Shown piece after piece: positions 1 to 64,000 of a stretch of DNA of 64,000 nucleotides; position 1 is the first letter of the stretch; every line of letters begins with the position of its first letter. Both the position numbers and the translations under genes were made by a program. A model generated the notes under the pieces. That model made no database searches. It was given only the letters and a program-made list of their open reading frames with translations, and was not told the DNA's origin. Source of the DNA: Sphaerodactylus townsendi. Lineage: Eukaryota. The stretch is from assembly GCF_021028975.2 (NCBI RefSeq), contig NC_059435.1:29636001-29700000 (forward strand), in the 5' to 3' direction.

Positions 1-279
1 GCATGCATGGAGGCGTGTGGGAAGATAAGGAACGAGGAAGAAAGGCGAAATAACTCAGAGAAACACCAGTGGGAAGAGGAGAAGAGAGAAAACGAGGGGA
101 CGCTGCAGTGCAAGAAAGAACCCTTGTTGGGAAACACAGGAGAGAAGTGCAAGGTTGTCCGTCAATAGACATTAAACGGACTCAAATATTGATAAGGGCA
201 GTCTTTATTGACGCTCTGTGCAAGGCAATTAGCCGGACTGCTCCACAGCCAGATCTAGGGGACGTGGACGAGATTTAGC

Positions 280-1000
280 CCGGATAACCCCCACCCTTTC
301 CCTCTTGTAGCTGGGGACGGCGGGGGGCGCTGGGATGTTCCTGTTAGGAGATTTACGCACGAGTAGGGGACACCTCTCTTGCCCCCCGCCCCCACCTTTG
401 GCCGACACGACCCCCTCCCCACCCTCTTACCAAGCTGCTCTCCTCCCAGCCTTCACTTCCCGAGCTTGGATTCCTGTCGGCGGCGGCAGCAGCGACAGCT
501 CCCGCGCATCCTCGCCGTCTCAGTCCCGTGCCAAGCGCGCGCTCCTTCCTCCGGGTTTCCCTCCGCGCCCCATTCACTTCCGCAGCCAGCAGCGGGCGAG
601 GAGCGGAAGGGCCTAAAGAGGCAGAGGCGAGAGCTGCCGGAGAGGGTGGCGCATGCGCTCCGAGGTAGCGCTGATGGTGGGGAAGACGGGGGCCGGTTGC
701 GAGGAGGGCGCAAGCACTACGGGGCAAAGCCGTCTGGAAGCGCTTGCGGCCCTGTTCGCTTGTCCCGCGCCATGGCCGGCTTGTTGCGACTGAGGGAGGG
801 TCCGGGTTTGAACCGGGCGGGGGGCATGAGAGGGAAGGGGGCGACCTCTGGACGCCGCTGGGCTAACGAGATAAACTCGACGGCGGCACTTGCTTTTGAG
901 TGAAACGGGGGGGAACCATTGGACTCTTAAGCGCGCGCTTGGAAAGGAAGGGCGCACTCGTCAAGCGCGCGCGCGCGCGCCTTCATGCACTCTTCAGTTA
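280..1000 (-). promoter_or_regulatory. CpG-island promoter of a minus-strand gene, probably ATP2C1 (SPCA1)
   Basis: CpG-dense and GC-rich; ETS/GABP cores ACTTCCG (~576-582) and CGGAAG (604-609); NRF1-like GCGCATGCGC at 649-658; (GC)8 at 965-980. Gene identity is inferred only from the human head-to-head arrangement of ATP2C1 and PIK3R4. Confidence 0.7.
431..600 (-). other. Probable non-coding first exon of the minus-strand gene (ATP2C1 candidate); TSS approximate
   Basis: Strong minus-strand donor AGCTTG|GTAAGAG (GT at 430-429) inside the CpG island. A candidate downstream acceptor (ttctttcttgcactgcag, AG at 104-103) would open the next exon, which runs off the window. Confidence 0.55.
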
Positions 1001-4000
1001 AGCACCAAAGCAGGAGGAGACCTCTTGGTTCGCTTCTCTGTAAAACATAATTCCAAAGGCTTGCTTAAAAACAAACAAACCGCAGGGTGGGGGATCCTCC
1101 GAAGATGCTCTTTTTAATTATCTCGGAGTCCCTCATGTGGGCAGACGACACAGGCTGCTGTAGGGGAGCATTTTATCCAGCAATTCTGACTCAAGGGTCT
1201 CAAAAAAAGTCCCTATATCAAATAAATATCACCACCCGTCCCGTGTGTCCTCCTATGTATTGCCAGCCCACACCCAGTTCTTCATTTGAAGAGACAAATT
1301 GCCTGGTCAAACCCCAAAGTATTGCATAATCCATTTTGTGGTCAGTCAGACAATATGGGGCATGCCTTCCAGTGGAGTATTTTTTTAAAAGGCGCCTTAC
1401 GAGCAGTAGGTGCATCTGTTTTACAGTATATCAGGCTTGTTCGCAATTATGAAGCGCATCTGAGTTGATCCAGCTGACTGGAAACATTCGGGCAAATTTC
1501 TTGTGTTCCGGGTCCAATGTTTTTCACTAAAATGTGGTTTTGAAATTATCAAGGTGTTGTGATTCTGAAATTAAATGTGTGTAGCACAAAAATCATATTT
1601 CTGTCTTTTAAACAAAAGTAGGCATTTTTATTAAAAGTGAAATAATTTATATCTTGGAGGAAATGGCCCATCCATCAATCCACAAGTGATTTCTTACCTA
1701 TCTCTTCCAACTACAACAAGCCGCTTTAGCAGTTGTCATGCTGTATCTGCAATTACACGGACAGCTTTCCAGCAGTGCCAGGAGCAGGGAAAAGTCCTGA
1801 AATCACCACCACACCACCACCACCCTTAGGGCATACAGGATTTACCCCATCAAAAAGGTGGCATATGTCTGAGGGAAGGGGCACCACGTTCCCAACTCTT
1901 AGCCCGGGTGGGAGCCAGCTAATGTCAGCTCTGTGCTCTGGAATGTCCTGGCTCCCACCTCCCACCTCGGCATCAAGCAGTACACCAGTGCAGCCCTGCC
2001 ACAGCACGGACTTCTGGATTTTGTGGCGGTGGCGGGACTGTGGGATGGGTGGCCCCCAGCTGTCTGCCCCCTCCGTCAGGTTAGGGGGCCCAGGGAGGAT
2101 AAATGCACCAGTGCAAAGTCACAGTGCCCCCTTAAGCCCTTTTGCCCACCCTACCCCCCATTTGGATGGGGCTGTTAATCTATTGCATTCTCTTAACAGT
2201 TTTTAGTATTAAGACATTTATTTTATGCTAATGTTCACTATAGGCTCATCCTTCAATCTGCTACTGGCTAGTTATTAATTCACCACTTACCCTGCAACTG
2301 TTTTCTTCACAGTTGGGCTTTTCTGCAGTTTTTTGTTTGCCCAGGGATTCTCCTCCTGTGAAGTGTCCTAGCTGAGCCAATTCACCTTTTTGCCTGTCTG
2401 CCACTTCCTCATTGTTTCCATGTTACTTCCATTTGGAGAGGTTGGCAGTCACTTTTTTTCCTGACATCTTTGATCTAACATTAGGCCTTTCATGCATGCA
2501 CCACTTATCCTAAGTCTGTTTGCTTTACAGTGGGTTTTTCCCATTTTTTTTTGTTTATATAGGGATTCTCCTGCCACAAAGTATCCTTAGCCAAGCCACT
2601 CCGCCATTATGCCCACCATCACCACCACCCCACTTCCTTGCTCTTTCCAAGCAACCTCCATCTTGAGAGGTTATCTGCCACTTTTTTTTGGTGCCATGTA
2701 AATGTTACCTCTATTGCTGGAGCATTACACCCTCAGCACGATTGTTTTTTTAAAAAAGAAAAGCCTTTTGATTCTTCTGACGTGGTGACCAGAAGAGCAA
2801 CAGAAACTGTTATTGTGTGGCTGGAGGAAGACTGGGAGGAGTGAGAAAACCCAAAGAAAGCTAAATGCATGCTAATCTCCTTTACTTTTCCTGGGAAAAT
2901 CACATTTTGGAGCTTTCAAAAACCATGGGGATTCTCTGATCTGAAAGTGGGTTGACTCCTGAAGAAAGGGAAACGTGTGTGTAACTGAGACTCAAACCTG
3001 AAGGGAATGTATGTTCAATGCAAAGAAGACCACAAGTGTGAAAATGACCATTAACTTGATGAGTGCAAGTGAGAAACCAACGGTTTAAAACTAGGCCCAG
3101 GAGCATCTATTAAATTGTGCGTAAATGGCACAAAAAGTCATGGCACAATAACAGCTTGACTAATTTGGATAAAGTGTCTTCTTGCTACTATAGATTAAGA
3201 ACTATTTGTTCATTTGCTTCTACTGTATATAAAAGGTACTAAACTTAATTTTTGAAAATTGTAAACCTGCAGCAGAACATGGAAGGAAAGCACACGTGGA
3301 CATTCCCTACTTGCAACCATTCTGATATTTGTCCTGGGAATTATTATTGTCCTTACACTTTACACAAATTCAAGCACTAAGCCCACTATGTCACGGTCAC
3401 TTCCCTTCAAATTTCCAATGCATCTCATACAAGAGAAGTATGCCCCTTTCAAAGATTGTTTTACCAGTCACAGGGGACTGATCTAACTCAGCTTACTTCA
3501 GTCCCCAGATTCGATAAAAGCTGAAAAATAATATCTCCCAATCACTGTAGCAGCGAGTGGGAAGGAGAAGACTAAAAAAAAACCCCACTACACTGCAGGC
3601 ATATTCACCACAAACAATTCAGAACAAGAAGCATCAATAATCCACACTAGAACTAGCAGACACAGTGCTATCAAATGTTTAAGTAATAAGCAGTCTGGAG
3701 GCTAAACAATTTCATCAGAAAGAGAACGGAGATTAGATAATACATTCCAAAAGCACTTTCAAAGATCTCCATATACATTAGTTCATTAATACTTACAATA
3801 GTCCTGTATGACAGGCTATCACTATCCCTACACTGTAGCTGAGGCTGACAAGATATTGGATAGCTGAAGTCCATATTTTGAGTTCACAGGAGAGGAGGCA
3901 TTTAAAACAGGGGTTCCCAGTTCATGTCAGTTTCAGCCACTATATACCAATATCTTTGGGGAAACACATTGCAAAATAAATTGGAACTGGATACTTCAGT

Positions 4001-4001
4001 T

Positions 4002-4144
4002 GGGCTCATTCCGCACATGCAGAATAATGCACTTTCAAACTGCTTTCAGTGCTCTTTGAAGCTGTCCGGAATAGCAAAATCCACTTGCAAATGGTTGTGA
4101 AAGTGGTTTGAAAATGCATTATTTTGTGTGTGCGGAAGGGGCCT
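4002..4144. mobile_element. Short PIF/Harbinger-like MITE (palindromic)
   Basis: Inverted termini ggctcattccgcacatgcagaataatgc / gcattattttgtgtgtgcggaaggggcc; same family as 22076-22214 and 53620-53760. Confidence 0.75.
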
Positions 4145-4927
4145 TAGAGAAGATCAGTCCTACTTTCCCACTTGAGAGAGTTTGTTTTAGAAAGTCATAG
4201 CACCGTTAATGCAAAGTGATACACTGGCTCATATGCAAAAACTCTAGCCTCTGTGCAAGAGCATATCAGTCTTCTTTCAGTGTCAGTAGAACTTCGACCC
4301 TATTCTCAGCACAACAGCTGCCAATGGAACTGCTGCACCAGTGCTGTCCCTTTGCCAATACAGGTTTTTCAGTTAATGGAGTTGCTTCATAACAGAAGGA
4401 CAAAGGAAGGTCAACAATCCCTAACACTCCAGCTGCATTCAGACACCACAATAAACCATGCCCTTTAAACTGGGATTCCATCAACCCACAATTAGTTTAA
4501 AGCTAGAACTAGCTTTAAACTGGGATGAGTAGCTTGTTTGTTAACCAGTTTATTGAGGATTACTGCCTGTTGCAGCTATTGGGGCCACTGCGAGTAGCAG
4601 TGCTGGACTAGATGGACTGTGGTCTGTTCCAGCAGGCTCTTTCTTATGTTCTTATGGGGCGTAGGGACAGCAACATAGGGAAGATACTGGATATCAACAT
4701 CTGGTGGAATTGTTTCTCCTATTTTGTAATTTGGTTTGAGCAAAAAACATGAGTTGTAAATGAATGCTGAGAAGTAGAGAAGCAGGGAAAAAAGCAGATA
4801 CACTGTGATATGTTCTGCCTGTTACTCTGCACAAACTGTAGTTTAATTGAACTATGACACTTGAAACTCAGGCCCCTTCCGCACGGAGGCGGAAGGGGTT
4901 TAATTGAACTATGACACTTGAAGCTCA

Positions 4928-5278
4928 GGCCCCTTCCGCATGGAGGCGGAAGGGGTTGGATCGGCGTAATCTACGCCGACCCGACGACGCTAAGACCGTC
5001 CGCATGGATGGTCCCAGAACCGGCTGGGACGACTGCACCGCGGAGCATCGTCGCCCAGCCGACCCGCCTCTTCCCTGTCCCTCTCCCGTCACCTCCGTCG
5101 CCCTGCTGGCCTCCATAGACCCGACCACGCTGCCCTCTGACCTCCCGCCCTGGGGGAGGAGGAAGGGAGCCAGGTCGGCGCTGCTGTGTTTTGGCAGCGC
5201 CGCCTGTGCAAACGGCTCCCTGGGGACAGTGTTTTTGCCGTCCCCAGGGCGTCGTTATTGGCCCGTGCGGAAAGGGCC
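4928..5278. mobile_element. GC-rich PIF/Harbinger-like MITE
   Basis: TIRs ggccccttccgca / tgcggaaagggcc with TCA/TGA flanks; CpG-rich interior. Confidence 0.75.
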
Positions 5279-6191
5279 TGAGTTGCCTGTCAGAGCCAGT
5301 ATGAGTCCCTGGATGCTGTGACAAAGTTTAAGATGTGCCAAAGGCACATGGCAATAGAGTAAAGGAAATGGCATGGCAGGATAACCAGCTAGAACAATCT
5401 TTCAAATTGAATTATTTCAATCAGATATTTATACCCAATATTTTCCTTGTGTTGTTGCATTTGCTAGCAACCTTCTGTATTCTTGAGGTAGAATCCCAGA
5501 GTATGAGGCTTAAAGGACTGCATGATAAAGCAAGATGTAAAGCCTCAGACAATTGTCCCAACTCTGCTGCAGACAATGAAAACTGATTTAAATGCAGCTG
5601 GATTTATATATGGAAGCTATTGGCACTGTGGGGAAAAAACAGATAGAAGGTTTACATTAATTTTATTGATTTTTGCAAGTAATTTATTTGTTTAATAACT
5701 TTTTACTAACAGCTGAAGAAAACTCTAGCTATGATATTGTGATGGACAAGTCAGGGGAGTTTTGAACACCAAGGAAAAGATTAGTATGGAAAACATTTCC
5801 AAACAAGACAAAATTAAGCAGCAGCCTTTCAGACTTCTGTTGCCAAACTCCAAATGCATTGCTTTAGAGAACTTGCCAACTTCCTAATAAAGAATCAAAT
5901 CATCCTGGTAGGTAATAAGTGTAAAGGGATAAGCATGTTGCTAGGAGTTCCAAATCACATTTTGGCAAGCTGCAGAAGTCATCCAAAAGACACCAGACTT
6001 CCTAGAAGGAAAGATTTCTGCTGAGGATTTATGTGGCTGGTTGGCTGAGATCCTTCCTGCATTCTATTATGTCTAAAATCTAAGCCTTGTCTTCTATCTT
6101 ATTGCCAATTTAAGAATCAGCAAAACAATTGTGTCACAAGCTTGGAGATTCCCAATTTATGCAGAATAATGCAGCTTTGTAAATTAACTAA

Positions 6192-6678
6192 GGCCGTTTC
6201 TGCACGGCCAGGAGGCGCCCCCACGCCGGCAGGAGTTCTGCCGGCGTGGGGGCGGGAGCCTGCTCGCACGCAAGCGTGCGAGCAGGCGAAGGGGAGGCCG
6301 GCAGACGGCAGGCGGCTCTGCACGGAGCCGCCTCTGCGCCCTCCCCCCCACTCCGCGGTGTCCTCCTGCATTTAAGCCTGCGAGGCGTCACAGCCCGCCC
6401 GCGCTGCCCCTCCGGCCCCTGGAGGTGGGAGGACAGTGTGGGCGAGACTGCGACGCCCCGCAGGCTTAATGCAGGAGGACTGGGCGGAGACGGGAGACAG
6501 CGTCTTCCCGGCGGCGCGGTTCGCACCACGCCGCAGGGAAGACGCTCCCTCCCCAAGAACAACCCTCCCTCCCCAAGAACAACAAGCGTTGCAGCAGCGG
6601 CGCCTGTGCGAACGGCGGCCTGGGGGCGCCTTTTTTGGCGCCCCCAGGCCGTCATAAATGGGCCGTGCGGAAGCGGCC
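6192..6678. mobile_element. GC-rich PIF/Harbinger-like MITE with TAA TSD
   Basis: TAA|ggccgtttctgcacggcc ... ggccgtgcggaagcggcc|TAA (TSD 6189-6191 and 6679-6681). Confidence 0.85.
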
Positions 6679-8842
6679 TAAAAGACTACCTCCTTCCAAA
6701 AATCTCATATTCCAGGAAGCATGGAATATACAGAACAATCGATGACTATCTAAGGAAAAACAGGAAAGCCAAGGAAGATGGAGGGAACTGGCCTGGTCAG
6801 GACTGATAGAATCCTAGGCAAAGAGATGTGAAAAGAGATGAAATTTCCAGTAGTTCCTCCTACCCCCAGCATCCACCTTGTTTCTCCAAAATTATGTTGA
6901 TGGCCTTCCCCCATTGGTGGCTGTGGGAACCTAGGAACCCTATGAAGGAAGCAAAATGGTGCCATGCACAAAGAAAGAGGTTTCATACCACGTGTACCCA
7001 CCCCTCAGATATGCAGGAAAATACTGCCCCTTCACAGAAGAGAACCAAATAGGTATAGGGCTATGAGCATTTCCCCATGTTGCCATTAGGCTTGGTGATT
7101 CTGTAAATAAACTACCAAAACTGCGGGAAAATCCAAGACGAATACTGAGAAACCCGAATAAATACTCAGATTTTGGATTTCCCAAGGCCTGGTCTTTATG
7201 GTAGCTCCAAAAAACCCTCCAAAAAACCCTGAAAAAATAGCCTTGAGCTCATTTTCCAAGGGAAGATGGGCAACCCTTTTTGAGGGCCCATAACATTGGA
7301 CCCCTGCGCCAAACTTTACCATACTTGGGTGTTCTTCTCAAGAGAGTATGAGAAAGTCATCCCACAAATTTGGTGTCTCTACCTGGAAAACACCACTCCT
7401 CTGGAACCTCCCCCCCCCCCCCGGTTCCCCAAAGGTTACAATGGAGCCGAATATTTTCAGCTATTCCCGGAAATGCAAAAATATTCTTGTTATCAATACC
7501 AGTATTTGGGGAGGGGTTGGCTTTACCAATAATTTTTAAAGCCTGAAAAACCCAAATCTGAATTTTACTTTCCAGTGAAGCATAAATTTTACTACAGGTG
7601 AACACTTAAATGGAGACCCTCCTCCCTCCCATTCCATCATGCTAACAAGTTGCATGAATTGGTCTAAAGTTTTTTCTTAACTGTTTTATCAAAGCAGCTA
7701 CCTTTATCAGGTTATACTAATGTCATGACAGCAAGATGGTAAGATTACTGTGAATTATTTTAATAATCTGTTAACGATATTATAAATAGCAAATTTGTCT
7801 CCAAAGCAGTAATTTCCCAGTCTTTGTCTCCCAACAGAATAATTAAAATAAGAGAGTGAGGTGATTAAGTCCTAATTGGCATATGAAAGACTGAATAGTA
7901 AATCTTTAAGCTTTTTTGTAGGAGCTCTTTTCAAAGAAAATCTTCAAATGCCAAAGGGAACTTTTAAACCATTTTGATAAGAAAGAGTACTAGAGTATTT
8001 TATATGTATAACTTGTATCCAATTCAAATTCAACCATTTCAATCATTTTAATATAATGAGGAGGGAAATTTGTGCCTCGAAATATTTCACAAGAATACAT
8101 ACAAAATTAAGAGCAATCTATTGCAAGTAATATCTACCCTGAGAAAACACAGCATCACAAGAAAACTGCACAACCAACAAGGGGACTTCTGAAGTCCTAA
8201 AAATAAGACACTGCTAGCAAAAATATGCATTTTGTAGTGTGTTTTAATGGCCATAAGCTACAAGGTATGTTGGGAAAATGCAACATTTGAATTCGTGTGA
8301 AAAGTCTGCACTAGAGGTGGTGATTTGAATTATTCTGCTTGCACATAGTGGACCTTTGCGATTAGGGAGAGACGCAGGGACTCTAGCCAAGTTGCTTGCA
8401 GAGAGCAACAAGCAACACCCCCCTCTGGGGGGGGGGGGAGTTCTTCCCACTCCGGCTTCTCAACAGCAGGGAGAATTGAAATGTTTTGGGTTTGGATTTT
8501 TTAAATCCAAGACATTTCAGTAAAAGCCAAAGGTTTTCAAGTTTCAAAAACCTAAACCACAAATTCACCAAGCGCAATTGTATGTGCTCAGCCCTAGTCT
8601 GAACTGAACCAATTTCCCAAGAACTTCAGTGTCCCAAAGTTCTAGTATTATAGGGGAGGGAGAAAAACACGTTCTCAGTCCACTTTCTTTTTCCACAATA
8701 TTTCCCCTCAGTTATTTTTTTTTCTAGACTGAAAAGTCCCAGACTCTCCAGCCTTTCCTCATAGGAAAGGTGCTCCAACTCCTTAATCATAGTGGTTTCC
8801 CTCCTCAGTACTTTTTTTCCTGCTCTGTAGCATTGTTTTTGA

Positions 8843-9140
8843 GGATCTTGGTCATCTAGAGATCAACTGTAATAACAGGAGATCTCCAGGGTGCTACCAG
8901 GAGGTTGGCAACCCTAAATACAGGGCTGCCAACTCTGGGTTGGGAAGTACATGGAGATTTGGAGGTTGGCGACTGAGGAGGGTGAGGTTTGGGGAGGACA
9001 GGGATTTCAATGGGATATAATGCCACATAATCCATCTTCTGAAGTGGCCATTTTCTCCTGGTGAACTGATCTATGTTGCCTGGGGATCAGTTGTAATAGT
9101 GGGCAATCTTCAGCTGCCACCAGGTGGTTGACAATCCTAC
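8843..9140. mobile_element. Abundant non-autonomous element with (A)GGGTTGCCA-type ends; related copies at ~10740-11030, ~12540-12650, ~27010-27135, ~27600-27690, ~30400-30635
   Basis: Recurrent motifs ggttggcaacccta, gatcagttgtaat and ttttctcc..g.gaactgatc shared among the copies. Confidence 0.6.
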
Positions 9141-9971
9141 TTACATACTGGTCTACCCATTTTACCACCATTATATGATCTGAAAAGCATGTTCCATATT
9201 TATAATGTCATGCCCTTAAAAACTGTCAAGAGGCCAGTCCTGCTAAAATGGCAGCTAAATGGTTTGATCTGAACTCTGAATTGTCACAGTCTTCCTTCCT
9301 AGGAAGAGGCAGACAGGCTCCCCAAGGAGGTTTCAGACAGTTGAGAAGTAATCGTGTGCTTGGGTTATATTGGCGTTAAGCCTGCGGTCTTTTTATTGTT
9401 CAGGATATAAATCTAATCCATACATTAATGTCTGAAACTTAACTGTTTTATTTAACAATAGCAAAATATCTGTACAATGGGAAAAGAGCCTTTAAAATGA
9501 AGGGTATTTGTCAAGTACAGCCCACCCTTATATGTTCTGCAGACAGAAATACTGCCAACCCCCACTGAGATCCAGAACAGGACCCCCTTTCTCATATCAC
9601 CCAGCCCAGGGGCAGAGCAAGGGGGAAGTGCACCCGAGGCATGCGTGCACCCTATGCTCCTGCCATGTCCCGTCCCCCTGGAACGCCCTTGCCACGTCCT
9701 CGCCACGCAGGAGTGCACGCCTGGGGCGTCGCACACACCCCCATCCCCTTGGCACTATGCCACTGACCCAGTCCTAAAGCAAATATCACATGAAAACCAA
9801 TATTTCCCTTCTCACATCACCTATCTCCAATGCAAATATCATATTGAAACTCAACTGGATGAAAAGTCTCCAGAATAATAACCAAGGCCCCTGGAATTCT
9901 CCCCCATCTCCCCACTGCTGCTCCAGCAACCCTTTAAACTGCTACAAGATTCTTGCCAGTGAGGGCAAAAT

Positions 9972-10500
9972 AGAAGAAGAGTTTGAATTTATACCCCACC
10001 TTTCTCTCCTGTAGGGAGGCTCAAGGTGGCCTACAAACTCATTTCCCTTCCTCTCCCCACAACAGACACCTTGTGAAGTAGGTGGAGCTGAGAGAGTTCT
10101 GAAGAACTACCCTGTTTCCCCGAATATAAGACATCCCCTAAAAATAAGACATAGTAGAGGTTTTGCTGAAGTGCGAAATATAAGGCATCCCCCAAAAGTA
10201 AGACATAGCAAAGTTTTTGTTTGGAAGCATGCCCGACGAACAGAACACAGAAAAATAAGACATCCCCTGAAAATAAGACATAGCGCATCTTTAGGAGCAA
10301 AAATTAATATAAGACACTGTCTTATATTCAGGGAAACACGGTAAGACTAGCCCAAGGTCACTCAGCAGGTATCATGTGGAAGAGAAGGGAAACAAATCGA
10401 GTTCACCAGGTAAGAGTCCACCACTCATGTGGAGGAGTGGGAAATCAAACTCAGTTCGCCAGATTAGAGTCCACTTGCTCTCTAAACCACTGCACCACGC
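9972..10500 (-). mobile_element. tRNA-derived CORE SINE (Squam3-like), interrupted by a Tc1/mariner MITE
   Basis: gactagcccaaggtcac core, gaagaaga tail and tRNA-like head (rc gcgtggtgcagtggtttagag); similar to 25211-25471 and 39017-39312. Confidence 0.75.
10110..10341. mobile_element. Tc1/mariner (Tc2/pogo-type) MITE with TA TSD, nested in a SINE
   Basis: TA|ccctgtttccccgaatataagac ... gtcttatattcagggaaacacgg|TA; internal repeats of ataagaca(t). Confidence 0.85.
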
Positions 10501-13500
10501 TATGCAGTTTGCCCTTACCACAAAATCCATCTTCCTTTCCTTAAACAAAATTATGGCACCCATTTACCTGTACAGTAAGAGGTACAAGCATGGATACTGT
10601 TGTGGAGGGAGAGTTATACCATTGATCAGTTTGGCCCAGTACTTTATATTTGGAGTGGCACAGCTCTCCAGCATTTCAGGCAGAGAAATGTACATGCTAC
10701 CTGGGGTCCTTTAACAAGTGACCCCATTGATCCCGGGGCTTCCTGCATGCAAAACATATTGCCTCCCATTTCCTCCAGGGGAATTTACCTATGCAATATG
10801 GAAATCAGTTGTAATTCCAGGAAAACTCTAAGCCCCATCTGGAGGTTAATTACAACTGCCCTCCATGCAACAGAGACCGATTCCCCTAGAGGAAATGGCA
10901 GCTTCAAAGGATGGTCTGTGTGGCATCACACCACCACTGAGTTCCCCCAATTTCCGAAATTCTGCCATCCCCAGCAAGGCCCCGCTCCAATTTCCAGGAA
11001 TTTCTTAAGCCATAGTTGCCAACACTAGCTACTGTAGAATAGGCCCAAGGCAGTTCCATGCACAACAATCTTCAGTAAATGGCATCAAACAGTGATGTAA
11101 CTTTTTTTTAAAGTAGGAAGGTACTAATACATTTTCCCAGACCAATTTCCACAGGAAAATAACTTCAACCGACTTTTCAGAAGCAACGTTGCCACACTGG
11201 AATTGCTACTTCTCCTTACTGCGACAGCAGTGTTTCAACCTCCATTCACCTGGTTCAGTAACACTTGCCTCTCCCAGAGTTCTGTTAATTTTTCCTACAT
11301 CACTGCAAGTTTCCCAGGTGCCGAGACTAGAAGCTTGGTGCAGCAGCTTTTCAGATTATATGATCATCCTCCGTGCTGGTTTCTTTTAAAAGCAGCTAAG
11401 CAAGTTTTCTTCAGCGGTATGTCATTAAGGACTGACACACCTAGGGCAAAAATCTCACATGTGTGAACAGCTATTTCTCCTATCCCATTGTAAAGACATG
11501 AAGCCAACTACCCTATAAAACCCTTTTCTTGTTCAGCTGCCAAATGCCAGATGTTCAAAACACAGGACCGACCATCAATGCCCAACATTAGAAGACATTT
11601 CACAACCACAGCCTATACTGGGAAGGATTCCAGGGGAAGGCTAGATAAGTGCCATATCATTTCCCTCCTGACATGACAAGGCAGCCCAACCTCTTCATAT
11701 CTCAGCATACCATGATAACAATGTACTACTTTGGCAATGCACTTTCCCCAACACAAAAGAGAAACCCAAACTTTCCTGTAATTCAGGCCTGCCGGGCCAA
11801 CTGCAAGAGGTTCTTTTTGCCTAGTGCATCTTTCGTCCAGCTAAAAAGACTTCTCATTTTGCTCCCTTGGAGAATTAGATTAGGGGAATTTGTGCCAAAG
11901 AAATGATTTCATTATTAGACAGAGTTGCTAGGGAGTTAATGGGATGACGTGGAAATTCTAGATGGCTAATAAGCTAAGCAGAATTTCTAATTGCAGGTAC
12001 AAGAAGGACGCTTGTGGAACTAGAATCTGTGCTAAAATAAAATGCAAAAAGAATGAAACACACAACTTATAATTAAACACTGGGATTGCAAATGCTGAAA
12101 CACGCCCCCAAAATTTAAAAGTCCCCAAATCTTTTATTGCCACAATAGTAGACTTAACTGATAAACATAACCATAGAAAGAAATCTGGTTGTTCCAGTCA
12201 TCGGCAAGCTGAACAAAAGAGCCAAGAGGTTGAATCCAGACTAAACTAGCAATTTTCCCCAATTCCTCTTTCCCTCTGCAGGGCCCCTCCCCCCCATGTT
12301 ACTCCTCAGGGTTCCCCTGGCCCCCAGAAGCCATATTTCATGGAGAACAGTGCATGGAAGGGGGAGCAGAGGGAAAGGGGAGGGTACAGACACTTGATGG
12401 AAATTTAAGTCTGCATCCAGCTCTATGAATAGGCAGTTCTTTAGTGCAGGGGTGCCCACCCTTTTTGATCCTGTGGGAACCTTGGAAATTCTGACCTAGG
12501 ATGGTGGGCACGACCACAGAATGATTGCTGTGGGAGGTAGTTCCCCCTTGGTCTGGCCCTGCCTTCCTGTCCCCAAATCCCACCATCCCCAGGGTTCACC
12601 CGTACCCCAAATCTCCAGGTATTTCTCAATATGGAGCTGGCAACCCTAGATGGGAAGATCAGGCTTCATACCATGAGCACATTCAGTTGCAAGAATGTGG
12701 AGTTGCCTTACTACTTTGGTCATATGAGCCATTTAGAAAACCTCTCTATTTTCCCTCAGGATGGATTTACATAATGATTTGACTGTCATCACGCAGCAGA
12801 CATCCTTGGGCATTGTGGTTTTGAAAACAATTCTGCATATTATAGCAGATTGTCCCTATGATGAATTTGAACCAACTGACCTGAAGCCTGGACTCACTCT
12901 GAACCCATCAAAAGGCAAGGACACCTGGATAATCACTGCAAAATTTAACCATCTGCAGCTAATGGTGGGAGAAATCACTTTGCAAGAAAAAAATGGTTAA
13001 GACTGGCCATGTTAACATTTCCTAGCTCCCTCTTCCCACATGTATGGCTTGCTTCCTGTGATCCTCTGCCCTTCTATATAGAATGGGACATTCTGCCCAT
13101 CATCAAGTTCCCAAGAGCAGATTACTGTGTGTTTTTGTATTCCCCACCCCCCACCGCCGTTTTACTAGGACAGTAGCTTATCTACCAGGACTGTGGGTAG
13201 TTTTGAGATTTAATCCAGTTCTCAACGTCAGTGGAATGCTGCCTCTTTTGCAAGAGGTATAAGTGCTCTACAACCAGAAGCCAGAGTGATAATTAATGCC
13301 TGGAATCCTGCCCTTCGTCAATGTGCTTTGTTCCTAAATGACAGCTTGGCTGCTTCTACTCAGGCCATCTGCCTGCTTGGCAAGCTGCCTCTTCTGCAAG
13401 GTGATCTAACTTTACCACGATCGATCACCATCCGGAGAGGAGCAAAGTGATTTCTTAAACCCCTCATTTGTCCTTCCTTTGGCATAAAGCATATCCATCC

Positions 13501-14654
13501 AGTCAAACTTTTGCTTTGTTCATGCCACTAGATTTGCTGCACAAGACCAACAAGATTAAACAGCTCCTACTGCCGTAAGATATATGTTATGATTAGGACC
13601 CCCATGAAACTGGCTGAGAACATCAATCTGTCATCAGGCGGGTTTTCAGACACTAGGCTAGAACAAGCTTTGAGCTCCTGCAATGGAAGGAAGGCAGGCA
13701 GGCAGAAGATTTTCAGCCCAATCCAAAGGGGAGGGGGTGGATCTGCCAGTGGGACCAGCACAGGACCATGCCAGTGGATTTCCCCTCCCTGTGGCACTTG
13801 CCTCAGTGGAAGGGCAAATCCTCTGGTGGGCAGTCACTGCAGCTCTCCCTGGCAGTGAGATGGGACACCGGATGCTGCACCAATGTTCCTGCACTGCCAC
13901 TATTGACGTAGCAGGGCAATCCCGGGGTGTGGCCAGGGGAGGAGCCAACATTAGACAGTTTCCTCCCAGACATTGACCTGATTGCACCAGCAGCCAGACT
14001 TATGTCACTGAAAGGTGACAATGGAGGCTTATCACTGATGGGAGGGGGGATTTTTTATATTTTAAGAGAAGGCATAATCCCAGTTTATAGTACATTTTCA
14101 TTCCTTGCTAAAAAAAAAAGTTACCTCCCCAACTATGGTGTCTTCCTTCTCTTTTGATAATTGACTATCTCAAGATTGCTAATTGACTATCTCAAGATTG
14201 CTCAGACACACACTCACATACCATGGAAAAGAACTAAGAAACACATTATCCTTTAACTTCCTTTGTTTAGCTCCACAAGTCATGAACATATTATCCACGA
14301 TTTAATATTTCCACAGAAAACTTACATTCTTTTATTTCACTACAGTATTACAACCTTTGGAATGTTTGATTCTTCCTTTTCTCCAATTATCCCTTGGCTG
14401 ATAAACATGGTTTTATTGCACTGATTTTGTAACAAAAGGCCAGTGAAAATGCAAAGACCTCTTTAAAAAGACTGAAAAGCATGATAGTTAAATGAATGCA
14501 ACCATGACGGGAAAAGATCACATCTTTCTCTGTTAGTTAGAAACCAAAGGCACCATTTCCCATCAATACATTTTATACATTTTGCTTTATACATTTTGCT
14601 TATCATAAATGGTGACTTGCATATCAGTATTTTTATGTCATTAGGGCTTACTTA

Positions 14655-15045
14655 AGCCCCGTGGCATCAAGGGATAAGCTGCAGGACTGCAGTCAAAGCT
14701 GTGCTCATAACCTGAGTTCAGTTTTGATGGAAGCCTGTTTCAGGTCAGTGGCTCAAGGTTGACTCAGACTTTCATCCTTCCAAGGTTGCTAAAATGAGTA
14801 ACCAGCTTGCTGGAAGTAAAGTGGAGAGGACTGGGAAAAGCAATGGAAAACTGCCCCGTAAACATAGTCCAGTGGTGGCGAACCTCTGGCACTCCATATG
14901 TTATGGACTACAATTCCCATCAGCCCCAGCCAATTTGCCATACTGGCAGGGGATGATGGGAATTGTAGTCCATAACATCTGGAGTGCCACGGACATAGTC
15001 TGTCTAATACTGGTAAATGTTGTGAAGTATCACTCCATGGATTAG
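14655..15045 (+). mobile_element. Sauria SINE, interrupted by a hAT MITE
   Basis: Diagnostic ggctcaaggttgactcag..ttcatccttcc..ggt..taaaatgagta body and BovB-like ctgggaaaagcaatggaaaactgcccc segment. Confidence 0.75.
14870..14992. mobile_element. Palindromic hAT MITE with 8-bp TSD ACATAGTC
   Basis: TSD at 14862-14869 and 14993-15000; internal palindrome gactacaattcccatca / tgatgggaattgtagtc; right TIR shortened. Confidence 0.8.
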
Positions 15046-16766
15046 GGGTTATTTAATTCTTTTTACTGCCTATTTAGTCTGAAATTGCCAAGACCTTTTC
15101 CATCAAAATGCAGTTCCACAAATTGTGGTTCTATGACACGAGTACATATTTAGAACAAGTTAGTAGGAAAAAACCTGGTGTCTCTCATTAGCCATATTGC
15201 AAACCAAACTGTGTTACTTCTGTTGTCTTGAGGTTTTCTGCTAGATTTTCACAAGAGAAATTTCTATCGTATTATCTAAATTAAAATCTTGCCTTACTTA
15301 AATGATACTCTTGGGCTATGATCTTTAAATCCCATCATATTGTAACTTCACCCTAGCTCTTGGTTTCATGGACTGATAGCTTCCTACTTGCTTAATGAAA
15401 ATGCAAATTAATGTTTTTGGCAATTATATAGCAAGCTCTTTCAAGAACGTTATAGGATTTCATACTTCCCAATGTGATGTCCCACTGGAAAGCACTCCAA
15501 ATACTCATATTGCTTATTTTAGGTCACAGCACCACTGGCAGAAAACACAGACTTCATTTCCAGGCCATGGTCTGAATGTGAACAACCCTTAATTCTGGAC
15601 TTTTGATCTAACGGCCAGAGTAGCCATGAAGCATTTATATCTTATTTGTATCTCTATTCTCCTACAGGATTTTTTAAGTATGCAAAAATGAAAGGTAACA
15701 TGTTCACACTAAAAGCTCCATTCAGCATCACAAGTACTCTGCACATTTAAGTTGGTTGCCTTGAATGCAATTTGCATATCCAACATCTACCAGGTGGGTT
15801 ACTGTGCTATACTTATTCGACAACATTCCTGTTCAGAAAGTGGGCCCATTAAATGTGAAAAGCTTACTGAATTATTAGAATTATTGCTCCTGGAATGTAG
15901 GTATCATGCAAACTGACATCTAGCAAATAGCTCCTGCACACGTATCTTGATTATGAGCTTGTCGCAATCTTTGCTATCATCGTTTTAAACTTATTTGCAT
16001 CTCAAGGAGAGTTACAAGCATAATGTTCTGTAAAGGAAGGACTAGAACTCTCAAGATGCTAGTAAGACCATCCAGGAATTGGCATTTTAAAGGACAAATT
16101 GACTTTCTTTGAATGAATGTTGCTTCAGTTGCATTCACTCTGCCCATAAAACAGACTTGTGGCATGTTAAAGATTATATAATACATTTTATTACAGCAGA
16201 AGGCCAAAAATTCCAGAGTTTATATGTAGGTTTGATACTATTAGACTGTCAAGGCCTACTTGGCAGAGTACAGAAGTGAACAGAATAGGATCGCTATGGA
16301 AAATCATTGCCCTTCTTTACAACAACCTCCCTTTTATTTTTTGCAGATTTTGCAGATCCTGGCTGCAACTTACAAAAGTTTACACCATAATCATTTGGTC
16401 TTTAAGACCCTCTGAAATCTTCTCACAAGGCACCCAGTTCTTAAACTCATAGCTTAAGGCACGTTTAATTACAATGAGTGTGTCCCAGCTCCACGCTCAT
16501 GATGACTTCCAGTACATGAGACAGTACCAAAGCCATAATGTAAAACAAACATAAGACTACAATCTGCTCCCACTATCAGAGTCTCTAAGGTGATTTTGCC
16601 TTGACTTTGCTATTCTTTGACCGCTCCGCAAAGCAGGAAAAGCTCTGGTTTAATGCTCTAAAGTCCCCCACTTGCTCATTCTGACCTCTGTGTATGCAGA
16701 GGTTCTTTCGAGACTACATCATACATGAACCAAAAGCAGGAGGCTTCCCTTCCTACCACCACTAAC

Positions 16767-16850
16767 CTCATCATTGATTTTCTCTTCTATCAGATTTCCT
16801 TTCTTCCTTCTCTGAAGGAGAGTTCCTTCCACTGGATCTCCTGAAACCAT
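16767..16850 (-). CDS. Candidate alternative N-terminal coding exon (exon 16874-16767), likely of ATP2C1: MVSGDPVEGTLLQRRKKGNLIEEKINDE
   Basis: Branch point ggctaat, pyrimidine tract and ttgcAG acceptor (AG 16876-16875); Kozak aaaATGG; upstream in-frame stop; phase-0 donor GAG|GTTAGT. Confidence 0.5.
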
Positions 16851-19800
16851 TTTGGCATGCAAATACAGTTACCGCTGCAACATACAGAAAAAAGAGACAA
16901 ATTAGCCTATAGTTGCTCCTATCAAGAACTAAAGCAGATTATCAGAATGCCCTTAAAGGAACATAACAAAACTAATTAGTAGCAGCAAATATGTACAGGC
17001 TGTTTTCCTTATATACAAACTTTTGGGTTAAGATGTTTATCAGCTTTATGTGAACTTCAGAAACAAACCTTTGATATAAAAGCTCTTAACAACAGGAGTG
17101 CTGTCATTAGAAATCCTCAGGAGGCACAGCAAGGTCATTTTCTTTTCCGTGGCATTTAATGGGGTCTAAATTGCAGACATCTTTTTGGTGGGAAGGAGAG
17201 TATCTGGGGTTTTAATCTATTAGTTTTAAACTGTGATGTGTAAGGTTAGGCTGCATTCCTAAATGTAGTACCTAACATCTGTGGGACTTACTTCTAAATG
17301 AATATTGTTAGGAAAGGAGTTGAAAGAGACTTGATCATTACAAATATGAAACCATTAAAGGATGACACGAAATGGCTATAGGAGTTCTTTGACTTTCCAG
17401 ATCGTCACTGGAAAGCATTAAAGCAAGGGCAATTGGTTTCTTAGGGATTGTCTCCAAAGTAGCAGACCATAATGTTTGTTCTCTTATCACTTTAATCAAA
17501 TCCCATAGGAATATCCCATACATACAGCCTCCAACACAATCACAGTTGCAGAACTTTTTTTAAAAAAATGCAGTAAATAAGACCATGGAAAAAGTCATCA
17601 GACAGTTCACATTCTGTTGTTTATTGAATTATTGGTCTCCAAACAAGATTCGCTCTTGATGGATTCACTCTTCTTTTAGGAGAAGGGATGTTGGAAGTTG
17701 ATAAATACACATGGGAGGGGCAATGGACTTTAATATGGTCCTGAAGCAAGCTAAGCTGGCAGCCATCACAGTCCACATTGCTATAATTAAAATATTCACC
17801 ATTTTGCAATGCTGTCCTTTTGACTTTCAGTTCAGTCCTGAACTTTGTCTGCATGTGCATCACGCCTTCAGCATTACTGGTCAGTAGCTTATCTGCTTTC
17901 CGTAGAGGAAAATAAACGGCAGAAAAAACCCAGCTCCAATGAGCAGACAGTATAAGAACAACACTGGAGGCCATAGTGACATAACACATATCCACCAATC
18001 ATGGAGCAGTTTGCTGATGATGCCTCTAGGTCAGCCATATGCAGAAGCAGCCAATCAATGTGGGGTGATGCTGTCACACTTTCACACTCCACTCCACAGG
18101 CTACTCCCACCCACCTGCAGAACAGGATAAGGGGGAGGGGCTATCTGCTTGACTTCTAGGTAAAAGGATCAGGTAGATCAGGCAGCAGTGATCTAAAAGA
18201 CCTCTGCTGGATTCCCTGCCAGCCTGAATGAGTAGATAATGCTAATAGTGATGGACCAATTGTTTGATTCTGTATTCGGAAGCTTCATGTGTCACATGGC
18301 AAGAGAAGAAACCTAAGATGCATCACCCCCTTTTCACATGCTACTTTGAACTCTTCTGCCTCCTCCAGGTAGCAGGAAATAAGAGAGTGCCCAGAGAGCC
18401 CTCCAAAATTGCAGGGGCCTCTCGTTCTAACTGAGAGGGATGCCTGGAGGGAGAAGCCAAGTGTTTCAATGTCACTAACCACTGGGAGATGGGAGACTGA
18501 CTCAGCATCTCCATTCAGATGAAGGCTACCTGTTAAGGGTCTTGACAAGTACTTAACCACTCTGCCTTCAGAAACTTGGGAGAGCTTTAACCCTTGCATC
18601 CTTTCTGTAATGCCTATTGGTTCTCCAGAGCTGCAGTTAGCTTTTGTAGGAAAAACATATAAGAAAGGTATGTTATCCTTGGAGGTCAATTTACCCTAGG
18701 AAAAATGTTGCTGCCACAATAGTATATTAAGCAACTAAGTGCAACTTTAAATTCCAAACTAGGTTTATCATTTCTTAAAGATGCACAGCAACAGCCACGT
18801 TAAGACAGGCCCAGGTGAAATCTTCTAGCTCCTATTTCCTGTCCTACCAAGCCAGATATGCTCCCAACTCTATTGTTTCTAGTTACTATTATATAAGAGC
18901 ACAAAAATAAAGAAATTGAGTAACCCCTCTCCCCCACACACACCTGGACTGTGATCATGGACAAATCTTGTGTGGTGGTGGTCAGAAGTGCTGTCAAGTT
19001 GTAGCACACTTATGGGGACCTCTTGGAGTTTTCAAGGCAAGAGATGAACAGAGATGGTTTACCATTGTTTGCCTCTGTGTGGCAATCTTGGACTTCCTTG
19101 ATGATCTTATTCAAATACTAACCAGGGCCAACCCTTTCTTAGCTTCTGAGATCTAAGGAGATCGGGATAGTCAGGGTCATCCAGGTGAGGACAACATCTT
19201 GTTAAGCTGGACCCTAAAAAAGACTGTTGAGGGAACACTTGAGGAAACAGCTCCTCATCTAGGGTATTGATTAGCTTCAGAAAAACAAAGCATGGGTATC
19301 TCCTCCAGAACTAGCAACTGGGGTTGGCCTGCTCAAGAGATTTAAGGATCTCATTAATTTGATCCTAAGGCAGAGGGAAGAAAGCATAGGAAGGAGGGAA
19401 AGATTGAAAGAGGGAGAAAGAACGAACGGGTAGAGGAGGGGAAAGCGTGAGAAAGGGGAAAGGGAGGAGACAGGAATATGTGAGGTTAGAGAAAAGAGAG
19501 AAGAGGAGAGAGAGTAAGCTGAAAGGAAGGAGAAAAGTAGAGGGATGGATAGAAAGAGAAGAAGCAGGACCTTAATCATGGTGCGCTGCCCTGACTGGAC
19601 CACAAGTTTGTCTGAACTGGAAATGTGATAGTAGCCCCATCGACTGAAGAGCCTCAGAAATGACCACTGGTAACAATGATAATAGGGCAATCAGCTGGAA
19701 CTGGATTTAGACACTGTGGAGGAGCGCCTGCATGCTCTCTTGTCTCTGGTCTCCAAAGGGCTTCAGCCAGGATTGGGGCCATTGTGTACAACCCCACTTG

Positions 19801-21814
19801 TAACAATAATGTACCCTACCTGGAAATGTGGCAGCCCCTCATAATGAAGAAGGCTGGCTGTAGCCCTGGGGGAGGGGGAAGGAAAAATAAAGTTCTCTCT
19901 GCCCCCCCCCCCTCCTTCTTCTGTTTTGTCCTTAATCTAAAATCTTCCATGCAGTTTGCATAGGGACCTTTTCTCCAGCGTCATTTGGATGGATTCAAAG
20001 AACTGGACAATTTCAAGAGGACAACATCCAGTGACAGTATGTTTTATTGATCTCCATTGTGAGGAATTGATATCCTCCAGCATAATCTGAAACAGAAGTC
20101 TTATAATGGTGCCTGTTGTATAAGGAAGATGGCAAGGTCACTGTTGGTATTTGTAAATGGGGGCAGCAGGAGGAACCTGTCAGAATATGAATCATTGTCC
20201 TTATAGAGCTTGGAGGCTGCTAGAATGCTTGTTTCTTTCTCCTTTACCTCAATGGACAGATTTCCCTAAAGCTCTGCATTGCTGAATATTCTGGAGGCAG
20301 TTTTCCCTATTAAATCCCAATCCTAAGGTTTGTCTCAGACACTTTACACAACTCCCACCACACAAGCTAACGCTACAGATGTGATGGAGGAAAGTAGTTT
20401 ACGCTCACTCTTTGCTTCTGAGGACATGGCTTTGCCCTCCTCATTTCCTCAAAACTGGATGCTGCCTTTCCTTGTCAAGAGGCCGTGAACTACTACAGAC
20501 ACCTGCAGCTCCACAATTCGTTTAGATTATTACTTCCTTTGACCTGGAGAAGCTGAAAAAATGACCAAGCTGATCAGATCCTTTCTAAATGCCAGGAAAT
20601 GGCTAGAGTGTTTATTGTTCATCTGTTCCTGGCCAAGCCTTTAAATATGTCACCAAGATGTCTCCAAGAAGCATCTGCTTTGTTCTGCAAGAAAGAGTTT
20701 TACCTGAAATCCAGTCATCCTTTTCTTGGTTTTTTAAAAAAATGTTTATCTTTTCACAAGCAGATGAAATACAAGTCTTAAAAACCCAATTCAACATCCC
20801 ATGGACCTCCAGCTAGTGGCAAAGCATTTTTCCTCTCCTGTTTGCTGTTTCTGGGGAGTGGGCAGATGAGTAGAGAGATCCTTCTGGCTGGGATGGAAAA
20901 GGACAATAGGAAAATTCCTTGACACAGTGAACTGGCAAAGATGTCATTTCCTGTTTCTCTGTTAAAACTAATGGAAAATGTGATGTCTATTCCAGGCTCC
21001 CATTGCCAATGTGAAAGCTACCCTTCTTTCTCACAGCATACACACTCACAAAAAATCACATTAGTTATTTTGTCTCGATTAGTGAGCCTTTTTAACAACA
21101 CAGAGGATTATCGTTACCTTGCTCACTGATCCAAATTGTATTAATCTCATGCTGTTCCCATTCCTGTTTACACCAGAGTGCATTGACATCATTTGAGTTC
21201 TTCTGGAATGCACAAATTTCTGAATGGCCACCAGAAAGCATTAAAACAATCAATTCTTATTAATGTTGGAGTAAGGGAATAAAAACAGGATACTATACTG
21301 TTTGCAATAGTCTTATTTATTTGTCTTTTTTACTCAAAACCTTCTAGATGGTTTTAGTATGTCCCGGGGAATGCCCATGATTTTATAATATTACCAGTTT
21401 GTGAGTTCTAAGGACCAAAAGGTTAATTGTAAATTAAATCACGCAGTCACATACTCACACTCTTTCTCATATCTCATTCACACAGAATTTTCACCAGTTA
21501 AAATTAAAGGAAATTGCAGTTTTAAAGAGCCATGGAGGAATTATGCATATATAAGTGCAATCCTAGGAACACTTTTTTTGGGGGGGAAAACCCTGTTGAA
21601 TAGACCTGAGTAGGATTCTCATTAGACTTGTAGATTGAACTTGCTCTACATGTCACTTTCCAGTCCTGTCTCCACAGGTTCTCTTATAGTTGGCCTCCCC
21701 CTCCATTTTGTTAGGTCCCCATGGCAACCACACCAAAAAAGAATATTCTTCAGAACAGGCTTCACTAAATCTGATTATCTAGTTGTCTGATTACATCTAG
21801 ACGTGTTCACATGA

Positions 21815-22240
21815 GAACATTAGAAGAGAACTGCTGAATCAGATCAGTGGTCCACCTAGTCGCCTCTAATAGACTTATCATCCATGAATCTGACCACTTT
21901 TAAAGCTGTCTATATCTGTGGCCATCACTGCATCTTCTGGTAGCAAATTCCACATTTTCATCACTTGCTGTGTAAATAAGCATTTCCCTTTATCTGTCCT
22001 GAATCTACTGCTCATCAGCTTCATTGGATGTCCTTGAATTTTAACATTTTGGGAGAGGGAGGGAAAGTTCTCTTTGGCCCCTTCCGCACTTGCAGAATAA
22101 TATACTTTCATTCCATTTTCAATCCACTTCGCAGCTGTGTGGAATAGCAGAAGCCACTTGCAAACAATTGTGAAAGTGGATTGAAAGTGCATTATTTTGC
22201 ATGTGCGGAAGGGGTTTTTGTCAACTCCCTCCACCCTGTT
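21815..22240 (-). mobile_element. CR1 LINE 3' fragment with a nested Harbinger MITE (22076-22214)
   Basis: Translates to GHPMKLMSSRFRTDKGKCLFTQQVMKMWNLLPEDAVMA, typical of the CR1 ORF2 C-terminus; CR1-type 3' UTR. Confidence 0.8.
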
Positions 22241-24371
22241 GTATCTCAGGCAGCCAAATCCAGAGGAGGAGGGCCAAATCCCCCTCTGGAGGTGGCATGG
22301 ACTTAAACTGGTAGAAATGCCCTCCCCAGGGCATTTATCCTGGTGTAGGGGCAAATTCATAACACCCTGCTGCTGCAATAGCTGGTCACGGCACCCAGCT
22401 TTGTGTTGGCGCTCCCACACTGCCCCCAGTTGCACCGGCATGGTGGGGGTGTTCGGGGAGGGCAATTTTAGTTGGCCTCCAGAGCCCGGTCAGCCCCTGT
22501 GTGCCATCTGAATCGCCAGCAGAGACATACCTGTATGGGGGAGTTTTAGGTGAGTCATTTTTTCAACATTTTTGGGCTTCCAGGACCGTGGAAAAAGCCT
22601 TTGGAGCAGGCAGAGTGGCGCCAAAGCAGTGCCATTCCCACCCACCTGACAGTTCTGGATTGCACTGTCAGTCTCAAAAACTAATTCTTAACTATGATTT
22701 GATTCAGGGTTTTTTTCTGTTTTGTTCATTTCTATCAATAATAAAATAAAATAAACAATTATCAATGATGGCAATGGGAATAAGGGCTTTGCTGCAAAGG
22801 GTACATTTTTCATTTTAAAAGACAGTTCTGCTTTACAATAATATTGTGCAACAGCTACTGTGGTTCTTCCATACAAAACTTGCTTCCTTTTACTAAATCA
22901 AAAGATCATTTTCCTACCTATAAGCTCCACATTATATCTATTCATAGCAATCTGTTCAATTTGCTTTGTTCATCACCTACAAAAGTTATTCTGGGAGCAG
23001 AATGCTGTTGCCAGCTGATTCTTCTTTTTAAAGTGGCATATATTCTTCTCAATACCATGGAATTATTCAATAGAATTTTTTAAAAAAATAGTTACAAATG
23101 TGGGAAAATAGACAGAGGGAACTGGGTTCAAATTCCCTGCTCCGCTAGACAGGCTGCTGGTGACCTTGAGACACTTGCTAGCTCTTATCTGAATCTCTTC
23201 TTGACAGGCTTCTGTGAAAATTAAATGGAGGGAGGGGAAAGATATGCAGAAATAGCAGCTAGGGGGAGGATGCAAATAGATTGGTGGAATACTTTGACCA
23301 CAATCCTAAAATACAGATTCCTTCCCAGCTGTCTTCTAAATTCAATAACCACTATTGTGACAAGCTCATCCAAATGATTTTGTCACTACATCATTATCTC
23401 TCTTGAAAATCATGTCTAGACTGATATTCAGTAAGCAAAATTATATTTCAGCTACTTCTGTATGAGAAAAGATTGTTTGATGGTGTGCTCCCCCCCCACT
23501 AATGCTGAAGAAAGATGAAGTAGGAATCCAACAATTCCCTTTCTTGAGCTTATTTTATTTTTTACATTTTTAATGTGTATCTAGAGGTCTAACTAAATGT
23601 TATGTTGACCTCACCTCTGTTTTCCAGATGCTCACTGGGAGTTCTATGCTCTGAACTTAATTCCCCAAGTGCACAGGGGTTCAATTTTGATCAGGATTGT
23701 GGTACATGGGTTGAGGAGGGGGCCAAGACCTGCCTCCATTGGTATATGTATTAGTTAATACAGCAAAGTTGCACAGTCATAAAAGCAAAGTATCACATGC
23801 AGTAAATGAACTCCAAGAAAAAATACTGCAAAAACGTAGATTTACTTTACATCCATGTTGCAGTCAAAAGGAAACAAAGAGACCTAATTTAAAGAATACT
23901 ATTTCCTGTTACAAGTCACCAGCTAATCTGGCATCATGTGTGTGCATGTAAAATGGCATAGCTTCTACAGGAGAAACCTGTAGATGCATCTTGCTTCTTG
24001 CAGGTCCACAAGGACAGAAAGAGACACAGCCAGAGAAAAACGTTCAAGTTAGACAGACATTGCACTCATTAAGAAGATAACTTAAATATCAACACCAATG
24101 CACCATCCTCCAATGGTCAGGTGTGCTGAGTCATCTTCCTCCAACACCCTAGTGCCATTTTCCTGGCCCTGTTGAGTCACTGTTTGCCACGAGGAGTCAC
24201 TATTTGCTCCATGGAGCCAAATTACATGTACCAATGGGCTTGAACTCTCTCTCCCTGTACACTATGGTCTAGATCCAAATTGGGCCCATGTATACCTGGA
24301 AATTAAATCCTGAGCATAGAACTCCCAGCAAATGTCTGTTTGACAGGACTAGAGCAGTCATGGGGGCAGAG

Positions 24372-24507
24372 CAGTGGTGGGATTCAGCAAGTTCATACCA
24401 CTTTGGCAGAACCGGTTGTTAAAATGGTGCTTGTAAACAACCAGTTGTTAAATTATTTGAATCCCACCACCAGAACCAGATGTTAAATTATTTGAATCCC
24501 ACCCCTG
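24372..24507. mobile_element. hAT-type MITE
   Basis: TIRs cagtggtgggattca / tgaatcccacccctg; near-perfect 8-bp TSD gggcagag / ggacagag. Confidence 0.8.
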
Positions 24508-25077
24508 GGACAGAGGCATATCTACAGAAAATTGCATCTATGGCGAGATCTCCAGCCCTTTCCCCCCAGGACCCAGCATCACCCTCAAGCAATTCTGTCC
24601 CAGCTAGGGGGCAAAAAGAGTCAGTGTTGCAGGTGGTAGTCTATTTCAATGGCCCCCACACACCTCAGGCAGGAACGGCAGAAGAGGGGCTGCACAGCAC
24701 ACCCTCAGATAAGTGGCACAGCACACCAAAGTCATGTACAAAATCTCACCCACCTGACAGACCTCTGGGAGACTGGAGCTGTGGGGGAGGTGCCTTTCCC
24801 AGCTGCTGCTGCTGGGCTGCCACCATTTTTGTACAAAGAATGAGTGGGGAGAGCAAAAGGGAGGAAGATAATGTGAGGGTGGGGCGAGGGTGGAAATTGC
24901 GGCCCCCTGTGCACCTTCCTTGCAAGTCCTACTCCGTCAGAAAGGTGTCCAGTTGGAAGAAGAAGGGAAGTTGCCCCCACACAGGGGTGTAGGAGACGTC
25001 TGCCCCATGCGCCTGTCTTCTTCCTGTCTTGGCTTGGGGGCTTGGTCTTGTGGCCTCACCAGCCAGCCAGCAAGCAC

Positions 25078-25210
25078 NNNNNNNNNNNNNNNNNNNNNNN
25101 NNNNNNNNNNNNNNNNNNNNNNNNNNNNNNNNNNNNNNNNNNNNNNNNNNNNNNNNNNNNNNNNNNNNNNNNNNNNNNNNNNNNNNNNNNNNNNNNNNNN
25201 NNNNNNNNNN
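25078..25210. other. Assembly gap (133 N)
   Basis: Run of N abutting a SINE tail. Confidence 0.99.
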
Positions 25211-25471
25211 CCCCCTTTCTCTCCTGTAGGAGACTCAAAGGGGCTGACAATCTCCTTGCCCTTCCCCCCTCACAACAAACACCCTGTGAGGTAGGTGGGG
25301 CTGAGAGAGCTCCAAGAAGCTGTGACTAGCCCAAGGTCACCCAGCTGGCGTGTGTGGGAGTGTACAGGCTAATCTGAATTCCCCAGATAAGCCTCCACAG
25401 CTCAGGCGGCAGAGCTGGGAATCAAACCCGGTTCCTCCAGATTAGATACACGGGCTCTTAACCTCTTACGC
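25211..25471 (-). mobile_element. Young Squam3-like tRNA-derived SINE
   Basis: rc head ggcgtaagaggttaagagc ... ggtttgattccc (A/B boxes) and CORE-like gctgggtgaccttgggctagtcac. Confidence 0.8.
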
Positions 25472-25682
25472 CCAAACTGCAAAGTGTAAGGTATGTTCAG
25501 TGTTGCCATCTTGTGGCCTCGTTTGCAGAGGAAGTGTGTTTAGTTCCTGTTCGTGGGCTGTTCCAAGATGAAAGCCTGGCTGAAACTTTATGTTGTACAT
25601 CAGAAGTAAACATAGTTATAGCTGCTCTGCTCAGGAATTTGAACTGAGCATGCCTATATAGAGTTGCCAACCTCCAGGTGGT

Positions 25683-26985
25683 AAATCCAATACCACACTG
25701 CACCAAATGTGTAAAGGTCAGCCAAACCTATTAACCCGTAAATGATAAAATAACTTAAAGCATTCTTTTTGTTCTTCTCTCACAGGTAACAATTGAAAGC
25801 ATAGCAAATCTGAAGAATGTAAACAATACCTTTCAATAAAGAAATATATAACAAGAAAATGAGTGGTTTTGTATTATTTTCAACAACGTAGTTATAAACA
25901 AAATAGTTTTGTATAATTTTCAGCAGATGTAGTCATAAACCAAATCGAAGCCTCTTACAATCCCTGGGCTTCTTAATACATGTAAATAAGTAATTGTATG
26001 CTGTAAACTTAATGTCCACTTCTAAATCAAGTTACATAATGCAGGGCATGAATAAAAGGGTGATATAACCTCCGGCCAGGTTATTATTTCGGTATCACTT
26101 TTTCAAGCCCCCCTACTGTACATAACAAAACACCAAAGAATCATTTTAATAAATTGCTCCCTTAGAGTTTTAGCTGGATAATGTATCTACAACAAAAAAA
26201 CCACTTCGTACAGGAGTCAAACAGCTGAATCGCAGTCTCAGTATGATTATACTATATTGTTATTACACTTATATTACTGTTGATATTCATGATGCTTATA
26301 TTGTTTGCAAGTAGCCTGGATTAGCATTGAATTGAATAGCATAGCCTTTATTGGCGTAACCAAAAAACACGACTAGCATAAATAATAATAAAACAGGTGA
26401 GAAAGCTCAGGTAAATATAAATATATTACAAACTCTGAATTATTTCCATAGATTAGCATTGGAGGCCTTATTGCACAGGCTGCTTTTCCTGAACAGTGCT
26501 ACACTGAGAGTCCCTCCACATGGTCTTTAATATAATTTAAAACACCATTTAAGATATTTTCTATGAATGTACTAAGTGATTCTTAGTTTTTGTTGTAGAT
26601 CAATTATTCAGCTAAAGCCCCAAGGAAGCATTTGGAATTTAAGCATCCTTGTACACTCTCAGATAAGAGATCAGAGTAAGTCTGAAACCTAATTGGACAA
26701 TTTTGGACAGGCAGAAAAGGGTCTTTTATTAGGAAGCGCATGGATTGTAAGAGATTTCTATTTGGTTAATAACTACACTGTTAAAAATAATACCAACTCA
26801 GATAATATTTTCTTCTAATTTATTTCTTTATTGGAAGGTGTTGTTTTACAGTCTTCTGAGTTGCCGTATTTTCAATTGTTACCTGTGAAAGAAGAACAAA
26901 AAGAATGTTTTGAGTTATTTTACCGTTTAAGGGTTAATAGGTTTGACTGACCTTTACACATTTGGCGCAGTGTGGCATTGGATTT
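25683..26985. repeat. Long diverged inverted repeat (arms 25683-25978 and 26726-26985, ~750-bp spacer)
   Basis: Left arm aaatccaataccacactgcaccaaatgtgtaaaggtcagccaaacctattaacc...cttacaatccctgggcttcttaata aligns to the reverse complement of the right arm over its length. Confidence 0.9.
26330..26450 (-). mobile_element. Severely 5'-truncated LINE 3' end with 11-bp TSD GATTAGCATTG
   Basis: TSD at 26319-26329 and 26451-26461; rc tail ccaataaaggctatgctattcaatt resembles the tail of the element at 62931-63652. Confidence 0.7.
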
Positions 26986-27902
26986 CTCTTCTGGGTGCAC
27001 CAGCCCCATTAGCATTATGGTTGAACCTCCAGATGGTGGCTGGCAATCTCTATTCTATTACAACTGAGCTTCAGGCAACTAAGATCAAATCACATGAAGA
27101 AAATGGCTGCTTTGGAAGGTGGACTCTATGGCATTTTTGTTGGCAAAATGTAATAAATATTAGCAGAGTAGAACCGAAGAGATTGATTCTCAGTTGCTTG
27201 TATATAAAAAAAGAGCTTACTAACTATACAGGAAGGTTACGTGGGGGAAAAAACAAGAAATGCTATACTTTCCTGTTACATATCTACAGTTCTGCACTTG
27301 GTTACATCTTTCTATCTAGTCTCGTGGTCACATTGTGGCTTCTTCTGCTCACATGGCTTCTGCATTGTGGTGTGCGCGTGTGAGCATGGCTTCCCCTCAA
27401 ACAAAGAAAACAGAATTAGCTTTATAACCTCTGACTACGTGACCACTAACATGTAAGCAACATCTAACTAGCTGACCAATAGCTAAATCAATAGACTGGC
27501 CATAAAACAATGACCTCAGTAACTAGTTTACATACACACAGTTAACCATTTCATGATTGAAGTGTGACAGATACTTGCAAAAATACCAACAATTATACGC
27601 CACTGAAGGCTCTCCTCTCCCCAAATCCTGCCCTATTCAGGCTCCATCTTCAAAATCTCCAGGTATTTCCCAACCCAGAGTTGGCAACCCTGTTCTTAAT
27701 AGCCGATATGAATTCTGGGTCAGCACAGTCCTGAACATATGACTCAGAAAACTTAGACAGAACAATGATGTCTGCAAGGTTTATGATAGTGTAACATAGT
27801 TGTGATCTTATGTGCCTCCAGCAGTAAAGTAGAAATGATAAGAACAGCTCTAGAAAAAAGGTAATAACATAGGAACACCAATAAGCTACCCCTGGAAACT
27901 TT

Positions 27903-28382
27903 GGCCCTTTCTGCACGGGTGGTAAAGAGCGCCCCAGAGACGCTAAAAACAGCATCCCTGGGGAGGGGTTTGCACAGTTGCCGCTGCAACCCCCGAGTGG
28001 CGCGAAGACGCTGCTTCTGAACCTTGCTCCCTGAGCGAGGTTTTTCGGAAGCAGTGTCTTCCAACCGCTGCTGTGCGATCAGCAGCAGCTGGAAGGCACC
28101 ATTTCCCCCCCCCCTTTCCCGAACGCCTTACCGCCCCCTCTGGCCTTCCGGTGTGTCACACAGGCCAGGGGACACGCCCCCCCTGCCCTGCGACTCCAGA
28201 GCTGTCGCTCAGGGCAGGGGGGACATGTCCCCTGGCCTGTGAGATTCGCCGGAAGGCTGGAGGGGACGGTAAGGCGTTCAGAGGATTGCGCAGCCTCTAC
28301 GCAGGTTGCGCTGTCTTCCCCACCCCAACCGGGACCATCCATGCAAACAGTCCCGGGGGGGTGTGGCCGTGTGAAAACGGCC
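27903..28382. mobile_element. GC-rich PIF/Harbinger-like MITE
   Basis: ttt|ggccctttctgcacgg ... ccgtgtgaaaacggcc|ttt. Confidence 0.75.
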
Positions 28383-31300
28383 TTTGTCACTATTCATCAA
28401 TCACACTTTATATCAATGAAGTCCTTGAAATAGCCATTTATAGAAGGCTTCAAATAGCAAGTCTGAAATTGCCATTCCAGTTTCATATATGGTGCCCAAG
28501 CTGGAAGAGCCCAAAATGCCACCTTTGTTAGCAGCCTCCATGACTGAACAATGCCTGAGGCACAAATGACTTCTATCACACAAGGGAATTCCCTGGTAGC
28601 CCAGCCAAAGTCAGCAGAAGCCTTTAGACAGCTAACAGAGAAGAGCACCCCAGAACTCCCCTCCTACCATGGCCAAAAATGCTGTCCAGATTTTCCCCTT
28701 GTGCTGGTGCTGGTGCACTAATGCATGGATTCTGCCAGTGGTAAGCACTGCTATTTAATGGTGTTGTTATGCCAGCATCAGCTCCTTATATTTATACTGA
28801 CATATCTTTGAGTTTCACCAGCACAGTTGGATTTAGAAACACCAGAGACATAGGGTAAGGAAGTGGCACCTGGCTGCTCCCCCCAGCCCTGCCCCCAACC
28901 CCCCCAACCCCTTCCCCTATCTTTTTATGCCATCAAAGCAGCCAGCTGGGGGGAAAAGCTTTTTTCAGCCAGCTGCTTTGCTGCCTGAAGAAGCAGCCTG
29001 GCTGGAGTGGGGCGAGGGGGGAAGGGGAGGAGTGGGCCTCCTGTTATACCAAGGCCCAGCAAATTCTGGGAAGGAGGAGGGGCGTGGCTAGGTGATTTCC
29101 CCTGAAGTGTGGCGGCAATTTTTGCGCTCCCCCCACGTGACTCCCATGGAGGCGCCCAGGGTGTTTGTCCCCGGATGTTCCCATGGTAGCTACACCACTG
29201 AGAAACCCCCCGTGGGTTTAAGTCATATATCACTAGCCCATAGGATAGCCTATCCCTCTGTACATCAGATTGCTGTTTCAATAACAGCAAATATCTAGTT
29301 ACATCTTCATCTTGTCTTCAAATGTCTCTTCAGGCTTCTGAACAAACACAACAAAAATCAGATTTAGACTGCCATCCTATCCAGAGTTACTTCAGTTTAA
29401 GTCTACTGAAATCAGTTGGTTTAGACTGGAGTAACACTGCATAGTATGGCATAGTAATAGTCTTCAGCCTGACTGTATTCAACATTTTTAGTTTATAGAA
29501 GAATCTAAGGGTTTTTTTTGTTTTTGCAGTGGTGCAGTTTTCTGCTGATAAAATCTGGCTGTATTTTAAATTGTTCAGTTCAACCTCTGTCAGGAAGCTG
29601 TAGTCTTACAATGTATTTTTATAACAAAAGTTTTTTTCTTGGTGCTTTATTTTCCCTAGCACTTCGCTGAGTACCTTTTGTTTACACTACCCCATGATTT
29701 GCTGCTATTCTCACTCCCCCACAACTTCGATATCTCTCTCTTGCAGAAATGAGCACAAGCTAACATCTTGCTCTGTGGTCCCAAAGTAATTTTTCTTTTG
29801 CTATCTCCTGGGAGGTGAATTCATATCTTCTCGCTTTGATTTTGCTTTAATCAACCTTCAAACTGACTTTTAAATAAAGCAAGGAATGTTCTTTCCTGTC
29901 AGTTCAGTCTGATGCACTCTCTTATAGGTTAATTCATTCTGAGCATGAACAGTTAGTCCTCTAAACTATTTAATAGAAATAGGTGTGTGTGTGTGTGTGT
30001 GTTTTTCTGGGTTTTTTTGCACAGCTTAAAAAGCCCATAGGAGTGAATTCTGGCACAAGGGACCAGCTTCAACGAAGATACAAGGAAGCACAATGGTATT
30101 ATGAGGCCATAAATCATTCTGTTTAGGGGAAGCAGGTACACTATTGTATTGAACTCCATTTTGGGAGTCAACAAAAATGGTTTGTATTAAAACTGGGGTA
30201 TGTTATCTAGGTAACAGCTGGTGGTGCTGGTCAGACCTTTCCAGAGAAGTGTCAGATAGAAGCTATCCTTCTTGCAGTTTATAAACTAAATTCTAATATA
30301 TGTTACCAGGCAGAAGTGAGCTGGCTTGTCTCAGAAATATGATGTCGTTCATGTTTTGCCATTCAGCAGCTTTTCATGAATCCTCCCTAGGGTCCCCAGG
30401 TTCTTCCTGGTCACCAGAAGAAGATGGGGGAATAATGTTGCCAGATTCAGGTTGGGAAACTCCTGAAGATTTGGGGGTGGAGCCTGGGGAGGACAGGGAT
30501 CTCAGTGGGGCCCAGTGCCATAGAGCCCACCCTCCAAAGCATTTGTTTTCTCCAGAGGAGCTGATCTCTGTAGGCTGGATAAGAGTTGCAATTCCAGTGG
30601 ATCTCCACATCCCACCTGGAGGCTGGCAACTCTAATTCTCCCTCTTGCAGGCCTAAAAGGTATTCATTGGCTCAGATCCAAAGGAGGAATGGATACCTCT
30701 GACAGGATGTTGGTGGGTTAGGATTTTAGAGATGCTTTCTTTCTGCCGTACTTTTTCTCCTGCTACCTGTTTAGAAGACACGTGGATTTGCTGGAGCAGT
30801 TTCCAGCTATGAGTGGCCTGGCAGTCGACTGGCTTGGGCCATTTTGGAACTTTGTTAATAAGGTTTGTTTGGAAAATACATGATGTATGAGACTTGTCCC
30901 TTCATATCATCTCAGAACAAGGACTGGTAGGTTTAGGAACCTTTAATTCTTTTTTTTTATTTTGAATTCTATGAGCGTGGATTTCCTAAAAATCAATCTA
31001 ATTTTATCAATATCTAGAGGTATATCCATTGATTCAGTGCTTTGGTCAGACACGTCTTCATTTTAGCAAATACACTGCATGCTTAGAATTGTACAAACTT
31101 AAAGCACTAAGGAACATGGCCAAAATGCACTTGGTATACTTGTATTTTATATTATCAGTAACTGTTCCTGGTCATAGGAAAGATGTTTGTAAATGTGTGA
31201 CATCCCTATGTGTATAAGAGTAATTTCACACACACACACCCCCAAAAAAGGCGGGGGTTGCACTGGGAGAAGATACCCCTATTTGGAAATAAAGTTGATA

Positions 31301-31642
31301 GATTTTCATGCACAGTTTTTAATATTTACAGTTTGATTACAGGTTCTATGATCCTACATAATTCTAGTGCTTTGGGAATTTACTTTGACATTTCTACATA
31401 CAAGTTTCTTCTTTTTAAAATCTTTTTAGTTACCTCAATTTTCTCAGTCCAGCTGGATTTCCCCAAAATTTTCCAATTTTCAGCATTTTTGCCACGCCTT
31501 CAAATGTTTTAAAACTGGCAGTTAACGTGGAAGAAATTGCTGTTGGCTTTTGATTAGGCTTAAAAGAATGCAACAATTAAAGAAAACTGCACATGTAATA
31601 TGAAAATGTCTCCTTATCCCAATGCTGACACTGACTAGGTTC

Positions 31643-31945
31643 GGCCCCTTCCGCATGGGCCAATAAACCTGGGCTGGGGACAGGGAAAAACCCATTTCAC
31701 AGGGGAACTTTGCACAGCTCCCACTCCTAAAGCGAGGCTGCCCCACGTTCTCCCCCCGAAATGAGTTATTTGAGAATCACGCTATCTGCGATTCTCTCGT
31801 TTTAATGCGGAGTGCAGCTGCTCACGAGTGAATGGTTGCCCCAGGAAGAACTTGCTTCCCAGTTTTTAAAAGTCGTCCCCGCACAGCTACACAGCATGAC
31901 AGGTGAGGCTTGTTTTTTTAAAAGACACACCTCTGTGCGAAGGTG
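31643..31945. mobile_element. Harbinger-like MITE (right end degenerate)
   Basis: Left TIR ggccccttccgca; right end gtgcgaaggtgc. Confidence 0.55.
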
Positions 31946-33466
31946 CGACAGAAGCCTGCATTGCTTTTGCGGTCTTCATTCACTGCTTGCACGGAGGCAT
32001 GCGAACAGGACAGCAGGAGAGTGGGTTATTTTATACTGCCTGCAACCTGCTCTCCCAGTGCTGTGTGGAAGGGGTCAAAGTCAGGACAATGCTATTGTGG
32101 GGGATATAAAACAGAGAAGCAAAGGAGATTGTACAAAAGGCTGCTGTCACTCAGTAGCCCACTGTTACAGACATCACACACAGCTACTGCAGGCAAGGTC
32201 ACTGAAAATGTGAAATTCACAGGAGCTCACTGCACATAACAAGCTGTCAACATTTACTTCTTCACAGATAACTTATCATAGTATTTGTACAGTACAACTG
32301 GTGCCCCACCAATTTAAACAAACTCTACCCGCCATCATCAGACACTCAATAAACCTCCCATTTCTTCTTCTCACTCGCAATGGCAACATTTTATTTTTAA
32401 AATGTATTTTATTTCATCTGTATTCTACAAAAGGCTTATATAGTTCTCCTCTCCTTCATATATCTGGATACACAGTTCTGCAGCGTACACATTTCTAAGA
32501 ATAGCAAAATAATACAAGACTGTTCCTGTATTGTGCTAAAGGCAAAACTGTCAATTTGCTGGTGAGTAACTAAATTTTCAAGAAGCAGGAAGAAGAGTAG
32601 GCTAGGACCCTTCTCCTTGACTTGCAGTCCCCCACATAATGTCACTCAAGATCTTGGTCTTGGTCAAAAGATGGCAAAGCCTTTTTCTTTGGTTTAGATT
32701 TCAGTGATCGCAATTAAACTTCTCATGCAGCAACCTTCTCTGCCCCACTTCTTTCTATCACTCAGCATTTCAAAAGCAGCCTGTGAAATGGCATTGGGGG
32801 TCTATTGTTCAAGGAAAAAGTCAGAACTCCCACTGGGTGCACTTAAAGTGATTCTTTGGATTCCAGTCACCTTATTTAGCCTGGTTTTAAATAGGTATCT
32901 TGTCCCACCCCACCCCACCCTGCCATAGTCATCTGCTACTTTGCATTAGATGTATCACAGTCTAAAAAGAAAAGGAAGGATTATTTTGATCTAACACACT
33001 CACAATCTGGATAAAGGAAAGATTCAGAAATGGTAGTTAAAATTAAAGTATTTCCTGTCAGTGATCATTTGACATGTCTGGTAATACAACACAATCTTCT
33101 CTCCTTTCTGATATGCATAAGCAATTGAGGCTGCTGTCAACATGAATTTCTGGAAATAAGAAGCAAGACAATCAAATGAGGAGTAATTAAGGACCGCTAA
33201 GAGGCACCCTGACAAATATGGAAAATTATTTTCGAATAATCCTTTGAATTAATAATACATGCTCAGTTCAAGCATCATGAGACCCAGTCTTGAAAAGAAA
33301 TATATACAACAATGCCTAGCTTAGTCTGAATTGATTACGCCAAATGCCGTATTGCCCCCCATTGGTACACATTGACTGAAGTTTTTTTCATTTTTCAATT
33401 TGGGTATCTGAAATTAATGTTGTCCATTTATACCTCATTAAGTACATTTGTACGTTGTATGTCTAA

Positions 33467-33791
33467 GGGCCTTTCCCCACTTATCTTAAGCCCTGCGCTA
33501 CTTGAGGAGAGTAGCGTGGGGTCCCCCGGCACTCCTCACGACAGGGGCGGCGACAGCGCAGCCGCCCCAACGCTGCCGCTGTCGCACCCCCTCAGCGCGC
33601 GGTATCCGAGGCGCTCTTCTTAATGACACCTTTTGATGACCCCCGCGCAGAGCAATTAAACTTCTCATGCAGTGACCAATGTCATTGCGTGAGCGCGGGG
33701 TCATGGGGACGCCCGCGTGCGTGCCTGTGATGCCACACGCTGAGAGCAGTGCGCGGCATAGGGGGGGATCAAAGAGAGTGTGGAAAGGCCC
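33467..33791. mobile_element. PIF/Harbinger-like MITE with TAA TSD
   Basis: TAA|gggcctttccccact ... agtgtggaaaggccc|TAA. Confidence 0.85.
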
Positions 33792-34179
33792 TAATATTAA
33801 AAAAGAATCTTCACTCAAATGACAATTCCATGTGAGAAATTTGGAACTATGAAGAAGACTATAGTGAGCGCAGCAAAGCCCATCTCAGCTCTCTGTGTGT
33901 CAGGAACAAAATAACTCAAAATACAATAACTCAAACTAATATATTTCATTTATTGTAGGAATGCCATTTTTGGATAGGATACAGTAAATGTAGTTTCCCA
34001 ATATAGTCTAATTAACTAGGATGGGGGGAGATGCAGAATCTGCGTCCTGCCCTCATGGCTGCAAGATAGAGAAGTGATGTGTGAATGCAAGTGGAGGTGT
34101 GAAAAGAAGCAGGAAGGAAGGAAGTTTCTTGAGAGTAGCAATCTACACATCAAACGAGTTAGTGTCAGATCAGTACAGA

Positions 34180-35900
34180 AAGGATGCCCAGTGCCTTGAC
34201 CTCTCTATCTCCCTGACTTTCTTGTCAAGTCCCCACCCACCAAGAGTCCAGAGTTAAGAGATAGCACAAAGTCCTTTCCTTCCAAGAAGTCTAGGTGGAA
34301 AGATGTCTGAAAGACCTTTTATGAACTATTTTAACAATTTATGGGAGAATGCAAGGGATCCATCTAATCTCAAATGGATAGTAAGAAATGGCCACCAGGC
34401 AGTGTCCCAGATTTTCCCCAGTACCCTGGTTAGCACTGGGAATGGTGGAAAGACGTAGAATGGGGCACCCGCTATATCAATTGAAATGCATCTCCTAAGG
34501 AGTCTGATTCTGATTCTGCTATGGAACAAAACTTGGGAGCTTTCCTATTGTCTTTAGTGGCACAAAAGACTGACCTCAGGTGTGCCCCATGTGGCGTAAA
34601 AAGGGATTAAGCATCTGTCCCTGATGAACTGTTCATGGTTGGCTGGCTGCAGAACTCCATCTTTACCAGTCTGCTTTCAGGTTGTGTAACACTGAAGTAT
34701 GGACAACCTGTCATGATGGCTGAAGAGTCCATATCCATATTGCCATAGCCTCCTGGCATAAGTGCAAAGAACCCATGCCCCCTTGCTTGTTCATACAGGA
34801 CATGGTTGTGGTGTTGTCCACTGAATAAGAATCAATTGGCCACATAGCATATCTGAGAAGCTGCTAAAGGCATTGCAAACAGCTCATAACTCTAGTATGT
34901 TTATATGAAACACACTCTCTTATTGAGATTGTGAATCCTGTACTGAGAAGTCCTTGCAATATGCCCCCTACCCCAGCAGGGATGCATATGTGATAAGTAC
35001 AGTATTATGCTGAGGTGCCATGAAATTGATTCCCCTTCATAGATTACTATGAGATGGCCATCAAGTTAAGGGACTTTAGCACAGGCCTGGGAACTGACAA
35101 CCTGTACTGTTGGGAATGCCAACCTGGAGAGAAACCTGGAGAGAAACCACAGTTGGAAAGACTGCACAGTGAGTTTAGCTAAGAGCAGATTTGTAGTAGA
35201 CACCATAGGACCCAAGAGTCTCTGAATGCCTGAGGCAGATTGAAAATGCCTGCAATTGAAAAATGTCATGATAGCTATAATGGCCTTAATCCTCTCTATG
35301 GGCAGAGAACCTCTTGCAGGCCTAGAGTCTGAGACTGCCCCTATGAAGCAGATAGTTGGTCTGGATTTTTCCTAGTTGACAACAAGGCAAAGTTTCTCAC
35401 TGGTGAATAATAAAGTACTTAAGTGGTCACAGATAATCCCCTGGGAGAGGGGATTATCCAGTCATCATCTAGGTACGGAGATTAACCAGTCATCATCTAG
35501 GTACAGAAAAATAGTGCACCCTTGTAACCTGAGCTGGCTATTAGCAGTGCCATGCACACAGTGAACATCCTAAGTATAATGGCAAGGTTGTACATTGGTA
35601 ACTGTCCCTTCTCTGCCTAAAATGGAGAGGTTTTCAGTATTGGGAGTGAACGGAAAAGTGAAAGTAGGCATCTTTTAGATCAAGAATGATGAGAAAAAGA
35701 GAGACAGCCTGAGACTTAGCCAGAATAGAAGGAACACATCAAATCAGAGAAGCTCTAATTGGCAAGATTTCGAAAGCTTTGCAAATATTGTGTACCCATA
35801 TTTGGCAAGCACACACAGGATCATGAAATAGGAGATATACTTCGGAACCCACCATAGATATCTTTTTGGAGCATAGCTATGTCATATTTCTAATTTGAAC
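34180..35900 (-). mobile_element. Degenerate DIRS-like (tyrosine-recombinase) retrotransposon pol remnant; ends approximate
   Basis: Minus-strand RT motif QLRLQGCTIFLYLDDDW (~35485-35530), IQRLLGPMVST, and FYVFPPFPVLTRVLGKI..TAWW, matching the DIRS1 YAFPP region. Confidence 0.7.
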
Positions 35901-35959
35901 ACCATGCTTATCATTGTACACTTCATGCAATTCTTATATGTAAACTGTACAGATTAAAA

Positions 35960-37260
35960 TTGAACTGCATTGTATTGAGTTGCATTTTTTTTTGTCTGTG
36001 GCCATAGCGAGGCTCCAAATATCCAACTTTATCCCTTCAAGCCCATGATAAATGTTTGCCAATTGAAATGTTTAACATTTTTATTACATTTTCTTTGGCA
36101 GAGAGGCTTATAGAAAAATGTAAATCATTTCTTAACATGGTTGCCCAAATGTCTCAATTTACTGGGACTTTCAGGTCCAAAGACATTTGATTTCATACTT
36201 TGTTAAAATAAAGATAATGATACAAGACAGAAGCCCAGGATATCAAGTATGCAACATTCATAGCTTTACAATTTTGTCCAGAGCTTTTACATGTTTTCTG
36301 CCATTTACTATTAACATTCAATAAATAGATCTTAGAAAATATTATTCCTTTCACCAGCTATTATTTATTTTTCAAAACCTGCCAGTTGTTTTTTTTATTT
36401 CCTCTTTAGTTAGCATTTGTATGAAACTTTTCATCTGTTGATAATGGAACCAAGGAATCTGACCATTGCTTAAAGAAGGTATGTGCACAAAGGTGATAAC
36501 CAGTGGTGGGATCCAAAAATTTTAGTAACAGGTTCCCATGGTGGTGGGATTCAAACAATGGGGCTGGGCGGGGCCCGACGGGGGCTTGACCAGGCATTCT
36601 GGGGGCGGGACATTTCTGGGCGGAGCTGTGGCAAGGACGCAGCCGCTGCGCCGGCCCTTGGGCGGGAAACCAATACACGCAGGTGCAGGCTGCCACGCAC
36701 CTCCTGCTAGACTGCTTCAAGTTCTGCGCGCTACTGCTGAGAAGTGGAGGAGGGGCGTAACTAAGACAAAAATCACGTGGCAAAATCACCAATTAGTAAC
36801 CCCCTCTAGGCACACACAAATAATTAGTAACCTACTCTCGGGAACCTGTGAGAACCTGCTGGATCCCACCTCTGGTGATAACCCATTAGGGACTAAGGAC
36901 TTATAATCATACACTTCCAGATCTTCCCAAACTTTAATCCCTTCTTTTGCAGGTTGAGTAAAATCCTTGGATCTTATAATCAATGGCAAAGACAATATCC
37001 CAGGTGCCAATTGATATCTAATCTTTTCCCAGACATTTTCTAGTCTAGGGCATTGATTACAGAATTGTCCTTGGTATAATAGCAATTTTTCCCCTTTTTA
37101 TTTGACCAAATCATGACTTTCAGTGATATTGACACAAAGGATTGTTCAACTAGAGTAAATGTTGTGTCTTTATCTTCCTTTAGCCATTTTATTATCCAAT
37201 GTACTGTTGCCGAATAGTAATACTTTGTATATTGGGAATATATGGCTCAAGTAATATCTA
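35960..37260 (-). mobile_element. Degenerate L1/Tx1-clade LINE ORF2 C-terminal remnant, interrupted by a hAT MITE
   Basis: Minus-strand fragments KYYYSA (after a frameshifted FP) and VWEKIRYQLAPG..PL resemble squamate L1 ORF2; strong T skew on the + strand. Confidence 0.5.
36501..36874. mobile_element. hAT MITE with perfect 8-bp TSD GTGATAAC
   Basis: TIRs cagtggtgggatcca / tggatcccacctctg; TSD at 36493-36500 and 36875-36882. Confidence 0.9.
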
Positions 37261-37512
37261 GTTAAATATTCAACCTGCATTGTAGTGCCTAGCTGAAAAT
37301 CTTAACTGTTGAGGGGGGTGGGGAGGATGACACATGTTGAAAATAACAATGTTTTGTGTGCAAAGGAACTGAGAAGAAGACCCAGCAGGGGTCAGCAAAT
37401 GTTCAACTAGATAGGTTTTAAAGTTAGAGATGCTTCCGTCCCTTTGTGTCACCCCTTATCTGTCCTTAGGTCTATTTTCAGAAGTGCCTCTCTTCCTCCC
37501 TATTCTTAAGAT

Positions 37513-38272
37513 TTAGATGAAGGTGGAGTGAAAATAGGGGGGAGGAACGTGAACAATTTGAGATATGCAGATGACACCACATTACTGGCAGAAAATAGTG
37601 AAGAGTTGAAATAATGGTGAAAGTTGAAATAAAAATGCCAAAGTAAGATTGCAGCTGAACCTCAAGAAGACAAAAGTAATGAATACTGGGGAATAGTGGT
37701 CAACTTTAAGGTTGACACAACAATGGAAACATTAAAATTGTTCATGACTTTCTATTCCTTGGCTCTATCACCAACCAAAAAGAGGACTTCAACTATGAAA
37801 TCAGAAGGGAACTGAGAAGGGCAACTATTGTCCCTAGCAACTAAGGTCAAGTTAATTCATGCCATGGTATTCCCATTACTATGTATAGATGTGAAAGTTG
37901 GACAATGAAGAAAACTGATAGTAGGTTCTGTTGAAATATGGTGTTGGATGAGAGTTTCAGAGATACTATGGATCACCAAAAAGACAAATCAATGGGATCT
38001 AGATCAAATCAAGCTTGAACTGTCCTGAGGAGATAAAATGACTAAACCGAGGCTATCATATTTTGGTTACATTATGAGAAGACAAGAGTCACTTGAAAAA
38101 ACAATAATGCTATGGAAAGTTAAAGCAGCAGGAAAAGAGTGAGACCCAATGTGAAATGGATTAACTCTATAAAGGAAACCATGGTCATCTGTTCGCAAGA
38201 CCTAAGCAAGGCTGTTAATGATTGGACATTTTGGAAAACCTGAGTCAGATGTGGCTTGATGATGCTTAACAC
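37513..38272 (+). mobile_element. RTE/BovB LINE 3' fragment (decayed)
   Basis: LDEGGVKIGGRNVNNLRYADDTTLLAENSEE RT motif, followed by the RTE-type C-terminus (YFGYIMRRQESLEKTIML). Confidence 0.85.
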
Positions 38273-39016
38273 AGTTTTCCACAATACCTAATGGCTTCCA
38301 ACAATGTTTAGCAACTTATTCAATTCAGAGAGTCAATTATAATTATTCCAGTCTAAGGCCTTTGTCTGATTGCCTTCAAATGGAGTAAATTTGCTAAGAA
38401 CTGCATTGTAAGCATGGCTAAGAAAGTGACCTTTTCCTCCTCATGCTGTGGAAGATGAATGCAAGTCCAGTTGAAATCTGACTTTTAGAATGCTGTGAGG
38501 GGAAAATGCAGTATACTGTTTTGGGGTTCTAAGAAAATCAGAATCAACGTTTTCACTATGAGAAGATATGTAGCCATGGAAGAACAAAAGAAAACTCGCT
38601 ATTGGAATAAAATATTATACACTGGGTACAGTTACAGTGTCAGACTAGGATCTGGGACACCCATGTTGAAATATCCATCCTGCCATCAAAGCTCACTTGA
38701 GGATTGTCGGCCAGTCTCTGGGCCTAGTCTACCGCACAGGATTGTTGTTGAGAGTATAAAAAGGAAATGGAAGAATGAGGATACAATACATCATTATAAT
38801 TAGACAGGGGCTAAATTTAGATTAGATTTTATTCAAATAGTTTAGTGACAAGTACAACAGTGAAGAACAGAATTGTTCAGAAGGGCATTTTTATAATAGG
38901 AAATAAGATAGTTTAACATTTAATTATTTCGTTCTCATTGCTTTGTTCCCTGTGATTATTGCACTGTTCATTAATTTTACAGTGCAGCTTTCGTGGACTG
39001 TAATAGTATATTTGTT

Positions 39017-39312
39017 GAAGAAAAAGAAGAGGAGGAAGAAGAGTTTGGACTTATATCCTGATTTTCTCAACTGTAAAGCTTACAAACTCCTTCTCTTCCT
39101 CTCCCCACAACAGGTGTCTTGTGAAGTAGGTGGGGCTGAGAGCGTTCTGAAGAACTGTGACTAGCCCAAGGTCACCCAGCAGGCTTCATGTGTAGAAATG
39201 AGAAAACAAGCCTGGTTCACTAGATTAGGGTCCCCTGCTCTTGTGAAGGAGTGAGGAAATAAACCCAGTTCTCAGATGAGAGTCCACCTACTCTTAACCA
39301 CTACACCACCCT
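39017..39312 (-). mobile_element. Squam3-like SINE
   Basis: Same body as 9972-10500 and 25211-25471; gaagaaga tail. Confidence 0.75.
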
Positions 39313-39749
39313 GGTGTACACCAGTGCATTATTCTTGAATTTGTAACCCACTTTTATTCACTGCTGGTTTTATGTCTTCTATTGTTCTTATTCAATTTTT
39401 AATAATTGCACAATCCGCTTTGACTCTCAGCAAGAAAGTCAGACTGTACATTTAGGTAAATAGTGTATTGTGGTGTTGAAGTTTGTACTACATCATTTTA
39501 CTAACATAGTTATCATAATCTTAAGACATCTGCCCGGAAAGGGGATAAACATGACTTGACCAACATCTTCCAATAACAGTTTCTGAACAGAAACATTTAA
39601 TTACTACTTTATAAAAGCAGGGAGTTTTGCCCTGATTTGTAATAAAGTAGAGCCATCTTGTGGCCACACTGAAACATACATATTGCTACAGGTTTGACCT
39701 CCAATCACCATGGCTCACCATGGCAAAAGGAATGGCAATGTCTAGAAAT

Positions 39750-39935
39750 CAGTGGTTCTCAACCTGGGGGTCGGGACCCCTTTGGAGGTCAAATGACCCT
39801 TTCACAGGGGTCACCTAAGACTCTCTGCATCAGTGTTCTCCATCTATAAAATGGATAAATGTTATGGTTGGGGGTCACCACAACATGAGGAACTGTATTA
39901 AAGGGTCGCGGCATTAGGAAAGTTGAGAACCACTG
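39750..39935 (-). mobile_element. SPIN (SPACE INVADERS)/URR1-like non-autonomous hAT element
   Basis: rc cagtggttctcaactttcctaatgccgcgaccctttaatacagttcctcatgttgtggtgacccccaaccataa...gaaagggtc...ggttgagaaccactg matches the URR1/SPIN MITE termini as recalled; imperfect TSD (gtctagaa / gtctaaat). Confidence 0.8.
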
Positions 39936-40237
39936 GTCTAAATAATTGTAGAAATTTCCCCATGGGTTTTGAATGTCAATCTCTGCCCAAACACTCATCA
40001 GAGCTGGGGAGGGATTAGCTCTCCCTGCTCCCAGTTGAAGAAAGGGACAGATATGGTAAGTGTTTGTGTACACAGAAATAACAGTTTAAAGATGCTGGGT
40101 GAGAGAGAACGGCCCTCTCAGCTCATTAGCCAGGAAAAGGAAGCTACAGGGAAGGGACAGGCAAGTCCAGGTCCATTAATCAGGCTCCAGGGAGCATTTA
40201 GTCCCTGGGAATACTTTGCAAGTTTCTCTTTACATGC

Positions 40238-40241
<4 letters not shown>

Positions 40242-40285
<44 letters not shown>
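40242..40285. repeat. (CT)n microsatellite
   Basis: Direct read. Confidence 0.95.
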
Positions 40286-40288
<3 letters not shown>

Positions 40289-41269
40289 CTGGATTCCGAT
40301 GAGGGGATGCCTCTTTCCCTCCATCTTTGCTCTACTTATCTCTGTGTAAATAAAACATATACTACAAAATTGCCATAAACCTTCAGTGTTCTCTCTGGAG
40401 AAATTACTTTGGAGCTTCTTGACAGTTGAAGTGGATCTCTCATGATAATATTTGATTTTCTGTAAGAAAAATTGCCCGGCCAAAAGCAGGATAATGCCTT
40501 GGTTTAGCTCAGAGCTTGGGCAACTCAGTTCACTGATGCCTTTTAATGGCCCTCTCTTCTGATCTGTCCCATTTATACCAAGCTAGTCTGTTTACCAAAA
40601 AAAACTCCATCCCTAAAGACATTAGCATCACATACTATGTATGGAAGATCCTCCGCATGGTACCAAGAATACCAATTACTTACATATTTAATGTGGTGAT
40701 ATTCCCTATGCAGCCTGTATGTACATCTGTATGTACATCTGACCATGAAACACCATCAGACAACTATTCCATGTGGCAAATTCTGTTTTTTTCCTGATTC
40801 CTGCTTCTAACTGCGTGTATTGTTTCAACAATGAAATAAGAAGGGCTGTCTTTTCGGTTTGTGAAAATGTCTAATGCTGGTTCTTCCTAAAGGCTGATTA
40901 TACACCCCTGTGTTGCTTTAGAGGTTGCTTTAGAAACCCCTTGTCGGCACTCAGAAAAAATTAGTAGCCACTTCTAGAGAAGTGGTGAGAACTGGTTGGA
41001 TCCCACCTCTGCATAAAGGTATATTCTGTGCTTCACAAAGGATGACAGCAAGATACCATGTGGAGAAAAACAGCCAAAGGTACCTCTGCCCAGCGACACA
41101 TCTGCAAGCTTGTCGGTCCAATCATGCTCAACTCTCCTTGCACACCTTCACTGGCGACCCACACAAGCTGGTGGGTTCTGCACTGTGCTGATATATGTAG
41201 TTCAACTGCATGCAAATGTGAAAAAAAATGCTCCCACGATTGACGTGAGCACTGGTTGGCATTCTCTTG

Positions 41270-42228
41270 CCATCTGGTTCCTTCCAGAAAGAAGTGGCTA
41301 GTCTGTTGCAGCAGGGTTCTGTCCTAGGCCCGGTGCTATTCCATGTTTTTACCAATGACTTGGGTGATGGAATAGAGGGCATGCTGATCACATTACGCCA
41401 AATTAGGAGGGGTAGCAATTATCCCAGAGGACAGGGTCAGAATTCAAAATGGCCTGAACAGATTTGAGAGTTGTGCAAAACCTAACAGAATGAATGTCAA
41501 CAGGAAGAAAAGGAGGGTACTACATTTAGGCAAAAAAAAAATGAAATACACAGATATAGGATGGGTGACCCCTGGTTTGACAACAGTTCATGTGAAAAGG
41601 ATCTGGGAGTCTTAGAAGACCACAAGCTGAACATGAGTTAATATTGTGATGTGGCAGCTAAAAAACCCAATGTGAACGTGGGTCACAGCGTTTGGCTCAT
41701 GAGAAGTCATAGTACCACTCTATTCTGCATTGGTCAGACCTCATCTGGCACGATATATTCAATTCTGAGCACAATAATTCCAGAAGAATATTGACAAGCT
41801 GTAGTGTGTTCGGACAAGTGCAAACAAGATGGGAAAAGGTCTGGAACCCATGCCTTATGAGGGAACTGGGTCTGTTTAGTCTGCAGAAGAAAAGGTGGTG
41901 ACATGAAAACCAGGTTGAAATATTTGAAGGGATGTCAGGTAGAAGATAGAACAAGCTCGTTTTCTGCAACTCCAGAGACTGAGACACAGATTAGTGGATT
42001 CAAATGGTGAGAAAAGAGATCCCATGTAAATATTTGGAGGGACTTCTTGAGGCAGTTCAGCAGTGGAAAACTCTGACTCAGACTGTGGTGGACTCTTCTT
42101 CTTTGGAGGTTTTTCACAAGAAACTGGATGGCCATCTGCCAGGAGTGCTCTGATAGTGTATCTGTGCATGGCAGTGGGTTGGACATGAGGGTAGCTGTGG
42201 TCTCTTCCAACTCTGATGATTCTATGAT
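41270..42228 (+). mobile_element. CR1 LINE 3' fragment
   Basis: QGSVLGPVLFHVFTNDLGDGIEGMLI RT motif; 3' end ccaactctgatgattctatgat. Confidence 0.85.
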
Positions 42229-42970
42229 CTCAAAGTCCAAGACAACCAATGGGGTTGTAGCCAGGTCAGTGTTTGTGGAGGGAATGAAAGAAAAACGGCA
42301 AAGTTCTCATCTTTTTGCTAACCTTTCAAGGAAATACAGCCCTTCAAATCCTCCCCAAAGCAACACAGAGACAAAATCAAGATCCAGTTTCACTAGGGAC
42401 AAGTAGCAAAAAACGGGCAATGTTGCCAATGAAAAGGGATAGCCGAAGTTCAAGGAAGCAGCCATTCCTGAGTTCCTGGAGACCCAATTATGGGGGGCTA
42501 GAGCCACTTGGCAGGGCTGAAATCCCAAGCACAAGCATGAACCCATAGGCAGTGGGGCCACTGGTCCCCCCAAGGCCATCATTGATTGGCAGCGCCTCTC
42601 TGGGGCCCATGTCGAGATCTCATAAGTCTGCCTCCCAAGCCTTGTTGTCTATGCTCTGCTCCACTCCCAACCCACAGCCCCCGGCCTTTGAGTGAGCTGG
42701 GTGAGGACTAGAAACAGCGCTTCTTCAGGGGTGGCAGCCCCCCTCCCCCCATGATGCTCAGCTGCCTTTCTTTGCACGCCTTCAGGGCCAGGCCAAAAGG
42801 CCTCTTTTCCCCCAGGCTTGGAGGAAGGGTTGAATCGTCTGCTCTGTTGGGGGCCTCTGATCCTGCTGAAGTCAAATGGCTTGTGCTTTGTGCTGTGGGC
42901 TTGGGCGGACTAAAGAAAGGTCTCACTCAACAACTCAGGATCTGTGTTGGGTGGAGATCTGGCCGCCTCA

Positions 42971-44515
42971 CCCCCTCCCACCCCCCAATCGCTAGATCCC
43001 TCCTGCCCCTAAAGCCCCTCCCCCTAGGGAAAAAGGAAAAGCCAGGCAGGTGGAGCCGGGTTGCTAAGCAATGGGACACGCCCTCCTTGGTAACATCACC
43101 CCCTGCTGGTTCTCTAGACCCCGGGTCGGTTGGTTTTCACTGTGCGTTTGTGATTGGCGAAGGAGCAGGAGGTGTTTGTCGTTAGTTGTTGATTGTTTAG
43201 TGAAGGAGGAGTTGTTTTGTTGGTTTGTTGGTTTCTAGGAATTCTGTTTGTTTGTTTGCATTTTATTAGTTTCTTTGTTGCTTGTATTTTATTAGCACAG
43301 TTAGTTTCTTCTTCATTTGTTTGTTTGTTTGTTGTTTGAATTTATTAGCGTAGTTTTTTCCTTAGTGTTTTTGAATTTTAGTGTATATTTAGTGTACATA
43401 GTGTATATTTTGTAAATACGTTTTCAGTTTAAAATTTGTTAGTGAGTTAGGTAATTAGTGAGTTAGGTAGTTAGAAAAAAAAATGCTCTCATGAAACACC
43501 TGAAAAAGTAAGTACCTAGGAAGCTGCCCCAAAGACGAGCGAGACCCCTGAGGGAATGGGGTCTGCTGGAAACTAGCAGGCCACTGTGAAGGGGGGGGGA
43601 GCTTCCTGCTGCTGTCCCTGCCTTCGGGTGTGGGGGAAACGATCCCTTTCATGCAGGCAGAGAGCCGAGCATGCTTAGAGGGACCCCACAGCCCCCTCCC
43701 GCCCCCCATTGCTAGATCCCTCCTGCCCCCAAATCCCACCCCCCATGGCTGAGGGGGGGAGGAAAAGCCAGGCAGGTGGAGCCCGGTTGCTAAGCGACGG
43801 TGCACACCCTCCTTGGTGGCATCACCCCCTGCTGGTTCTCTGGACCCCGGGTCGGTTGGTGAGCTCTGTGGGTTTGTGAGTGGCGGAGGAGCAGGAGGTG
43901 TTTGTTGGTTGTTATTGGTTGTTCATTGTTTAGTGCAGGAGGAGGAGTTGTTTTGTTGTTTTGTGTGAATTTTGTTTGTTTGCATTTTATTAGTTTCTTC
44001 TTGGTTTGTTTGTATTTTATTAGCGTAGTCAGTTTCTTCTTGGTTTGTTTGTTTGCATTTTATTAGTTTCTTCTTCGTTCGTTTGTTGTTTGAATTTATT
44101 AGCGTAGTTTTTTCCTTAGCGTTTTTGAATTTTAGTGAATATTTAGTGTACATAGTTAGTGTATATTTTGTAAATACGTTTTCAGTTTAAAATTTGTTAG
44201 TGGTAGGTAGTTAGTGAGTGAGTGAGTGAGTGAGTGAGTGAGTGAGTGAGTGAGTGAGTGAGTGAGTGAGTGAGTGAGTTAGGTAGTTAGAAAGAAAAAT
44301 GCTCGGGAAACATCTGAAAATGTAAGTACCTAGAAAGCTGCCCGAAAGGCGAGTGAAACCCTTGAGGGAATGGGGTCTGCTGGAAACTAGCAGGCCACTG
44401 TGAAGATGGGGGGGGGGGAGCTTCCTGCTGCTGTCCCTGCCTTCGGGTGTGTGGGAAACGATGCCTTTCATGCAGGCAGAGAGCCAGCATGCTTGGAGGG
44501 ACCCCACAGCCCCCA
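42971..44515 (+). promoter_or_regulatory. Tandemly duplicated promoter/first-exon module of the MROH-like gene (copies ~42971-43691 and ~43692-44515)
   Basis: Both copies share gctagatccctcctgcccc, an RFX-like box (43060-43072; 43786-43798), a long TG-rich tract, an ATG..ctgaaaa mini-exon with GTAAGT donor, and the same downstream intron start. Confidence 0.85.
44213..44279. repeat. (GAGT)n microsatellite just upstream of the MROH-like start codon
   Basis: Direct read; expanded in copy 2 only. Confidence 0.95.
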
Positions 44516-47500
44516 AACCACAGGTTCCAGCGAAATCCCCATTAGATGCCCACTGGAAACCATCCACAGGGCAGCCGAGCTGTGTCCATGAGACAGGGCT
44601 GGAGAGCGGGAGCAAGAGGAGACCACGGGGCCCACTCCTTACCTTCTCTGTGCTCTCTTCCAGGCTCCAACGCCTTCGGGCCAGATTTTCAAGAGGGAAG
44701 GTTGCCCCTCTGGCCCCGACAGACAGCGGACGGGAGGATGCAGGTGAGGACACATTCCAGGCACATGTGGCATTGCTGGTAGGGCGGGGAGGTGGAAGCG
44801 ACGAACCGGCTTGTGGAGCACAACCATCCCCAACCATCCCCGTCAGGGTCCTCTGGGGTGAGAGGGGCTGAAATCAGCCACAGCCACGAGCTGACCCAAG
44901 ACCCCAGGGAGAAGCCAGGCCTACCGTGCCTAAAGCTGCCAACAGCGACAGGTCCAATGGGCCCGACAGGGAGCTATTCCCTCAGCCAACCTCTGGGTGG
45001 AGATCACCCCTCAGGGCCTCTCAAGCACTGGCTGGAAACCCATCACCAGTCCGAGAGCCTGGCTGACAGGGCTCGGGGGGAGGAAGGAGTCCCTAAGCCA
45101 ACCCTGTGTCCTCCCTGTGTTCTCTCTGCAGCTGTCGCCCCGCCAGCACTGGTTGTGGCCGGCTACCTGAGTGGCAAGAAGGTAAACCTCCCATGGCAAA
45201 GGGGACAAGGGCCGTTCCCAGTGATTCAGCAGGCCCCAGGCGACGCAGAGGGACTCCTCAGAGGGGCTCCACTCCCTTCCTCTGGGCTGGCGTGTTTGCT
45301 TCCAGAGGGCTGCTGTCTGTCCAGGACACCCTGTGCTCTGAGCATCTATCAAGGCTCTCCCCAAAGGCTGGCAGGGCACACTGGGCCATCAGCCCCCAGG
45401 CAATCCCGACTGAGCCGGGCAGCCTTCCAGAGAACGAATTCGTTTCCAGCGATGCTGACAACTTCTCCGTTGTGGTGGAAACGCAGCTCCTACCCCCTGC
45501 CATGCAGCAGGGACCTGGGGGCTCCCCTCGCCCTGCTAACGACACCCCTCTTTCTCCTTGCAGGGGCCCAACCAGGAGCTGGCCTTCCTCCAGGCAGTGA
45601 GGGGTGTTTGCGAGGCCTGCAAGGGGAGGGGCCTCCGCACACTCCCCTTCAGCAAGCAGGCCATCGGGGAGGAGATCCTGGTGAGCGAGACCGAGGGCAG
45701 CGGGAAGGGCCGGGAGGAAGATCCCGTGAGGGCCCTGGGGGAAAGGCTTCCTTGCCTTCAGCCTCCAGTCGGAGGCTGTTTTACAGGGTTGTGTTGGTGG
45801 CTGGCAGACGCTTCACCAAGTGGGCCTTTCCCGATTGCCTTGGCGGAAGTCTGGGTCAAGGCACCTGAGCCGCCTGGAGCCTTTCTGCTCCAAGGACTTG
45901 TGCTCAGTCTGGCATTGCACGAGGGAGGGAGGGAGGGAGGGAGGGAGGGAGGGAGGGAATGTGGGGGCAGGAAAAGGCTGATGGAGCCCTGACCCTCTGC
46001 TTTGCCCCTTGCTCACTCCCAGGAAATCATGGAGGAGGACTTCTTCGACCTCTCGGAGACCTTTGTGGAGGCCATGGCAACCGTGAAAAAGTTGAGGTAC
46101 GTCTTTTTCAGAGAGCACCGTTGTCCACAGCAGTTGGACAGGAAGGAGCTGGGTGAGGCCTGAATGAAAGGCAGAGGAGGCCTCAGTGGGTGTGAGGACG
46201 GGTGAGGCGAGAGCCGCTACAAGGAAAAGAAGAGAGATCCCCCCTGAAAAGGGAAAGAGAGGTGGCTGGCCCGAGGGGGGCTCTCCACAGTCTGGAGGGG
46301 AGAATGAAAGGAGGACCCCCCGAACATTTAAGACAGAGATTTGCACACAGATAGCTGCACACAGACATGGAGGCTGGAGCTAGTAACCCTCCCCCAGGCC
46401 TCCACGCAGTGTGAGTTTGTACATCCTGGGGCCCAGCGGGGAGAAGGGAGGCGCCAGGAGGACCAGAGCATCAAAGGTTTGGGGATGACTTTCCCTCCCT
46501 TATGGCGTGGAATCTGATAACTGTCCTTCCCTCCTGACAGCCAGTTCCAGCCTCCACTGGGCACTGCTTTAAGAAGCTCCATCCTGGCCTGGGCTGTCCG
46601 GCTCATAGCGAGCGGGAGCCCAGGCCCAAACCAGCCCCACCATCTGGTAAGTTCAATGCCGACTGATCTCCTTGTCAAGGCGTGGCACAGTGGCCTGCCG
46701 GTCTTGGGGGCCTGGGGCCAGGTCTTTCCTGGAGTGCTGAGGAGCAGCTCAGGCAAGGCAGGAAAGGCCACTGGGACAGTATCGCTCTTTGGGTCCAGAA
46801 GGCTCGGGCCTGCTTGCAGCAGGAGGGGAACAGGCTGGTCTTCCAGGAGGGCGGTGGATTCAGCACACCCACACCAGCTCCATCTTCCTTTCAGGAGCTC
46901 CAGGAAAGGGCCGAGAAGGGCCTCCGGGAAATGCTGGAGCAGCTGCTGAGGGAGGACCAGTCTGCAGGGCACGTGGTGGGCCTCCTGGAAGTAAGTGTGG
47001 AGAAGACTAGGAGGGGGTGAAGGGAGGTCCCCGCTGAGGCTGCAGGGGCAAGCGGGAGGTGGCAGCTCCTCGGGGTCAGCAGAAACTGTACTGCACTCCC
47101 ACTGGGGCCCCATCTCGGCTGCTGGTTCAGGAATTCCTCCATGCTGGGTGCCTGATGGCCAGCATCCAATCAGGTTTCTTCATTTCAGTGGAATCCCCCT
47201 CCCAACCACTGCCAGCCCTCCTGGGGACAGCAATGCGCTCTGGTGTGGGATTTGGAGAACGTCCCTGGATTGAGGACTATCCGCACACGCAGTCCCCCAC
47301 CTGCAGCGTGAAGCGGTCCAGTCCAAGCTGCACTTTGCAGAGGGTTGAAATGGGCCCCCGGATTCCGGCTGGTGGAGAGTCCTCTGACCCTTTCCTCTCA
47401 GGGAGACCTCCTGCCGGAAAGAGCCAGCACCCCCCATCCGCCTGCTTGAGAACACAAAGTCAGGATGGCTGCAGGCAGCAACCCCACAGGGGCAGAGCCC

Positions 47501-49660
47501 CTGCTGAATAACACGCTGCTTGCTTCCACAGCACCTGGCCTACTGGCTACAGAGCAGCTGTCCTGCCACCCGATCCAGGGCTCCTCCCTCAGCAGCTGCC
47601 TCCTGCATTTTGCCGGCCGCCTGCCCTCCTTCAAGGTGAGTCCTCCACCCGCCTCTCCAAGGGCCACGGAGCAAAGCAAGAGAAGGGGGGGGGATCCCAA
47701 GCTCCTTTGCTTCAACTTGGGGAGGGGGAGCTGAGGACTGGGCCATCAGGCTTTCCCAACCAACCGTGGGGCATCCTCCCCTCTCTGCTAAGAGGAATAC
47801 TGTGGCAGGGGGCCGGGGTAAGATGGGGAAGGGGGCTGAAGCAAGCGGAGGGTGCTGGACTGGCTGGTGAGCAATGGAGGTCTTCTTTCTCCCTCACTGG
47901 GGGTGGGTTCAGCTGGGGAATTTCATGGGCCCCCGCTCCAGCCTCTCTTTGCCTCCGCCCCCATCTCCCACCCTGTGGATTCCTTGTCTCCAGCTGCCCC
48001 TTGTGCAAGTGGGTCTCCCGGGGTCTCCTGCCCACCTCTCAGGCGAGCCAGTGTCCCTTGGGGGCCAGAGCGTCTCCCACCTATGCCTTCCGGTTCTTTC
48101 CTCTCCCCACGCTGTGGACAGGCGGGACCAGGAGGCAGAAAGCTAACTGGTCAGAGCTGCTCTTCTCCCCGTGGATCAGCGAGCCGTTCCTTCTCTCCTT
48201 CTCTGTCTAGATCCAGGACAGCGCTGCCCTGGGGAACCTGCTGGTGCAGCTGGCTGTCTCCCTGGTCGACCCAAACACTGGGATCCGGGCACAGGTCAGG
48301 GAGACCCTGGGCCAGCTGCACAGGCTGCTGCAGTGCCAGCGGGGTAAATTACCAGGGCAGGATGAGGCCCGCTGTCTTTGCCGGAAGCCGGTCCCCACCT
48401 TTATGACCTCACTGGAACTGGGTCACGTCTTCTGGTCCCACTTCTTGCTGGAGGTCTCCTCCCTTCACATCGTCACAGTTCTTCATGGTGCTCTTCCCAC
48501 TGGTCCCCACAGCCCCATCACATATGCCCACTGAAAGGGCCAGTGAACACAGTGGAATACTCGGCTGGGCTCCCCTCACTGCCATGGCGAGGCGGGAGGT
48601 CTGGATTGGGCTGAGAGGCCCTCGTCTCAAGGGCAGTTCCCTGCTGAGGCGAGAGAGAGACCCCGAGCCAAGCAGCCAGAAAGAAGGCCGGCTGTTGTGT
48701 GTGAGGCAACCCAGGTCACCCCTCCTCTCTTCTCAGGGCTCCGCAAGAAGACCAGGGGCCCCCGCTGGGAAGAAAACCCAGGGCAGCCCTGGAAGGAGGG
48801 CTACTTGCACCTCCGCCATGTGGGTGAGGTAAGCGGGATCTCTGGTGGTGCTGGAAGGCACTCTCGTGAAAGGGAAGGGCCAAGAGGGGCCTCTGGATTC
48901 CCCCCCCCCCGGGCCAGGAAGGCCAAAGAGATAGATTGCCTTCTCCCTTGGCCTTAGCGAGGGCGCCCTCAAGGGCCATCCCTGGACTCTGGTCTGAATT
49001 CCGTGTCCCCTCAAAGTGCCTGGCCCTGCCTGGAAGAGAAGAGGGGTGTCCCTGCCTCAGGGAGTTTCAGGCCTCCATTTGGAAAGGGCGGGAGGCAGGC
49101 CAAAGAAGCCAGGCAGGAGCCCACCTGTCCGGGGAGGGAGGGAGGCCAGGGCAATTCCACCTCCACGGCTTCTACTGGGGCAGGGCAGGAGAGGACTCAA
49201 AGGCTGACTTCTTGATTGCAGGTGTTCCTGGGACACCTCACCCAGAAGCAGAAGGAAGCCTTCGCCCAGGCAGCATGGGGCAATGTGTCCCACCTGGCCC
49301 AGGACTGGGTGAGGGAGGGAAGCCTCGTCCTCCTGTACTCCGTCCTGGGCCAGGCCCACCATCTGCTGGAGGAGGAGGAGGTGAGCGGCTGGGGGAAGGA
49401 AACAGTGGTGCGGGGTGGGGGGTGGAGGAGATAGAGGGCAACATCCCAGCCGTGTGCTGGCAGAAAAAGGAGCCCTGGGATCACTGGGGGCTTTCTCCCC
49501 TCTTCTCCAGGAAGATGACTTCCAGATGAGCCTCTCTGCCCTCCTCTACAAGCTTTGGAAGGGCAGGGAGGCTCCTAGTGAGATCCAGGCGCTCCTGCCG
49601 AAGACTGGTAAGGCCACAGTTTCCACGGAAACGCGGGTGGGGAAAGAGGCAGGTCCTTAG
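44299..49660 (+). CDS. Maestro HEAT-like repeat (MROH-like) gene, 12 coding exons, ~394 aa if one 1-nt deletion is corrected; possibly a pseudogene
   Basis: Exons 44299-44321, 44664-44743, 45132-45181, 45564-45680, 46023-46096, 46541-46646, 46895-46990, 47532-47635 (frameshift), 48211-48343, 48737-48828, 49222-49380, 49511-49660. All introns are GT-AG and phases match except at exon 8. The helical peptides (ELAFLQAVRGVCEA..FSKQAIGEEIL; LREMLEQLLRED..LLEHLAYWLQS; LGNLLVQLAVSLVDPNTGIRAQVRETLGQLHRLL; VLLYSVLGQAHHLL) resemble sauropsid MROH-like proteins as recalled. Confidence 0.8.
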
Positions 49661-49699
49661 AGCCACCAAAGGAGCCAAAGGTGAAGCTCCACAACGACA

Positions 49700-50215
49700 C
49701 CTTTGAAAATGATGCTGTTTGGGGCAGATTCCAGCATTACTTGTTTAAACTAGGGAGCCCAGATTCTCCTTTTAAATCCACCTTAAAGCGAGAATCTGGG
49801 GTCCCTAGTTTAAATAATATTGAAAGTGATGCTGTTTTCCCCAATTGGGGGGATTGGATACAACACCATAAAATGTTTTCATAGCAGTAATAAAACATTT
49901 TGAAAGCATTTTGAAAATGTTTTCAAAAAAATTATTTCTGCTGTGTGGTATGGTCTATTGCTGTGTTCAGATTTGTGAGTTGGGGCATGTTCTAAAATGT
50001 GATGGTGACTTTGAAACGACCTGGTGTAAAAAATCATTATTTGGGTGGGAGAGGGCGGCTGTCCATGGGGGGGCACCAAACTCCAGTTTGCCCAGATATG
50101 CCACTGGGCGTAGCTACAAGGGGATCAGGGGGTGCGTGTTGCACTGGGCACACGCCTGGGGGGCATCAAACTCAGGTTTTGCCCAGGGCTCCAGTTTGAC
50201 TAGTTATGCCATTGA
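49700..50215. mobile_element. DNA-transposon-derived (hAT-like) fragment
   Basis: Ends in ttttgcccagggctccagtttgactagttatgccattg with an internal gatatgccactg; abrupt drop in GC after the MROH-like gene. Confidence 0.45.
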
Positions 50216-51904
50216 TTCAAGTAGCACTCCCCACAGACACATGATTCGCTCAGCAGTCGTGTTCTTCCTTGTCCTGATTGGCTGTCATGTTGTGTTGGGG
50301 CGGGACCTTTTTAAAAAAAATTTCACTCGCAGCCACGTGGTGATGTCACTATGTCACAATGTGGAGGTGCCGGACATTTTCATTGGCTATTGGGTCAGAG
50401 CGGGAACATTACTCCACCCCTTATTAAAAATGCCTAATTCATCTTGATTCATACTCCACCCCTGATTAAAAATTCATAATTCTTATTTTTGCTTTAACGT
50501 TCCAACGTGGATACATATGAACAATATTTGCTGAACATCTGGACCTGTGCACATTTGCACATCTGCTCATGCCCACACATCCACATGTCCTTGTTTCCAC
50601 GTGGTTATGCCCAACACGGCAAAAAAAAAAAGCTGTGCACGCATCGCGCACAGCCCACTGTGCGCTGATTGGCTGGAAAGCCATCGCGCCACTCCCAACG
50701 GCACGAAAACAAACGCACATGCAACTCCTGTCCCTCCCTTCAGATCCGGGTTCGGCGTGTGTTTTTTGAAAATGTTCACATTCATGCAGGTCCGGGAAAA
50801 AGTTGTGATGAGGGGTGGAATTAGCGACAGAACCAGGTTGAAGACAGGTTCAGCATGTAAGTGATGGGGAGCCCTTGCTCAAACTGCGTTTTTTGGCATG
50901 AATAGCACGTGTTTTATTGACGGTGGGGATTTGGACACTGTCTCCTTTGTCTCAGTAGCATTCCACATTCCCAGGCCTAAGCTAGATGAGATAGGGGAGA
51001 TCCATAAATGGGTCTACCTACAGATATCTCAAGCAGTTTTTATTGATTTTATTAAATAGTGTAGGAGGATTTGGAATTTCATTGGGGCAACCTATAGGCA
51101 ACATGCATGCTTCCTCCAGTAAAAAGGGTTTAAAAACCACATGTGTCTCCCTGATCTGAACCTTCTCCCCACTCCTATTTACCAATTTAAAATTTTCCAT
51201 TCTCAAAACTTCCACTACTTCATCCATGTTTGATTCTCAGACAGGTATCTTTCCCAGCATTGCTAAATGGGAGGTAAAACTGGTGCATGTGTCACTGGCA
51301 AAGCTAGCAGCCCTCTCCCTGTTAGTGGAGATCAATGAAACATGCTACCCTCTCAGATGCAAAGAAAATAGTTTCCAACATATACCCCAGGAAAACAACA
51401 TATGCCAGTCCGATAAATGTTCAGTTAAAAGTGGGGTGGGATGGAACGAGATCAAGATATAACAAAAAATAAAGATACAAAAATGAAGTTTGGTTTTGGG
51501 GGAGGCAGTCCATGCGTGTTTCTGCTGTCAGATTAGAACTCCAAAACTAACAAGACTTTGAGATTCAAATGAAGTAGCACAAAAGAGGACAACAAGGCTA
51601 CCTTTGAGTTTTAAAACCATTCATCCTTTACAAAGACGCATCCAAGCCGACATTGGTATCACATTTCCTTTTAGTTGAGACCATCCCTAAACATTTCTTC
51701 TTTTTCCCCTTAAACATAAGTGCATCCTGTCCTGGACTCAGAGACCTGGGGCGGTTTCTCAAGCCGCATCACAAACAAGTGATTTACCCAACAACACAGA
51801 TTCTCCAATATGCATCAAGACCCCCAGGATACATTGGCAGTGGGGAAAACGCCAGCGTTCACTGCCAAGTGAAATACGACTGTAAATGGAAACAAGTCTC
51901 ATAG

Positions 51905-53562
51905 AACTCTCGAATCTTTCGTTTCTGGGGAAGGTAATTGAGAGAGTGGTGTTGGAGCAGCTTCAGGGTTTCCTGGATGACGCATCGGCGTTCGATCCCT
52001 TCCAGTCTGGCTTCCGTGCTGGGCATGGGACGGAGACTGTCACAAATCGCCGGGCCCGTCACAGATAATGCTTCGCGGAGTGCAGCTTTGACCGAGGCGG
52101 GATCGGGCGCTTCGTTGGTATTGTTAGATCTGACCGCGAGCGCTTTGGATATGGTCAACCACGATCTTTTGGCCCACCGCCTGGCCGCTTCCGGAGTCGC
52201 GCGGGCACTGTCCTTCAATGGATTGCCTTCCTCGGTTCCTCCGGATCCGGAGTCAGCAAGTGTGGTGGTGGGGACCAAGCCTCGGGCGGTGCCCACTTCA
52301 TTGTGGGGTGCCCTCAGGGAGCGCTATTGTCCCCGCTGTTATTTAATATCTACATGCGACCCCTTGCTCAGCTGAGTACGGAGCTTTGGGCTGGCTCTGT
52401 CATCAGTACGCTGACGACACTCAGCTCATCTCTGTTGATGGAGGGGGGGGCGGTCATACGCCTGCAGCCTCCAGCACTGTTTGGAGGCACGATTGCTGCT
52501 GGTTGGTTGCAACAGAGCAGGTTAAAACTCAATCCATCGTAAGAGCGGAGATCCCTCTGGCTTGGTGCCGTGGGGGGGAGGGGAATTTCCAGCCGCCGGT
52601 GTGGGAGGGGGCCTTATTGGCTGCCTGCCCCCTCAGTCCAAGCAGCCTGGGGAGTCCCACCTGGATTACGTCTCTTTCAATGGAGACCCAGGTGGCCCAT
52701 ATAACCGGGTTTAGATTTTCCATCTTCGACAGGCCCGCCCGGCTGGCTCCCTTCCTCTCCCACGCAGAACCTCTGGCCACGGTGATCCATGCAACGGTCA
52801 CCTCCAGGTTGGACTGTTGTAGACTCGCTTCAAACTACGCGGGCCTACCCTTGAGGTTGATCCGAAAGTTACCAACTGGTCCAGAATGCAGCGGCCCGCT
52901 TGCTCACACGGGAGGCGCTTTCGCCGCGACCCTCACATATTCACCAATACTGTGTCGCTTGCAATGGCTCCCGGCAGTTGAATTCGGGATTGTCTTCTGG
53001 CGTATGGGTGCTTTACCTTTAAGGCCTTTACGCTGCCTGGGACCCCTCATACCTCCAGGACCGACATTACCCCATATGTCCCTACTTCAGGCCTCTACTA
53101 CGCAGTAGAGGCCAATTTGCTGGTAGTCCCTGGTCTCTTCAATGATGCGGTTGGAGCTTCCACTCGGGCCAGGACTTTTACAGCCCTGGCTCCCTCGCCT
53201 GGTGGGAACACTCTTTCCTCCAGCTGTCCGGGTCTCCAAGGGACCTTGGTGAGTTCCGCAGGGCTCTGCAAGACGGAGTTGTTCCAATCGGCCTTTGAGT
53301 GTCCAGCCGCTGACTGTGTGCCCCCTTCACCCTCCCCATGTTTGGGCCTATTACTATCTATGTGACCCATGCTTTTCTCCCCTCCTGGGAGGGTCTAATA
53401 GGAATTGCGGGCATTGTTTATTGTTTATTATTTGCTGCATTTTAAATCTAATTTAAATTATTTACAGTCTATATGTATCTGAAATTTTATGTTGTTAACC
53501 GCCCAGAGCCCTTCGGGGATTGGGCGGTATATAAGACTGATAAATAAATAAAAATAAATAAA
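51905..53562 (+). mobile_element. L2-clade LINE, 5'-truncated; RT and C-terminus with many frameshifts
   Basis: LSNLSFLGKVIERVV..DPFQSGFRAGHGTET, PQGALLSPLLFNIYMRPL, CHQYADDTQL, VIHATVTSRLDCC; 3' end gggcggtatataag..(taaa)n. Confidence 0.9.
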
Positions 53563-53619
53563 TTTACACACACATAAGCACACACCCTTTCTGAAGCGTT
53601 CAAAATGACTGTAAACTGA

Positions 53620-53760
53620 GGCCCCTTCCGCACACCCAAAATAATGTGTTTTCAAACCACTTTCACAACTGTTTGCAAGTGGATTTTGCCATTCCGCACA
53701 GCTTCAAAGAGCACTGAAAGCAGTTTGAAAGTGCATTATTCTGCATGTGCAGAATGAGCC
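53620..53760. mobile_element. Short Harbinger-like MITE
   Basis: Reverse-orientation copy of the 4002-4144 family; TGA/TCA flanks. Confidence 0.8.
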
Positions 53761-54099
53761 TCAGTGAAACAAGCAAGCCTCATAGCACTTCTGTTTTGTA
53801 CACACATACATAGAAAAGTCTACTATTTATACAATGCCCAATGGCTTAAAGTCATTGGGCATAGTATAAAAAGTAGGGTTCTCTATATAATAATCACATT
53901 GCCCAAGATATATTGTGAGTTACACACACAGACACACAAAACTTTTTTTGAAGCGTTCAATGTGGCTGTAAATGGAAACAAGCCTCATAGCACTTCTGTT
54001 TTACACACACACACACACCCTTTCTGAAGCGTTCACTAATAATTCGGTATTATTTCTTTGCAGCCTAATTTCCAGCCTGCACCCAAAGAAGCCTCCTCC

Positions 54100-54600
54100 T
54101 CCGAGGCCTCACTGCAAAAACTGAGCGACTGGCAGACGCACCGCCTGGAACACAACTATTCCCCGGTTAGCAGAGGCCGGAGGCGGGGACAGCGCTGCGA
54201 AGACGCCAGGCTCGCCTCTCTCTCCGCTTTCTCCTCCCCGCCAGGATGTGAGCTCACAACACCGCCTCCTTCTCCTGGCGTAATGGTTACCGGTTCCGCG
54301 TAGCGAAGTCATCGACTCCCCGGGGGTGATCCAGTCCCGGTTGCGCGGGCGAGGCTCGCTTTGGAGCAGGAGGCATCCGGGACGGTGGCGGGTGAGTCGC
54401 TGCTGGGCGGATGCGGAGGCTGCTGGGGCAATTTCCCTGGGCGCTGCTGGCCGGTGAGAGGAGGCGCTTCAGGGTATGTGTGTAGTAAACACTCCTTATG
54501 GGTCCAGGAGGAGCCACAAGGTGAAGGTGCCCATGTGAAGCAATGGCTCCGCCGGGATCTCGCAGTTCCGTGGAATACCTTTCTTTGACTGAAGCCACGG
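54100..54600 (+). promoter_or_regulatory. PIK3R4: PIK3R4 CpG-island promoter and non-coding exon 1 (ends at 54391)
   Basis: CpG-rich; donor GGCGG|GTGAGT (GT at 54392), 1.65 kb upstream of the exon-2 acceptor at 56039/56040. Confidence 0.75.
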
Positions 54601-56051
54601 CTGTCAAATCATGCAAAGTTAGATTCCATGTTCTCACCAGTCTCCAGGTTTTGTCGAGGGCTCCATGTAGACAGGTGAACCACGCAGGAGTGTAAGCAAA
54701 TCGCGAGTGATTCCGCCCAGCATATTTATAACGAGTTGCAATCGTTATAAATGAACTGTGCAGAATCCACTGCAGTGTGCTGCTGTTCCCATTTGCCTCG
54801 ATTATCAGTGCATTTAATAGCTGCTTGGTGGGTTGGAAATCGATTAGGCTGCAATGCACTGCACCTGTGGAAGGTAGGGGCACATTGGCATCAGAGCAGT
54901 GCAACTGACGGATGAGAGCTCTGTCTCAAGAAAACTTTTGGTACAATACATTTTGTTTGTCTTTGCAGTTTTTATTTTGCTGTTGTCAAAGGTGACTGTG
55001 CTGGTGTTGTGGGGGGAGGGTTACCAATCGTCAGGTGGTACCTGGGGCTCTCTAGAAACCTGAACTTATATCCCTACCGTAGACATCAGTTCCCTAGAAA
55101 AAATGACAGTGTTGGAGGCAGTGCCGGATTTAGATGAAGAGAGGCCCTAGGCTATTCCACTTGTGAGACCCGATCCTCCACACTCACAACTAGAGGAAGA
55201 TGGGGTCGCAAAATGGGACCTGATTGATTGTTAACTGTTCTACACCTACACATACCAAACAGGCATATGAGAGATTTGTGACTGACAAAAAGGGACAGGA
55301 GTTCTGCCCATCTGTCACAGGCGGCCACAAAAATTGACCAAACTGACAGGGCCAAAAATTGGCCAAAATGACAGGACATGAGAAACGTAATGTTTCTATG
55401 GGACTACTGCAATTTAGGATATCACCAATCAAAGCAGCCACACATTTTATTTATTTAATTCATTTGTATCCCTCCTGCCCCTAGCTACACTAATTTCATT
55501 AAGTGTCTCATCCGAACCAGAGTAAATATTATAAATATGCATGGTAGAATGTGGATTTGATTGTGTGAAAATTTTGATGTGTGGAACAATTATTGTACCC
55601 CCTTTAAGAAAGGGTGTTCTTCCAAGTGATGCTACAAAATCCTAGGATGACTATACCATTTTAAAAATATTTTTCTGCCGCAGGTGCATAATTTACACAA
55701 CAACTGTATTTCAAAATTAAATAGACTTCAGTATAGGAATTGTGGCATGACGCATTATTTGCAACACCACACTTCCCCGTAATGCTACTAGTGTTTAGTC
55801 TGCAGCATTTGTAACCTGGGACTCAGCATAGTTCTGGTGTTTAGTATTAATTTGAAAATTGAGAGAATTAGCCAAATTCCAGCTGTTAAGAAATATTTAA
55901 TATGCAGAGAACTTGCGATAGTAATTTACAGATAAAAATGAAATGTTATATTGTGTCATTTGTATAAGCAATGCATAGATATTTTGGGTGGAATGGTGCA
56001 GTCAAGAAGGTCAAATAACTCGTCTTTTTTTTCTTGTAGGTGGAGTTGTGA

Positions 56052-56861
<810 letters not shown>

Positions 56862-56937
56862 TGAGCTTGAATCAGTTGAAAATTGTGGTTTCAGACAACA
56901 TAGTGTTGGCTACTAAGTAGTGGTTGTTATGGGTGAA

Positions 56938-57140
56938 AGGCCGTAGCTCAGTTGTAGAGCATTTTGTTTGCATGCAGAAGGTCCCGATTCAATCCTGGTC
57001 GACTCCACTTAAAAGGATAAAGCAGTAACATGAATGACCTCCATCTGAAACCCTGAAGAGTCCCTGCCAGTTGGAGTAGACAGCAATGACCTCAGTAATC
57101 AAGTGATCTCATTCAGTACCAGGAAGCTTCATGTGTTCAT
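56938..57140 (+). mobile_element. tRNA(Ala-like)-derived squamate SINE in PIK3R4 intron 2
   Basis: Head ggccgtagctcagttgtagagca..gcatgcagaaggtcccgattcaatcc, then a SINE body ending gaagcttcatgtgttca. Confidence 0.7.
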
Positions 57141-57975
57141 TTAATTGTTCCTTTTCCTGAGGTCAGTGTTCATATTTCCTTTGCTTATGGTAAGATAACA
57201 TTTTATTTGTATGCCACCCTTCCCCTTGGTAGGTTCAGGGCAGTTTCCAGTGGTTTAAAATACAGTATCAATGTAAACAACCACATATCAAGTTCTACAG
57301 ATGGCAGTTAAAATCCTCAAATTCCTAACTAGTCCAACTTCCAATCGATGGAATAGGTGTGGAAATACAAAAACAGTAAAATAAAGAAGGGGAAGGAGGG
57401 AGGCCAGACATGATGGTAAAAACGTTGCTCCTTCAGCAAGGATCTGCATTCCTCTTGAGCTCAAAATTTTGTTACTTGGCAGTGACCATCTCTGGGAACT
57501 GTTTCAAGCTTTTTGCATGCATTTCCTCCTATGGCTTACTGTTCTTAAGGTTTTATTTCTTTTGAAATATTCAAGGTTTATATGTCATATTCTGAACTTC
57601 AGACTCAAGCCTTTGTCAGTTTTCTGATCTTTCCTTTACCTGCTTTGGAGTGCTGGATTCTGGTTCTTCATTGCAACCATTAGCTGAGTTGCTGAGGTCT
57701 CAAACCTAGACTATGGGGGCTGGAGAATAATAGAATGCTACTTGCAGCTCAATCCACAGGGAGAATTGCCCAGTGAGACGGCACCGCCATACCACCTGCT
57801 GTGGGGTTTCAGATAGCACAGGGAGCATGGAAAACTAAAAAGCTCCCTGGCCAACCTGAAAACCCCAATTGTCACTCAGTAGGCTACGCCAAACTAAGAC
57901 GTGGCATAAGCTGGTGGGCAAAAGAAAAGCGGCGTCTTATTCATGATTTTAAAGTACTTGTTTGGTATTTTCTAG

Positions 57976-58109
57976 GTTGTGTCATAGCTGAGCTCTTTAC
58001 TGAAGGGGTACCTCTGTTTGACTTATCGCAACTTCTGGCATATAGGAATGGTCTCTTTGCCCCTGAACAAGTGTTAAATAAAATTGAAGACCGGAGTATC
58101 AGAGAACTG
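57976..58109 (+). CDS. PIK3R4: PIK3R4 exon 3
   Basis: [31 protein letters not shown]; AG/GT boundaries; phase consistent. Confidence 0.97.
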
Positions 58110-58167
58110 GTAAATAATGTTCTCATTATGCTGGCTTATTAAATTTCTGTTCCACCTTAGTAAATAA

Positions 58168-58815
<648 letters not shown>

Positions 58816-59634
58816 TAAAGAGGGTGAGATGAATTATTGCTTGATTTGTCTTCCCGTAGCTAGAAAGCCCATAGTAGATGATTCCATGACTGCTCTTGTG
58901 GGGGATCCTCATGTTCATGCATTCTATCTTCTATTTACATACAGCTCAATACTGAAAATCCCCGTTTTGTGGCAAACTACAATTTAGTATTCCATCTAAT
59001 CCACCAATAGTAATGATCTGTGTTCCCTCCAGTATTTTGGTTTGGACAGAGTAAACAATAGTTTTCTGTTATTCCTAACTGGAACTAGTCCAGCTAGTTC
59101 AATTCTTGGAACTAGTCCTGTTTAAAAAAACAACTTGAATATGGGAAATGAACCACATAAAAAGGAAATAGATGATGCAACATCACAGCCTAGTGAAAAT
59201 TATGTTAGTGAAGCTCTTCCCGTTTATTTTTTGTTCTTTTGTATACTTAATCGAACTTCATGGGAGATAAGCATGGAAAGGGTGGGGCCATTTGTGGTCT
59301 GAACATTACACCAAACTATAGTTTGTTGGGAAACTGGAAACCTTTACCTAGTACTTTGAGCAAAAGGGACTGCAGTCCCCAGAATCCTCCAGTCTTGTTT
59401 ATGTCATGGCGAACCATGGCTCTGAGACTTTCCTTTTTAACCAAGTGTGTCATTTTATATTTTATTCTGTTCCTCGTGTAAAGTTCCAGGTGTAAATAGA
59501 AATGTGCCTTATGATGTTGCCTGTATTGCATGACAGACTGTTTACAGCATGCATGCAGAGTGCTTGCCTCACCAGCAACGAAATCTTTAAAGTTAATTTT
59601 CCAAGCAACTTAACATTACTTTTAATCACTGTAG

Positions 59635-59769
59635 AGAATATTGCACTGCTGGCTGAAACTGCTCTGAGATTCCTGGAGTTAGTCCAGTTAAAAAACTTAA
59701 ACATGGAGAATGAACCAAACAGTGAGGAAATGGATGACACATCGCACCCTAGTGAAAATTATGACACCG
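59635..59769 (+). CDS. PIK3R4: PIK3R4 exon 5
   Basis: [24 protein letters not shown]; AG/GT boundaries. Confidence 0.96.
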
Positions 59770-59831
59770 GTAACGTTCCTTTCACATTCTTTTGCTTTCT
59801 GTGAATGCTAAATTTAACTTAATGTAATGGG

Positions 59832-60103
59832 CAGCCCAATCCAGAGCCCTGGGGTTGTCAGCTGCAGCACCACCCAGAAAGCCACCACCTGACTGCAGAG
59901 CAGGCAGGGGTGCTGATGCGGTGCTCTGTGCTGCATTGAGGCAGCTCAGGAAACTGTGGCAGCCACCTGCTGGCATATTTGCCCCTACACCAGGGTAAGT
60001 GCCCAAGGGAGGGCAAATCTGCTGGTGTAGGGCCCCACCACCTCCACAACTGACTTTGGTCCCCCCCCCCCCCCCCACACACACACACTCAGGATTGGGC
60101 TGT
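59832..60103. mobile_element. Non-autonomous element with cagcccaatcc / ggattgggctg termini (relatives near 13715 and 22250)
   Basis: Inverted termini seen directly. Confidence 0.6.
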
Positions 60104-60130
60104 TAGGCATGGTAGAGGGTGGGCTGTTAG

Positions 60131-60484
<354 letters not shown>

Positions 60485-61504
60485 TAAATGAACATTTTTT
60501 GATTGGGTGAATGAGTGGTTTGAAGTTGTTTTTTGCTAATACCGTGTCTTTGAGGCACACAGAACTGAGCTACTCCCCAAAACCTAATCACAGCAGCTAA
60601 CGGAACAATAACTTGATCGATAATCATAAATATGCAAGAAGTGCCCTCTTAGTTCTGATCAGTAGCCCATCTAGCTCAGTACTCTGTCTCCAACCGTGGC
60701 CAACAAGATGCTCCAGAAGCCTACTAGTAATGCATGGGGGATCTAGCCATCTGTAGTTGTTTGTCCTTGGTGTTTATTGATCAGAGGTTACAAGAAAGGT
60801 TTTGTTTTAATAGCAATGAATAGCCTTCCCTCCATGGATAAGTAGCAGTCTTTAAAGTCTTATGTGCTTTTGGGCATCACATCATTTTGTGGGAATGTGA
60901 TGGGCAGTCCATATGCTGATTGTGATATATTCATGCCCTCCTGTCCTTATCAGGCTGCCAGGCAAGATCATTTCCCCAGACTCTGCTGTCTGTGTCTGAT
61001 CACAGGTGGGGTTTCTCAGTGGTTGGAACCTCCTGTCTGGAATGCCATCCCCTTTGAGACCTGCCTTCTTGTCCTTCAGGCCCAAGGCTAGAACAGTTTT
61101 TTAAACCCAACTTGAATTAAAAGTGTTCCATCTTTTCTACCTTTTTAATGGTCTGCTTCTAGCCCGGTCACTGCCTCTTGAACCTGATTTTAAGATGCTG
61201 AATGTTGTTTCATGCTGTTTTATGGCTTGTTTTTATGCTGTGGTTATATGATTTTCATTGTGTTGCCTTATTTGTGAGGTGCCCCGAGCAGATGTCAGGA
61301 GAGGCAGCATGTATATATTTGAAATAAGTAAATAAGCTAAACTTGTGAAAGCAGGTGGTAGAATTCTGCTTGTTCTCAAATGAAGCCTACTTACTAGACG
61401 TTTTTCAGAAGACCATCAGTAGACTATCTGTGCTCTTAACATCTTTTTTGAGTTGGCCAAGCTTTTAGAGATGGTAATAAGAACATGTTCTGCCTGATTT
61501 TCAG

Positions 61505-61678
61505 GTGTTGCAGCTTACGTTGGGTGGCAAAGCTCTTCGATCCTAAAGCCACTACTGCAGCAAGGGCTCAGTGACGCTGAAGAATTTGTCATTTATAAAG
61601 CCCTCAACGCTCTTACCTGTATGTGCCAATTAGGTCTTTTGCAGAAACCACACATCTATGAATTTGCCTGTGATATTG
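61505..61678 (+). CDS. PIK3R4: PIK3R4 exon 7 (absent from the ORF track)
   Basis: [36 protein letters not shown]; AG/GT boundaries. Confidence 0.96.
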
Positions 61679-62170
61679 GTAAGCCACCATTCTTGGGTGC
61701 AGTTAACCATTTTTGAATGGCATGTGAGTTCGATGTGCATTTGTTGAATGGCGTGTGGGTTTGGCCACCGTAGCCTTTATTCACACCGTAGTCCTAAGCA
61801 GAATTACACCTTTCTCAGTCCATTGACTTCAGTAGAATTAGAAGGGTGAACCTCTGTTTAGGATGTCAATTACTTGATTCTAATCCAAATGTCTAATCCA
61901 ATTTAAAGACATTCTAATCCAAATGTCTTTAACTTGACCTTGTCAGTCAGGGTCCATTAAAAAGAGAACGTATATGGAGCCTCATTAACTGAGCTTGCTT
62001 TGTGGGAGAGAAAGGAAGCACGAGCAAGTAGTAGAAGCCAGGACGATGTACTTTGTTTGTCCGTTATGAAAGAGGAAGATCATTTATATATGGCGAGGCA
62101 ATAGAAAAATGAGGACCAGCCTCAGCAGCAAGGGCAAGGGAATGATCTGGCATTGCAATGCTTGTTTGTC

Positions 62171-62380
62171 AGCCAGCATGGTGTAGTGATTAGAGTGTCA
62201 GTCTAAACCCAGGTTTGAATCCTCACTGCTGTAGAAGCGTGCTGGGTGTCCTTGGGCCAGTCATGCACACTCAACCTAACCAACCTCACTGGGTTCCTAT
62301 TTAGATAAAATGGAGGAGAGGAGAACAATTTCTTTCCTCTTTGGGGAGAAAAGCTGGGTAAAAGGGAAGTAAATAAATAA
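62171..62380 (+). mobile_element. Squam3/MIR-like CORE SINE
   Basis: agccagcatggtgtagtgattagagtg..ggtttgaatcc..ccttgggccagtca..(taaa)n. Confidence 0.7.
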
Positions 62381-62666
62381 CCAAAATAAGAATAAAATAT
62401 TTGTCACACTGGTTTGAAGGACTTGTTACAAATGGATAAAGAAACAGTAGAGGTGCAAATTAAAAGGGACCAAACCAATCCAGTCTATTCACATCTGTAC
62501 ACAAGAGAGGACCATAATGGGAAAGAATTCTGGGTGGTATTTTATCTGAAGTTAGAGTGTGTTTTTTTGAATGTCCATGGGTCCTTTCTGTCAAGTTTGA
62601 ATTGTGTGAATGAATGAATGTACAGTGATACCTGTTGAAACCTGATTCTCATTCTTACTTTCCCAG

Positions 62667-62812
62667 CACCATTTCTGTGCCACCCTAATCTCTGGATACG
62701 CTACGGAGCAGTCGGGTTTATCACTGTTGTAGCGCAGCGTTTGAATATTGCCGATGTTTACTGCAAACTAATGCCTTATCTGAATCCTTTCATCACTCAG
62801 CCAATCATACAG
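62667..62812 (+). CDS. PIK3R4: PIK3R4 exon 8 (absent from the ORF track); gene continues beyond the window
   Basis: [30 protein letters not shown]; donor CAG|GTAAGA. Confidence 0.96.
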
Positions 62813-62930
62813 GTAAGACATCAATTGTTCATGTACCTTTCATCCATTTAGAATTTCAGGGTGCAAGATAAGTGAAGGTGACTTGGCTCTCCATCTTATT
62901 GTTATTATTATTCGACTTAGTACCCTGCCC

Positions 62931-63652
62931 TACTGACTCGAGCCAGATGCAATGTTTTTTCCCCTGCCCTTTTGCAAGGCCGGATTGAGAAGCAGCCTCT
63001 ATCACATAGACTATGCCCTTTCTGTCCCACCATGGTGGAAACATTGGACCACATTTTATGTTATTGCCCAAAATATAATCCCCAGAGGGAAGCTTTAGTA
63101 CTACCGATAATGGGAAATGCGCCCCCCAAAATATCAATCCCAAAATTGTTAAACAGTAATAATCCTTCTATACTTGGGAGAATAGCCAATTATTTGCTGC
63201 AAGTCATGTCCTTAAGAGGTATGTAAAATAGGCAAGTACAAAACTATTTAAATGTGAAATACTCCATACCTCTGGTACTCCTGGGGTATTTTAGAAGGTG
63301 TTTATAAGGAGCTCACTGTTATTTATTGCATTTTATGGAAATTTAATTAATTTATAGTATTATACAATTTATAGATCTTGGGGAAGGCTATACCTTTTTA
63401 GCAAATAGGCTATGAATAACGAATATCTTAATCCTGTCTTTTAAATGTAGTTTTACTATACTTGTTCACAATCCCATGTACAATGGAATGGACAAAATTT
63501 TTTAATCTTCGTTATTTTTATAAATGAAGTGTGATTCTAGAATGTAAAACTACTCATAGACGCCATGTACAACTCTTTTAAATTTAGTGATGGTCTATAC
63601 TCACGCTTTTGTTTCTTATGCCAATAAAGGTCTATTGTATTGTATTGTATTG
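62931..63652 (+). mobile_element. 5'-truncated LINE (RTE-X-like; clade uncertain) with 13-bp TSD
   Basis: C-terminal zinc knuckle RLCPFC..ETLDHILCYC; tail ccaataaagg(tattg)n; TSD TAGTACCCTGCCC at 62918-62930 and 63653-63665. Confidence 0.85.
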
Positions 63653-64000
63653 TAGTACCCTGCCCACCCTGGCTGAAGCCGGGTTCAGAGCAGCCAACAC
63701 ACATGTTTAAAACACAGCCACTGTCAACCAGCATTGTCAATTATAAGTCTGGCAGAAAAATTCAGTACTATAGGCTCTGCAACATTGATGTATATCTCGC
63801 AAGGCCCTGTACCTTCTGGGAGTGAATTCCACCAAGTTGGAATTCTGTGGGATACCAGCCAAATGTCCTTGAGGCCAGAGACCACTAGCAGATTACTATC
63901 AGAGGACCACTCGCAGATTACTATCAGTGGATGTTATAGTGAAATGCTGTCCCAAAGATACGATTGACCCAGACTGCTTAAGGCCTTCTTGCCTTGACCC

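Follow-up and report, generated by a model that had tools for sequence, protein, structure and literature searches.

The GC-rich block that lies upstream of PIK3R4 in Sphaerodactylus townsendi is a genuine copy, introns included, of a multi-copy gene family of the Maestro/MROH HEAT type that has so far been found in geckos only. The block carries a frameshift, is without its last exon and is thus best regarded as a family member and probable pseudogene. We analysed a 64,000-nucleotide stretch of contig NC_059435.1 (hereafter the window), in which an earlier note, made from the letters alone, had proposed a hidden gene of twelve exons. A copy with a shifted frame, without its last exon and with an existing public gene model is not, in our view, a hidden new gene. 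Positions 41949 to 49697 of the window are read here, with reasonable though not high confidence, as a single DNA-duplicated copy of a gecko Maestro-HEAT unit of about 7.9 kb, which most likely is decaying. The main result for the locus is therefore a correction: it is a damaged paralogue within a gene family that has been annotated but not characterised, and its public model is mis-built.

The unit and its exons

Alignment to paralogous loci places one copy of the GC-rich gene unit at 41949-49697, 6.4 kb upstream of the first coding exon of PIK3R4. The GC content is 0.57-0.65 across 44.5-49.5 kb compared with about 0.42 in the flanks, as the earlier note had described. The sharp edges it gave to the block hold on the right, where homology to the paralogues ends at 49697 and transposon-like sequence starts, but not on the left: the CR1 tail near 42228 is no boundary, as the homology crosses the CR1 element as far as 41949. 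This CR1 3′ fragment (41949-42278, forward strand) is a part of the duplicated unit, and marks its left homology limit in the alignments with two paralogous S. townsendi loci, L001 and L003. From 41949 onward the window aligns to L001 from its position 8122, the first 79 nt at 95% identity, while L003 keeps about the first 70 nt of the fragment and has a 264-nt deletion. Read by eye, the CR1 element in the window extends further 5′. The fragment is followed by a co-duplicated upstream region (42279-44298, forward strand), which aligns with the same two loci.

Twelve short exons lie on the forward strand between 44299 and 49607, each of them bordered by AG..GT, and they correspond one-to-one with the exons of the 381 amino acid S. 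townsendi protein LOC125443989. Every exon was recovered in order by tblastn with the proteins P0001, P0035 and P0037; the borders given here are corrected ones, some of which differ by 1-2 nt from a simple reading. Exon 1 (44299-44321) contains the start codon (MLGKHLK..) and a phase 2 donor, and its position is that of the start of the RefSeq models P0022 and P0035 (MLRKHQKM). Exon 2 (44664-44743) was found by tblastn with residues 9-34 of P0001, its AG..GT being conserved in three copies. Exons 3 (45132-45181), 4 (45564-45680), 5 (46023-46096), 6 (46541-46646) and 10 (48737-48828) are supported by tblastn, by conserved borders and by their identity to the public model of the locus (100% for exon 3), and exons 11 (49222-49380) and 12 (49511-49607), the latter being the last one left in this copy, by tblastn and conserved borders, as is exon 7 (46895-46990), which is absent from the public model. 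Exon 9 (48211-48343) carries the core HEAT motif (..LAVSLVDP..) and was identified by Pfam HEAT_Maestro and by phmmer to P0001. Intron 5 includes a segment peculiar to the window copy (46168-46530, forward strand), which aligns poorly to L001 and L003 and where the summed depth of read contigs drops from hundreds to 2-17 in the 46310-46480 bin, with loose ends at 46168 and 46530.

The twelve GT-AG exons that had been proposed stand, and the peptides cited for them are found in the window. All 12 AG..GT pairs and the exon lengths are kept in L001 and L003, with the exceptions of exon 8 in the window and exons 9 and 12 in L003. The gene is not hidden, however. A GenBank/UniProt model of an "uncharacterized protein" (A0ACB8FUL2_9SAUR, P0036, 366 amino acids) matches window exons 3-6 and 9-12 at 100% identity; the locus is thus already represented in public data, albeit by a mis-built model. 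It shares with the chain proposed earlier the same C-terminus, an intron read-through of 17 codons past 49607 that ends at the TAG at 49658-49660 (49608-49660, forward strand). In contrast to the window exons, it starts inside intron 2, prolongs exon 4 into its intron and lacks exons 1, 2, 7 and 8, and thereby avoids the frameshift described below.

A gecko family of Maestro-type HEAT proteins

The vertebrate Maestro/MROH family comprises MRO, MROH1, 2A, 2B and 5-9, and its canonical MROH members are about 700-1,700 amino acids long, with HEAT_Maestro_2 and MROH2B-type regions as well. The gecko proteins resemble them in having a HEAT_Maestro domain (PF21047) and an all-helical HEAT solenoid, but are only about 380 amino acids long, cover only positions 3-156 of the 229 in the profile, are multi-copy and, in our searches, were found in geckos only. 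Against the Pfam cutoff of 27.4 bits for HEAT_Maestro, the intact paralogues scored 36.4 (P0001), 44.7 (P0037), 44.9 (P0018) and 45.2 bits (P0015). The window locus itself remains below that cutoff, with 16.4 bits (E 0.0088) for exon 9 alone, which was the sole and weak Pfam match among the single window exons, and 20.4 bits (E 5e-4) for P0036, which lacks exon 8. The window exons were searched singly, and the whole-protein tests were carried out on the database proteins P0001 and P0036. The Maestro/MROH-type HEAT similarity that had been predicted was thus recovered, above the cutoff in the intact paralogues and at E 5e-4 in the model of the locus. A weak HEAT_Maestro_2 match (E 0.077) was observed at the C-terminus of P0035, and a Paroedura picta relative of 283 amino acids (P0045) bears the automatic NCBI name MROH7.

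The AlphaFold2 model of P0001, the closest intact paralogue, has 17 helices and no strands (pLDDT 80.9, pTM 0.77), and is a predicted all-alpha solenoid of the HEAT/ARM kind. When this model was searched with Foldseek, the PDB matches were all ARM/HEAT solenoids with low TM-scores of 0.2-0.3, and the nearest Atlas cluster was a chordate Maestro HEAT cluster.

With exon 9 as query, phmmer returned gecko proteins at 50-93% identity, P0001 being 86% identical over all 44 residues, and no non-gecko MROH protein at E below 1e-3. The remaining matches below that value were 30-46% identical, and nine of them were scanned with Pfam. P0002, P0004, P0006, P0009, P0012, P0014, P0016, P0017 and P0021 were discarded as MROH kin, their Pfam matches being generic or NACHT-linked HEAT and, for one, unrelated. 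All 29 relatives found, in word searches over proteins of 210-667 amino acids and in one exhaustive search with the 44 amino acid exon, are gecko proteins, from S. townsendi, Gekko kuhli and Paroedura picta; within the reach of these searches the family is restricted to this lineage, in line with the lineage-specific copy that the earlier note had supposed. About 16 distinct family proteins were found in S. townsendi. The exon order of the window copy recurs at loci L002 and L004-L006 of Gekko kuhli and Paroedura, and with 45-58% protein identity and a common exon structure linking it to Gekko and Paroedura, the family is old within geckos. Many Gekko kuhli members are devoid of exon 8, yet pass HEAT_Maestro at 45 bits. 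In all three genera the family members form GC-rich islands in AT-richer surroundings.

The closest annotated relatives are LOC125443989 (XP_048372383.1, 381 amino acids; P0022/P0001) and LOC125435561 (P0035), which share with the window copy its 12 exons, their phases and their splice sites and are 75-91% identical to it per exon in amino acids and 88-89% in nucleotides, a figure that takes in the introns and 2.3 kb of upstream sequence. The window copy differs from both by the base missing in exon 8, the absence of exon 13 and of the poly(A) signal, the 5′ tandem duplication, its own intron 5 segment and its location in another chromosome region, adjoining PIK3R4. Exons 9 and 12 of LOC125435561 are themselves defective. 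Totalled from per-exon codon columns, dN/dS was 0.28, 0.35 and 0.475 for three pairs, the lowest being that of the window with L001. Ratios of 0.28-0.48 indicate that the family was, or is, protein-coding, and its evolution has been under moderate purifying selection. We found no mention of it in the literature on MROH expansions in reptiles and on MROH7 in geckos, nor in the preprint on the S. townsendi genome (10.1101/2021.08.13.456260).

Damage to the window copy

Exon 8 (47532-47635, forward strand) measures 104 nt in the window and 105 nt in L001 and L003, and its two halves are read in different frames, as one base is missing after 47580. The matching phases claimed for the exon chain therefore fail at this exon: normal splicing through it shifts the frame and leads to a TGA at 49310-49312 in exon 11, which the skipping of exon 8 would avoid. 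At the 3′ end, the intact paralogues splice from exon 12 to a 13th mini-exon that carries the stop codon and an AATAAA. In the window copy the last 310 bp or so of the unit, with exon 13 and the AATAAA, are missing beyond 49697. When we compared the window with L001, two stretches of the latter, 7725-8122 on the left and 15284-15593 on the right, had no counterpart anywhere in the window. The copy has neither an uninterrupted frame nor the family's final exon with its stop codon and poly(A) signal, and the intact product of about 394 amino acids that had been predicted for it does not withstand the frameshift and the loss of the last exon.

The 5′ region is altered as well. A unit of about 0.8 kb that is single in both L001 and L003 is doubled in the window, where the segments 42971-43696 and 43692-44514 form a window-specific tandem duplication with 76% identity. 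The first of them contains a dead equivalent of exon 1, with an ATG at 43483 and a stop three codons on. A run of (AGTG)18 occupies 44209-44279 in the upstream region. The window has A or T where both paralogues have G or C at 361 sites, against 139 sites for the reverse, and the read contigs show the matching bias when compared with the window (A>G 112 and T>C 101, versus G>A 46 and C>T 47).

That the exon chain could be a chance product of stop-poor, GC-rich DNA was considered since several frames of the block, on either strand, are also open over long distances (for example 44792-45868 on the forward and 46328-47113 on the reverse strand). The match of one exon after another to annotated proteins of three gecko genera, together with the conserved splice sites, refutes this idea, against which the Pfam domain match and the dN/dS below 1 also speak, and we give it practically no weight. 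A more serious question is whether the damage is real. The single base missing in exon 8 could be an assembly error, which would leave the gene intact save for its altered 3′ end. The change concerns one C of a CC dinucleotide in an assembly that used nanopore and linked reads (10.1101/2021.08.13.456260), and in most read contigs a further C follows 47580, although contigs at this site do not isolate the window locus from its paralogues. Nevertheless, some contigs of runs X1 and X4 are also without that C, Illumina data were used in the assembly as well (10.1101/2021.08.13.456260), and the window copy shows other, independent signs of decay; we therefore regard such an error as improbable.

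Less easily dismissed, but still unlikely in our view, is the possibility that the window copy is working and produces a protein of about 360 amino acids from exons 1-7 and 9-12 and the read-through tail, with a downstream AATAAA such as the one present at 49889, within the transposon. As exon 8 is in phase 0/0, the frame survives its skipping and the frameshift need not kill the gene; the remaining exons have no stop and all splice sites are intact. The dN/dS of the copy against L001 and the numerous Gekko kuhli members that retain the domain without exon 8 point in the same direction. However, the intact splice sites of exon 8 itself leave its skipping unforced, the conserved C-terminal mini-exon is gone, and constraint seems relaxed in view of the AT-biased drift and of a 5′ region that is duplicated and in part dead, whereas the dN/dS between copies is largely a record of history preceding any inactivation. 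Taking these observations together, we favour a decaying copy that has probably lost its function.

Duplication and spread of the unit

Nucleotide identity between the window and L001 is 0.892 in exons and 0.884 in introns, and between L001 and L003 it is 0.940 and 0.954, respectively. The similar identity of introns and exons (88-89%) fits duplication at the DNA level and does not fit retroposition. As the copying took in the introns, 2.3 kb of upstream sequence and the CR1 fragment besides the exons, the DNA-mediated copying proposed in the earlier note is confirmed; a processed copy was rejected on the retained introns, the copied upstream region and the absence of a poly(A) tract at the ends of the unit. 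The pattern of divergence speaks for the copy beside PIK3R4 having arisen within sphaerodactylids. At least four further S. townsendi chromosomes carry copies that we fetched, so that the family is dispersed, as also anticipated, over at least five, the window's included. PIK3R4 was not present beside any other family member in the 10-kb flanks of the fetched loci.

Between 528 and 690 different read contigs, from four runs and three organisms, cover 5.1 kb at 85-100% identity. We took them as DNA, given their equal coverage of introns and exons. Joints within these contigs were examined as splice junctions and rejected, being small indels between paralogues. The summed contig depth, which is not itself a copy number, suggests tens of copies.

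We propose that the unit of about 7.9 kb has spread at the DNA level, with its promoter region, introns and embedded CR1, to many sites of the S. townsendi genome. Intact units consist of 13 exons and encode a protein of about 381 amino acids, whose N-terminus is basic and disordered and is followed by an alpha-solenoid of about 17 helices, which includes the Maestro-type HEAT domain, and by a conserved acidic stretch at the C-terminus; this protein may be a HEAT scaffold that binds other proteins. The copy in the window most likely is decaying, with the 1-nt deletion in exon 8 and the loss of the terminal exon and poly(A) signal at the transposon junction, as well as the 5′ tandem duplication and substitutions biased from GC to AT.

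How the unit moved bears on the mechanism only and is compatible with this main reading. Instead of segmental duplication, a transposable element could have mobilised it, by a Helitron-like or other DNA-transposon capture or by a CR1-assisted transduction. The copies are indeed single on several chromosomes with no tandem arrangement, a CR1 fragment is found at the left limit, one transposon family abuts both the right end of the window copy and the left end of L001, and the homology of L001 and L003 stops a few nucleotides from the poly(A) signal. However, the ends of L001 and L003 are devoid of terminal inverted repeats, Helitron termini, target-site duplications and a poly(A) tail, the window ends differ from theirs, the flanking transposon is missing beside L003 and common elsewhere, and the introns were kept, all of which makes mobilisation by an element very unlikely. 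Slightly less remote, though doubtful, is a broader proposal in which the unit, with its promoter, 13 exons and introns, is a self-contained gene of geckos that spreads at the DNA level as a family of GC-rich islands, placed singly on many chromosomes and in several cases within a few Mb of a chromosome end, with a GC content kept high by recombination or gene conversion between copies and with products that are selected as lineage-specific, possibly germline-expressed HEAT adaptors. Were this true, the self-spreading unit would represent an unrecognised ampliconic gene family of squamates and not a set of ordinary segmental duplicates.

Returning to the favoured reading of DNA-duplicated copies, gene conversion or GC-biased repair may lie behind the GC-rich islands, and the family could offer a set of markers with which to follow the dispersal of genes at the DNA level, as well as GC-biased evolution, in squamates. 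Caution is also warranted with other GC-rich "hidden genes" in the S. townsendi genome, which may belong to this short Maestro-HEAT family.

Exon chain and edges of the copied unit

Reading of the plus strand, together with alignment to relatives, placed the exons of the window copy at 44299-44321, 44664-44743, 45132-45181, 45564-45680, 46023-46096, 46541-46646, 46895-46990, 47532-47635, 48211-48343, 48737-48828, 49222-49380 and 49511-49607, exon 1 having a GT donor and each of the others an AG acceptor and a GT donor. An earlier note, made from the sequence alone, had described twelve short GT-AG exons in a GC-rich block, and this description held: GC content is 0.57-0.65 over 44.5-49.5 kb versus about 0.42 in both flanks, and the borders are common to two paralogues. 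Long meaningless open frames also occur in the block on both strands, but the splice sites and exon lengths of the chain were found again in two paralogous loci, which indicates that the chain is real and rules out a by-product of GC-rich, stop-poor DNA. The block is almost certainly a true copy of the family. The ATG of exon 1 is preceded, at a distance of 20 nt, by an (AGTG)18 microsatellite (44209-44279), and intron 4 contains a (GAGG)9 run (45921-45958) at which read contigs appear cut; 133 N at 25078-25210 mark an assembly gap or masking.

Positions 41949-49697 align continuously with 8122-15284 of L001, a Sphaerodactylus townsendi paralogue locus on another chromosome, and from 42278 with a second such locus, L003 (LOC125435561). 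Over gap-free columns, identity between the window and L001 is 0.892 in exons and 0.884 in introns, between the window and L003 0.883 and 0.889, and between L001 and L003 0.940 and 0.954. Copying took in the introns, 2.3 kb of DNA upstream and an embedded piece of a CR1 3′ end along with the exons, which makes these DNA-level duplicates rather than retrocopies; the intron-containing, DNA-mediated copy proposed earlier is thus very probably what the window holds.

The edges differ from those first proposed. A CR1 tail at 42228 had been taken as the left edge, yet homology passes through the CR1 fragment to 41949. The CR1 3′ end, read by eye as an ORF2 C-terminus and 3′ UTR, occupies 41700-42232 (+); its last ~330 bp are common to the paralogous units, but only in the window does it extend further 5′. 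L001 has the fragment, whereas in L003 a 264-nt deletion has left the first 70 nt of it; upstream of the fragment these two loci share 400 bp more that the window lacks. Either a break within a longer CR1 or recombination with a CR1 already resident there may have produced the left end of the window copy. The right edge is as abrupt as had been claimed (49697), but its nature is a truncation of the unit. In transposon-like sequence beginning there, a MITE-like palindrome (49741-49817; 35-nt arms, 89% complementary) precedes a transposon fragment (49842-50210). The same transposon family adjoins the left end of the L001 unit (7449-7722), probably by coincidence because the element is common. 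Inspection of the unit edges showed neither terminal repeats nor Helitron ends, and neither target-site duplications nor poly(A) tails.

The copy ends 6.4 kb upstream of the coding start of PIK3R4/VPS15, on the same strand. The PIK3R4 protein begins at 56073 (MGNQLAGI..), and its coding exons at 56073-56864, 57801-58142, 58234-58818 and 60143-60487 (+) encode Pfam Pkinase and VPS15-like helical domains. Between the copy and PIK3R4 lies a decayed LINE-like element (51923-53335) with reverse-transcriptase motifs recognized by eye (..NHDLL.., ..YADDTQL..). It shows 68% similarity to L001 25369-23969 and had no Pfam match at E 0.1.

State of the window copy

The window locus had been described as a hidden gene for a ~394-aa protein whose exons chain with matching phases, but it is not an intact gene of that size. 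Exon 8 is 104 nt long versus 105 nt in the paralogues, and its first 17 and last 18 codons match them in two different frames; most family read contigs carry an extra C behind 47580. Under normal splicing the shifted frame reaches a TGA at 49310-49312 in exon 11. In intact paralogues, exon 12 is followed by a 14-nt exon 13 whose stop codon overlaps AATAAA (L001 15587-15600). Window homology stops ~310 bp before exon 13, the missing 3′ part was absent when sought within the window, and the C-terminus proposed earlier is an intron read-through to a TAG at 49658-49660. A 0.8-kb stretch with exon 1 also occurs as a tandem duplication, its two copies (42971-43696 and 43692-44514) being 76% alike and the first holding a dead exon-1 equivalent. 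An A or T of the window stands against G or C in both paralogues at 361 sites, versus 139 in the opposite direction, and read contigs give the same GC-to-AT bias of the window copy.

We lean towards a non-functional window copy. That it is still a working gene finds some support: exon 8 is phase 0/0, so that the frame survives its skipping, and many Gekko kuhli members without exon 8 still exceed the Pfam HEAT_Maestro cutoff; the other window exons contain no stop codons, and the base missing from exon 8 may reflect a mistake in the assembly. The frameshift, the missing exon 13, the duplicated 5′ region and the AT shift nevertheless favour a decaying copy. L003 is itself defective, in exons 9 and 12, which, beside intact copies, makes the family a mix of intact and damaged members.

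Nor is the locus hidden from annotation. P0036 (UniRef A0ACB8FUL2_9SAUR, 366 aa, S. townsendi), returned by a word search with P0001 (a 381-aa S. townsendi family protein), matches window exons 3-6 and 9-12 with 100% identity and has the same read-through tail. This assigns the window to S. townsendi and shows that a submitter's gene model already exists. The model is wrongly constructed, with its start within intron 2, exon 4 extended into the following intron and exons 1, 2, 7 and 8 lacking.

Protein family, fold and constraint

Searches were run exon by exon, the window exons never being joined into a spliced query or fold. Exon 9 alone matched HEAT_Maestro weakly (E 0.0088), and an exhaustive phmmer search of 1.84 billion representatives with this exon yielded 21 proteins at E <=0.001. 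The close matches are short gecko proteins throughout (P0001, P0003, P0005, and P0015 and P0018 from Gekko kuhli); P0001, which clusters with the S. townsendi entry XP_048372383.1 ('uncharacterized protein LOC125443989'), is 86% identical to exon 9. The others show 30-46% identity, and nine scanned with Pfam were rejected as MROH kin, being generic or NACHT-linked HEAT proteins and in one case unrelated. Intact members exceed the curated HEAT_Maestro cutoff of 27.4 bits (P0001 36.4, P0037 44.7, P0018 44.9, P0015 45.2), bearing out the expected Maestro/MROH similarity. By its domain the family belongs to the Maestro/MROH superfamily; canonical MROH proteins are much longer.

The AlphaFold2 model of P0001, computed from an alignment of 17 family sequences, has high confidence (pLDDT 80.9, pTM 0.77) and comprises a disordered basic N-terminus followed by ~17 helices, in agreement with the all-helical protein foreseen. 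Foldseek matched it to ARM/HEAT solenoids only, and a chordate Maestro-HEAT cluster is the nearest Atlas cluster. The family protein is predicted to work like a small HEAT/ARM scaffold; a germline or defence role, as suggested earlier, is conjectural.

The dN/dS check suggested earlier, run by the Nei-Gojobori method and summed over per-exon codon columns, gave 0.28 for window versus L001, 0.35 for window versus L003 and 0.475 for L001 versus L003. Sphaerodactylus and Gekko proteins share 45-58% identity and an equal exon structure while their introns are no longer alignable, which at the sequence level indicates a family long protein-coding under moderate constraint. Synonymous divergence (0.27) exceeds intron divergence (~0.12), in line with GC- and CpG-rich third codon positions. 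Each copy examined, in three genera, forms a GC island (0.61-0.66, flanks 0.45-0.53) with low CpG observed/expected (0.28-0.39), which sets these blocks apart from CpG islands; they may plausibly stem from GC-biased conversion between copies.

Distribution and copy number in geckos

Word and profile searches gave 22 and 29 matches, all from geckos (S. townsendi, Gekko kuhli and Paroedura picta, whose relative NCBI names 'MROH7'), as expected of a lineage-specific family; it was not described in the literature searched. About 16 distinct S. townsendi family proteins were among the matches, and four fetched paralogues lie on four chromosomes other than the window's, one copy per locus (CM037628.2 at 1.7 Mb of 40 Mb, CM037619.2 at 131.1 of 133.8 Mb, CM037621.2 at 5.3 of 114.9 Mb and CM037617.2 at 144.7 of 158.9 Mb), which agrees with the expanded and dispersed family proposed earlier. 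PIK3R4 was not found within the fetched flanks of the other copies. In four public runs from three organisms, with library kind not on record, 528-690 different read contigs of 85-100% identity fell on 5.1 kb, introns being covered like exons. Summed contig depth was 100-2900 per bin versus 2-17 in the copy-specific bin 46310-46480; such depth is no copy number, but the contigs point to tens of copies, perhaps ~100.

Of the four paralogue loci (L001, L003, L007 and L008), three are about 5 Mb or less from the end of their chromosome record (1.7, 2.7 and 5.3 Mb) and the fourth is ~14 Mb from one. In Gekko kuhli, family members occur in large groups on individual chromosomes, namely CM122949.1 (83 Mb) and another record of 62 Mb. 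Locus tags span K2H54_049024-050394 for one of these groups and K2H54_007832-011447 for the second. A cluster at 90% identity comprises 12 members, and exon 8 is missing from many members.
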